From the NCBI RefSeq assembly GCF_963921235.1, contig NC_086108.1, positions 68,636,001 through 68,700,000 of the forward strand: DNA of 64,000 bases. The letters run 5' to 3'. The stretch's first letter is position 1, and every line of letters starts with the position of its first letter. Of this stretch, positions 1 through 64,000 are shown piece by piece. Source of the DNA: Mobula hypostoma. Its lineage: Eukaryota. A program made the position numbers and the translations under genes. The notes under the pieces were generated by a model that saw nothing but the letters and a program-made list of their open reading frames with translations, was not told the DNA's origin and made no database searches.

Positions 1-2889
1 TTGCTTACAATGCTTATGCTGGAAGATAAAACAGAGATTGCAGCTTTGGCCCTAATTTAACACCGACTGTATCAGCTCACTTTTGCTTTTCAAGTTTTAA
101 TTTCCAGTAAAAAATATCACTCCTGACGCCATCGTTATTACTCTGAACCCTCGCACCTACATCGACGCTCAGCCATTTGAAGTTCAACCATGCGCCCAGA
201 TGTATTAAAAACGACCTTTGAGAATGAAAATCAATAACACACGTTCTGTTTCAAACTGAGATATGTTTGTCCACAATACTGTAGTTCATTTGAAATATAT
301 GGCAGGTTTGGAATAGCAGATTATGTTTGTGACAAAGTAATTGACTAGTAGTTATGGAACTGATCAAATTAAATGTCCATTAAGCTCTGAGTGACAATTC
401 ACTGGATTGAGGTCATTTGATAGGGCTGGTTGTGTTCCTTTTCCCTGTTTTACGTAGGAGTGGCAGATTGCCGAATTTAGATCGTTAAACACCTGGCATA
501 CACCTTGAAATTAAACAATGAAGTTAATCATATTCTTCCAAGGCGTCGGGCACGTGATAGAATTGATGTTATTGTGAATTTGATAATGCAATTCTAATTT
601 CTGTGTAAAAATTCTGCGGTCCAGTTTGAAAGTTATTCCACCGTCATCTCTTCTACTAGGGACCCTTGAAGCACGTTTGCACAGAGGGAAATTATACATT
701 TAGGAAATCCTCCATTTGAAGAAATTAATTAAATCATATGCCATTTATTGATATTATTGAATTTTGCAAAGTCCTTTCTTGACAAAGAAGTTCACACGAT
801 AGTAACACAATGCGACGTCTAACTTTTTTTAGTGATGAGATTCTAACTTCTCATTTGTACGCGGAAAAACTGATGCTAAGCTTTTTGCAATGAACACAAA
901 ATACAAAAGCAAATCCGAGGCACGGATGCTGACTAAAATTTACTGAATTGCTATTATGTGTATTATTCGTCAACATTTTTAAAACTTTTCATTTTGTTCA
1001 CTATTTGAGAATAGAAGTTGCAATTAGTGAAGGCGCACGTTCACCCAAACATTGCTTTTTGTGGTAAATTTAATTATTTCTTGTACCTCTTTTCGTTAAT
1101 ATAAACGTTTGACACTGATTAATTAATTTAAAACATTTCATAAAATTGTTTTCAGAATCGTCAGCGAATTATTCCTATTTCCTGTTTTCGCTCGGACTGA
1201 AATGTTTCAAATTTCTTGATAAATAGCGGAAATAACCATAAATTCAAACTGCTCTAATGTGCTTTTTTTCCAAAATAAATATTAGTCTTCGTCTAGAATA
1301 TTCGTCATGTTATATTACAACCATCCAAGCCATCAGAAGAAAAGGTTATATCTGCCATGTGTTTATTTCTTATATTGGAGCTAATTCATTACTTTTAAAT
1401 ATTCTTCCTAAATGTTTATTTAGAACAATAGAAAGTGACATATATACCAGCAAGAATAAGTCCCTTCAATTAAAGTTAATACTTTCTTTACGAAGTTTTA
1501 AGATTCGAATATTTGCCTCTTTTTTTGTTTACTTTCGATTTTCATTTGGATTATTTGGAAAATTATTTTTGATTTTCTTGTTTCCTATGCTTTTTTTTAA
1601 CAGAACAAGTTTCAGATCTATTAAGAGACGACGTAAATGCCCAAAATTTTTTCAATTAAATAGAACAAGTTCTACATAACTGCGGGACACCGTTGTTAGA
1701 CATACTTGGCGAGTATATAATCATGTACAACAAATATTATATTTAAAATATTGCATAGTTAGAGGTGTAAAATATGTATATAACCTGTGAAATATAAAGC
1801 TAGCGAGATTGTAAACATTCAGTTGATTGGAAAGTTCTCAAAACAGTTTCACATTTTCGATAATGATTGGAATAATACTGCAGCCTGGTGGAGACCTAGC
1901 GAAGGACCAAATATTGTGACCCTTCATAACCATAGCGACAATCCTCTGGGTGCTAACGCCCGTAGTAGTATTCTCAAATATAGAAACCCTGAATTAATTC
2001 GTCTGTGAAAGTTTGTTCAGATGTTGGGCATTTCTTTGACACAGACAATCTGCAACCAGGGGTTGTTTTTCAATTAGAGTTAGACAACCCAATCAAATTA
2101 GCTCGCCGTTCAGGCCACTTTATTATTTCGTTGTATTGTGTTTCACAGACTGCAAGATTTTAATATCGTTGGAGCACTCGCAAAATGTTTTTTTTATTGA
2201 TTGACTAGGAATTGTAAAGGCCAATTAATTAGCATAGATGCCGAGCGTTTGCTTAATGTCAGCGGTGATATTATTCTGTTAAAACAACAACACAACAAAC
2301 TTATTTTCAAGGATGTAAAAAGACTACCAACTAGAAGTTTCGCTGTTTCAATTATGTTTCATATTTCCTCTTCTGCAATATATGCTATATCAGGAGTTAG
2401 CAGTAAGTTCAACGCCGGCCTTTTAGACATGATGTTTACACAGTTATAGTTGAGGCAAGAAAGTAAATACATCACTCTGCCAGAGAGCCGTTTAGTAGGA
2501 TTAGGTTGCCATAACTACGAATTTGGTGAGCTGTACAATCTTAATTCAACAGTACTCTTTATTACACTTTAGTCGCCTTTTATCAAATGTGGATGGTCAT
2601 AAAGCCAATCTAGTGGACGTTTTTACGTTGGGTTACAAACTTCAGGAACTTCATAAATTGGTTGTGATGTTCTTCAGTTTATTATTAATAATGTTTCCTA
2701 TAATATTTCACCAATGTTGCATATTTGGGGAAATTATAAACGTTTTGTTTCCGAAAATAATTATGACTGATCGCCGCGCTTACTTTATCTGCACTTCCTT
2801 ATATTAAGACTTGAGATTTCCAAAGCAGTTTTTGTCAATAAAAAACTATTGTGCTGTGTCTGCTTTCGTTTGTTAAGAGTTAATCAAGA

Positions 2890-3519
2890 TACGATTTGTT
2901 TACAAAATAACCTTTATTTCTATCAAATGCAAACACATAACTTTAACTGCCTTACACAAAAAAAGCTTGAACGAACACAGATCAGCGGCGAGCTTCTATG
3001 TACAGTGCAAGTATACAAACATTGCGCTACTGACTTGCTGTAGCTTTTCCTAAATACAATTATAAACGCATCTAACTTCCCGAACGTTTGCTATTTACAC
3101 ATCTTCGATCGTCTACTTGAAACAGCCTCAAAATAAGCCCCGACTCAAATCTACAATATATTTACTTCGCACCTTAAGTACGACGTAGAACGTCTGACCG
3201 CTGTTCCATTAGAATATGAATTTTCTACATATTACATTAATAATTTAGGATTATTTCTGTTGTGTTTAGACATTACACTTGAGAATCTAAGTACACAATA
3301 ATCAAAGTAACTCCGTGATTATGGCTATGAATTACAATACCAGCGAAATATACTGTTATTACAAAATTGCACATTAGCACATTATCGTACAATGTTTATT
3401 GACTAAATGTTTAACTCCTCGCGTGCATGTTTTAAAAAATAGCAAAACAGGCACGAGGCAATTCCTAACATTCCACCAGTGCTTTGTGGCAGTTTTGAGA
3501 TGCTTTAGAGTTTTGCAAC
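2890..3519 (-). other. Probable DMRTA2 3' UTR with two candidate poly(A) signals
   Basis: AATAAA on the minus strand at 3400-3395 and 2918-2913. Pumilio element TGTACATA at 3004-2997. The end point is inferred. Confidence 0.5.
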
Positions 3520-4391
3520 TTACTGTTTATCCGGGTTATTATTTACAACTGATCCGTAAAGTCCATTAGTATACACTTGATCTTTGTGTAAATTGGACCT
3601 GTCTCGCATGAGGTCGCTGAAGGCATAATCCATGGGTGGACGAAAGCCCAGTGTTGGGACAAGACCCGTCGTAGAATAAGGCGTCATGAAAGCAAGTCCC
3701 CTGCTATGGGTTGAATACGCTAAGCGAAGAGGGTTGAGTCCTAGATGTGGCCCAATGGCATAGGTATTGGGATCTGCAGTAAAATGGGCCGCATTCGGTT
3801 GGAGTGGGGAGAAAGCAGATCTGTTGCCTAGAGTCCCAATGGCAGGAGGCACGGTCCCAGCTACCAGGGGTCTATGCGATGTAGGTCCTTGAACAGTCTG
3901 GTGCGTCCTTTCTCGGTGCCAAGTTTCTTCCGTAATCTTTTCTTGTTCTCTATTGTTCAGGATCTGTTCAATAGCTTGGACAACGTCCCCTCCACAGCCC
4001 TGGAGGACCAGCTCGAGAACGCTTCTTTTGTGCGAAGGGAAGACCCTGGTGAGAATTTCTATGGGAGTCCTTTGGCGGGCAGCTGTGGACGGGGTCCCGT
4101 CTCTCTCGTCCTTGTCTGCCTCTGACCCAGATTCAGAACCCAGCGGCGTGATGGTCCTTGGACTATCTTCTCCTTCCTTTAGAACTTTACAGATAGGGGA
4201 ACTAAGGAAAGATTCTCCATCTCCGTTCTCAGACCCAGATCCGTGACGAACATCTGGGGACGAGGTCCCGGGGACACTACCAGTACCCGATTCGCTGTCT
4301 CCGACCATCGGCTTCGCCAAGGACTGTTGCGGAGTAACAGCTCTCGGCATTAAACTTTTTTGAAATAACTCATACTTCTGGAGTTTCGTTT
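3520..4391 (-). CDS. DMRTA2: DMRTA2 coding exon 2, DMA domain and conserved C-terminal motif
   Basis: AG acceptor (TTTGCAG|AA) at 4393-4392 joins in frame to give [21 protein letters not shown] domain [39 protein letters not shown]-terminal [35 protein letters not shown]. Spliced CDS 1296 nt = 431 aa plus stop; intron 4392-5733. Confidence 0.96.
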
Positions 4392-5733
4392 CTGCAAATC
4401 AAGTTTAAAATGTATTAAACTGTTGCTATCCGATGCTATTTTTATTCTCTAAAGGATCCCTCATCTAATATAATTACCAACATAAATGCGGAAAGTTTAA
4501 AACAAATGAGATTTTGGAAACTCGTTCAGTTACTTACAGCGCGCGTTTTTTGATAGCTAACAATTAGTTACCATAAAGGTGTTTACAACCAAGCATGCTC
4601 TTGTCAGAATCCCGAAGCTAAATAAGACCACATATTAACAGATGATCGGAACTGGAAACCTCTTCTCAGATTAGAGATTGGGTTTACTAAACGCAGTAGT
4701 TATAATGCTGTAGAAATGTTTTTCTTTTACTTCATAATTGCGTCTAATTAAATAAAAACATTCTTAGTAAAAAAAATAAACCGATTTCAGGGGCGACTAC
4801 GACCACAAAGGGTCAACGAAAACAAATGATTTAACATGTAACTTAATGAGAAAGCAAAACCACAGTGGCGATGTTTCAGGGTTACATCAACTGTTGTACA
4901 AAGTATTTGTGAATGAATCATTTCTCGTTATATGTAAAATAATTACAAATTTTACAAAATTGCCTTCGTAAAATTATTTCATAATGTTCATTTACTTAGA
5001 TGGCCGTGGCATACGCTGACACTAAAGCAAAGGTCATTTATGTCTGGGTCCTTTCGTATGAGGTGGCACTAATGTTTTCTTCTTTTACACAATTTGTATA
5101 CTGACGATTATGAAACCGTTATATGCGAAATCTCAAAAACAATTTAATGTTCACTTTGCATTTGGGTAAACAAAAATCAACAAAGTAGATGTGTTCTAGG
5201 TTGCGCCAAATTTCCACGTAAGAAGAAAAGCGTTTTTAATTATCTTGGGTTGGAGATTTAAAATCCAAAAGAGATTAATTGTTTATTAATTATTACATCA
5301 AATTGAATAACATCTGAGGCCTAAGTAACTCCACTGAGTATTAGTGGTGAGGCAGGCCAGGGCAACACCAGTTCGAAACTTCTCTCGTAAATACTTCCCG
5401 GGTGGTGATTTGCTTTTAACAGGTTTTCACTGTCGATCTGTAAATCTGATTCTCAGAAACTAATATTAATCATACTTAAACTTAATGTATACTCACTTAA
5501 ACATAAATTCTATTTAGATGCTACGGTGTTACTCTAAAATGAACGATTTTTTTGTGATGGAGAACCTTTTACAAACGCGGGTTTTTGACCCAGCTGCTCA
5601 TTTTGCACATAAAGTTAACAAACACTTCGGTTTGGGGTGGGGGTGGGGAGCATGAGGAGCTACCGTAGGAATCATGACCGCAACTACGGTTTAAATCAGA
5701 AGTTTCTAAAAGTTTTGAAAGATCAGATTGTAC

Positions 5734-6157
5734 CTGCGTTACCATCGGAGCAGACAGAACCGAACACGTCGTAAGAAGATCGCGATGGCATCATACCGTT
5801 GGCAGCTGCAAGAGCCAATCCTTCCGCCGTCCCGTACAGAAGTTGTAGCTCCCGAGCTTCGTTCTCCTCCTGTGCCTGCTGCCTTCTCAGGGCCACCTGG
5901 GCCGCCATCACCCTCTGTCTCTCTGCGATCAGGGTGCACTTGGCACACATGCAATCCTTCCAGCGACAGTAACGTTTGTGGCCCTTTAAAGCCGAGACGA
6001 CCCCGTGGTTCCTACACCGGGCGCACTTGGGAGTCCTGGGGTACTTCTCGGTGGCGCGTAGGAGCAAAGGCGGAGCGCGAAGGAGCGTGCCCGCCACCGA
6101 GACAGGTATCGCTGTCTGAGTCGTCGGGGTGCTGGAAAGCTCCGTACGCAATTCCAT
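5734..6157 (-). CDS. DMRTA2: DMRTA2 (DMRT5) coding exon 1, DM DNA-binding domain
   Basis: The ORF reads MELRTELSS...[93 protein letters not shown]: a DM domain with DMRTA2-type flanks. GT donor (GCAG|GTACAA) at 5733-5732. Length 424 nt, phase 1. Confidence 0.97.
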
Positions 6158-6309
6158 TATTTTAGAATTGATGCCGCTGATTTTAAAATGATGCCTGAAA
6201 ATTTCACCCTGAAAGTAGTTAGTAAAAACTCCGTTGGAAATAGTTGAGATTGTAAGTATTAATGCACAGGCAGAATAGGAGAAGACTCTAAGAGCAGTGT
6301 GAGGAGGTG

Positions 6310-6485
6310 GCGATTCTATATATTACATTAGCATTAATGCTCCTCGTTACAGGGGTTGAATGAACCCAGTTCCGCGCTCTCTCTATTGTTGCTCGTTACG
6401 TTTTCATTAGAGTGAAATTGACAACATGTGGCTCCTGCGATTGGCCGAATGGCACGCGGCTGAAAGCACACTTCTGATTGGTTAT
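6310..6485 (-). promoter_or_regulatory. Candidate DMRTA2 proximal promoter
   Basis: On the minus strand: TATATAGA at 6322-6315 and CCAAT boxes at 6444-6440 and 6481-6477, 160-320 nt upstream of the ATG. An upstream non-coding exon is not excluded, since TTTCAG acceptor-like sites lie near 6195 and 6209. Confidence 0.5.
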
Positions 6486-9099
6486 GGTTACTGTTACCTA
6501 GTGTCCACCTGAACCTTCCAAAATAACCAAGCGAAAATTACAACAGTATCTTAAAAGTAGGTCTGTTATTATATTAAACTAAACATGTACTATCCGTTAT
6601 TTTGGAAAATGCTGTTTTGGAGAGGTTATTTTTTTCTTAGCAAAATATTCGTTAAACGTGTTTACTTTGTAGGCTGTCGTTATAATAATACGATATAGAG
6701 AATAAGGCAGACTTTGAATTCTGGGTAAGTAACAAGCATACTTTGTTATTTCCTCCGCTCGTTCCAAACAGGGTTAACTTGGTTGGCTGTCATCAACGCG
6801 GCATTCGGGTGAAAGAACACACTTGAAACACTTGATAACTATATTAGACGATCTAGTTTTGTATCTTTTCATTGTCGAGTCGATTGTTGTTTTTTTCGCA
6901 GTGAACGTGAAATACGCAATCTAAAAGTTATACTTATTGTTATATTAAATAATTCTATATTTAAGACGCGAGACCTTGCGAATGCACTTCCAGTTCACTA
7001 GCATCACGTCGTGAACATGAACTATACTGTCTTTCTTCACGGGTGGTAACTTGATTCCGATGAAGGCAAATTACGCACAGGAAGAAAAAAGATTGTTTCG
7101 CTGCGTTAAGGTTTTACTAGAATATTAAGAACCAAATCTGTATTAGTTGTAACTTTAATCAAACAATAAAATCGTTGTTTTATCGTGCGTAATTTTGATT
7201 GTTTATATCTAATATGGCAAGTTTTTTTTCAACCAAATATAAATAAACGATCATGAAGAGTTGGACTTTTGCCAGTATAATAAGTCAAATAATCGTTAGG
7301 AACAGCGTCCCGGCTGGAAGAGCGGAGAGTTTAAACCATCGCCTCAGAAGTAGGCTCCCGGAAATGCCCGATTGGCAAGAATACCTAGCTTCTCACATAA
7401 TCACACGATGATTAACAACTTTATTTTCCCAGTACCACCCATACAGTAAACTATAGCCTTGATATCAAAAGGCACAGATGAGCATAAAGAAACTGTTGAT
7501 ATTAGTTCGAAGTGAAGGACTTAAACAGCAACATAAATAGGCCCTAAATAGTCGAACTTGCAAACGATCTATTATGCGAAGGACATCGTCGAAACTTTTT
7601 GTATTTTTAAAACTAAAATTGGAAATGGCTGAATTTTTAATAGTCAACAAATAAAGAATTATCACAAAGCTGATCTTTGCGCACAATGATCGACCATATA
7701 TTGACGGCAGATCCCCATCAGAGTGTTTGTGGAAGTGCGATTTACCCTCAGAATGTCCGCATTAAAGGTTTGGGCGCGGTTTATTTTGTCTATAATTGGC
7801 GATAATTAAAAATAATTGACAAAACATGATTAGCTATCCATCCGATAATTAATTGTCCCTACATATATGTAACGACTCACAGATAATTTTGATATAGTTA
7901 TAAAGATGTTGGAAATTATAGGTTAAGCAGTAAAACTGAGAGTAATTTATATTGGGGAATCAAAGGGGAAATAGATGATATTCAGGATCGTGCTGGGATG
8001 CCATTCTATATAAATCAATCAACTGTCAAACACCTCCTCCCTTGTTAGAACAGCCGGGGTAATTTAACTGGTAATTTTATCCACTGTTCGCTTTTATTCA
8101 CTGCAAGGTGCATCATTTAGCCTGAATCGACGGTTTCTTTTCAGCAAATTTCGCGCCTTGATAACGAATACCCTGTTTCAATTAAGAAAACAAGCAGAAT
8201 TACATGTTTGCGTGTTTATGTAATTCACCAGATATTGACTTTCATTGGGATATGTGAAATCATCCAGGCCTTGGCTGGAATAGTATAATATTGATGATTA
8301 AAATGTATTGTGCAATAAGGGACATCCCAAATAAATATCACTTCCCGGAAAGGCTGTTCTGTATTAGAAGTGTACATGGTCTCTCTTAGTTTTTTTGTAA
8401 GTATTACTGTCCTTAATAATTTGTAATGCCTATGTAAGCAGATTCTTGCCCAATATGTCCTGAAATAATTTGCTGAAAATATCCAACCGCAAAGCACTGA
8501 AAAGAGAAAATAAAGGTCGAAAATAACTTCTGTTTATATCAATCAATTTCAACAGTACATAAACTAAATATTTTCGTTCAATGAAAAAAAATATGCGCAT
8601 TTGTTTGGATTTTAAACGATTTTAAAAGCATCGTAGCGATAAAAGGGCTTTAACCTGTTAAATCGATCAGCTGAAAACAATAGCTGTATCAGGACAAATC
8701 TAGACGTTGGTTTTCAGTTCATATTTACTACTGTCACTGTCGGTGAGCTGAGAGTATCAGTGCACGGTTGCAAATAAATTTAACAACGGAAAGACGGCGG
8801 TCATAGTGCCAGCTGCAAGAAACACTGGTTTCGTCAGAATTTTGAAGCTAACTTTTCAAACTGCTGATTTTTGAATGTTGTATCTTCTGTAAAAATTTAT
8901 TCATGCAACGTCAATTCACCCAAAGCAGAAGGAAACCCAAATGAACGTGTTACCAAGTCTCGCAAAGTCGCAAACCTACGATTGAACCTAGCTCAACCTT
9001 TTGGCGATTTGGGCATCTGAGAGCTATGTAATTAACATTAGTTATTTATTTTAGTTCGGAATTAGGCCGATTACAGACATAACATATTGACTAACCTTC

Positions 9100-9245
9100 C
9101 AAAATTGTAATAAAACGGAAATTACCGGACACGATTCAGAACAAAGATCTTTCGTCAGAACGGTACGGAACCGTAACCAGTCCTTAACATGAAATGTTAA
9201 CACTGTTTCTCTTCCCACATACACGGTTTGACCTGCTGAGTATCA
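9100..9245. mobile_element. Highly decayed Penelope-like terminal-repeat remnant
   Basis: GAAATGTTAACACTGTTTCTCTTCCCACA...TGACCTGCTGAGTA resembles the terminal sequence of the better copies at 24.4 and 34.4 kb. Confidence 0.45.
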
Positions 9246-9865
9246 TTTACTTTAAAATTCCATCAAACGCAATTTTAATTTTTTTCTTCCAAAAATGACA
9301 TTTTGTTGTAGCGTTCTTAAAATCAAGTGCAACCAGATATATAATAAGTTATTATATAAATATAACTTGTTTTCAAATGGATTTGCCTGCGGAAAAACGA
9401 AAACGCGGAGATGAATCCAAATAGTCATTTCGGAAACTGTTCATCGACTTTCACTGAAATGGTATTGACGATTTGATGGTTCCAATTAACGCTGTTTGTG
9501 GAAAGAAACAGAAATATTGTAGGGCATAGGAGCGTCTGCAACGAGCCGAGTTCATTATAACGTTCAAACTGCGCTTTTGCCATTTATTGTATCGCATTTT
9601 TATGCGCTTTCTTTTATGTGAAAAACGCATATTGGTATTTATTCAAGAAATGCAACTACGAAATCTAACCTTCAAATGTACTGGCACCTCACTGACACAT
9701 GTGCATTGTTTGATTTTAGACAAATTGCGTCCTTATCCTTTGAAAAGTATTCTTATTCCAGTATATATTCTCGTTTTTGATTGTCAATTGGACAACAGGA
9801 TTGCTCAATATTCTTAAATATCCATGTACTTTTTATCTGGAATTATCCTTAAGTGTTTGTTATCT

Positions 9866-9869
<4 letters not shown>

Positions 9870-9911
<42 letters not shown>

Positions 9912-9927
9912 TCTCTCTCTCTCTCTC
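9870..9927. repeat. (CT)n microsatellite
   Basis: Directly visible, with one interruption. Confidence 0.97.
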
Positions 9928-12900
9928 CTTTTGACAGATGACAGTCCTCGTATACCTGCTAATATAAGTGGTCTTTAAGGTTTCATTTGTTCCAGGGCTG
10001 TTCCATTGACTTTTTCATTGTTTACTGAATGAATCAGTGTAAGTAAATGCCATCTGTTTCCCGCTGGTTTAATCTGCACCTTTAATTACCCAGCCAAGAG
10101 TCTAATAGAGATGATATTAAACTAAATCTTTTTGACATTAAAAGTAATTATCTCAGGACGAATCTTACACGAATGAAAATTACTTCGAAGATATCCGATT
10201 TTGAGGCTCTCGTTCACACACGCCACTCAAGTAGCTTTACACAATATTTAAGTTTTTACACTCGGATATCACCAACCAATGTATGTCAATGATATTGATT
10301 ACAATGTTGTTCATACGTGTTGAATTACAGTATCCGCCAATTCTAAAAAAATAATTTCTAGCATTTCTAATTTTATATTTTCAAAAACAATGTCTTGATA
10401 AAATACATTTAACATTTCACTATTGAGTCCCTCAATAATTCACGCCCCAGGCCAGATATAATACGACGTTTTACGCAAAAGTGATAACATTTTTAAATCG
10501 TTTTAGTTTTAAATAGATGGGATAAAGTTGGGAAATAAACGACTCGTCTCCGCATGAATTAGAGTGATATATCGCGACTTTAGCACAAGTGTGTGTAACT
10601 AGTGTGTGCACAGAAACAAAACGTGAACAGACACAAATCTTACTAAGCATTATTAACTTCCACTCTTCGGATAAGCTAGCTAAAAAGGGGTAAATCAAAA
10701 ACAAATGATTTCATCTTTTTGGTCAACGTGTATTTACTATGGTTTGGATTTAAACTGAACCATAATTTCACCGTAGCCAAATCACTTTTCCCTTCAAGCA
10801 ATTCAGTTTTGAACAAGCTGTTCTGGAGCAAATGCAACAACACTTTCTTAAAACCTATAGACGATTGTGTTTTCCGGGTTTTTACATTTCCACAAAGGAA
10901 AGATTGACCCAACATATGTAGCAGCATGTTGCTGACCCTAACTCCCTGGAGCTGCATTCTCACGGCTCGCTAGCTGCCGCTGTCCCACCTGAAGGCAGCC
11001 CAGTCCCGGACTGCCATTGAACCGCTCCCCGGAGCGGGAGCTGAAACAAATAGGTTAGAGTAGCACATATAACATCAGATAAGCTTTGGGAAACCCAACA
11101 CTTATGCACGCTTCGTCTCCTAACTAAGTGTTCATTAGGTTGTTAACCTCTTTGAGAAGCAAAGGGCATGTGATAATGTCCTCTTCACAAATACAATCTT
11201 TCCCTTAAGGCAGTTCACAAAACCTAAAAATAACTACAGAATGGAGAATTGGACTCGGTTTCAATCTTCAATTATTTGCATAACTACAAGGGAAATGTTT
11301 AATTTAAACTTTAACTTGCACATTTCCATCCTGCGCTGTAATGCGCTGCGATTAAAATTAAATATAATTTAAAACGCAAATGTTAATTATTGTTTGTTCT
11401 GTATTGTAATATATGGAAGATAACCGTTTTGTTCTCATATTTATGCCCAGGTGAGTTCACGTTGTTAAAATGCTGCCGAAATGAATGACTTCTCTGATGA
11501 TTTGGTTTTAATTTTTAACACGATTGTTTCATACATCCATATTCCATCCACGGGTGGTTATAAATTCCTATAATTTTTCCCCACTGTAACACCAGACCCA
11601 AGTACTGGCCACAGATAAGGATTAAAGCGAATTTTACCCGCATACCCACTAAAAACATTAAACTGAATGTTAGCATACAATGTGTAACGTATGTGCTTTG
11701 TTTAGGGATTTCAAATTGGATATGTTTAAGAGAGTAGTCATTTTATTGTAATTTCTTAAAGTACACATTCTTACACAGGATTGTACTTTATCCGACTTCG
11801 GTTAAGTACAACGTCTGATCGAAGGTTGACGATGTCCAATTCTGTTTAATCGCCTCCAGGACCGCTGCTGACAGCATGTCGGAGCTCTTCAAGATTCGAA
11901 AGTGAATGCCTCACCTTTAAAGAAATCCGCCAGTTCCGTTTAATAATGCTCTTATTTCTAATTGACGGATTTCCAGGGAAGAGCCCGAAATGAGTAACTC
12001 TGACCAGATTCCCACAGCTATTGTGTGGACTTTCGGTTCCCTTTAGGACCATTTCTGTCTCTTTCTTTTCCAACCCCTCCGGCGTGGATTAAAGCGTCAG
12101 ACAATTTTATCTTCGCACCTCTGCGCCGGTTAAAGGCACTTTGAGGTAATGTGAATAGGGGGCTTTAAGAGAGAAAAAAGTTGCATGTTGTTATAACTGC
12201 ACCACTGATCATTCTGAAAGAAACTACGGCAACTGTAGGAACAAACATCTACAAAGTACTAATTGATCACTTAAAACAGCGGATCAGCACCACATCTCTC
12301 GCAGACGGACTTCAAAACTGTTCACAAAAGAGATGAGTTGGTTGGGAAACTGCTAATAGCAGTAGCACGTGTCTTTTTATGCAACTAAAAATAAGATTAT
12401 TTTAAGGTTTTGATAAAATAGTGTTAGCCCCTCCATCAAAACGGATCCTAACGAGATTCCTAGAATAAGAATTCTGAATCTGATCATTTGAAGTAGTCGA
12501 AATGAATACTCTTCGAATCTCATTAACATGGTTGATTAAAGAGTTATCGCGTTAGATTGATGATCTTTATTTTCCCTCGACCATATGAAAACGATTCTTT
12601 TTTTATGCACCAGGTATTCGCTGTAATTAAAATTCAAGCCCCGTCTCATACATCTGCTTCGTCTTTGCCAAATGAATTGAAGAGGAAAAAAAGATTGCAT
12701 TTAGATCACAGATGGGTGCAGGTTTTGGAAGAAATTTGAGAAACACCATTGTCCGAAATCAAAACTCAATGTGTTCGCTCAAAGGAGTATTCTTTAGCCT
12801 TCGGAGTTGTATAAGACTTGTTTTTTAAACTTGAAGTGTTCTACACAATCACGCGGGCCCTAAGTGTCACAACCATTCTGATTCCAAGCGTGGCTGATTC

Positions 12901-13074
12901 TAAATGTTATAAAAGCTAAAGAAAAAGAGTACAATTATGAAGCAATAATTATGCTACTTAGTTCGCACGCCATAGCATCCAAGGAAGCTGTTCTTTGGAA
13001 CGCAGATATTCACCATCCCGGCTACGGTTCTATCTAAAAGCGAGGTTGCAGATTGGAGAATAGCGATTGTTTGT

Positions 13075-13077
13075 TGT

Positions 13078-13122
<45 letters not shown>

Positions 13123-13134
13123 CGCGCGCACACA
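13075..13134. repeat. (TG)n microsatellite running into GCGCGCGCACACA
   Basis: Directly visible alternating purine-pyrimidine tract. Confidence 0.95.
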
Positions 13135-14321
13135 GGGTGGGGGAAGGGCGGGGGTGTGGGGGCTGCTATTTGTAGTTGCCAAGTAGCTTATCAGATTTAC
13201 AGCTCCAGCAGGAATGCAAGAGGTTATGGTAAAGACAAAACAAGACAACAAAACTCGAAATTCATTATCCGGAGTTCAGCATATCACACCTGGGTAGCTA
13301 TTAACTTAACTAATGCGAATTTTTCGGTAATTAGGCAAACAACCGAGTGTATATAATACATAAATCATAAAACTACATTTCCAAGAAAAAAAGATGTCCA
13401 AAAGACGATTGTCAATCCAACATCTCGGTAGAAAATTCTACGCATTGTTCCGATATTCAATACGTTTCTCGAGGGTGTTTATACTACGCATTTGTTACTT
13501 CAAGAATGAAATAAATATTTTTAAATTGTATGAAATGTGTAAATTGTTATTTCTAATCTATCATGCAGAGCTAGACTCTTTTGGTTGCAATAGACTTCCT
13601 CCATAGTTGTCCGTGCATTTTCTTTGATATGTGTGCTGTTAATTTTACGAATATTAGTGTATGAATGAGAATATAAACTTTCTCTCCATTAAGATGTTGG
13701 CTTCCGGTGGGAGCTCGGTAATTGTTAAACTGAAATGAAAAAATAGGGTTCGGATACCCCAGCGTGTTGACTTGTCCAGTATTTAATTAAAATACCAACA
13801 ATTTCTTGGTAATTAATTAGATAAGGTACAAACAAAGGTAAACACTAGGTACAATTTTACTGTTGATATTTAACATTTGAAAGTAGATTGCAAATAGAAA
13901 AATAAACTTTCTCCACTGTTAAGAGAAAAAAGGATCGCTTGCAGTGAAGCTGCGAATCGTAAACGTTCCTCTCCTCGTCAATTGTTTTGTTATCAATTGA
14001 AACTTTGGTGAAGTATCTATTAAATATAAGCGAGCTAGCGTTTTAAGTGTGCGCGTGGAATTAGTGGACGGTTTATAGATATAAAAAAAAAGTCGGATTC
14101 CCGGAGAAAACAAAGTAAATAAAAATTCTATGGAGCTATTGTTTTAACTATAGCATCTGCATCAAAGTGTAATCACTATGATATGTAAGGCCAGACATTT
14201 TGCAGATATAAACTTAACAACGTGGCCCATAGTTTCTATTCGGCGAGATATAGAAAAGTACATAGAAAACATTGGCCTTTTCATAACCCGCTGTTCATAT
14301 TTTTAATATATCCAAATATAT

Positions 14322-14468
14322 AGAATTGGCTCTCATTTCAGAAAGTCTGCAATGATTCCTACGCAAAACATTAAAATGTCAAACCGACTGTATTTAACCA
14401 GAGCGGACAGACCAGCGGAACAATTTGCTACGTGGCAACCAGGCATATTGGACTTGCGTCGTTTTTTG
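14322..14468 (+). repeat. Diverged local duplicate, copy A (pairs with 19018-19157)
   Basis: Shares the colinear blocks TTGGCTCT, GTCTGCAA, ATTAAAATGTCAAA.CGACTGTATTTAAC.AGAGCG.ACAGACCA and TTGCTACGTGGCA with copy B. Confidence 0.85.
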
Positions 14469-16799
14469 AGAGGACAATTTCCAACTTCATAAAACTGTCA
14501 GTTCATGGGAAAAAACGTGATTATATAAGAAATGTTAAAAAATAAAATTCCAGAATCTGTACGAAATGGAAATTCTGTTAACCCACATATCTTCTTTCAA
14601 CTTCTATTACAAACTGTAAACGTTGTATCCATTTAACAACTCATTTTACACAGTGCGAGGATATTTAACAACGTATTTACATCACTTTCCTCATATGAAC
14701 ATCAAAGCTAAATCTATAAAGTTTAAAAAATATTTACTATTCAGATATTCAAACGACGTCCGCAAAAATACAGGAATGGTGAATTTAGAATCATTATGTA
14801 ACACGCAAACGAGATGCAAAGATGCATCAACAGAGACGCTAAAATAGGATTTAAGATTCAATCAGCCAACACATTTTTCTTGCAGCTCTTTTCGAACAAT
14901 ATTGAAAATTCATCAATATTTTTTCTTTAAATCTTGGACATTACTCGTTATAATTTATGTGAAATCACATTTTCATTCATATAATATGCCATTATATAAA
15001 TACCTAATACCATAACAACCAACTTGAAAGGTTTCATATTCCAACAGATATATATACTGTATAGCGATTAAATATAAAAGTAGATAATTTCACAATACTC
15101 TCTGCTATGTATGTATATGTTGCTGGCAGTGCCAATTGCTTACTTGGTGACATTTTCGATAAATAACTGTCTTGCCAAGTTAGACTTGATTTCCAGTGCT
15201 AAGTAACACCGATTTCCAATTTTCTCCTCGAACAACTCAATTAGTCACCACTGGCGTGTAATGAAACACACAGTTAACACGAGTTTAACAAACTTTTGCA
15301 GAGATGAATTATTATTTATTTTTTAACATGTAAATTGAATTTGTTAAATGATATTACAGTATTGGCAATAAGGGTCTCTTCTCAATGAATTCATTAGTTT
15401 AAAACTAAACTGACACTGCTAGTTACATCAAGTTATCATTATTTGTGAGACTCATGAGCATGACAGCAGAAGATAGCTGAATAAGTCTTCCCAAGAAGTT
15501 ATATTAAGATCTATTTCCTTTCTGACGCATGTTTACTGGTGATTTAATGCGTGTCGCATTATTACTGATTTAAGAACATGCGTGCGTGAAAATATGCCAT
15601 TTAAAAACAAGACCCGGCATCAGAACAGAAACTGCCTCGAGCTACTCATTAAAGCCGTGCGATTACTATTTTGTTAAATCTGTTGCTTGCGTTTATTCAC
15701 TTGGAAATATTAATTCACGAGTGCCGTTCACCAAATTCCAGGCTGTGATCTTTAAAGTGTTAAAAGACTGTCAGTCATCAAAGCACAAACTCCCAGACTT
15801 TAGTTACAACATGTGTACAGATGGCAGGGGTTGCAGAGTTTGATGAGCAAAGATCGTGGCTGTGCAAAGTAGACAATAAACAAAGAACAATAGGCTTCGA
15901 CCTTTTGATTAAAACTGCATACCAGAAGACAATACAAAAATGAATCTTAATTCCAAGTGTCGGTAATCATTCATGGCAATGCATTTAATCAGAAGTATTC
16001 AATCCTTCCATTTTCTTCACTTGGCACTTCTCTAAAACGAAAGAGAAATATAATTGTTTATTATTTTGATGTGGACTACAACTTCAACTAGAATACCGCC
16101 AAGAGAACAGTAATTGAATAAAGTCATCTCAGCGCAGTGACAAGACTTTCACCATGAAGCACCACGCAATTCCGAAGACACAAATTCAAAAGTTATGTTT
16201 TTTTAAAACCATGATTTAGCTCTTGCTTTAGAAACTCATCTGGTTTATGTTCTAACATTCCAGCTCATTAGCCTAACTTCCAGTCTCTCACCAGAGTCTG
16301 GCTGAGAAAGATGGCAAATTTCTCATTTCACAATAAAGTGGATGAACTGCTCTCTCTTGTATATTCATACCTAAGCAAATATTTCTTCATACTCAACATT
16401 TTTAAAATATTCATTAACACTTAACTGCATCTAATCCAATTATAAATCATTAAATTTTCCCTTGACAAATAAATGAACACAACAGCAGGGTTTAAGTAGA
16501 AACCTGTGTATTGAAATGGATAACTCAACTTTATCATTAGATTGACTAGAAGGACAGTGGTGACCCTGTACAGTGTTGAGTAAAACATAACAATTTCCAA
16601 TGTGCAAATACTTCAAGAGAGTACTCAGCTGCTGTGCACACCTCCAAAACTGCAACTAGTATCATTGTTTCCAGATTACTCATGCTCTTCCTCCTCACAA
16701 ATCAGATTTGTAGTGGAGTTCTGATCTTCCATAGATATTTGGTTCTCATCCAGAGAATCCATCATCCACAAAACACAAATCAAGAGTTTGGCAGAATTT

Positions 16800-17205
16800 T
16801 TTCCACCTGCTTGGATGAGATGAGTGCAGCTTCAGCAACTCTCCAGAAGCTCAACATCATCCAAGACAAAGCACCTATTTATTTAATGTCCCAACTCACA
16901 CTGCAAACATCCACTCCCTCTACCACTGGCATACAGTGTGTACCAGCTACAAAATGCAATGCAATGCAGTTGGTTACCAAGGCTATACCAACAGCACCTC
17001 CCAAGCGCATGGCCTCGATCACCAATGAAGACAAGTGCAGAGGCCTGTGGTTTGAAAGTTCCTCTCCAAGTTGCACACCATTCCAACTTGGAAGTATGTT
17101 TACCAGAAAGGCTGGAACTACTGAGAAAGGTGGCTCATCATTTTTAAGAGCAATTAGATGTGGATAATAAATGCTGAATTTAACTGCAATGTTCAGATCC
17201 ATAAA
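16800..17205 (+). mobile_element. 3' fragment of an L2/CR1-group LINE
   Basis: CTGCTTGGATGAG..TGCAGCT..CAACTCTCCAGAAGCTCAACATCATCCAAGACAAAGCA...AATAAATGCTG; same family as the 55.3-58.5 kb element. Confidence 0.75.
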
Positions 17206-17590
17206 TAATAATAACATCAAATATCTTTTCTGTTCATAGAGTTGTCCATACAAACAATTAGGCTATTATCAACTAAAAGAACTGATTGATTGTTGTAACT
17301 GCGGCAGCTACAACAATGGGCAATGAGTGCAATCACAATACAGTATATTTTGGAGGATACTTCTCACTTATCAAGGTTGATGGAATAGCTAGGGAACTTT
17401 ACACAGGTTATGATTACGGTTCTCGCTTACTTAGAAGCATGCAATAAATTTGTCAGTATATGTTTGGCAGAAAATCCAGTTTTTAAATGAAAACAGTGTC
17501 CATATTATACCAATTTCTATTAGCATGTTCTTACCTCTAATAGACATAAGGTTGCGTACCAGACCTATTGATTATCTCCGACGGTTTGTT

Positions 17591-18210
17591 TCATGGTGGC
17601 CGTCTGTCCTGTCAGATGAAGAAAGGAGACCCGTCGGGAGAGTTGTAAAAGTGGAAAAGCCGTTGCACTGAGGCGGTTCCACTCTCGACCTCGGAAGTCC
17701 GAGGCCAGCGGTACGAATAAGCGTCACAACTAAGGTCTTTCTTGGTTGGAGTGGATGACCATGCCTCGCGTCCTGCCCTTCCCTTTCCGCGCATCTTTGC
17801 CGAGCCGCCTAGTCACTGGATCTCACTGTAGATCTCATCCGCCCAGTGCGCCAGAGCTGACTTCACAAGCTAGGGCCGGCATGTCCCTATCTCCCCGGGG
17901 TATGAGGCCGCTGGCTTACCCTTACCTGGTTTAGCCCGCCTGTCGAAGCGGTGTACTGGGGAGTAGCCGCCTTCTCATGTTACTTTGGCTTCCATTTCCC
18001 CAACATTGCAACAGCGACTACATTGGAAATGTACATTATCGGACATAAATAAACTTCTTCTGGACTTCCCAAAGTTAACGTGATAGTAAATTCTAAGCTA
18101 CTTGGGCTGAGTGTCCGGTGAGGACCAACGGTGAGCAAGCGGCCCCGAAATGGACACAAACCCTTTCACCACAGGTGCTACCCCTCCTTGGACATCCCAT
18201 CCATCCTGTT
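17591..18210 (-). mobile_element. ORF-less RTE-derived non-autonomous element, interrupted at about 17980-18095
   Basis: The reverse complement aligns by eye with 49344-49864. The 5' part lies at 18210-18096 and the remainder at 17975-17591. Confidence 0.75.
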
Positions 18211-18469
18211 TTTGCATTACCTAAAACATGAGGTTTTGATTTACCACTTAGTGTTTAACATTCTTTCCACTGACTCTGAAGGTTGTGGGTGAAAGTCCTA
18301 CTCCATGGGTTGAGAACGTTAGACTTTTACATGAGAACGTACTTCACCGTTGGAGGTACTAGATTTCAGAAGAAATCTCTGCAGGATGGATGTAAAACAC
18401 CTCGTGATTTTTCAAAGAAGCAGAGAGGTTTGATGTATGATCAATATTTATAGTTCAGTAAAACAGTCG

Positions 18470-18617
18470 ATTTGATCGTTATCACGTCGCTGTTTGTGGG
18501 AGCTCCCTGTGTTGGCTACCATGTCCCCAACATTACAACAGCGACTACATTGGAAGAGTCTATCAATGGACATAAACCACTTCTTAACTTCCCGAAGTTG
18601 ATGTGATGATAAACTCC
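18470..18617 (+). mobile_element. Deu-domain (SacSINE1-like) SINE 3' remnant; sister copy at about 17985-18093
   Basis: ATCACGTCGCTGTTTGTGGGAGCT...TTGGCTACC...ACATTACAACAGCGACTACA matches the Deu-SINE tail as I recall it. Confidence 0.6.
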
Positions 18618-18632
18618 GTTGTCCCTTTATAA

Positions 18633-18968
18633 TAGAACATTGAACATAGAACATAGAATAGTACAGCACAGTACAGGCCCTTCGGCCCACAATGTTGTGC
18701 CAACCCTCAAACCCTGCCTCCCATATAAGCCCCCACCTTAAATTCCTCCATATACCTATCTAGTAGTCTCTTAAACTTCATCAGTGTATCTGCCTCCACC
18801 ACTGACTCAGGCAGTGCATTCCACGCACCAACCACTCTCTGAGTAAAAAACCTTCCTCTAATATCCCCCTTGAACTTCCCACCCCTTACCTTGAAGCCGT
18901 GTCCTCTTGTATCGAGCAGTGGTGCCCTGGGGAAGAGGCGCTGGCTATCCACTCTATCTATTCCTCTT
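18633..18968 (-). mobile_element. CR1 LINE 3' end
   Basis: ORF RLFPRAPLLDTRGHGFKVRGGKFKGDIRGRFFTQRVVGAWNALP is a CR1 ORF2 C-terminus; (TTCTATG)n tail at 18633-18660. Confidence 0.9.
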
Positions 18969-19017
18969 ACTAATATTGCTAAATCGTTACTAATATTGCT
19001 AATGAACTGAACTAGAC

Positions 19018-19157
19018 AGAGTTGGCTCTTACTTCAGGAGGTCTGCAAGGCTTCCAGTGTTGAAAATTAAAATGTCAAAACGACTGTATTTAACTAGAGC
19101 GCACAGACCAACAAAACCACTTGCTACGTGGCAGCCCGGTACAATGGACGGTTTTTT
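19018..19157 (+). repeat. Diverged local duplicate, copy B (pairs with 14322-14468)
   Basis: See copy A. Confidence 0.85.
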
Positions 19158-20374
19158 AAAATGAGTCCCCAAGCAAGTGCAAGATATTCTACGTTTACAC
19201 AAAATAGGCCTAGGAAACAAAGATAGAAGATACTGGCAAAAATTCTGTACTATAAAGGAATAATTCCATTTTATGTACTGGTAGTGGTGATTTTCGTATT
19301 TCATAAGATCTGTTGCAGTTTGCCACATTTATACAGAACTTTAGAAACTTTTTCCTTTGCCAGTATAATGTTCCAATTCATCATCCATGTGAAGAACTCA
19401 TAGGAATCATGTACTAAATGGTTTGCCACACTGAACTTGACTAAGCAGTTTCTTTGATGAACCAGGCAAGTGTAGTGACTTCGTAGCAAATTGTAAACTA
19501 ATACCTCGAAGATTTCTGAGTTAGCCACAAATGACTATACTCTGGTAATACCATCAAATACACAAATAATTCTCTGCTAGAAATGTAATTCTGAGTTCAC
19601 CCTTGAGCAGTTGATGGCCTAAGAAGGAACCTGCTTCCCAAAACCCCACCCCCACCCCACAAATATTAGAATCCATTGGTGATCATTTAAACTTCTTGCT
19701 GATACAATTGTGTGCTTTCAATCATTAATGGTACAAGTTGGCTAAATCAACATATCCTGATGTACCATTTTGTCAAGTAGATACTTCAACCAATAACCAG
19801 CTGTTAAATGCAAACAGGCTGTACAATATGGCCATTCTCATTGATTTCAGAAAGTCCTTGCATCTCCGTGACTGGAATAAGACCAGAAATTGCTATAATA
19901 CTCAATAAGCCAGAGAGTATCTGTGGAGAGAAAAACAAAATAATACTTCACATTGATGAAATTTCATTAGAAAATAGGTGATGTTTTATACCTTTATATG
20001 ATTAATTTCATATCCATGTTTTTTCTGATTTAGTGCAAACAGCATTGTATCCTTTTAATCAGTTTGCCCAGAGTAGCTTGCAATCAATTATGGAAATGCT
20101 GTCACCTTTTTATTTTTGTTGTATTCTTTAATACTTTGTACCTTGATATTTAGCGTAAATTTTGGCACTGATGATTACAGATGAAACTGATTTCTATTCT
20201 GGCAGTAATTCTTGTCTAATTCCTTTCGTTTCTTCATGGCCACAATAAAACATCGTTTTGTCTATGTACGAAGATCTTAGATGAAAACAATAGATTACAG
20301 GCACATCAAAATATGTTGGAGAAATGTGCTTGTGAGTAGCAGATATCTGTAAATATGAAGCAACACACATAGGA

Positions 20375-20500
20375 GGAAAGGTTACGGTCCAAAACATCGA
20401 CTGTTTATTTCCCTCCATAGATGCTGCCTTACCTGCTGAGTTCCTCCAATATTTTGTGTGTGTTGCTCAAGTTTTCCAGCATCTGCAGAATCTCGTGTGT
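20375..20500 (+). mobile_element. Penelope-like terminal-repeat fragment
   Basis: AAAACATCGACTGTTTATTTCCCTCCATAGATGCTGCCT.ACCTGCTGAGTTCCTCCA...CCAGCATCTGCAGAATCTC. Confidence 0.75.
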
Positions 20501-21359
20501 GTGTCTAAATAAGAATGTGTGTAGTGATTGTGACTTGGGCAGCAGTATTCACCCGTATACTTGTTTCATTGCAAAAGGTAAAATGTTAAAGCTTCCAGAG
20601 GTACAAAATAAAACAGAAAACTTGGAATACTTGGCAAGCGTGGCAGCTTATAGAGAAAGATACAGTTAACAGGTAGATCAATGGTCTTTCATTTGAAATG
20701 GAAAAGATTAGAGAAATATAAGTTTTAGAATAAAGGGAAGGGGAAAGAGAAGGGGAGACAGAAACAAATGAAAATATCTGCAATAGGTTGGAAAACAGTA
20801 GCGATTAAGCAATGAAAGGTACAAAGATGTAAGACAAAAGGAAATCGTAAAGGGACATAAGGAATCAAATGCTGGATGTAGAAAATCTGGAAATGGCAGA
20901 TGACAGCCAACGTACATTGGACAGTTGACCTACATTAAGCTCCACTGAAGATCTCAATGCCTAGTTTGCTGAGTGGAAAAAGATTCAGTGGATTGTAGTT
21001 CCTGATTCAAGTATTGCAAGGTTATTATAAAAGTACATAAGATGTTAGGATGTGTAACTTAGACAACTAAATATAAAACTAATGCAGTTGCTTTTCCGCA
21101 CAAGAATTTGGTCTGATTGGAATTCATTTCTGACCCACTCACATAGCGACTGAACAAAAATAATGGAAAAGTTCGTAGGCTTGCTTACTGCCTTGTTCGG
21201 ACAAAGAAGGAACTCATTCGGTCCATCATTTATCCTGGCTCCTGACTGAGCAGTCACATCAATCCCATTCCTGCTCTCTTTATTCCTCTGTACTCTCTGT
21301 AGTCCTCTATCGCATGCACCTTAAATTCCCTTTAATTCTTTATCCATTTGCCTACACCA

Positions 21360-21530
21360 AATAGCATTTGCAGTAGACCATTAATCTACCGGCAACTCTT
21401 TAGGATCTGGACGGAACTAGAATACCTGACAGAAACCATGCAGCCACAGAGAGAACAGGTAAACGTCACACAGACGATACCTAGATCGAACTCAGGTCCC
21501 TGGGGCTATTAAATGACTCAGTACTATACC
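21360..21530 (-). mobile_element. Decayed V-SINE (HE1-like)
   Basis: GAAACCATGCAGCCACAGAGAGAACAGGTAAAC.TCACACAGAC...GATCGAACTCAGGTCCCTGG is an antisense V-domain and tRNA-head pattern. Confidence 0.55.
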
Positions 21531-22674
21531 ATCCCTAACTAATCAATAAATATAATTCACCAAGACTAATGAAAGGGCTAGATACCCTCCAAGCCCATAG
21601 TTTTATTTATCTGAGCTGGACAAGTTCTAGAAACAGGAGAATGGTTATGTATACATGCTAACTTCATCTTGTAGAAATCTGTTTGTTTTGTTCATGCTTA
21701 TACAAGCATTTCCTTAATATTGCTCCCAATTTATGCATTCATTTGTGGCAGATTCAGCATCTGTTTGTCCTCCACTCCCCACATCATTATCCTGCACCTG
21801 TTAAATGTCAATGTAGGAACACAATTTACTTGCTGTTGTGTGATTCTCCTCTGCCATTTCACCACAATAGCATTTACTTTTCCTAATTCATCCTGGTAAT
21901 CTTCAGATATGATCCAACTCTACATATTTCAAAAGTCATTTTGTCAGGCACAAAACTGTTTATGAAATAATTTGGCATATGTGACTGTTGATATTTTTGT
22001 TGACATTTGCTTCCTTTTCTAGTTAAGTCCAACTACAATTTATTCATCTTCCATCTTGAAATGTTTATGAAAATCTACACCTGAATTGTTATTTCAATTT
22101 TCTTTTTTCTGAGACTCATTGACTTCCTCTGCATTTTAAATTTATTTGACTTCATGACAATATACTTTATGAAACTAGGTAATCACTTAAGTGACAGCAA
22201 ATTTAATTGAGTGTTCAAGTTCAATTACAAGTGTATTGTCATTCAACCTGACACATGTATACAGCTAAATGAAACAACATTCCTCTGAAACCAAGTGCAA
22301 GATATAGCACATATATCACAAAGAGCACATAAAAATACTAATTAATAATATTATCAGAAAAAAAAGTATTTTGTTACACAAGAGGAAACCACCTCCCTAA
22401 ATCCACTTTCAAGGTCACCCTTGATCTTAAGCATTAGGTTGATAAATCTTCTCTGAAATGGTCCTAATTTATTATCATTCTTCCTTAAATAAGGACACTC
22501 ATACTGAACACTGTACCCCAAAGTTGTCTCACCAGCACCCTATATAACTGAAGCATAACCCCCCTACTTTTGTATTCAATGACCTAGCAATAAACAATAA
22601 CACTGTTACTTTTCTAAATTTCTTTCAAAATGTGAATGTCTTCTTCACAATTGCTTTCCTACCTACCATCATTT

Positions 22675-23195
22675 CATCAGAATCAAGTTCATTACCATTG
22701 TATGTAGTGAAATTTGTTTTGTGGCAGCACTACAGTGCAGGACATAAAATCACTATAAGTTACAATAATACATACATAAACAAATAGTGCAAAAGAGGAA
22801 TAGTGAGGTGGTGTTGGTGGATTCATGGACCATTCAGAAATCTGATGGCAGAGGGGAAGAAGCTGTTCCTAAATTCCTGAATGTGGGATTTTAGACTCCT
22901 GTACCTCCACCCTGAGGGGAATAAGAAGAGGGTATGTCCCGGGTGGTGAGGGTCCTTAATGATGGATGCCATCTTCTTGAAACACAGCCTTTTCAAGACC
23001 TCCTCAATAATGGGGAGGGTTTGGACCATGATGGACCTGGCTAAGTCTATAATCTTCTGTAGTCTCTTTCAATCCTGTGCATTGGAGGCTCCATACCAGG
23101 CAGTGACACAAACAGATGGAATGCTTTCCAACATACATCTGTAGAAATTCACTAGAATCATCGGTGACATACCAAGTCTCCTCGATTTCCTAATG
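22675..23195 (-). mobile_element. Rex1/Babar-type LINE 3' fragment
   Basis: ORF KKMASIIKDPHHPGHTLFLFPSGWRYRSLKSH...FRNSFFPSAIRFLN is a DUF1891-type C-terminus. Confidence 0.8.
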
Positions 23196-23480
23196 ACATA
23201 TCAACAAATTTAACAACTATTTCTTCAGTGCTGTCATCCAAATCATTTACCTTTATTGTAAATTGATGAGGCTTCAGCATTGATCCCTGTGGCATGCCTC
23301 TTGGTAAATCTTGATTTATGCCTGTTTCCTGTTAGCCGGTCAGTCTTCCTGCTTTGCCAGCACTTCCACACCATGTTTTTTTTATCTTTCAGGATAACCT
23401 TTGATGCACACTTTATCAAATGTCTTTTGGAAATCTACATATAATGTGCAGAATGATCTGTCTGGATGGCATGCAAACAT

Positions 23481-24475
23481 AAACACAACAGATTCTGTAG
23501 ATGTTGGAAATCCAGAGCAACACACATAAAATGCTAGAGGAACTCAGCAGGTCAGGCAGCATCTGTGGAAATGAATAAACTGCTGATGTTTCAGACCAAA
23601 ACGCTTCATCAGGACTAGAAAGGAAGGGGGTCGGAACCAGAGTAAGAAGGTGGGGGGGGGGAAGGACAAGCTAGAAGGTGATAGATGATGCTAGGTGCAT
23701 GTGGAAGGGGGAATGAAGTAAGAAACTGGGAGGTGGTAAGTGGAAAATGTAAAGGGCTGAAGAAGAAGGGATCAGCTAGGAGAGGAGAGTGAACCATGGG
23801 AGAAAGGGAAAGAGGAGGGGCACCGGGGGAGGTAATAGGCAAGGAGGAGAAGAGGTAAGAGGCTAGAGTTGGGAATTGAAGAAGTGAGAAAGGGGGTGGG
23901 GATAAAATTACCTGAAGTTGGAGAAATCGATGTTCATGCCATCAGGTTGAATGTTATCTAGACGGAATATGAGGTGTTGCTCCTTCAACTTGAGAGTGGA
24001 ATCATCATAGCAGAAGTGGAGGCCCATGGACCAAAGTGTTGGAATGGAAATGGGAATGGGAATTGAAATGGCCACTGAGAAATTCCACCTTTTGCAAAAG
24101 GAGCAGAGGTGCTTGGTACAGCTGTCCCCTAGTCTATGTTGGGTCTCACCGCACCTGCCTATCAACTCCCCTGCCTCCCCTTCCTCCTTCCCTTTCTCCC
24201 ACAGTCCACTCTTCTCTCCTATCAGATTCCTTCTTGTCCAGCCCTTTACATTTTCCACCTATCATCTCCCAGCTTCTTAATTCATTCTCCCTCTCCCACC
24301 CACCTGGCTTTACCTATCACCTTCTAGCTTGTTGTCCTTCCCCCCACCTTCTTATTCTGGCATCTTCCCCTTTCCTTTCAGGTCCTGATGAAGGGTCTCA
24401 GCCCAAAATGTCAACATTATTCATTTCCATGGATGCTGCCTGACCTGCTGAGTTCCTTCAGCATTTTGTGTGTAT
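23481..24475 (-). mobile_element. Penelope-like element remnant (GIY-YIG end plus terminal repeat) with an inverted partial terminal repeat
   Basis: ORF 23908-24258 ends LKEQHLIFRLDNIQPDGMNIDFSNFR. The segment at about 24152-24475 is an inverted copy of about 23520-23845. Confidence 0.85.
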
Positions 24476-24689
24476 TGGCGTGCAAACAAAAACTTCTCAC
24501 TGTATCTTGGGGCCTGTGACATTAATAAATCAATTTCTAATTCCTGGTTTTCCCTTTATTAATAATTATTTTGTTATAAATTATGAGAATTGTGTTCTTG
24601 GAATTCAGATTAATAATTATTTTACCAAAGACTAAGATTAATAAGACCCAAAAGCAAAAAGAGAAATTTTCCATTAGTTGGGCCATGTA

Positions 24690-25050
24690 GGAATACCGAA
24701 CATAGAGTACAAAAAAATCACGGTTAGGTCTTTCAAAAGTGAAACAGCGAAAGAAGCAAAGGGTGGTGGAAGTTTAGAACTCTTCTGCAAACAGCAATTG
24801 GTGCCAGTTAATTGTTAATTCTAAATCTGAGATTGATAGTGTTTTGCTAGCTAAGGGATGTGGAGTCAGGTCAGAACTCGGCCATTAAATGTTGGAGCAA
24901 ACCTAAGGGAGAAAAGAGGCTCCTCCTATTCCTACATTCCTCTGATTCAATGAAGTCTGGAATGCAGCTGTTCAAGAAGGTGGCTCACTGGCACATTCTC
25001 AAGGGAAATAAATGCTAATCTTACTAATAATATCCACATCCCAGAAATGA
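24690..25050 (+). mobile_element. Adjacent decayed CR1 3' end and L2-type 3' end
   Basis: GGTGGTGGAAGTTTAGAACTC...GAGATTGATAG...CTCCTCCTATTCCTA followed by GTTCAAGAAGGTGGCTCA...AATAAATGCT...CCACATCCCA. Confidence 0.55.
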
Positions 25051-25189
25051 ATAACTAACAAAAAACAGGGTGGGGAGGGTAATTCAGTGGTGTATGATAA
25101 TCTAGACTTGGGCAGTATCTCCCATCATGTTTCTAACCTTATTGTTACCCCTCCATCATTGATTGGCTATTTATTCCACCGCTTATAAA

Positions 25190-25615
25190 ACCATAGGTCA
25201 CTGCAGCTCAGAAGCAGACCCTTCAGCCCATCTAGACAGTGGCAAACTGTTATTCACCTCGTTTCATCGAACTGCACCTGGACCATAGCTCTCCATACTC
25301 CTTCCATTCGTGTACTCATTTAAACTTCTCTTAAATGTTGAAATTGAACCCCCGTCCACAACTTCTAATTGCAGCTCATTCTCATTCTTACTACCCTCTG
25401 GGTGAAGAAGTTCCCCCTCATGTTTCCCTTAAACATTCAGCCTTTTACCTTTAACCCATGACCACTAGTTCTAGTCTCACCCACCCTCAGCGGTAAAAGG
25501 CCTGCTTGCATTAACCCCATCTATACCCCTCATAATTTGTATACTTCTAACAAATCTCCCCTCATTCCTCTATGCTTCAGGGAATGAAGTACTAACTTAT
25601 TCAACCTTTCATTAT
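25190..25615 (-). mobile_element. CR1 LINE 3' fragment
   Basis: Antisense CR1 motifs CCCTCTGGGTGAAGAAGTTCCCCCTC, TTAACCCATGACC and ATCTATACCCCTCATAATTTGTATAC. Confidence 0.75.
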
Positions 25616-27869
25616 AAATATCCAAGTTTCTGAAATATCCCAGATGCAATTCTTGTGCTAATGCCATTGAAGGAGATGGTAAGTGCTACTGTTGTTGTCC
25701 TTTTGATTTCACATTGACTTTATTAGAATGCTACAACACAGCAGAAGGACATTTGGCACATACATCTCTAAATATTTCAGACTTTCATAATAATTAAGTG
25801 GAATTCTGCATCTATATAACTATTGCCACTCAATACTGGGTAAGAACTATTATGAGAATTAACAGCTCATTGAAGAACAGAGAACTTATAGCAAGCACCA
25901 ATATTGGCTTGGTACTTCAAGATCCCAATGTCTGCAGTGTTCAAAAGTCTGATTAAAGAAGATAAATTTTTCAAAGGTTTGACTCTTTTGTGGTTATGAT
26001 AGTTAATCAAAGCTTTGCAATAAATGTTGAGGATTCGGAAGCAGTGTTTGCACTGCCAGAAATACTTCTACTATTGAATTCTATAAATGAAGTTATTCTA
26101 CAAATGACTATTTAACTTGTTTGTCATATTTATTATAACAAAAAATCAATTACTGTTATTTTCTGAATGAGATGAAGAAATACACAATTTATTTCAATTT
26201 TAAAAGAAATGTTTCTGTTGAAAGGATTAGATACAGGTAACTTGATTAATGTGCTGGGAGAAACAGTAAAACTGTAGAAAGCATGAATGTTATTTCAGGA
26301 AAAGACAACATTTGGGCCATCATATACACACCAGTCAAAAACTGAGCTAGTTACCCTCATATCTTATTTAATAGATTATAACCTTCAAACACACAGCCTG
26401 ATCATTTATCAAGATGACGAGGGTTTCCATTCCCAAAACCCTTTCAAGCAGAAGGTTCCATCATCCAGCTACCTACAGGTTAAAGCAAACTAAATGTGTC
26501 TCTAATTGTTTTTTATGAATCAATATTCCATGATTATTTTTTAGATTTTTTACACCTCTGTCAAGGGAAATGCTTCCTTCTTCTTCAATCTCTGGCTTTT
26601 CATTTTACTTTACACCTTTATGTATATCCAGTCACATTTGTCATCAGTGTTCCAAAGAAAATAACCCTAATAACCTCAAGTCTCTCCATTTGGGTATTAT
26701 TCCCACTCCTGGCAACAAGCTTCTAAACTTCCTCTGCATTATCTCCGGTACAATTATATTCTTCCTTCAGAATGGTGACATGGAATTTTAGCTGTGGTAT
26801 AATTAGTGTTTTGTAGTTTTAGCATGATCTGCCTCTTTCTTTTCTCCATGCCTTCGCAGGCATTTAATATCTGTGCAACCTCAACTCCTCCCACTTTTAT
26901 ATTCAGTACAATTTGAGACGAATCCAGGTTCACACTGGCTATTTCAGTGAGTCCTTTCCACTTCCACATCATTTTATACACATCTAAACTCTCTGCCTTG
27001 AATAATGTCTAAAAATGTTTCCTTGAAACTTAATCACATTCCTTTTCATCTGGCCTCTACTTACTTACCACTTCTTCCTACAATGCTAATGTTTCAGAAA
27101 CCACACTGTGACAACCATCCTCAGAATAATACCTTTTAAATTGTTGTAGGTGGGAAAAATTAAACTTTACTTCAAGCAAATGTGTTGATATGCCAAATAA
27201 GGGTACAAATATTCTATTCCACACAGTCATGGTATGTCTTATACATATCCTGAAGACTTCCTCTGGACCTCAACAACCACACATAAAATTTTCAGGGAGA
27301 GGGAGGGGAAAAAATAAACTTAGGTTAATTAGGAGAAAGAAAATTCCAGATATTTCCACCCTTGCAGTGAAAAAGGTGAAGGTAGGGTTCAAAGGTCTCT
27401 ACCTCATAAATGAACCTGAAACAACATTCACAGATCAGGACATTTACTGCTCCAAAAAACACAATTCATTGGAAGAAATGTTTCAATGACTTGAATTCAG
27501 AGGTATATGTCTTTATTTCCTGCTTCTTTTCTGTAAAAAGCTATGAAGAGTTCTTGTCCTGCCAGCTTTCAAATTAATTCCCTCCCCTTAATCACATACG
27601 CTGCCTCCCATTGTGAGTTTGTTTAATCATCCTTTCCTTCCGAATAGATGCACATTCCTGTCCAGCCATGATCCGAGTGGAGATGTTCTGTATTTAGTGT
27701 TGGCAAATCTCAGCCAGATTCAGATCAGCAAGTTTGGGGCTGATTAAGGGAGGTCAGCCAGCAAGATTGGGGTTTTTCCTCAATTGTTGGAAGGATGAGA
27801 CCACAAGAACCTATCGGAAATTGTGTGGACCTACTAGTATTCATCAGCAAAATACAGACCAATGAGTTG

Positions 27870-28810
27870 GCTGCTTGAAAATCTGGCAGAGTGGTGCCAC
27901 AACAACAGCCTCTCACTCAATGTCAGCAAGACCAAGGAGCTGATTATTGACTTTAGGAGGAGGAAACGAGAGGTCCATGAGCCAGTCCTCATCAGAGGAT
28001 AAGAGGCGGAGAGGGTCAGCAACTTTAAACTCCTCAGTGTCATTATTCTAGAGGGCTTGTCCTGGGTCCAGCACGTAATGCAATTACGAAGAAAGCATGG
28101 CAACGCTTCTACTTCTTGATGAGTTTGCCATGACATCTAAAACTTTAACAAACTGCTACAGATGTGTGTGGAAAGTATATTGACTGGTAACATCATGGCC
28201 TGGTGTGGAAACACCAAAGACCTGGAATGCAAAATCCTACAGCCCAGTCCATCGTGGATAAAGTCCTCTCCACCATTGAACATGTCTACAAAGAGTGCTG
28301 TTATAGGAAAGCAGCACCCATCATCGGGAACCCCTCCCGCCCAACCATCACCCAGGCCATGCTCTCTTCTCACTGCAGCCATCAGGAAGAAGTTGCAGGA
28401 GCTTCAGGATTCACACCTTCAGGTTCAGGAATAATTATTACCCCTCAACCATCAGGCTCTCGAACCAGTGGGACAACTTCACTCTATTTCTCTCGCCCCC
28501 ATCACTGAACTGTTCCCACAACCTATGGACTCACTTTCAAGGTCTCTTTATCTCATGTTCTTGATATTTATATATATATATATATTTATTTATTTATTCA
28601 TTCATTCATTCATTCATTCTTTGGTAGTTGCACAGTTTGTTGTCTTTTGCAGCACATTGGTTGTTTGTGCATCATGTTGGGTGCAGTCTTTCATTGACCC
28701 TATTATTGTTCTTGGAATTACTGAGTCTGCCTGCAAGAAAGCAAATCTCAGGCTTATATATGCTGACATATATGTGCTTTGATAATAAATTTACTTCGAA
28801 CTTTGATCTG
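27870..28810 (+). mobile_element. Rex1/Babar-type LINE 3' fragment containing a (TA)n/(TTTA)n/(TTCA)n tract
   Basis: Translates to NLAEWCHNNSLSLNVSKTKELIIDFRRRK and ESILTGNIMAWCGN; ends GATAATAAATTTACTTCGAACTTTGA. Confidence 0.85.
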
Positions 28811-29039
28811 GCTATGAGTCGCTCAGTTAACATTGATTTTGGTTTACATATACAATGCATGAATGCTTCAATCACCTAACTAAACTCAGGAATTAAAAAT
28901 AAACTGGGCTATTACAACAAGAACAGGTGGTAACTCAAACAATTCAATCCTAACTTCCTCTCTTCCCTGATTGGTGCTTCAGGAATCCAATTATTCCAAC
29001 CATGGAGATGTCTTGGGACCACATTTCCTCCTCAAATAC

Positions 29040-29190
29040 TACATTAAAAAAATCTGGCTATTCATCTGAAACCTTGTTTGTGGCACCCTGCCTCATGAAA
29101 ACTGGCAGCTGGAATCTATCTTGTGCAATGACAACCTTTTAAAAGAACTTCACTGGATTGGAAACACTTGTGATATTTTAAAGACTGAAT
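29040..29190 (+). mobile_element. Very old Deu-SINE tail remnant
   Basis: ATCTGGCTATTCATC...TGTTTGTGG...AAAAGAACTTCACTGG, weak similarity to the 18.5 kb copy. Confidence 0.35.
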
Positions 29191-32154
29191 AAGGTACCAG
29201 AAAAATCTTAAAGTAACAATGTTTTGTATTATCCACCCATGGAAAAGAAAAGCTTTTAATTTCCTGCTGTTCAATTCTACAGAAATAACTTCCTTTCCAA
29301 AAGCAGAAAATAATTTTATACCTGGCAGTTCCTTTATTTTTACACAAAACAAACATAGTGAGGTTAATATGAAGAAATGGAAACACAAATGAATTAAATT
29401 GTTGAACAATAAAAAACATAGCCTGCTCATGTGGTTTAAATTTATGACCTGCCTGTTGGCACACCACAATACTGTATGTGCAGTTTATTTGTGCACCTGT
29501 GTTCCTTCACAAAGGTTACTTTTAAAAAGAACACGAATGGCAATTCTAACCACACCAGACATTTAGCTAAGTGAACCAGTTAAACAACACAAATCAATTT
29601 TGCACCCTAGTGAAATTTGAAGCAGGGGGTTAACTGATCTTGGGTGGCTTACATGAAGTGCTTTCTCTTTGCTTGTACCTAAGTGACCGTGAAATGTAAT
29701 TTGTCACTGACAAGTTGAACAGTCTCTAGAACAATTCTCAGACATCTTGCACATTTAAATGGTGGGGTACCAATTTAGAAATATTTTATTTGCTGGAATA
29801 TCACAAGGCTATGCACCTAAAGTCAAAGGTCCAATATTCAGGCTCAGCTGTAGAACATTCCAGCAAAATTCAGCCACTCCAAAAAGCAATTTGATCTCTT
29901 TCTATCCCCAGGACAAGGTACAGCAATTGTAAATTTTCATTATAGTTGTCTCTGACATGGGCAAAAGAGATGCCAATCACAGCTGTCTGAATTGACTGTT
30001 ATCAGAACCATACAAATGCTAAAGTTGGATCTCCACGGATTTTGCTTGCAATTCTGTTTGTTCTGCAGCTAGAAATGTTCAATATTTCAGGGTAAAGAAT
30101 CACAATTACAATGATAAAATAACTAGAAATGTACAGATATGAGTAGGTGTGGTGCAGATACAGTTTAGGAAATTAATTAATTACTTTCAATGCCAATGCT
30201 CAAAAGGGGCACACCTTCATAGTAGTTAAAACTGTGGCTACGTAAAAAGCCCTGACTAGTATCAATCTGATTGTCCCCTTTGTACTAATTTCTTCCACAA
30301 GTTTCAACCTTAATCTTATTTGACCACTCAAGTTTGCTTCCCGGGTCTATGGTGGGTGACGTTCTACTACCAATTTTAGGGGTTCCGCTCCTGATACAGC
30401 CCTGATCTAAGTTATAAATGATTATCTGTTTCCCTGACTGGCATTGCAAGCTTCATGGAAGTTTGTGTATTTGCCTTCAACCTCCTTCACTCCAAATGTT
30501 TGGAATTGTAATCCAAACAATTGTAATTTAAGGGCTGTTCTAAAGAGCAATCTGTTGGTAAAAGCCCAATATCATTCTTTGGCTTGGCGTCATTTTTTGT
30601 CTTGCACTTGGAATTTTGGTTTTATTATTGCTTAAGCAAGTGAGAACTGGGCAAAACCAAGTACAAAAGAAATTGAAACCAAATAATTTGATTTTTTAAA
30701 TGGCCAATGAAGCTTTAGAACAACATTTTCAAAGAATATTCATCATATATTAAAATGCTGGGCACTTTCTGTTGAAATGTTGCTTCTTAAGATAGTGAAC
30801 TGCCTATGAAATGATTGTCATAAGAAACTTACAATCAATATATCCATCTTTAGCTGCATCTTAAAAGCAGGAGCATCAATGTGAACAGTGAAATTTAAGA
30901 CAAACTTCGTATCTATTTTCTTTATAGTGTACAATAATATTGGAAAACTTTTCTGAACATCATTACTTGCAGTTTTTAAGTTCCAAATGAAAATCAGAAT
31001 CTCTACAAATAAAGAACATTCTGAAAAGTCATATTGAAAACTTCCTAGATTTGCTGTACAGAATAATTTTAATCCATGTTTTAAAGGGAAAAGTATCATT
31101 GAGTCATGGACCACTGCCTTTTGGCTTTATCCAATATTGATGACATGCGACCTGCTGAGTGCTTCCAACTTTTCCGTTTTACTTCCACATTTCCAACAGC
31201 TACAGCTTTTATTTTATTTTTCGCTCAGTTGGTTTTACTTAACATTTCTGAGAATAACATGAAATTTTATCTTATTTTTAATATATGAGAGTATTTAAGG
31301 AGTTGATTCAAAGTAAATTGCTTACTTGGACAGTTTAAGCTTATGTCATAACTTAATCACAGAAAAATTAATTGATATCTGTGATAGCAACAGAAACAAC
31401 AATATTGAGGTCATTATATCTGTTTAGATTTAATTCCCAGTTCTCCTACATATTGTTGAGTCAACAGAACTAGCATTAAGATAGCTCAAGTGCAAATATA
31501 TTTTCCCTTTTGAAAATCACCTTACTTGAGGACATTTACGTTCCATATGCCAAAAGAAAACTTGTAGGTCAACAATAATGTTATCATCGTATGGGATGGA
31601 TAGCCGGAGAGGTCAGCCATATATGGTAAAAAAAAATCATGGAAACAAAGGGACATGAGACATGAGACCTTTTCAGTCCTTGAACCCATTTTGACATTCA
31701 AAGACCTGTGATACAGTGCCAAACATTTGCCTTTGGCCATCATCCCATATTAACAAGTAATGATCAATCTTAGATTTTGAAGTGGAATAGTTCCAAAAAT
31801 GTACTATTCATTGCATGTACAAGCATTTCTTGCATTCGTTCCTGAAAGGCTTAATTCATACTTTTATATAATGCAATTTTTCCTGCACTAGATCTCTTCT
31901 AAATTAATTATGTTTCATCTTCTTGTTTTTCAATTTGTTTGCTACACATGGAGAAATATTTATTATTTCATTTATTTCGGAACTATTATTGAACCTAACT
32001 TTCCTTCTCTCCTTGTTCACCTCTTCTGCCAAGTTCTCTTAATTTTCCTATTATTCGTAATGTTAGGACTGTGGTCCCAATTCAACTCTACAGTTCCTTA
32101 TTATCCCAATGTCTGACAAAATGGAACACCACTCTAATTCAGCAGTTACAATAA

Positions 32155-32697
32155 CACTCATTGGTCACTTTATTAGATACACTTCTTCATTAATGCAAAA
32201 ATCTAATCAGCCAATCAAGTGGCAGCAACTCAAAGCATAAAATTATGCAGTCATGGTCAAGAGGTTCAGTTGTTGTTCAAACCAAACATCAGAATGGGGA
32301 AGAAACATGATCTAAGTCACTTTGTCCATAGATTTTTCGCTGATGCCAGATGGAGTGGTTTGAGTATCTCAGAAACTGTTGATTTCCTGGGATTTTCACA
32401 CACAACAGTCTCTAGAGTTTACAGAGAATTGTGCAAAGAACAAAAACCATCCAGTGAACGGCAGTGTGGGTGAAAATGTCTTGTTAATGGGAGATGTCAG
32501 AGGAAAATGGCTGATTCAAGCTGACAGGAAGGTAACAGTAACTCAAATAACCATGTGTTACAACAGAGGTGTGCAGAAGACTATCTCTGAACACCCAACT
32601 TATTGAACCTTGAAATGGATGGACGACAGCAGTAAAGTACTATCAACATACACTCAGTGGCCATTTTATTAGGTACTAATGAAGAGGCCACTGAGTA
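32155..32697 (+). mobile_element. Internally deleted Tc1/mariner element
   Basis: Terminal inverted repeats (TIRs) CACTCA.TGG.CACTTTATTAG and CTAATGAAGAGGCCACTGAGT. Transposase N-terminus MGKKHDLSHF...GLSISETVDFLGFSHTTVSRVYRE. Confidence 0.85.
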
Positions 32698-32894
32698 TAG
32701 TTTCTCAATAAATACTCCAGACATTTGTATCTCTTTGATTGCTAATTATTTCACCCAATTATCCAGTGATTCCTAACAAGAAACAGGACTGGTTAAGGTT
32801 GCATTGGAGTCCGTTCACCTGTGTCCAATATGCATCACTAGATCTCTATGAATGCTAAGGCTGTTGAACATTAATTGGGCTATGTAATGTAATG

Positions 32895-33500
32895 TTTAAT
32901 GTTTAACATCATTTCCAGTGCACAAGTGCAAAGAATTAAATAATTGATATTCCAGATCTGATGCAGCACAGGAAAAAGACACAATAATAAAAAACACAAT
33001 ACATATAAATACATAAGATAGCTATGTACACAGATTGATTGTTTGTATGTCCATAACATGACACTAAGCACAGGAGTGTCGGTACATAAGGAGACTGACA
33101 GAAAATGATGTAATAGTGGCTGGGGGTGTGGAGGGGTGGGTTGGTGGGTGGAGGAATCGATCAGCCTTACTGCTTGGGGAAAGTCACTGTTTTTAAGTCT
33201 GGTGGTCCTGGCTTGGATGGTCCCATAGCCTTCTCCCTGATAGGAATGGGACAAATTGTCCATGAGCCAGGTGAGCAGGATCCTTTATGTTACTGGCCCT
33301 TTTCTATATATATGTCCTTGATAGCGGGTAGGCTGGTGCTGGTGATTTGCTGGACAATTTTGACTACCCATTATAGGCCCTTCCTGTCATCACAGTGAGA
33401 ATTCCATGCCACGCGGTAGTGCTGCATGTTAGAATGCTTTCTACTGCACATAGGTACAAGGACTTGAGTATAGATGTGAATAGTCCAGCTCTTTTCATAG
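32895..33500 (-). mobile_element. Rex1/Babar-type LINE 3' fragment
   Basis: Translates to YGTIQARTTRLKNSDFPQAVRLI. Confidence 0.7.
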
Positions 33501-34330
33501 TTCAACTCTCTTCAGCATTTATAGGTTTATGAATTTTAGTTACCTGAATACACACAAGAATACTGGCACAATATGACAAAACAATGAATGAGAATAAAAA
33601 TCACAACTTCCAACAAGTACATACCTTTTTGTCTGTATATGATAGAAGATTGATTAGAAATTTGTAATGAAACTTGAGGGCCAGGAGTTGTGGATATTTT
33701 CAACAGAATATTTTTGCTAGGTCGTATCAATGATTCACTCAAGTAGCTAATTATACTCCATAATAATGTAGTACAGTATGTTATTACATTTCATGTAAAT
33801 CCCAGTGCCCTGGTGAGTACCCATTCCTAATTTCTTCTTTTTCTGTAGAGAGTAGCAGAATTAATGCTATATGATCTCTGTAATTTCAACATACTGGACT
33901 TTCAGCACCTGTAAATTTTCACTCTTTAGATATTTGCATCTCATTGACTGTTCAAATATTATAATCTGGAATTACTTCATTTTCATAAATCCATACTAGG
34001 ACAATCTTTGTATTTGTCAACAGGGGCCTAAACATGGTTGCAGGATTTGCATTCATTCCTATGTGGTGTAGAGCCTTGAAAATGAGGAATTAACAATTTA
34101 TATGATATATCATATAAATGCCACCCCTCTCTGGATAAAACTTAATTAAAAAGATAGTTAATTTAAAAGCAAATAAATTTCAGTACCAGATCTGCCAATA
34201 AATACTGAAGTGATAACATACATGTTAACTCCAGGCATTCAGCCTTTTGGTTACTGATGTAGCTGTCATGTTAACATCGTAGCAACAACGCCTGACTCGG
34301 CAGTTTCTTTAATCCCAACACATTTTATAG

Positions 34331-34467
34331 GTTAGTCCTGACGAAGGGTCTCGGCCTGAAACGTCGACTGCGCCTCTTCCTATAGATGCTGCTTGGCCTG
34401 CTGCGTTCACCAGCAACTTTGATGTATGTTGCTTGAATTTCCAGCATCTGCAGAATTCCTGTTGTTT
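34331..34467 (+). mobile_element. 137-bp Penelope-like terminal-repeat insertion with 11-bp TSD
   Basis: ACATTTTATAG at 34320-34330 and 34468-34478. The body is nearly identical to the reverse complement of 44743-44878. Confidence 0.9.
34333..34370 (+). ncRNA. Minimal type I hammerhead ribozyme motif
   Basis: UAGUC-CUGACGA-AGG(GUCUCGG)CCU-GAAAC-GUC^GACUG. All core nucleotides are present. Stem I 5 bp, stem II 3 bp, helix III reduced to the palindrome ACGU. Predicted cut after 34365. Confidence 0.8.
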
Positions 34468-34744
34468 ACATTTTATAGCTGCTTTGCTTAGAAGGAATTT
34501 TGATGATATATATTCTTGTTCTCAAAAGGCATCATCTCTTTGTTATTAAACATTATGTGTCACCTACCAACCATTTTCCTTGATTGGTCTCCACATTCTC
34601 TCATGAGTTATTTATTTCTCAGTTTTTGGTATCATCTGCAAACATTCCAATGAGGGCACCAAATTATACCTGATGTTATATTTACTTATACAACATATTG
34701 AAGGTTTGTAGCCATGACTCTTTGATATTTATTTCACAATTAAA

Positions 34745-35130
34745 AACACGAAAAACAGAACGAGTAGGTGATTCAGCTCTTTGTTCCTACTCCACCGTTC
34801 ACAGTAAGTTAATGCCTAATCTTTAACTTGAGTGCCACTTTTCTCCACTAACACCATATCCCTCAATTCCTTTAATATCCAAGTAATTTCTCCACTTCTG
34901 TGTTGAACGTACTCAGTAACTGAACCTCCACAACCTTCTTGGGTAGAGAATTCTAAAGGCCATCCACATCAGAAACTTTCTTATTTCTGTGCTTAAATGG
35001 TTGACACCTTATTTTCAGGCAATCAGCCACCAAGAGACATCTTCCCTCCATCAACTCTATCAAGTCCTGTAAGGATTTTCTGAGGTTTCCTAGAATTCTC
35101 CTCTCATTCTTCATAACTAATAAGTGTGCA
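34745..35130 (-). mobile_element. Decayed CR1 3' fragment
   Basis: Antisense CR1 tail motifs: GAGTAGG..ATTCAGCTC, CCCTCAATTCCTTT and CCTCCACAACCTTCTTGGGTAGAGAATTC. Confidence 0.6.
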
Positions 35131-35356
35131 GAGTGCTGATTCATAATAATGTTCATGGTTCTTTAGTTGAATAGTTACAAGAACATGGAGGCACAAGACT
35201 GTACGTAAAGGAATCTAGAGCAAATAAAAGAACCTCAGTAGGTTAAGCAGCGACTGTGGATTGCAAGAGACTGTCAACATTTCTGGTTCAGACCTTGTAC
35301 TGATACTGCTCGACTTGCTGAGTACCCCCTGAAGTTTGGTTTTTCACTCAGACGTA

Positions 35357-36873
35357 AAGTTGCAAGAAAAAGTTTGTGAACCCTTTGCAATTACCTGTTT
35401 TTCTGTATTAATTGCTTATAATCCTCATCGGAATCAAGATAATAGACAAACAGAATCTACCTATACTAATAACACACTAATAATTGTACTTTTCATGTCT
35501 TTATTGAACACATTGTTTAATCATTCACAGTACAGGCTGGAAAAAGTATGTGAACCCTTGTATTTAAGAACTGGTAGAACCTCCTTTAGCAGCAATAACC
35601 TCCACCAAATGTTTCCTGTAGTTGCTGATCAGACTTGCACAACAGTGAGGACGACTTTTAGGCCATTCCTCCATACAAAACTGTTTCCGTTCCATCAATA
35701 TTTCTGGGATACTTTACATCAATAACCCTTTTCAGGTCATGCCACAGCATCACAATTTGATTAAGGTCTGGACTCTGACTTGGCCATTCCAAAACAACAT
35801 TTTTCTTCTTTTTAAACCATTCTGTTGATGATTTACTCCTGTGTTTCAGGTCATTGTCTTATTGCATCAACTTCTATTAAGCTTCAGGTGATGGACCACA
35901 ACCCTGATATTCTCCTGTAAAATGTCTTGATGCAACTTTGAATTCATTGTTCCCTTAATGATTGTAAGCCATTGAGGCCATGAGGCAGCAAAGCAGCCCC
36001 AAACCATGATGCTCTTTCACCATGCTTCACAGTGGGATAAGGTTTTGGTGTTGATGTGCAGTGCCCTTTTCCCTCCAAACACAGCAGTGCGCATTTCTGC
36101 CGAAAAGGTCAACTTTTGTCTCTTCTGTCCACAGAACATTGCCCCAGAAGTGTTGTGGAACATCCAGGTGGTCTTTTGTAAACTTGAGCCGTGCAGCAAT
36201 TTTTTTTTTGAGACCAGTAGTTTCCTCCATGAACACCATTCGTGTTCAGTGTTTTTTCTTAAAGTGGACACATTAAACAGAGACTTTAGCAAGTGCTAGA
36301 AGATTTCTGCAGGTCTTTTGCTGTAATCCTTGGGTTCTTTTTCACTTCCTTCAGCATTGCATGTTATGTTCTTGGTGTGATGTTGCAAGAGTCCACTCCT
36401 AGGGAGAGTAGCAACAGTATTAATTACTGTGGACTGATGAACACTAAGGCCTTTAGAAATGCTTTTGCAGCCTTTTCCAGCTTTATGCATCACTACAATT
36501 CTTTTTCTAAGGTCTTCTGAAAGTTGTTTTGATCGAAGCATGGGGTGCACATTAACAGATCTTTCTTGAGAAGAGCAGGCTCCATCAGTAATCTAACTTT
36601 GTGTGCCTTTTTTATAGGGTAGGGCACCTCTACAGTCCACACCTCCAATCTCATCTCATTGACTGCAACACATGACTTCAAACAGCTTTTGTAGAAGGCA
36701 TTATCCCAGAGGTACACCTACTTTTTTGAACCTGACTGTGATTGCTTAAATTGTTTGTGTGTTATTAGTTTAGGCAGATTGTGTTTGCTTATTAACGTGA
36801 TGTAGTTGAAGATCAGACCAAATTTTATGAGTATCCAATGCAGAAAACAGGTTCACAACTTTCTTTGCATCTG
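35357..36873 (-). mobile_element. Tc1-family IR/DR-type DNA transposon with a decayed transposase
   Basis: TA at 35355-56 and 36874-75. TIR (C)AGTTGCAAGAAAAAGTTTGTGAACC with an inner direct repeat at about 35534-35557. Frameshifted transposase pieces RSKQLSEDLRKRIVVMHKAGKGCKSISK and ARLKFTKDHLDVPQHFWGNVLWTEETKVDLFG. Confidence 0.92.
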
Positions 36874-37997
36874 TACCTGCCCAACTACACTTTAAAAATC
36901 TGCTAGTTTGAAAAGCTGGGCACTCCTTGCTATGTTAGGAACATGAGTTGCTGTACATCCTCTTAATCCTTCCTTTGTCACTCCATGCTTGGATCCTTGA
37001 TGTCCAAATTGAAGCACATGCCCTTACCTCTATGCAAGCATGCCATGATACTCAGCACTGAGACGTGAGGCACACAGCTCTACCCTGGCTGGCACAGTGA
37101 GTGAGGATTTGATGGGACATTGCTGTTTCCATCCCCATCCCCCCCCCCCACCCCAATCTCTCATTAACAACCTAGGTTTCCACTATATCTGCAGGGAGGG
37201 TGGGACTTCACAGTGGATCTCTGGCACACAGGTTCCCAGTCTAGCAGCATGTGGCTACCAGCCAGGATTTTAATGAATGATAGTACAGACTCAAAGGGCC
37301 TAATGACCTACTCCCGCTCCATTTATTATGTGCTCAGCAGTGGGGAGGGTAGGAATTCAGAACAGGTACCTGCCACTGATGACTTCTTTTAGCATTGGTT
37401 TGATTGGTGTTCTCATTTCATACCAGTGTATAGGTCCCATCTGCTTAACCTCTCCTCATATGACAAACCCAACATTGCAGCAATCAATCTGCAGAATTGT
37501 CACTGCATCTCCACAACTACAATTATATCCTGCACCTACCTGAAGGCCATACCAGCACGCTTTGCTAATGCTATTTCACCAGTGCCCTTCATAAATGGAG
37601 GAAGAAGCTTCTATTTCTGGACAGAAATTCATTTGCAATTAAGACCAATAATCTGTTTGATTTCCTAAGAACTTGCTGTACCTACTTGATCTTTCAGTGG
37701 TTAGCGTACAAGGTTACCCACGTCCCCCTGAATACCAACACATTTTATAACTCCCATGTAAAAATGTGCTATTTTCATGTTTTTTTCCATATTATGTTAC
37801 ATCTGTCATGCTATTGTCTATTTTCTTAACCTGTCTATATCCCTGAAGCCTTCTGCATCCTTCTCACAGCCTACAATCACATCCTATTTCACATCTTCAA
37901 ATTTGGATTTTTTTTTTTGACTTCAGTCATGTTAATTTATGCTGCATTCAATCTGTCACATCTTCTAACCTAAATTAAAACATTCTTAATTAAGGGA

Positions 37998-38680
37998 AAT
38001 ACACAAAATGCTGGAGGAACTCAGCAAGACAGGCAGGAGTTATGGTGGGGAATAAACAGTTGATGTTTCAGGCTGAGAATTTCCATCACGACTGGAAAGG
38101 AAGGAGACAAAGGCCGCAATAAAAATGTGGCAGGAGTGGAAGGAGTACAAGCCAGCAGGTAATAAGTGAGGGGTAAAGTGTGTAGGTGAGGGAGAGAGGG
38201 ATTGAAGAAGCTGGGAGGTGATAGGCGGAAAGATAAAGAGCTGAAGGAGGTGGTGATGGGCAGGCGAACTGAAGAGGTGAGAGGGTAACCAAAATGGGGA
38301 AATGGAAAAAGAGGAAGTATGGTGAGGAGGAAAAATTACTGGAAGTGGATGAAATGGATGCTCATGCTACCAGGTTGGAGGCTACTCAGATGAAATATAA
38401 GGTGTTGCTCCTGCAAGCTGAGTTTGACCTCATCATGACAGTAAAGGAGGCTATGGCCAGACATGTCAGAACGTGAATGGGAAGTTGAATTGAAATGGAT
38501 AGCCACAGGGAGATCTTGCCTTTTGTGTTGAACAGAGTGAAGATGTTCGACTAAGTAGTCCCTCATTCTTCATTGGATCTTACCAATGTAGAGGAGGCCA
38601 CACCTGAAACAAGATGACTCTGATTGACTCGCAGATGAAGTGTCCCCTCACTTGGAAGGACCGTCTGGGGCCCTGAATTG
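37998..38680 (-). mobile_element. Penelope-like element 3' remnant (GIY-YIG)
   Basis: ORF EHLHSVQHKRQDLPVAIHFNSTSHSRSDMS...LQEQHLIFHLSSLQP; terminus ACACAAAATGCTGGAGGAACTCAGCA. Confidence 0.85.
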
Positions 38681-38914
38681 TGATAGAAATTTCTTTATTG
38701 AAACTCTTTTCTCAGTGTATAGCTTGTAGAAGGAAACAAAAGCAATCAATCTTCCTCAGTGCTTTATGTCTTTTGAGAATAGAATGCATTATGGGGAGGA
38801 ATGGATAACCAATAAAGACTACATGATCCATGAGGCATACAATGCAGGAAACCAAAAACATTGGCAAAAGTTTAGATTAATCTCAGGATATGTTTCAATT
38901 ATAAAATTCTTGAC

Positions 38915-39651
38915 TAGTCTTTCATCCACACCACTTTATTCCTGACCTTTTCTGATGGTAGTAATATAAACTCACAACTATTTAATTCTGTAACCACCTA
39001 AAAGGACAGGCTCATTATAAAAGATGGCTACAAATGGAAAATTATATCCCACTTACATTTTACTGAAGTTGTAAACCAAATAAGAAAGTCGTGCTGTATG
39101 AAAATCATACTTTCCAAATTATTGCATTAAATCTCAATGGCCAAGAATAACTCTATGCCTACTGTGACATCATAAATTAGGCTTTAAGTAGAAATCCAGA
39201 CATGGAATTGTGCACATTTACGAGCATTGTCTCAAGTATGTATTGAATTAAAACAAATACAGAATTTCAAATCATAGCACTTGTTCCAAAAACTGGTTCA
39301 ATTACAGATTTTGTAGTTGAATGGGTACAGAGAAACCAATTCTAACTAATATATTTACTTCACTTTTGAATAGTGCATTGATGAATAAACATAGGCCAGA
39401 ATAGTGTGAAGGTTGTAAGTCAGTGTTCGTCACAGATTGCTTTCCTCCTATATATCTTTGTAAACATCTACATTTCTTGTGAGGTTGGCAGCATACAGGC
39501 ATTTTACAATGATGATGTTGATTTTGGGCTTTTAAAAGAGGCAGATAGTTGTGGCATGTAGCTGGACAAAACAAAAAGTGGATCTTGCAGCTTTCAGACT
39601 TATGCTGAGCTTTTATCAACTATCTCGGAAGCCGGAGTCCCATGGATGAAT
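38915..39651 (-). other. Probable FAF1 3' UTR
   Basis: Follows the stop codon. First AATAAA on the minus strand is at 38940-38935, with ATTAAA at 38986-38981. Confidence 0.5.
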
Positions 39652-39735
39652 TCATTCCTTTGCTTCCAGGAAGAGAGTTTCCTGAGGATAGAGTTTCACC
39701 TCCAGCAATGTTTCAGTTGGGTCAAACAGAGATAC
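39652..39735 (-). CDS. FAF1: FAF1 (Fas-associated factor 1) last coding exon, end of UBX domain
   Basis: Acceptor TCTATTTTTCAACAG, then VSLFDPTETLLEVKLYPQETLFLEAKE*, matching the recalled FAF1 C-terminus (LLEVKLFPQETLFLEAKE). Fits the known FAF1-DMRTA2 synteny. Confidence 0.93.
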   Translation of the reverse strand, partial: VSLFDPTETLLEVKLYPQETLFLEAKE

Positions 39736-40479
39736 CTGTTGAAAAATAGAATAAGGATTACTTTCATACAAGATCATTTAACTGGCTTACTATTTCATTA
39801 GCACAAAGTTTATCTTTAAACAAGGTATGGGAACCTGACTGAATAATTTTGTTTTATTCATATGACTGACAGGACCTCAGTTTTTCCACACAAAATTAAC
39901 CAAATCCCTCAAAATAGACACCTTTATTTTGTATAATTTGTCATCACAGGAATTATGTATTTGCAGATAGTTTCCTTCGCTATTATACACATAAATTTAC
40001 TCTTCTCTGCACCATGTCAACTATAATTAGTCATTTTTTCATTTCTTCTGTTAGAAAGTTATTCAGTCTTCCTCTAGTTATCTGTACATGGGCAATGTTC
40101 ACTGGCACATAGCAACATGTCAGAATACAGACCTTGCAAATCAACATCTCAATGCTGAAGACAAATTTGCTGTTCTTCTACTTCACTGCAGGAGAAGGAA
40201 CAATATCGTAGTATACATGGGGACAGCATTGAAAACTCAACAAATTACTCCTCCAAAGATTGTGGTATATTCCTTGCATCTCATTCAATTCCATAGTCTT
40301 CTCAGAGGAAAGACACCGTATATCAATATTCAACCACCAAGTAACTAAATTTATGGCTCTGACAGACATCCAGTATGCAAAATCTCCAACAATATACTAT
40401 ACAGGATTATATATTAAGCTAAAAAGCAATAAGATTTATTACATTTAATTTTAAGGATAGTAAAAACCTTCAGAATTAA

Positions 40480-40903
40480 TTATGAGCACTGAAACATTAT
40501 ACTACACAAGCACACACAACTGAAGCTACTTAAATACTGTTTGTTTCATATTGTTTAACAGCCATTTCTGGCATCTCCAAGCCTGAATGTTTGAAACCAC
40601 AGTGATCAAAACAGTTCAGAATTGTCTTACTGATCATTTCTCACCAACTATCAGTGACAGAAATCACTGCTTTTTGAGCACAAACACAGGCAACTGACAC
40701 ATGATCGAATAGCCATGTAAGTGCTCAAGACTGACAGTAGAAACTGTTCCGCATCAGTCACCTGCGCCAGTTAAGTGGCAGATTGTCCCAAATAAACAAA
40801 GGGAATTCCAATTACTTTCTTGATGTGTTTTTGTTCTTTAAGGGTTGTCCCAAATAAATGGAAGTACCAATTAACCAGTGGCCCAATTAACCGGAATCCA
40901 CTG
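40480..40903. mobile_element. Tigger/pogo-like non-autonomous DNA element remnant
   Basis: Right end CCCAATTAACCGGAATCCACTG|TA with repeated CCAATTAACC and GTCCCAAATAA subterminal motifs. Left end uncertain. Confidence 0.55.
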
Positions 40904-43009
40904 TATACAAGAATACACTTTCACACAGGGAATTCTAAGGACTGCCAGGTCACTTGGTGCTATTTCACCCACTTCGGCCCATCTTGATTCCATCAGAAAA
41001 TCTGCATATACATAGAAGATCCTCCCGGAAATCATTGCAGAAAATGAGAAAAAAATCAGAATTGTACAAGAGAGAGCTGACAAAGCACATGAAGGAAAAG
41101 AAGTTTTGTTGGATGAAAATTCCTCATGTAACAGCAAAAATAAATTACATTATGAATGCACACTCAGAGCTAAATAGGTTTTACCAAAGTTGTAAAAAAT
41201 GCCAGTAAAGTAACAAATGAAAGTAACATTTAAACATTGCTTCATAACAACCTGAGCATAACGCCCTAACAGAAACCATTGTACAAGTGCATTCACCTGA
41301 TGAAAAGGTCATTCTGGTTTGTTATAAGAAAAATTCCTGTAGTTTAGCACTCAAACAGGTGGGATGATAAAACAATTCATATTTATTTCACAGAATTAAT
41401 TATCACTATTTTCTGGCATGGCATTATTCAGTTATTGGAATGTTGTTGTCCTATGTTCAAACATTATACCTTTAAAGTCTGTATCTCTTCCAAACTAATG
41501 AAAATAGTCACATGTCAAATTCATATTTTAATCATTTAATGTAAGTAAAGATTAATGTGTTCACAAAAATAGTAGTTTTTAAAATTTAAAATTTTGTAAC
41601 AAAAGTGAAGTTTTCACTGGAAATAAAAACAAAGTAAGATGTACCAACGGCTCAAATCAAAAATTATATACAGTTCACTCTAAGCAGTCTCCAAGTGATG
41701 ACCAGGTTCTGTTCTTGACAACTGTTTATAAGTCAGAAATGAACAAAAACACCATGTGGGGAGAGGAACACAGGTGCTGGAAGGGCTGCCCTCCCTGAGT
41801 CAATGAATGAGTTTGCTAAGGCCTACCAGCTCTCCTCGACTCTGCCCCAGATTGCAGTTCTGGGGGGTGGGGTAGAAAATGAATGCAAATGTGCTCCAGT
41901 CCCATCTAGCTGAAAATTACTACACCCACGCACCAGCTGCCAAATCCTTCTCCATGCACCCCACTGGTCTCCTAGGCATTGATGCTACAGCCAAAGTGGA
42001 ACAGGGTGCAGTAGTATTGAGTAAACCTCAGTTGCTATAAACTGAGGCTCCCCTAACCACTTGATTGGCCTTCTGTCAGCATGTATTATCAAAGGTGATT
42101 TAAATACAGCTTTGTTACAGACATTAATTTTACAAAATCAATTAGAAAGCGAATCACTTCACTCCATTTTACCGAGTGTGCCAGCAGTAGCTGGTATAAA
42201 ACTGAGGGATCAGTTATGACCGTTGCTTTTCTGAGGTGAGGAGATGGACAGTGCCCTGGACTAGAAAACACCCCAAAACACAATAGGAGCAGGATATCTC
42301 CAAGATGAGGACTGATGCAGTAAGTTTATTAAACATATCAGCCATTTCTTTGCATCAATCTTCAGAGATATCATGTTTACCACAGGATCTTCTATTTATA
42401 TACTCACAGAAACTTCCACTATTTCTTTTTATACAATATGGAAATTTTCTTGACAATTGATTTTCATGTTGCTTATAACCTTCTTAGACTTCTGCTGCTA
42501 GACCCCAAGAACTCTGTACTCCTCTGGTCTACACTATTCTTCAACACTTTGTGTACCTTAGTTTTTAATTTAAAATTATTGTTTATCTCTTTTGCTAACC
42601 ACAGATTGTGCCTCTTTCTCACCGACTATCTTTTTGATTGGGATAAACTCTTAAAGAGCACATACACCAGCTGTTTGGATGTGTGCCACTATTATTCTAC
42701 TTATCTGTCTCTCAACTTGTTTACCTGTTCATCTTAAACAACCCCACTCCCCTGATACCAATATAACTCCCCGTATTTAAATTGAAACACTGATTATGAA
42801 CCTATGGGTCATTCCCAAACTGCATGTGGAATTCTAGCACACTGTGGTTACTACCTCCTAGGGGACCTTTAACCACAAGCTCCCTTAATAATCTTTCTCG
42901 TTGCTTAAGGTGAAATCTAAAATAACCTGTTTGTGTGTGAGCTCCATAATATACTGGTCTAAAAAGCAATCCCTGAAGCATTCCACAAATAATTCTCCTG
43001 CATTACAAG

Positions 43010-43670
43010 GCAAGTTTTTTTAAACCAGAGTGTGGTAGGTGCCTAGAATAAGCCACAAGGGGAAGGTAGAGAAGCAGATACAAAAGCAGTGTTTTAAGGT
43101 AGGCGCAGGAACGGACAAGGAATGAGGGAGATAGAACACATGCAGGCAGATGGGTTTAGTTTGGACTGACATCATGGTTATGGTGCTATGGACAGTTTGT
43201 ATATGCTTCCTGCAATCCGGTCCTTGACCACACAGGGAGCAGAAACCTTGTATTTGTTAGACAGAGTAAGGCTAAGGCTCATCTGGAACTATCCTCTGGA
43301 TCCTTTGTCCTGCCTCTTCTGCAGTTACACCACTTTGTCCTTGACCATTCACCATTTTAAACAAAGAACACAGAAATCTGCAGCACATTACAGGCCCTTC
43401 AGCCCCCAACTTTGTGTCAAGCTGTCTAGAAGCTGCCTAGAATTACCCTACTTTTAGCTCTTTATTTTTCTGAGCTCCATGTACCTATCTAAGAGTCTCT
43501 TAGAGAACCTGTTGCATCCGTTTCCACCACTGTCACCGGCAGTGCGTTCCATGCACCCAGTGGAAAAACTCGCCCAACATCCCCCTCTGTACTTACTTCC
43601 AAGCACCTTAAAACCATGCCCCCTCGTGCTAGCCATTTCAGCCCTGGGAAAAAAGCCTCTGGCTATCCAC
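43010..43670. mobile_element. Two CR1 3' fragments (43010-43200 plus; 43360-43670 minus)
   Basis: CAGAGTGTGGTAGGTGCCTAGAA on the plus strand; minus-strand ORF FFPRAEMASTRGHGFKVLGSKYRG. Confidence 0.75.
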
Positions 43671-43899
43671 ACAAACATGGCAAACATAGCTAATCTTAGG
43701 GGTGTGACAATCCCCTGAAATGCCATGTCCAGGTATTTCTTCTCCTTGTCATGTTGTAGAGTTTGAGCTTGAAATCCTGTTCATTGACCCTAAGTCGAGG
43801 TTCTTCAAGCAGCAAACCCATGCTGCAGAGATGGTCACTCTTTACCATACTGGTGACCACCAGTTCCCAAATGTTGCAACTAGAACACATCACTTGCCT

Positions 43900-44090
43900 A
43901 GTCCTCCTACCCCTCCCCTACTTTTTTATTCTGGCATCTTCCCCTTTCCTTTCCAGTTCTGAAGAAGGGTCTCTGCCCAAAATGTTGACTGCTTATTCAT
44001 TTCCATTAGTGCTGCCTGGCCTGTTGAGTTTCACCAGAGTTTTGTGTATATTACTCTGGATTTCCAGCATCTGCAGAATCTCTTATGTTT
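43900..44090 (+). mobile_element. Penelope-like terminal-repeat fragment with a decayed hammerhead
   Basis: CCAGTTCTGAAGAAGGGTCTCTGCCCAAAATGTTGACTG...CCAGCATCTGCAGAATCTC. Confidence 0.8.
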
Positions 44091-44742
44091 ATAACCTACC
44101 TAGCCATCTGTTCTAAGTAATGAGTTAAATTAAGGTGAGTTCATTTATATTAGTGTTTACTACTTTACGAATAAAGACCTTGCTCACACAGAAAGAAGTC
44201 AAAAGAATCTACAATAAAGGCACAGAAAATGTCACACACTGATGAGCATACTGAACTAGCAAGTTGTTCCATATGAAACTACTGACCAGCTGTTAGTATC
44301 ATCCAGTTCATTGTTTAAAGAAAAATAATCTGACAGAGGATTCTTTTCATACTGTACTTAAAATTGTTAGGTGTTTTTGTGAATAGATCTTCTGAAACAT
44401 TTACTTTCTGGACCTGTTAAACTTTGATTTAATTAACTTCCTCTCTTCATTTTTTTCATTCTGTAATGTGTTATGTGCAGGCACCATATTGGTATTCTAT
44501 ACTACAAGTGGCGTAAAATATCGATGAATATAAATATCGAAAAAGCTTATATTCCATTTTATTGGTTGCTAGAATATGATAAAAGTATGGCTTGTTTTCA
44601 CTTGACCACAGCTAAGAGTATTTATGTAAATAAAATTAAGTCATGACAAATATATGCATCAATCTACTAGACTCAGTACAGTTGTCATCAAAACCCTCAC
44701 AAAAAAGAAGTCACATCTTGAAAAACAGTATGTGCCAAGACA

Positions 44743-45731
44743 AACAACAGGAATTCTGCAGATGCTGGAAATTCAAGCAACACACATCAAAGTTGCTGGT
44801 GAACGCAGCAGGCCAGGCGGCATCTCTAGGAAGAGGTACAGTCGAAGTTTCAGGCCGAGACCCCTGGTCAGGACTAACTGAAGGAAGAGTGAGTAAGAGA
44901 TTTGAAAGTAGGAGGGGGAGGGGGAGATCCAAAATGATAGGAGAAGACAGGAGGGGGAGGGATAGAGCCAAGAGCTGGACAGGTGATTGGCAAAAGGGAT
45001 ACGAGAGGATCATGGGACAGGAGGTCCGGGAAGAAAGACGGGGGTGGGGGGGAACCCAGAGGATGGGCAAGGGGTATATTCAGAGGGACAGAGGGAGAAA
45101 AAGGAGAGTGAGAGAAAGAACATGTGCATAAAAATAAATAACAGATGGGGTACGAGGGGGAGGTGGGGCATTAGCGGAAGTTAGAGAAGTCGATGTTCAT
45201 GCCATCAGGTTGGAGGCTACCCAGACGGAATATAAGGTGTTGTTCCTCCAACCTGAGTGTGGCTTCATCTTTGCAGTAGAGGAGGCCGTGGATAGACATG
45301 TCAGAATGGGAATGGGATGTGGAATTAAAATGTGCAGCCACTGGGAGATCCTGCTTTCTCTGGTGGACAGAGCGTAGGTGTTCAGCAAAGCCGTCTCCCA
45401 GTCTGCGTCGGGTCTCGCCAATATATAAAAGGCCACATCGGGAGCACCAGACGCAGTATATCACCCCAGCCGACTCACCTGGAAGGACTCTTTGGGGCCC
45501 TGAATGGTGGTAAGGGAGGAAGTGTAAAGGCATGTGTAGCACTTGTTCTGCTTACACGGATAAGTGCCAGGAGGGAGATCAGTGGAGAGGGATGGGGGGG
45601 ACGAATGGACAAGGGAGACGCGTAGGGAGTGATCCCTGCGGAAAGCGGGGGGGGGAGGGTAAGATGTGCTTAGTGGTGGGATCCCGTTGGAAGTGGCGGA
45701 AGTTACGGAGAATAATATATTGGAACCGGAG
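44743..45731 (-). mobile_element. 5'-truncated Penelope-like retroelement (GIY-YIG endonuclease plus terminal repeat) with 9-bp TSD
   Basis: ORF SAGVIYCVWCSRCGLLYIGETRRRLGDGFAEHLRSV...HFNSTSHSHSDM...EQHLIFRLGSLQPDGMN. GCCAAGACA at 44734-44742 and 45732-45740. Confidence 0.92.
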
Positions 45732-46459
45732 GCCAAGACATTTTTTTTCCTGGTTTAAGGGGGTGTTATTTTATAAATAAGGTATTTGACATTGTGGGAT
45801 TCTGCAATGTAGTTAACTCTGAAGATTCTGCATGTATTTTGGGCATTTTGTTTTCTTCCCCCCTCCTTAAACCCTGCCAAGAAGCTACAAATGCCTAAAA
45901 TAATTCAACTACTAAGGAAACCCATCTGACCATTTTGGAATATTTAAGTATTCAATAAGATTAATACAGGTGTGTTATAAAAATATTATTTAAAATAAGC
46001 ATTTGACAAAACTACATTGTTAGCATTAAAGAATCTTGGCAACAATTTGAACAAAACACTTCTGTTCTGAGCTACTCGTTTTGAGATGTCACAGTATCAA
46101 AGCTAATCCAATACACTTCAATCCTCCACCATACCATCCTAGGAATATCCTTCAGCAATAAAAGTTGCCTACTTTGGAAAGATCCATCATAACCAGAGTT
46201 TAATCCTATTTAGTTAAGCCATGAAATATAAAATTATATCGTGCATTACTGTTCCGTTACAGGAGTGGCATCTACATAACCTGGATGTCTGCCCAGACAT
46301 GACCTATCGATAAAGAGTATGATTATTCCTAATTACTGACCATTCCTAATCATCAGCCTAGCGATGGAAGATTATTCGACAGTGTGAGCTATTCTTCATC
46401 AAATATCTGATGCACAGTTTATGCATCATCAAGAATATTTGGACGAGACCTCTTTTTTA

Positions 46460-46748
46460 AAGATAAGCTTTATTATTTGTCACATGTACATTAAAACATA
46501 CAGTGAAATGCATCTTTTTGAGTCAACGACAAACAATATCCAAGGATGTGCTGAGGCAGCCCATGTGTTGCCATGCTTCCGATGCCAATACAGCATGCCC
46601 ACAACTTACTAATCCCCAACCTGTATGTCTTTGGAATGTGGGGGGAAATCGGAGCACCCAGAGAAAATGCAGAGTCATAAGGACGGTGGGAACTGAACCT
46701 TGACTGGTGATCGCTGGTGCTGTAAAGCACAGCACCAACCGCTATCTA
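46460..46748 (-). mobile_element. tRNA-derived V-SINE (HE1-like)
   Basis: The minus strand reads ATAGCGGTTGGTGCTGTGCTTTACAGCACCAGCG...GGTTCAGTTCCC...CTGGGTGCTCCGATTTCCCCCACATTCCAAAGAC. Confidence 0.75.
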
Positions 46749-47149
46749 TTGGCATAAAAGCTAAATTTGAAAGGGGAACTGTAACAAACTAACCTGGACA
46801 TCAAGGCAGCCTTTGACTGAGCGTGGTAACAAGGACCTTTGATAAAACCGGAAGTGCTTGGGAAAATGTAAACTTCATTGACTGCTTGATTTTAGCAAGG
46901 TGAATTTCAGGCATGTGCATTTATTTGCTAAGTAATATTCATGCCAAAACATGAGTACTTCCAATTTAACCATTATCATTGCTGAGTCCCTCACTACAAT
47001 TACCTGGGGGAAGAAGGAGGGAGGGAGGGAAAGAAGCAGCACAGATGAATAGATGATCACGATTTAACAGAAACTTAACTGCAGCTAGTCACTCTATCTC
47101 TCAAACTCAGCTGTTATATCTGTATGTGAAGCAAACTCAAAGTGGTCTC

Positions 47150-47885
47150 AAGAAATTCTGCTGGTGAAATCCAAACTGACATCAGTGACTCCAAGAGGAA
47201 ATTGGTGGCTGGTTGTCCTGCCACAAAAAAAATCACTTCTGATTCCCCAAAACCTTGTCACCATCCACAAAGTCCAATCAGGAGTGTGATTGACATTTAC
47301 CTGGAGAAGTGATGTATTAACAACATTCAAAAAAAAACTAAACATAATCCAGCAGAAAATAGCTTATTTGATTGGCAGTATATTCAGTACTTTACGTATT
47401 CACTTTGCAATACCCACAGCTGTTTCGCCTACAAAGTATATCAGAGTTAATCAAGAAGGCAGTTTGATAATACCTATGACACTTGCAACTTCTGCTACAT
47501 ACAAGGACAGCAGAAGAATGGTAGATGTGTTGTTGGAGGTCAATAAATAGTCTCATGACGTCACGGTAGGAGTTCCTCGGGGCAGCAATGACTCAACCAT
47601 CATTTATGACCGATTGCTTCATATTTGAACTTCAGTTCTTTGCCAGAAGAGTGCATACACTATGATGATATCTGCAACCTGAAGGTTTTCTTCTAAATCA
47701 CACTCCATTCTAACCTGGGGATAGGTTGCAATTCCTTCACTGTTAACTGGTCCTAATCCTGGAACACACTGCTCCACAACACTGTAGAAGTGCGGCAAAC
47801 CAATTTGTCAGCTCACCAGCAACTCCTTAGAGATGGGAAATAAATGCTTGCCTTGCTTGGGATGCCACCTCCCGAAAATGAACTG
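47150..47885 (+). mobile_element. Decayed L2/CR1-group LINE 3' fragments
   Basis: TTGTCACCATCCACAAAGTCCAATCAGGAGTGTGAT...AATAAATGCTTGCCTTGC...GATGCCACCTCCC. Confidence 0.55.
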
Positions 47886-49343
47886 AGAAATATTGAGCAG
47901 AAAACACTTACATAGTTATTCAAGACTTAATTTATTACTTCCTGAGGTCATACTTGGAAAAGAGTCTAATTAAATATAAATCATATGAAAAGGTTTTTTT
48001 TGACTCACAACTATTAAATATCAATCCAGTAAAATTGGAAGAATTTGTGGAGCCAGGATTGGTGATGTATTTCCAGTTCCTTGAGATGTTTGCTCTAAGC
48101 AGTTCAGGAGTCAGAATCATATAGCGGGGCAGACATCAGTGCTGCTTGACACTGATTTGACACAGACAGTTTTGTGCCAGGTCTGAGGTCATGATTTTCA
48201 AGTATCCTTTCCCAGGTTAACCAAATGTTGTACTGGTGCCTTGAAGTTGGTGTTGAACTTTGTCAATGATGTCTGCCTTTGTCAAGATGTGACTCCCAAG
48301 TTATGGGAAGCAGTCCATTGTCTGGGTTTTACTGTGAAACTTTATTGTTAAATGCTATGGGAGGCATTGCAGGCACAGATTACTAGAGGATCTAGGTCTT
48401 GAGGATGTTGAGTATAAGATCCATTTTCTCAGGTTTCATTGAACAAGTGAATAATACAGGTTCTAACTCAATCACTGAGCATATACTAATGTAAGTACTG
48501 TCTGCATTTAACAGCTGAATTGCCTAAGTTCCAGTGACCTTAGTTTTGAAACGTAACTGCCTGGGTTGCACAGTCAAACAGTTTCCCTTTAACTATTAAG
48601 ATGACCTCCACTGCCATTGGGAGTTTGATGGCGATGCAACATTGTGCTAAAAAAATTCAAGAAAAATGATACAGCCTAGGAAAAATTAGAAAGCAACTTG
48701 AATCATGTTTGATTGCTAACTTTTCTGCCATTTCTTCAAAGGTCATCAACCTGAAACTGTATCTTGTTTCTCTCTCTCTAGATGCCGCCTGATTTGCTGA
48801 ATTTTCCCAGCAAATTTTCATTCTGGATTTCTACTATTTTTTAACATTATTTTGACAAAACTATTGCAATTGCCTCTTCAGGAAGTGATCAAACTAGCAA
48901 ACTGGTTAGGCACATAAGCTTAAGATGTCTATACAGTAGAAGGCATCTTATCATTAGGTGATAGCATTTTTAACTGTAACAATAGCACTTTTGTGGCTAT
49001 ATTGTTTGATTTCACATCTATGTATATGGACTTGACTGCACAATCATTTTTAAAACATCTAATCCATGATGCAGAAAGAATCCATTCGAAATTAATTTGC
49101 TTTTTTCAGCCTGATGTGCATCCTCTTTAAACTGCAAGTAATAAATGATGATTCTTTTCAAGCCGTGCTGATGTTTGGAGATGGTTGATGTTTAAATTAG
49201 ACTCTTTTCCAAGCATGTCCTCAGGTATTGAACCCTTTCATTTCCCTAGAGAGCTCCTGCAGGTAGTTAATTACCTTGTACTTTTCCTTAGTGAAGATCA
49301 TCTTATAGTTTTAACAAGCCATATTTACAAATAGAGGTGTACA

Positions 49344-49864
49344 GAGTGTCTCTGGAGAGGGAGCATCTCTGGTGAAGGGGCTTGTGACCATTCTGGGGCA
49401 GCTCACTCAGCTTTGGTCACCACTGGACACTCAGCTCTCACCCGTGGCCCCAAACAGCTGTTTGCATGTCACAGTAGTGACATCCTGGTATACCACTTCG
49501 ACAGGAGGGCTAAATCAGGCATGTGTAGCCATGCCTCGTACCCTGTTGAGATAGAGACATGCCTGTCCTAGTATGTAAGGCCAGCTCCAGCAGATTGGGC
49601 AGATGAGATCAATGACCAAGAAAACGATTCTTCAAAACTTTGTGAAATTCGAAGGACATGTTAAGGCACAGAAGATGCCATGGTCCTCCACTGCAACCAA
49701 GAAAGACCCCAGTTGTGATGACTACTCGTACCACTGGACCCAGTGCAACAGCTTCTCCAGTTTAAAAACTCTCTCACACAGGCTTCTTTGTGCAGTTCAC
49801 ATTATCTAAAAGAAAAGCTGTACAAATCTGTCATTGTTGGATATGATGGACAACCAATCAATCA
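49344..49864 (+). mobile_element. Full-length ORF-less RTE-derived element (5' UTR fused to 3' end, AATC tail)
   Basis: Starts GAGTGTCTCTGGAGAGG and ends GTCATTGTTGGATATGATGGACAACCAATCAATCA. Homologous to 17591-18210 (minus). The family assignment rests on recalled RTE/AviRTE-like 5' UTR motifs. Confidence 0.75.
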
Positions 49865-52800
49865 TTTACAAACAGTTCATTCCACTTACTATCAGTGGAG
49901 ATGGGAAAGTGAAATGTATCAATAATCAATTTTAATCAGTGACTGATTTCAAATTAAATAAAACATTTGTTGTAGGTGAGCTATTAAGTTGGGAATCCTA
50001 ATACAAAGTAGAAAATAGAATTGTGGTCAAATTAAGTAATTAATTTAAATTACAATAGGAATTTTGTGCATAATTTTATTCCAATTAATAAATATGATAC
50101 CTTTAATTACTGTATGCATTAGGCACTTTAATGATTAATAATTATAATGTACGGTATGGGAAATCATGTTTATATTTTCTCATATAGAATCCATCTACTA
50201 CTGTAAACTAATATAACACTGGAATTATTTGTATATCTCAGCACATTCATGCATCAGAAAAGAGGCAATTTCCACTTTAACTCATGTTGGCTTTGTTTTG
50301 CAGGCTTACATCTAATGAGATGGCACTTTTTAAAATCCCTAAAGAAAACTCAAATGTGAAGACTAAGTGAAAATGGTAGCAAGCAGCCAGATGCATAGAG
50401 CTGCAGGTATATCTGATAATAGTAAAAAAAAACACAGAATGTTCCACTTAACAATATTCACTAGGTTGTAGCTGAACAAGGGAGTCAACATTCAAGGACA
50501 ATGATCATATTGATTTTAACATAATATGTTGTAATTTCTGGTTTCAGGTTGTCAGTTAAATGCTAATAGTAGTAGCCTGAAATATTAAACTCACATTTAT
50601 TTACCTGATAGTTTGTATGAGAACACAAAAATATGGTCATACATAGAGATCATGCCTCTCGTTGCCCTTCAAACATTGTATTCACTAAGGACCGGAGAGT
50701 TTGCAAATGTTTACACCATTATCCAATTAACAGACAATAACACTCTAGCATCTGTCAACAAACAAAGCTGTTGTTTTGCTTCGCTCCAAGGCATTTCTGT
50801 TCATCTGGCTTGTATGTGTGCTTAATTAACACACTGTACTAGTCTTTTGTAAATAACTTTCCATGATCTTATTTTATATAGGTCTCTATAATCTCCTTTG
50901 GCTCTTTTGGCCATGGTGACCTATTGAACCCTCCAGGATATCAGCAAATTAAATTACTATGCCATTCCTAAATAAGGAAGATTAAAAGCATTTTTAACAG
51001 AGATATTTGGACAACATTTCATTTGTAAAGTTAAAATATCTGCAGGTGATGGTAGGACATGGAGAGTGGTCAGGACAGAAAACGGATGTGACTACTATTT
51101 TTGAAAAGCATAAATTTTGGAAGTAATCCACAGTGGAAGGAGGGAGGGAATTTTTTTTTTAAATGCCTATCAACAACACAGAAGTTCCACTATAATGAAA
51201 AGCACTGATATAATATACAATTCTCTTGATTTTTTTGGGGCTCTACTTTATCACTTGACAATTTAAAAAAAAATTGTCTGACATTCAGGCATAAATATTT
51301 CCTGAACCAAGTCAGATAAAGGCAGTGACCTTCTGCTTAAAATCAGGCAGATCATCTCAGATCTGCCTGTTTTTATTCACATAAAAGGATGCAAGCCACA
51401 GGCTAAAATCGGATCTTCCTCTCCAATCCTGGACATCTGCACTGCACCAAAGGACTCCCCATGAATTCCAATGTAGAAGTGTATTAAATATATTTTCCAA
51501 AACTTTACTACAAAGATGCTTTCTCCTGGAGCAAGACCCATCATAATCTCAGAATGATGAGCAGGAATTCATTCACTTTAAAATTAACTGAACTAAATCA
51601 AATAATGTATTTACATTTTTATAGTATTTTGGCAGCTTTAATTTTATTTTTCATTATATTTTAACTTTTTACAAAATAGCATTTGTAAACATTTAGAAGC
51701 AGTAAATATATTCACAAACATATGCATGACGACAGATTTAACAGCCTCTGAGTCTGACTGCAGGGTCTCACCAGATGCCAATGTCATTTTGGGGGCAGAA
51801 TTTGACATACTTGGAGAGGTCCTGAAGTAACTAACCAGTTATGTGTCAGACTCGGAGTAGAAGCCTGTGGCTATTGGGTTATGGAAGGTGACCAGTAAGC
51901 TCCGACAGGTTAGCTATCAACAAGTTTCCACCCATCAAATACATTTCAAATTGACAGAATATTTATCCAATTGCAAAATGTTCAGTTTTGGGGCAAAAAT
52001 AAAAATGTCATGGAAATATATAACATGCATCATTTTTGTCATTGATGTGATTAATCCTTCATTAGATAAATTTCTAGGCGAGAAAGAAATTTCAAGGGGG
52101 AAGAAATATAGAAAAGCTAAGAGAAACTACACGATATAATTATGAACCAATAGAGTGTACCACCAATGAAGTCAAACTCATTAAGTGAAATGTTACTTCT
52201 CAAAATTAACATGTTAAATTAATTTTGAAGAATATACAATTATACTGACGTAGCTGAGGTAATCTAAGAATAAAATGATTTAGTTTAATGCATATTTTGA
52301 ACATTTTAATTTACATTTATATAGTTCATGACAGACTTACACAGTTTTAATAAATAGGCAACTAATAAGCTCACAGGTGACGTCAGATTATGGGATGGTA
52401 GGGTGTTGCATTCCTAGAAATTATCTACATCATGTTTTTCCATAACTCAAAGTCATGTAACCTGCACGTCTGAAAACAGAAGTTGCAAAAAATAAAATTT
52501 GTGTTTATTTATTGAATTTCTGTGCCACATAAATTTTGTGAAAGTGAATCTTACTCTGTATCTCAAATTTTTGGGTAGTGATTTGTGAAGTCTGTTAGGG
52601 GGAATCTTCCATTTCCTAATAAGATGTAATGAGTCTATATTAGAAATCTCATGAAATCAATGTTACATTATTTGCTTTATTTCCTTTGTATTTCAACTTA
52701 ATTTAATTGTAATTTACAGTTTAGAAGATAGAACAGTTTATGAACTGCTCACTTACAATTTCTTCCATGTGTGGTATATTTTGTTACAGAAAAAAACTTC

Positions 52801-53599
52801 TGATCCATTTTGTGGAAACTGATGAATATTTCGTCAATTTAAAGTATCCTATAACAACTACAGAATAAACCCTGTTCTTAGGTAGACCTGTAAGCTAATG
52901 CAAAACAGATTTTGGATTGATTATAGAACACAATTTTAGTTGCCAAAGTGGCAAATCTACAGGAATAGTAAAAAGTCAAGGGACTAAAAATCTACAGAGA
53001 ATAATTTTCTTCACAATGTCACAAATATACTCACGGTATCCAAACTATTCTTGAAATAAGGGTGGGCTTTCGGAATTAACAGATGGCTTACATCTGAAAT
53101 CTACGTGCAAATGTTTATCAACTCGTTAGTTGATAAATCTATAAGATAATACTTGGTAAAGGTATGAGGAATTATCCATATGCCAGCTTTGTATTTGATG
53201 TCCAAAGGCACTTTTTTGAAACTGGTCCAAAGAGAAGTGGTTTGGTGCCTAGTTAGCTTTCCCTGTAGGTAATCTTCCTGCCAGCTGCTAACATTAGCTG
53301 ATTCTACAGGCAATCCAAGTAGGCTTTGCTTGAAAACAGATCAAATAAGACCTTCAGTTCCATACTGAAGAGGCAGACAGCTGAGATTTTTTAGTAATTC
53401 AGCCAATAATATATTGGGTATATTATCTTTTAGCTAATAAAATGTTACAAAATCTTGAAATATATAATCTTGCAAAAATTCAATGTTAATCATAAAACTG
53501 AATACCATGCAGAACTCTTCCCTTTACACATTTCTTCTGTGTGTAAAAATCTGAAAGATTAGTAATAAAACAATGTTACAGACTTGCAACTGAGTTCAA

Positions 53600-53790
53600 G
53601 ATCAAATGCAGAGAAAAATGTGCCAGTATTTTTCAAGTCAAAGGTGCGGCTGATGCTTCAGGTCAAGCCCTGAATCAAACTGGTGCACGGCCTCAATCAA
53701 AAATGTTGGCTATTCCTCTGCTATCACAGATGCTTGACCTACTGAGTTCTTCCAGCAGTTTATTTCCTGCACCAGATTCCAGCATCTCTT
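53600..53790. mobile_element. Decayed Penelope-like terminal-repeat remnant
   Basis: CACAGATGCTTGACCTACTGAGTTCTTCCAGCAG...GATTCCAGCATCT. Confidence 0.6.
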
Positions 53791-55557
53791 ATGCCTCCAG
53801 CATTTTTTCAAGTCTGATAGTTTAGATTTTTGCTTCCAGTTAGAGCTTTGTGTAGGACCCAGGAAGTAGATCACGCTAACTAATTAAATATTTTACAAAA
53901 GAAATTGGTGGGAGTACTTACAGTAGGATGTAAGAATATATTGGAAATGAGCTGCAAGGGAGCACAAGGGTCTACACTGCAAGGCTAATGTGTTCTGATT
54001 TTTTTCAGCACTTTGCAAAACTTAGTGAAGAGCAATATTTGATGAGAACCAAGCAGGTTATGAGTGCTTATGAGTCAACTTTCTACTCCAAGATGATTTA
54101 CAACCGTAAAGCAGAAAACTTGATTAGAACAAGCAAACTTCTATCCATATCTGTTCCATAACAGATATATTCTAATGTTTTCTGGAAAAAGCTGGAATGC
54201 CATAAATGCAAATGAAGAATACTGACTATGTTCATACGGCCATGCAACCAGGAATAGGTTAGTCTCACAGTGTGGGACCTACTGCCCTCCAGATCTAGGA
54301 GCTATTGAGAAATCAGCTCAAAATCATTCTTCTAAACACTGTACCTTTATAAAGGGATCCCCTGAGAATTAATTGCAACCACATTGTATAAAGGATCAAG
54401 TTTAGAATGCAATTCTGGCTCCTGGCAACAAAAGTATTTATTGGGCCAAATTATTTCACTTCTCCCAGACTGACATAGACAACAGAATCATGATCAGCAA
54501 TGTGCCACACCATTCCTAAAACTGCCAGGCTTGGGGTAGGATTAGGTCACCATACACTTAACTAAAAACTCCTTAGCTGGAGCTGAGGAGGAAATAAGTA
54601 ATATATAACAAAATGTTTTGGTTATTGCTCAAGTGTTTTCAGTTAATATTAACAATTAAATTTTGAGAAATTAGAATACCTTTTAACATTTTATTTAAAT
54701 ATCTCTAAATATTATTTCTAAAATAACTAAAAAACCAGCCTCAAACTTTTGAAGGGAAGCAAGCACTAAACCAACCTTGCCACCTGCCACATGGTGTTAG
54801 GATGTTCCAGAAGCAAGGCCTGAGTCATCACTGTTGCTGAAGCCCAACTACACCATATGACTACCAGGTACAGTGACTCAGCTCATTTGGCCCTTCAGTC
54901 CAAGTAAGTGTATGGAGGCAGGGAATATGGGTGGTGAGCTGATTCCAGCCTTATTCAACCACTGTGTCCACAATGATGATGCTTTCTCCTAACCTATATG
55001 TTAACAATGAGAATGCATGGAAACATTGCAACTTAGCTTCCCAATGCTTATGCTGGGGAATCCACTAACTGAAGGAGGTCGCCATTGCCTATAGTGCTAT
55101 TAAGTTGTTTCAGTGCCCTTGCATGCTTTTCTTTGCATTTTTTAATTTTTAAAATTAATTTTAAATTTTATAAAATATTTTGAATGTCATAACTATTCAA
55201 CAGTATTATGATTTTCATGTTTTTACAGCGAGTTAGGCCAGCTGACAACATTTTTCAATAGCTGTGGACAGATATTTTAAAATTCATTTACGGGATGTGG
55301 CCATTGCCAGCTAAGCCAGCATTTATTGCCCATCCCTGGTTGCCCTTGAGAAGGTGGTGATGAGCTGCCTTTTTGAACTGCTGCAGTTCCTGAGGTATAG
55401 ATACACTCACAGTGCTGTTAGGAAGTGAATTCCATGATTTTGACCCGGCAATAATGAAGGAACGGTGTATGTTTCCAAGTCAGTATGGTGAGTGACTTGG
55501 AGGGGGATTTCCAAGTGGCGGTGTTCCCAGGTATGTGCTGTTCTCATCCTTCTAGAT

Positions 55558-55748
55558 GAGGGGAAGGCAACCTTTTTGCCTCTGTGGGCCAGATCGCGTA
55601 TTAATGAGTGGACGGTAGGCCAGATAAATGCCATAAAAAACTTGAAATATGGGAGTTATCCACTTAAATACATCTAGTTATGTTTTGCCTCAAACTAATG
55701 AATAATGCATGCTATAAAATCATTTATGCTTCAGGTTGTCTACCCCTG
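55558..55748. mobile_element. hAT/Charlie-type MITE nested in the LINE
   Basis: TIRs GAGGGGAAGGCAACCT and AGGTTGTCTACCCCTG. 8-bp TSD TTCTAGAT (55550-57) / TTCCAGAT (55749-56), matching the NTCTAGAN target typical of Charlie elements. Confidence 0.85.
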
Positions 55749-56766
55749 TTCCAGATGGTAGTGGTCATGGATCTGGAAAGTGCTGCCTTAGGTGTTGTTG
55801 CACAGCATCTTGTAGATAGTACACACTGCTGCAACTGTTCGTCGCTGGTGGAGGGACTGGATGCTTGTGGAAGGGCTATCAATCAAGTGGGCTGCCTTGT
55901 AGTGGATGGTGTCAAACTTCTTGAGTGTTGATGGAGCTGCACTCATTCAGGCGAGTATTCCATTACATTCCTGACCTGAGCCTTGTAGATGCTGGACAGG
56001 CTTTGGGGAGTCAGGAGGTGAGTTACACACCACAGAATTCATAGTCTTTGACCTGCTCTGGTAGTCATGGTGGTTATATAGCTAGACCAGTTCAGTTTTC
56101 TGTCAATGGTAACCCCCAGGATGTTGATAGTAGGGGATTCAGTGATGTTGACCTCTGAATATCAAGGGACGATGGTTAGAGCCTCTCTTGTTGGAGATGG
56201 TCATTGCCTGGCACTTGCATGGCTTGAATGTTACTGGTCTCTTGACAGTCCAAGCCTGGATATTGTCCAGGTCCTGCTGCATTTGGGTATGAACTGTTTC
56301 ACTATCTGAGGAGTCACGAATAGTGCAGAACATTGTGCAGTCATCTGCGAGCATCCCCACTTCTGACCTTATGATTGGAAGGAAGGTCATTGATGAATCA
56401 GCTGAAGATGGTTGGTCCTAGGACACTTCCCTGAGGAACTCCTGCAGTGATGTCCTGAGGATGAGGTGATGGACCTCCAACCATCACAAACATCTTCCTT
56501 TGTATCAGATATGATTCCAACCAGCAGAGGGGTTTCCCCCTAATTCCCATTGACTCCATTTTAGCAATTGCACCTTGATTCCATACTTGGTCAAATGCTG
56601 CCTTGATGTCGAGGGCTATCACTTTCACCTCACCTCTGGTATTTGGTCCATGTTTCGACCAAGGAGGTGATGAGGTCAGGAGCTGAATGGCCTTGACAGA
56701 ACCCAGACTGGGCATCCGTAAGCAGGTTACTGCCAAGTAGGTGCTGTATGATAGCATTGTTGATGA

Positions 56767-56968
56767 TGAAGAAGAAGAGAAAAAGGATAGCCCTTAACTT
56801 GGCAGTGGAGTTATCGGGGCAACGTCATGACGGTGTTTCCATAGCAAGCTATTCTTGTTTATACGAGGCCAAGTTGCTAGCTCAATGCTCAACCCAACTT
56901 GGATTCAAACTCGGGAACCTTCGCTCCAGAGTCTGGCGCTGATATTATTGCACCACCAAGCGGAACTA
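56767..56968 (-). mobile_element. tRNA-head SINE nested in the LINE, with 11-bp TSD
   Basis: A-box-like TGGTGCAAT, B-box-like GAGTTTGAATCC and a (CTT)n tail. ATTGTTGATGA at 56756-66 and 56969-79. Confidence 0.85.
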
Positions 56969-58479
56969 ATTGTTGATGACCCCCTTCCATTACTTTGCTG
57001 ATGATTGAGAGTAGGCTGATAGGGCAGTAATTGGCTGGGTTGAACCTGCCCTGTTTCTTGTGTACAAGACATACCTGAGCAATTTTCCACATTGCCGGGC
57101 AGATGCCGGCGTTGTAGATGTACTGGAACAGCTTGGCTAGTGGCGGAGTAAGTTTTGGAGCCCAATTCTTCAAGACTATAGCCGGCATTTTGTCTGAGCC
57201 CCTAGCCTTCACAGTGTCCAGTGATTTCAGCTGTTTCTTGATATCAAGTGGAGTGAATCAGATTGGCTGCATACTGACATCTAGGATGCTGGGGACTTCT
57301 GGACCAGGCTGAGCTGGATCATCTACTTGGCACTGCTGACTGAAGATTGTTGTAAATGCCTCAGTCTTATCTTTTACACAGGTGTGCTGGGCTCCTCTAT
57401 CATTGAGGATGGGATACTTATGGAGCCTCCTCCTCCAGTGAGTTGTTTGATTGTCAACCACTATTCACGGCTAGATGTGGCAGGACTACAGAGCTTGGAT
57501 CTGATCCATTGGTTGTGGGACCACTAAGCTCTGTCTGCTACTTACTGCTTATGGTGTTTGGCATGCAAGTAGTCCTGTACTGTGGTTTCACCAGAGTGAT
57601 GCCTCAAATTGAGGTATGCCTGCTGTTATTCTTGGCATGCCCTCCTGCACTCTTCATTGAACCAGGGTTGATCCCCTGGCCTGGTGGTAATGTTAGGGTG
57701 GGGAATATGCCAGACCATGAGGTTACAGATTGTAGTTGAGTACAATTCTGCTGCTGCTGATGGCCACAGCACCTCGTAGATGCCCATTCTTGGGCTGCTG
57801 GATCTGTTTGAAGTCTATCCCATTTAGCACGGTGGTCATACCACACAACCTGGTGGAGGATTTCTTCAATGTGGAGACAGTGGTCATGGACAGATGCTTC
57901 TCTGGCAGGCAGGTTGGTGAGATGAGGTCAGGTGTGTTTTTTCATTTTGTTGGTTCCCTCACCATCTGCTGTAGTCCCAGTCAAGTAGCTATGCCCAGTA
58001 GGACCCGACCACCTTGGTCTGTGGTGGTACTTCAAACCACTCTTGTGTGCAGTGGACATTGAAGTCCCCCACCCAGAGTACATCCTGTGCCCTTGCCACC
58101 CTCAATGCCTTCTCCAAGTGCTGCTCAACATGGAGAAGTACTGATTCATCAGCTGAGGGAGGTCATTACGTGGTAACGAGCAGGAGGATTCCTTGCCTAA
58201 ATTTAACCTGGTGCCTTGAGACTTCATGGGGTCCAGAGTTGATGTTGAGAGTTGCCAGGGCAACTCCCTCTCTACTGTATACCACTGTGCCACCTGCTCC
58301 GCTAGATCTGTCCTGCTGGTGAGACAGTACATACCCAGGAATGGTGATGGTGGAGCCCAGAATGTTAACAGTAAGGTATGATTCTGTGAGTACAAGCATG
58401 TCAGGCTGTTGCGTGACTAGTCTATGAGACAGCTCTCTCAACTTTGGCACAAGTCCCCAGATGTTAGTAAGGAAGACTT

Positions 58480-58508
58480 TAGTCATAGTCATAGTCATAG
58501 TCATAGTC
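58480..58508. repeat. (TAGTCA)n hexamer repeat at the junction of two LINEs
   Basis: Directly visible. Confidence 0.9.
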
Positions 58509-61500
58509 TCACTGTGCCACGCGACAGTGAGAGTAGGAATGCAATGAGGTGGAGGATAAATGTGTGACTGAGGGATTGGAGTAGGGGGCAGGGATTCAAG
58601 TTTTTGGATTATTGGGACCTCTTTTGGGGCAGGTATGACCTGTTCAAAAAGGACGGGTTACACTTGAATCCTAGGGGGACCAATATCCTGGCGGGGATAT
58701 TAGCGAGGGCTACTGCGGTGACTTTAAACTAGAATGGTTGGAGGGTGGGAATCAAATTAAAGAGACTAGGAGAGAGGAGGTTAATTCACAAAAGGGGGAT
58801 GGGAACAAGTGCAGAGAGACAGAGGGGTGTAAAATGAGGGTAGAAGCAAAAAGTAGTAAGGTGAAAAGTAAAAGTGGCAGGCCGGCAAATCCAGGGCAAA
58901 AATCAAAAAGGGCCACTTTTCAACATAATTGTATAAGGGCTAAGAGTGTTGTAAAAGTGAGACTGAAGGCTTTGTGTGTCAATGCAAGAAGCATTTGTAA
59001 CAAGGTGGATGAATTAGAGGTGCAGATTGTTATTAATGAATATGATATAGTTGGGATCACAGAGACATGGCTCCAGGGTGACCGGGGATGGGAGCTCAAC
59101 ATTCAGGGATATTCAATATTCAGCAGGGATAGACATGAGAGAAAAGGAGGTGGGGTAGCATTGCTGGTTAGAGAGGAGATTAACACAATAAAAAGGAAGG
59201 ACATTAGCCGGGAGGATGTGGAATCGATATGGGTAGAGCTGCATAACACTAAGGGGCAGAAAACGCTTGTGGGAGTTGTGTACAGGCCACCTAACAGTAG
59301 TAGTGAGGTTGGGGATGGTATTAAACAGGAAATTAGAAATGTGTGCAATAAAGGAACAGCAGTTATAATGGGTGACTTCAATCTACATATAGATTGGGTG
59401 AACCAAATTGCTAAGGGTGCTGAGGAAGAGGATTTCTTGGAATGTATGCGGGATGGTTTTTTGAACCAACATGTCGAGGAACCAACTAGAGAGCAGGCTA
59501 TTCTAGACTGGGTATTGAGCAATGAAGAACGGTTAATTAGCAATCTTGTGGTGAGAGGCCCCTTGGGTAAGAGTGACCATAATATGGTGGAATTCTTTAT
59601 TAAGATGGAGAGTGACATAGTTAGTTCAGAAACAAAGGTTCTGAACTTAAAGGAGGGTAACTTTGAAGGTATGAGACGTGAATTAGCTAAGATAGACTGG
59701 CAAATGACACTTAAAGGGTTGATGGTGGATATGCAATGGCAAGCATTTAAAGATCGCATGGATGAACTACAACAATTGTTTATCCCAGTTTGGGAAAAGA
59801 ATAAATCAAGGAAGGTAGTGCACCCGTGGCTGACAAAGGAAATTAGGGATAGCATCAATTCCAAAGAAGCATACAAATTAGCCAGAGAAAGTGGCTCACC
59901 TGAGGACTGGGAGAAAATCAGAGTTCAGCAGAGGAGGACAAAGGGCTTAATTAGGAAGGGGAAAAAAGGTTATGAGAGAAAACTGGCAGGGAACATAAAA
60001 ACTGACTGTAAAAGCTTTTATAGATATGTGAAAAGAAAAAGATTGGTAAGACAAATGTAGGTCCCCTACGGACAGAAACAGGTGAATTGATTATGGGGAA
60101 CAAGGACATGGCAGACCAATTGAATAACTACTTTGGTCCTGTCTTCACTAAGGAGGACATAAATAATCTTCTGGAAATAGTAGGGGACAGAGGGTCCAGT
60201 GAGATGGAGGAACTGAGGGAAATACATGTTAGTAGGGAAGTGGTGTTAGGTAAATTGAAGGGATTAAAGGCAGATAAATCCCTAGGGCCAGATGGTCCAG
60301 AGTGCTTAAGGAAGTAGCCCAAGAAATAGTGGATGCATTAGTGATAATTTTTCAAAACTCTTTAGATTCTGGACTAGTTCCTGAGGATTGGAGGGTGGCT
60401 AATGTAACCCCACTTTTTAAAAAAGGAGGGAGAGAGAAACCAGGGAATTATAGACCGGTTAGCCTAACATTGGTGGTGGGGAAAATGCTAGAGTCAGTTA
60501 TCAAAGATGTGATAACAGCACATCTGGAAAGCGGTGAAATCATCGGACAAAGTCAAAGTTGTGAAAGAAAAATCATGCCTGATGAATCTCATAGAATTTT
60601 TTGAGGATGTAACTAGTAGAGTGGATAGGGGAGAACCAGTGGATGTGGTATATTTGGATTTTCAAAAGGCTTTTGACAAGGTCCCACACAGGAGATTAGT
60701 GTGCAAACTTAAAGCACACGGTATTGGGGGTATGGTATTGATGTGGATAGAGAATTGGTTGGCAGACAGGAAGCAAAGAGTGGGAATAAATGGGACCTTT
60801 TCAGAATGGCAGGCAGTGACTAGTGGGGTACCGCAAGGCTCAGTGCTGGGACCCCAGTTGTTTACAATATATATTAATGACTTAGATGAGGGAATTAAAT
60901 GCAGCATCTCCAAGTTTGCAGATGACACGAAGCTGGGTGGCAGTGTTAGCTGTGAGGAGGATGCTAAGAGGAAGCAAGGTGACTTGGATAGGTTAGGTGA
61001 GTGGGCAAATTCATGGCAGATGCAACTTAATGTGGATAAATGTGAGGTTATCCACTTTGGTGGCAAAAACAGGAAAACAGATTATTATCTGAATGGTGGC
61101 CAATTAGGAAAAGGGGAGGTGCAACGAGACCTGGGTGTCACTATACACCAGTCATTGAAAGTGGGCATGTAGGTACAGCAGGCGGTGAAAAAGGCGAATG
61201 GTATGCTGGCATTCATAGCAAGAGGATTCCAGTACAAGAGCAGCGAGGTACTACTGCAGTTGTACAAGGCCTTGGTGAGACCACACATGGAGTATTGTGT
61301 GCAGTTTTAGTCTCCTAATCTGAGGAAAGACATCCTTGCCATAGAGGGAGTACAAAGAAGGTTCACCAGATTGATTCCTGGGATGGCAGGACTTTCATCT
61401 GATGAAAGACTGGATTGACTAGGCTTATACTCGTTGGAATTTAGAAATTGAGGGGGGATCTTATTGAAATATATAAAATCCAAAAGGGATTGGACAGGCT

Positions 61501-61846
61501 AGATGCAGGAAGATTGTTCCCGATGTTGGGGAAGTCCAGAACGAGGGGTCACAGTTTGAGGATAAAGGGGAAGCCTTTTAGGACCGAGATTAGGAAAAAC
61601 TTCTTCACACAGAGAGTGGTGAATCTGTGGAATTCTCTGCCACAGGAAACATTTGAGGCCAGTTCATTGGCTATATTTAAGAGGGAGTTAGATACGGCCC
61701 TTGTGGCTAAAGGGATCAGGGGGTATGGGGGGAAGGCTGGTACAGGGTTCTGAGTTGGATGATCAGCCATGATCATACTGAATGGTGGTGCAGGCTTGAA
61801 GGACTGAATGGCCTACTCCTGCACCTATTTTCTATGTTTCTATGTT
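58507..61846 (+). mobile_element. 5'-truncated CR1 LINE: ORF1 esterase C-terminus plus frameshifted ORF2
   Basis: ORF1 end FLDYWDLFWGRYDLFKKDGLHLNPRGTNILAG. APE domain NARSICNK...GITETW...MGDFN...SDHN. RT domain YLDFQKAFDKVPH, GVPQGSVLGP, KFADD. (TTCTATGT)n tail. ORF2 is split over five ORFs. Confidence 0.96.
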
Positions 61847-62612
61847 TATTAATCCCTGGGGAAATTGGTTTTTGTTACAGTTGCTCCATAAATAATAAAT
61901 AGTAATAGAACCATAAATAGTTAAATAGTAATATGTAAATTATGTCAGTAAATTATGAAATAAGTCCAGGACCAGCCTATTGGCTCAGGATGTCTGACCC
62001 TCCGAGGGAGGAGTTGTAAAGTTTGTTGGCCACAGGCAGGAATGACTTCCTATGACGCTCAGTGTTGCACCTCGGTGGAATGTGTCTCCGACTGAATGTA
62101 CTCCTGTGCCCACCCAGTAGTATGTAGTGGATGGGAGACATTGACTAAGATGGCAAGCAACTTAGACAGCATCCTCCTTTCAGACACCACCGTGAGAGAG
62201 TCCAGTTCCATCCCTACAAAATCACTGGCCAATTTGTATCCCCAGGTATTTGTAATCCTCCACCATGTCCACACTGACCCCCTGGATGGAAACAGGGGTC
62301 ACCGGTACCTTAGCTCTCCTCAGGTCTACCACCAGCTCTTTAGTCTTTTTCACATTAAGCTGCAGATAATTCTGCTCACACCATGTGACAAAGTTTCCTA
62401 CCGTAGCCCTGTACTCAGCCTCATCTCCCTTGCTGATGCATCCAACTATGGCAGAGTCATCCGAAAACTTCTGAAGATGACAACACTCCGTGCAGTAGTT
62501 GAAGTCCGAGGTGTAAAAGGTGAAGAGAAAGGGAGACAAGACAGTCCCCTGTGGAGCCCCAGTGCACTCTGTTGGACACACAGTGTTGCAAGCACACGTA
62601 CTGTGGTCTGCC
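61847..62612 (-). mobile_element. Rex1/Babar LINE RT and 3' fragment, tail-to-tail with the CR1
   Basis: TGAPQGTVLSPFLFTFYTSDF...LQKFSDDSAIVGCI...LQLNVKKTKELVVDLRR. Confidence 0.9.
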
Positions 62613-62689
62613 AGTTTTGTACGGTCAATAAGGCTGGTTTTCCCATTGATATTTCCAGTGCCTAGGTTCATTCCTTATTATTTTCTTTT

Positions 62690-62960
62690 TAGCAGTTGGA
62701 TACAACTGAGTGGCTTACTCGGCCATTTCAGAGGGCATTTAAGAGTCAACAACATCACATATAGGTCAGACCACGTAGGATTCCTCCCCTAAAAAACAGT
62801 AGTGAACCACATGTTTTTTTTACGACAATCGACATGATTTCATGGTCATCAGATACTTGTATTGAATTCACTATCTGCAATGGTGGGATTCAAACCCATG
62901 TCCCCAGCATATAACCGGGTCTCCGGATTACTGATCCAGCAGTGATTACCATATGCCAAA
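62690..62960 (-). mobile_element. Decayed tRNA-head SINE-like repeat
   Basis: Minus-strand head TGGCATATGGTAATCACTGCTGGATCAGTAATCCGGAG...GGGTTTGAATCCCACCA with A/B-box-like motifs. Confidence 0.6.
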
Positions 62961-64000
62961 TCCCTCCTTGGTGATGGAAATGGCTTTGCCTAGGAAGCTA
63001 ACAACAATAAATATCGCTCCAGAGATGACTGGTGAATGCAGACCAAAATAAATGCACAGGAGAACTAAGGAGTTCATATGATTATAGATTTCACTGAATT
63101 GAAATCTTCTCCAAGCTCTCCTCTTAAGCTGTGCTAACAGAAGATGCTTTGCACTGTAAGGTGCTGAATAGATAACTGTAAACTATAAACCAAGCACTTT
63201 TATGCAAGAATGAGGCTCCACAGATAATCTTCAAAGCATCATTGATGAATTTTTGTATTTGGAATGACCTATTTTCTTAACTGCTGTTCTGGTTTGCCAC
63301 TGGTCTCCATTACACAGTTACCAAATCTGAGCATTTACAGCAAAAGTGTTACTCCATCCTTTTCCTCATATCCTTGACTGTTGATCTACAAACTTTAGAT
63401 AAGAAAGCACAGGAAGAAGCAATTTTCATTTTTAAAATTAATATTTTTAAAGTGTTGTTTTGTAGTTTTGAATCACTTCTTGAAAAAGAAACAAAAAGAT
63501 TGTTTGATCTTATTTTTAAACCATTCTTCATTGTTTCAAGAGACTATTAGAATAATGCTAAGTCCCACTGCATTTTAGCTCCTCAGATCTGTGAAAAGGG
63601 CTTTGCTGGTTATCAAAGCTTTCTGGGACATTTTGAATTGGGATTTCGAGAAGTACCATCAAAGATGCTCTCGTCAATTCAAAAGCTACTAAACCACACA
63701 CCCATAAGACTTATAAGATTGTAAAAAAGTACTAACATTTACCAATTCAAAAGAACAAAAAAATGCAGGTAAATTCAATTGATATGAACATTACCATTTA
63801 GCTGATAATTATCCTTGCCTGTTACAACCATGAATGTGGTTCCCATACTATGAGTCCAGTATCAAAACACAGTTAGAAAAAGGGTGGCAAAAAGCGGCCA
63901 GCAAGTTTAAACTTTGAACATTTCTGCAAAGCCCTTTTCATAATTCTGCAACACTGGCTTTGATATTTCCATATTGAAATTATATTAAGTTAAAGTGCAT

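What the first reader, a model, noticed from the sequence alone, without database searches (positions are those of the whole stretch)
34320..34478. Young 137-bp insertion that is essentially a complete minimal hammerhead ribozyme plus tail
Seen: a perfect 11-bp TSD brackets a unit starting just before stem I of UAGUC-CUGACGA-AGG/CCU-GAAAC-GUC^GACUG. Every catalytic-core base is intact and the CpGs are undecayed. Known: Penelope-like elements carry minimal type I hammerheads that lack a real helix III and are thought to cleave as dimers via the palindromic ACGU. Inference: this may be an independently mobilised ribozyme-bearing mini-element rather than a random truncation, and it places a potential self-cleavage site between FAF1 and DMRTA2.
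Basis: partly seen in the sequence, partly recalled or inferred. Interest (0 to 1): 0.75.

Follow-up and report, generated by a model that had tools for sequence, protein, structure and literature searches.

The report
Penelope stub starting at hammerhead edge
This 137-base insert is a recent, short copy of the end of a very abundant Penelope-like jumping gene, not a mobile element of its own, and it faces the wrong way to cut the RNA of the neighbouring genes; such stubs pile up at the front edge of the predicted ribozyme, likely because the copying enzyme runs off the start of an uncut RNA there.

Summary
In detail: 137 bp, a perfect 11-bp TSD, an intact minimal hammerhead core, and an empty site in two related organisms. 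The unit is 137/137 identical to the end of a 2.8-kb RT + GIY-YIG Penelope-like copy, and 32,574 exact copies of its first 33 bases exist. It is not an independent mini-element: short and long copies share haplotypes, and only 815 of 32,574 share its boundary. Truncation is not random either. 62 of 183 copies end at -12..+11, simple ends there are about 10-15 times denser than on either side, and the highest count is at +5; 1 of 183 has a simple end at the cut site. Likely mechanism: internal priming at the tail and run-off at the 5' end of an uncleaved RNA (inferred, about 0.6). The motif is antisense to both flanking genes, is predicted to misfold as a monomer, and has G·U for the conserved G10.1-C11.1 pair. 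The scan noted this pattern before, in this and other genomes. Ordinary locus; a modestly interesting family-level clue.

The parts
34320..34330 (.). Left target-site duplication, 11 bp
   Evidence: single copy at the empty site in two related organisms
34331..34467 (+). 137-bp Penelope-like stub (+1..+137): hammerhead, tail stem-loop and tail; the stretch is both the end of the pLTR and the 5' leader before the ORF
   Evidence: 137/137 identical to the end of L111; in L146 it continues into the ORF and recurs 3,510 bp later
34334..34337 (+). Hammerhead stem I, 5' strand (+4..+7); family 5' junctions are most frequent here among the six positions counted (+5)
34338..34345 (+). Catalytic core CUGACGA plus the extra A between positions 9 and 10.1
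   Evidence: sequence; consensus feature in PMC4209133
34346..34357 (+). Stem II, 4 bp, with G·U in place of G10.1-C11.1
   Evidence: T at +27 in 83 of 91 copies
34358..34365 (+). GAAA, palindromic ACGU (no intramolecular helix III) and GUC triplet; predicted cut after 34365
   Evidence: sequence; cleavage not tested
34366..34369 (+). Hammerhead stem I, 3' strand
34398..34430 (+). Tail stem-loop region up to the short 3' end near +100 (one likely RT start site)
   Evidence: 9,393 copies diverge by +105/+106; 3' ends at +100..+104 in nearly all inspected; hairpin z -1.92 for 34396-34467
34431..34467 (+). 37-nt PLE tail up to the long 3' end near +137 (second likely RT start site)
   Evidence: 28,798 exact tail 40-mers; 3' ends of 92 copies peak at +137
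34468..34478 (.). Right target-site duplication, 11 bp
44741..45731 (-). Second, longer copy of the same family in the window (about 1 kb, GIY-YIG remnant plus pLTR and tail; hammerhead core mutated)
39652..39735 (-).
3523..6322 (-). Context: DMRTA2/DMRT5 coding exons (DM, DMA and DMB domains), about 28 kb from the insertion

Best explanation
The insert is a recent short copy of a very abundant Neptune-type Penelope-like element, likely made when the element's enzyme began copying inside the tail of its own RNA and ran off the 5' end of an uncut transcript that is predicted to start at the front edge of the hammerhead. Shown: it is identical to the end of long RT + GIY-YIG copies; the family has two 3' ends (about +100 and +137); TSDs are 8-17 bp; the site is empty in relatives; 5' ends cluster at -12..+11 and not at the cut site; short copies have no private haplotype; the motif is antisense to both neighbours. 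From the literature: PLE reverse transcription starts internally at two sites that bound the tail and uses mostly uncleaved RNA (PMC11167929), and the promoter lies in the pLTR (PMC2377424, PMC8557442). Inferred: a transcript from a pLTR-ORF-pLTR locus carries the priming site twice. Priming at the upstream copy can give only 100-150 nt of cDNA before the RNA ends, which yields stubs like this one and short fold-backs. Priming at the downstream copy gives the long, scattered truncations. The RNA end is most likely the transcription start, though a trimmed end would look the same. At this locus the ribozyme is likely a silent passenger.
For: Identity 137/137 to L111, whose frame has YIDD, a Cys linker and a GIY-YIG-like motif. 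L146 shows the partial tandem, with +137 running into the ORF. 62 of 183 tail-anchored copies end at -12..+11 (32 simple, 25 with TSD >=8 bp). Simple ends per base at risk: 0.013 there, 0.0009 at -120..-13, 0.0014 at +12..+74. The interval was chosen on the first 92 copies and replicated in 91 others (17 simple ends, p 3e-8). Genome-wide junction counts: +5 2,002 (15 of 30 simple), +1 815 (12 of 30), -11 283 (10 of 30), -22 192 (12 of 30), -104 150 (3 of 30), +36 693 (5 of 30). 1 of 183 has a simple end at +34..+40, matching the report that uncleaved RNA is the template. Inverted insertions pair a tailed arm with a tail-less arm (33 of 37 and 29 of 29). 43 of 560 windows further upstream in L111 fold as strongly as the hotspot or more, and the long copies' ends are scattered. 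Initiator-like pyrimidine-A steps lie at -12, -1 and +4 (sequence; consensus recalled).
Against: No RNA 5' end was measured; only assembled contigs were available. The edge is not sharp: junctions at -22 are still several times commoner than at -104. A cap-derived extra G was not found (4 of 12 untemplated additions end in G, p 0.2). The hotspot coincides with a predicted hairpin at -12..+19 (-9.9 kcal/mol) and with stem I complementarity, which can explain many inversion junctions without an RNA end. In D. virilis Penelope the start lies 46 nt before a 75-nt intron that ends at helix I, so it is not at the hammerhead edge; the sequence upstream of +1 and +5 here also looks like a splice acceptor. 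Denominators were measured only for +1, and the mismatch filters differ between positions, so the genome-wide ratios are rough. All 183 copies come from the first 31 Mb of one contig.
Confidence: 0.6

Rival explanations
1. Structure-induced stop: the enzyme copies a long read-through RNA from the downstream pLTR and stalls or folds its cDNA back at the -12..+19 hairpin or at stem I, so the cluster marks a barrier, not an RNA end.
For: With native upstream sequence the -12..+19 hairpin has pairing probability about 0.9 and spans the hotspot, while the upstream 300 nt are almost unstructured. Inversion junctions often join +3..+8 to +36..+43, the two stem I strands. The edge is soft.
Against: 62 of the 145 copies that reach +11 end within the next 23 nt, a large loss for a -10 kcal/mol hairpin, while similar or stronger hairpins in the tail and ORF show no such peak. 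The highest count (+5) falls in the loop rather than in the first stem half met by the enzyme (pausing rule recalled).
Confidence: 0.25
2. Splice-related end: the poly-pyrimidine tract, the branch-point-like TACTCAC (-17..-11) and the AG dinucleotides ending at +1 and +5 form a 3' splice site; bound splicing factors or processed RNA fix the 5' ends.
For: Counts are high at G+5 and G+1, the last bases of the two AGs. In D. virilis Penelope an intron ends at helix I, and an intron in the 5' UTR is also reported for Chlamys.
Against: No shared upstream exon sequence sits between TSD and element: 33 junctions were blunt, microhomologous or had unrelated additions. No splice-type joint into +2 or +6 was among the 15 joints shown of 255 (weak, contigs only).
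Confidence: 0.08
3. Independent non-autonomous ribozyme mini-element with its own master copies.
For: Thousands of TSD-flanked copies of about 100-150 bp exist (extrapolated). Non-LTR retrozymes derive from pLTRs (bioRxiv 10.64898/2026.07.22.740005).
Against: No private haplotype; identity to a long coding copy; ragged 5' ends over about 23 nt with both 3' ends used. Ends are not at the cut site as a self-cleaved unit would require. A monomer, not a tandem array; 1 of the 30 +1 copies inspected held a partial direct tandem.
Confidence: 0.04
4. Plain random 5' truncation that happened to spare the hammerhead.
For: PLE insertions are usually 5'-truncated, and the family is huge, so every boundary occurs.
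Against: Simple ends are about 10-15 times denser at -12..+11 than in the flanking intervals, in two separate samples.
Confidence: 0.03

Closest known systems
Endonuclease-positive Penelope-like elements, Neptune/Nematis type (PMC8557442, passages read)
   Same: Single ORF with RT and C-terminal GIY-YIG, Cys-rich linker, partial tandem pLTR, adjacent inverted truncated arms, optional 30-40-nt tail, hammerhead in the pLTR
   Different: The passages read describe 5' truncation but no cluster of 5' ends at stem I. Clade placement here rests on the linker motif, not on a tree.
Minimal type I hammerheads of metazoan PLEs (Cervera and de la Pena 2014, PMC4209133; parts 1-2 of 4 read)
   Same: 4-5-bp helix I, extra nucleotide between 9 and 10.1, palindromic 15.2-16.2, no helix III, mostly single motifs from truncated PLEs; the tested monomer was inactive and dimers were weak
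   Different: Helix II is 4 bp here, and G10.1-C11.1 is G·U in most copies. The parts read name no cartilaginous fish.
Poseidon PAc of Anolis carolinensis (Frangieh et al. 2024, PMC11167929; parts 1-2 of 4 read)
   Same: Two internal RT start sites bounding the tail, both target strands cut and extended, uncleaved RNA as template, hammerhead needs the protein
   Different: In PAc the ORF starts inside the hammerhead; here the first in-frame ATG is at +173. The parts read do not describe run-off stubs or map the transcript start.
Non-LTR retrozymes (bioRxiv 10.64898/2026.07.22.740005; parts 1-3 of 5 read)
   Same: pLTR-derived, non-coding, type I hammerhead
   Different: Defined as tandem arrays with at least two complete motifs; this is a single TSD-flanked copy with PLE tail ends.

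Membership tests
EN+ Penelope-like element (parent family) | [quoted passage not shown] | tested here: met
   L111 frame of 547 aa: RVT_1 E 1.7e-5 and GIY-YIG E 4.3e-4, both just under the Pfam cut-offs; YIDD and LLYIGET motifs seen
EN+ Penelope-like element (parent family) | Partial tandem forming a pLTR | tested here: met
   L146: unit repeats after 3,510 bp
EN+ Penelope-like element (parent family) | Optional 30-40-nt tail and inverted 5'-truncated arms | tested here: met
   3' ends near +100 and +137; 33 of 37 and 29 of 29 inverted pairs combine the two ends
Neptune/Nematis clades | Zn-finger-like Cys motif between RT and EN | tested here: met
   CKRNKCYTC before the EN domain in L111 and L146; definition
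Neptune clade | Phylogenetic placement of the RT | not tested
   No reference PLE RT sequences were on hand; no tree built
Minimal type I hammerhead | Core CUGANGA, GAAA, NUH with helices I and II and a palindrome in place of helix III | tested here: met
Minimal type I hammerhead | G10.1-C11.1 pair | tested here: not met
   G·U at this pair; T27 in 83 of 91 copies. A conserved but not obligatory feature in PMC4209133.
Minimal type I hammerhead | Self-cleavage as a dimer or with protein | not testable with these tools
   Nearest-neighbour energies put the active-like dimer at -11.1 against -23.8 kcal/mol for two monomers; tertiary contacts are not modelled
Independent non-autonomous element (SINE-like) | Fixed 5' end and private diagnostic variants | tested here: not met
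Non-LTR retrozyme | Tandem array of at least two complete hammerhead units | tested here: not met
   Single unit between TSDs

The most novel reading that the evidence does not exclude
About a third of this family's insertions are fossil run-off cDNAs, primed at the upstream copy of the tail and ended at the transcript's start beside stem I. The genome would then record the PLE transcription start and show that the uncut leader RNA, not a ribozyme-cleaved or circular RNA, is a main template in the germ line. Such starts would also be the only RNA form predicted to form stem I, since upstream sequence is predicted to block it.
Probability: 0.45. Interest if true: 0.5.

Novelty: new member of a known kind. 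Interest (0 to 1): 0.3.

Why it matters
The locus itself matters little: it is one of tens of thousands of near-identical copies, intergenic and antisense to its neighbours, useful at most as a presence/absence marker between close relatives. The family-level pattern bears on an open question, how Penelope-like elements are copied and what their hammerheads do. Ends that cluster before the ribozyme and avoid its cut site support, from genomic data, the in vitro result that uncleaved RNA is the template, and predict a transcript start that 5' RACE can test. Seven paper searches listed no paper describing this cluster, but the library lacks most subscription papers and Repbase/Dfam entries.

Tried and rejected
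The DNA similarity search of the own genome returned nothing because common words are skipped; pattern counts were used instead. Rfam gave no hammerhead match. Cap-derived G at junctions: 4 of 12, not significant. The upstream hairpin as a selected on/off switch: 114 of 200 shuffles of -60..-1 abolish stem I as well, so it is generic poly-pyrimidine pairing. The stem II and core-mispairing columns used wrong pair indices and were redone. A hard upstream edge at -12 was not shown. Expression: no RNA holder was listed on record; runs guessed to be RNA hold the flanks and the element, but contigs cannot show strand, start or level, so depth steps were not used. Splicing into +2 or +6: none among the 15 joints shown of 255. 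Presence/absence within the window's own species: no listed contig of X1 or X5 bridges the site, so it remains open. A UBX motif scan of the window and 100 kb beside it found nothing because an intron splits the motif; the family search found the exon. The text supplements of PMC11167929 held none of four terms, and its Fig. S2 (genomic coverage of PAc) could not be seen; it may bear on whether the 5' cluster is already visible in print. The preprint's supplements were not seen. A sequence look-up in earlier findings gave nothing.

Full report
Coordinates: +1 is window 34331, the first base of the unit.

1. The observation. The unit 34331-34467 lies between two identical 11-mers, far beyond chance. 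Contigs from two related organisms pass from 34319 directly to 34468, with flanks about 1.6% (20 of 1,242) and 2.3% (25 of 1,073) diverged (table 8). This confirms both the TSD and the youth of the insertion. The hammerhead boxes are as described, with the predicted cut after 34365. The pair that Cervera and de la Pena list as highly conserved G10.1-C11.1 is G·U here and in 83 of 91 family copies. Two older copies in the window have C at that place, so the change is likely a CpG-type transition fixed in the source lineage (inference). As a monomer the core is predicted to mispair into a rod (probability 0.66 alone, 0.9 with its own flank); the open-core fold costs 5.1 kcal/mol.

2. What it is. 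The genome (3.48 Gb) holds 28,512 exact copies of the first 39 bases, 32,574 of the first 33 and 28,798 of a tail 40-mer. All of the first 30 copies continue upstream of +1 or join an inverted arm. The unit is 137/137 identical to the end of L111, a copy of about 2.8 kb encoding RT, a Cys linker and a GIY-YIG domain (both Pfam hits just under cut-off). L146 is a nearly complete partial tandem: the stretch after +137 runs into the ORF (first in-frame ATG at +173) and the hammerhead recurs 3,510 bp later. The 137 bp are therefore both the end of the pLTR and the leader of the next unit. The family has two 3' ends, near +100 and +137, the 30-40-nt PLE tail, which Frangieh et al. equate with two internal RT start sites. 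TSDs are 8-17 bp with a mode of 13-14, one outlier at 24. Inverted insertions pair one tailed and one tail-less arm (33 of 37; 29 of 29). That such repeats are typical of ray and shark genomes is recalled, not tested.

3. Are 5' ends random? I mapped 92 long-tail copies (the first 30 loci, plus anchors in 60 regions fetched around the next listed hits; the last few of the 100 listed were not fetched) and 91 short-tail copies (30 loci, plus 61 in 60 fetched regions), all from the first 31 Mb of contig C1. An inverted insertion can appear once in each sample; simple ends cannot. 62 of 183 end at -12..+11: 32 simple, 28 inverted, 2 other. Simple ends per base at risk are 0.013 there, 0.0009 at -120..-13, 0.0014 at +12..+74 and 0.0002 at -300..-121. 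The interval was chosen after seeing the first sample and held in the second (17 simple ends, p 3e-8 against upstream). Genome-wide patterns requiring two non-consensus bases before a given position gave: +5 2,002 (15 of 30 inspected simple at +5, two of them one duplicated locus), +1 815 (12 of 30 simple, 17 inversions, 1 longer), -11 283 (10 of 30; stricter filter), -22 192 (12 of 30), -104 150 (3 of 30), +36 693 (5 of 30 simple, 17 inversions). Only +1 has a measured denominator and the filters differ, so these ratios are rough. Still, of the six positions counted the highest is +5, not the window's own +1; the cut site is not favoured (1 simple end at +34..+40 in 183); and the upstream edge is soft.

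4. Is it an independent element? At four variable sites, 31 short simple copies and 60 long copies show the same haplotype mix (p 0.62-1.0), and the window's haplotype occurs in 6 of 31 and 10 of 60 (one further short copy was dropped by the identity filter). Short copies are thus made by the same source lineages as long ones. Roughly 1% of copies with the first 33 bases are simple insertions at this exact boundary (815 x 12/30 of 32,574; extrapolated).

5. Mechanism. A transcript from a pLTR-ORF-pLTR locus contains the tail priming site twice. PLE promoters lie in the pLTR, RT starts internally, and uncleaved RNA is the main template in vitro. Priming at the upstream site can only yield 100-150 nt before the RNA ends; that predicts stubs and short fold-backs bounded just upstream of the hammerhead, as seen. 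This step is inferred. Against it: no RNA end was measured, no cap-G excess was seen (4 of 12), and D. virilis starts about 120 nt upstream of helix I with an intron between. A hairpin at -12..+19 overlaps the hotspot, but it is generic poly-pyrimidine pairing (114 of 200 shuffles), and 43 of 560 windows further upstream fold as strongly. A splice-acceptor reading fits the AGs at +1 and +5 but lacks a shared upstream exon. I put run-off at an RNA 5' end at 0.6, a structural stop at 0.25, splicing at 0.08, an independent element at 0.04 and random truncation at 0.03.

6. Effect on host genes. DMRTA2-type exons lie on the minus strand at 3523-6322. The UBX-domain gene also lies on the minus strand, with a UBX exon just right of the window and its last coding exon at 39652-39735. 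The insertion is 5,174 bp past that stop, beyond four AATAAA sites on the gene's strand, with two more within 260 bp of the insertion. The hammerhead reads on the plus strand, so transcripts of either gene would carry its complement, which cannot cleave. The tested PLE minimal motifs were inactive as monomers or needed protein, and 8 of 9 Xenopus retrozyme dimers did not cleave.

7. Known and new. Structure, tail, inversions and minimal hammerhead are all described (PMC4209133 parts 1-2 of 4; PMC11167929 parts 1-2 of 4; bioRxiv 10.64898/2026.07.22.740005 parts 1-3 of 5; PMC2377424, PMC8557442 and PMC8969392 passages). Seven searches listed no paper on a cluster of 5' ends at stem I; Fig. S2 of PMC11167929 could not be seen. 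Earlier AI notes of this scan report the same cluster and similar readings in this and other genomes (474 findings hold the search words). My reading was recorded before I saw them, and they are not counted as support. Verdict: real and young, an ordinary member of a known kind; interest 0.3.

Noticed in passing
window 44741-45731 (-): A second, about 1-kb copy of the same family, 93-95% identical, with a GIY-YIG remnant and mutated hammerhead core; older, 72-76% identical relatives lie at about 20373, 23485, 23908, 24382, 38351 and 43955.
   Followed up: partly
L069 and L081: Two copies with different downstream flanks share the same 5' end (-792) and the same inverted arm boundary (-2615), which suggests a rearranged source copy that was itself propagated.
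   Followed up: no
L149 oriented 3100-3780: Short direct tandem: a pLTR running 200 nt into the ORF start is joined to a second pLTR of another haplotype, a possible template switch between two RNAs.
   Followed up: no
L050 near 1440-1530: Direct partial tandem of the hammerhead (+1..+56 followed by a full unit), the arrangement that could allow a dimeric ribozyme.
   Followed up: no
L146 (G000:C1:7979200-7986200, minus): Nearly full-length young PLE in partial tandem, with frameshifts in the ORF; 2 of 92 long-tail copies continue into the ORF start.
   Followed up: partly
window 58675-61172 (+), 56401-56793 (-), 62225-62674 (-), 36299-36592 (-): LINE endonuclease and RT remnants, including a 461-aa open frame, and a Tc1/Sleeping Beauty-type HTH remnant about 1.8 kb from the insertion.
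   Followed up: no
window 34398-34424 and 34479-34505: The flank right after the 3' TSD is 70% alike to a 27-nt stretch of the element's tail hairpin; probably chance.
   Followed up: no
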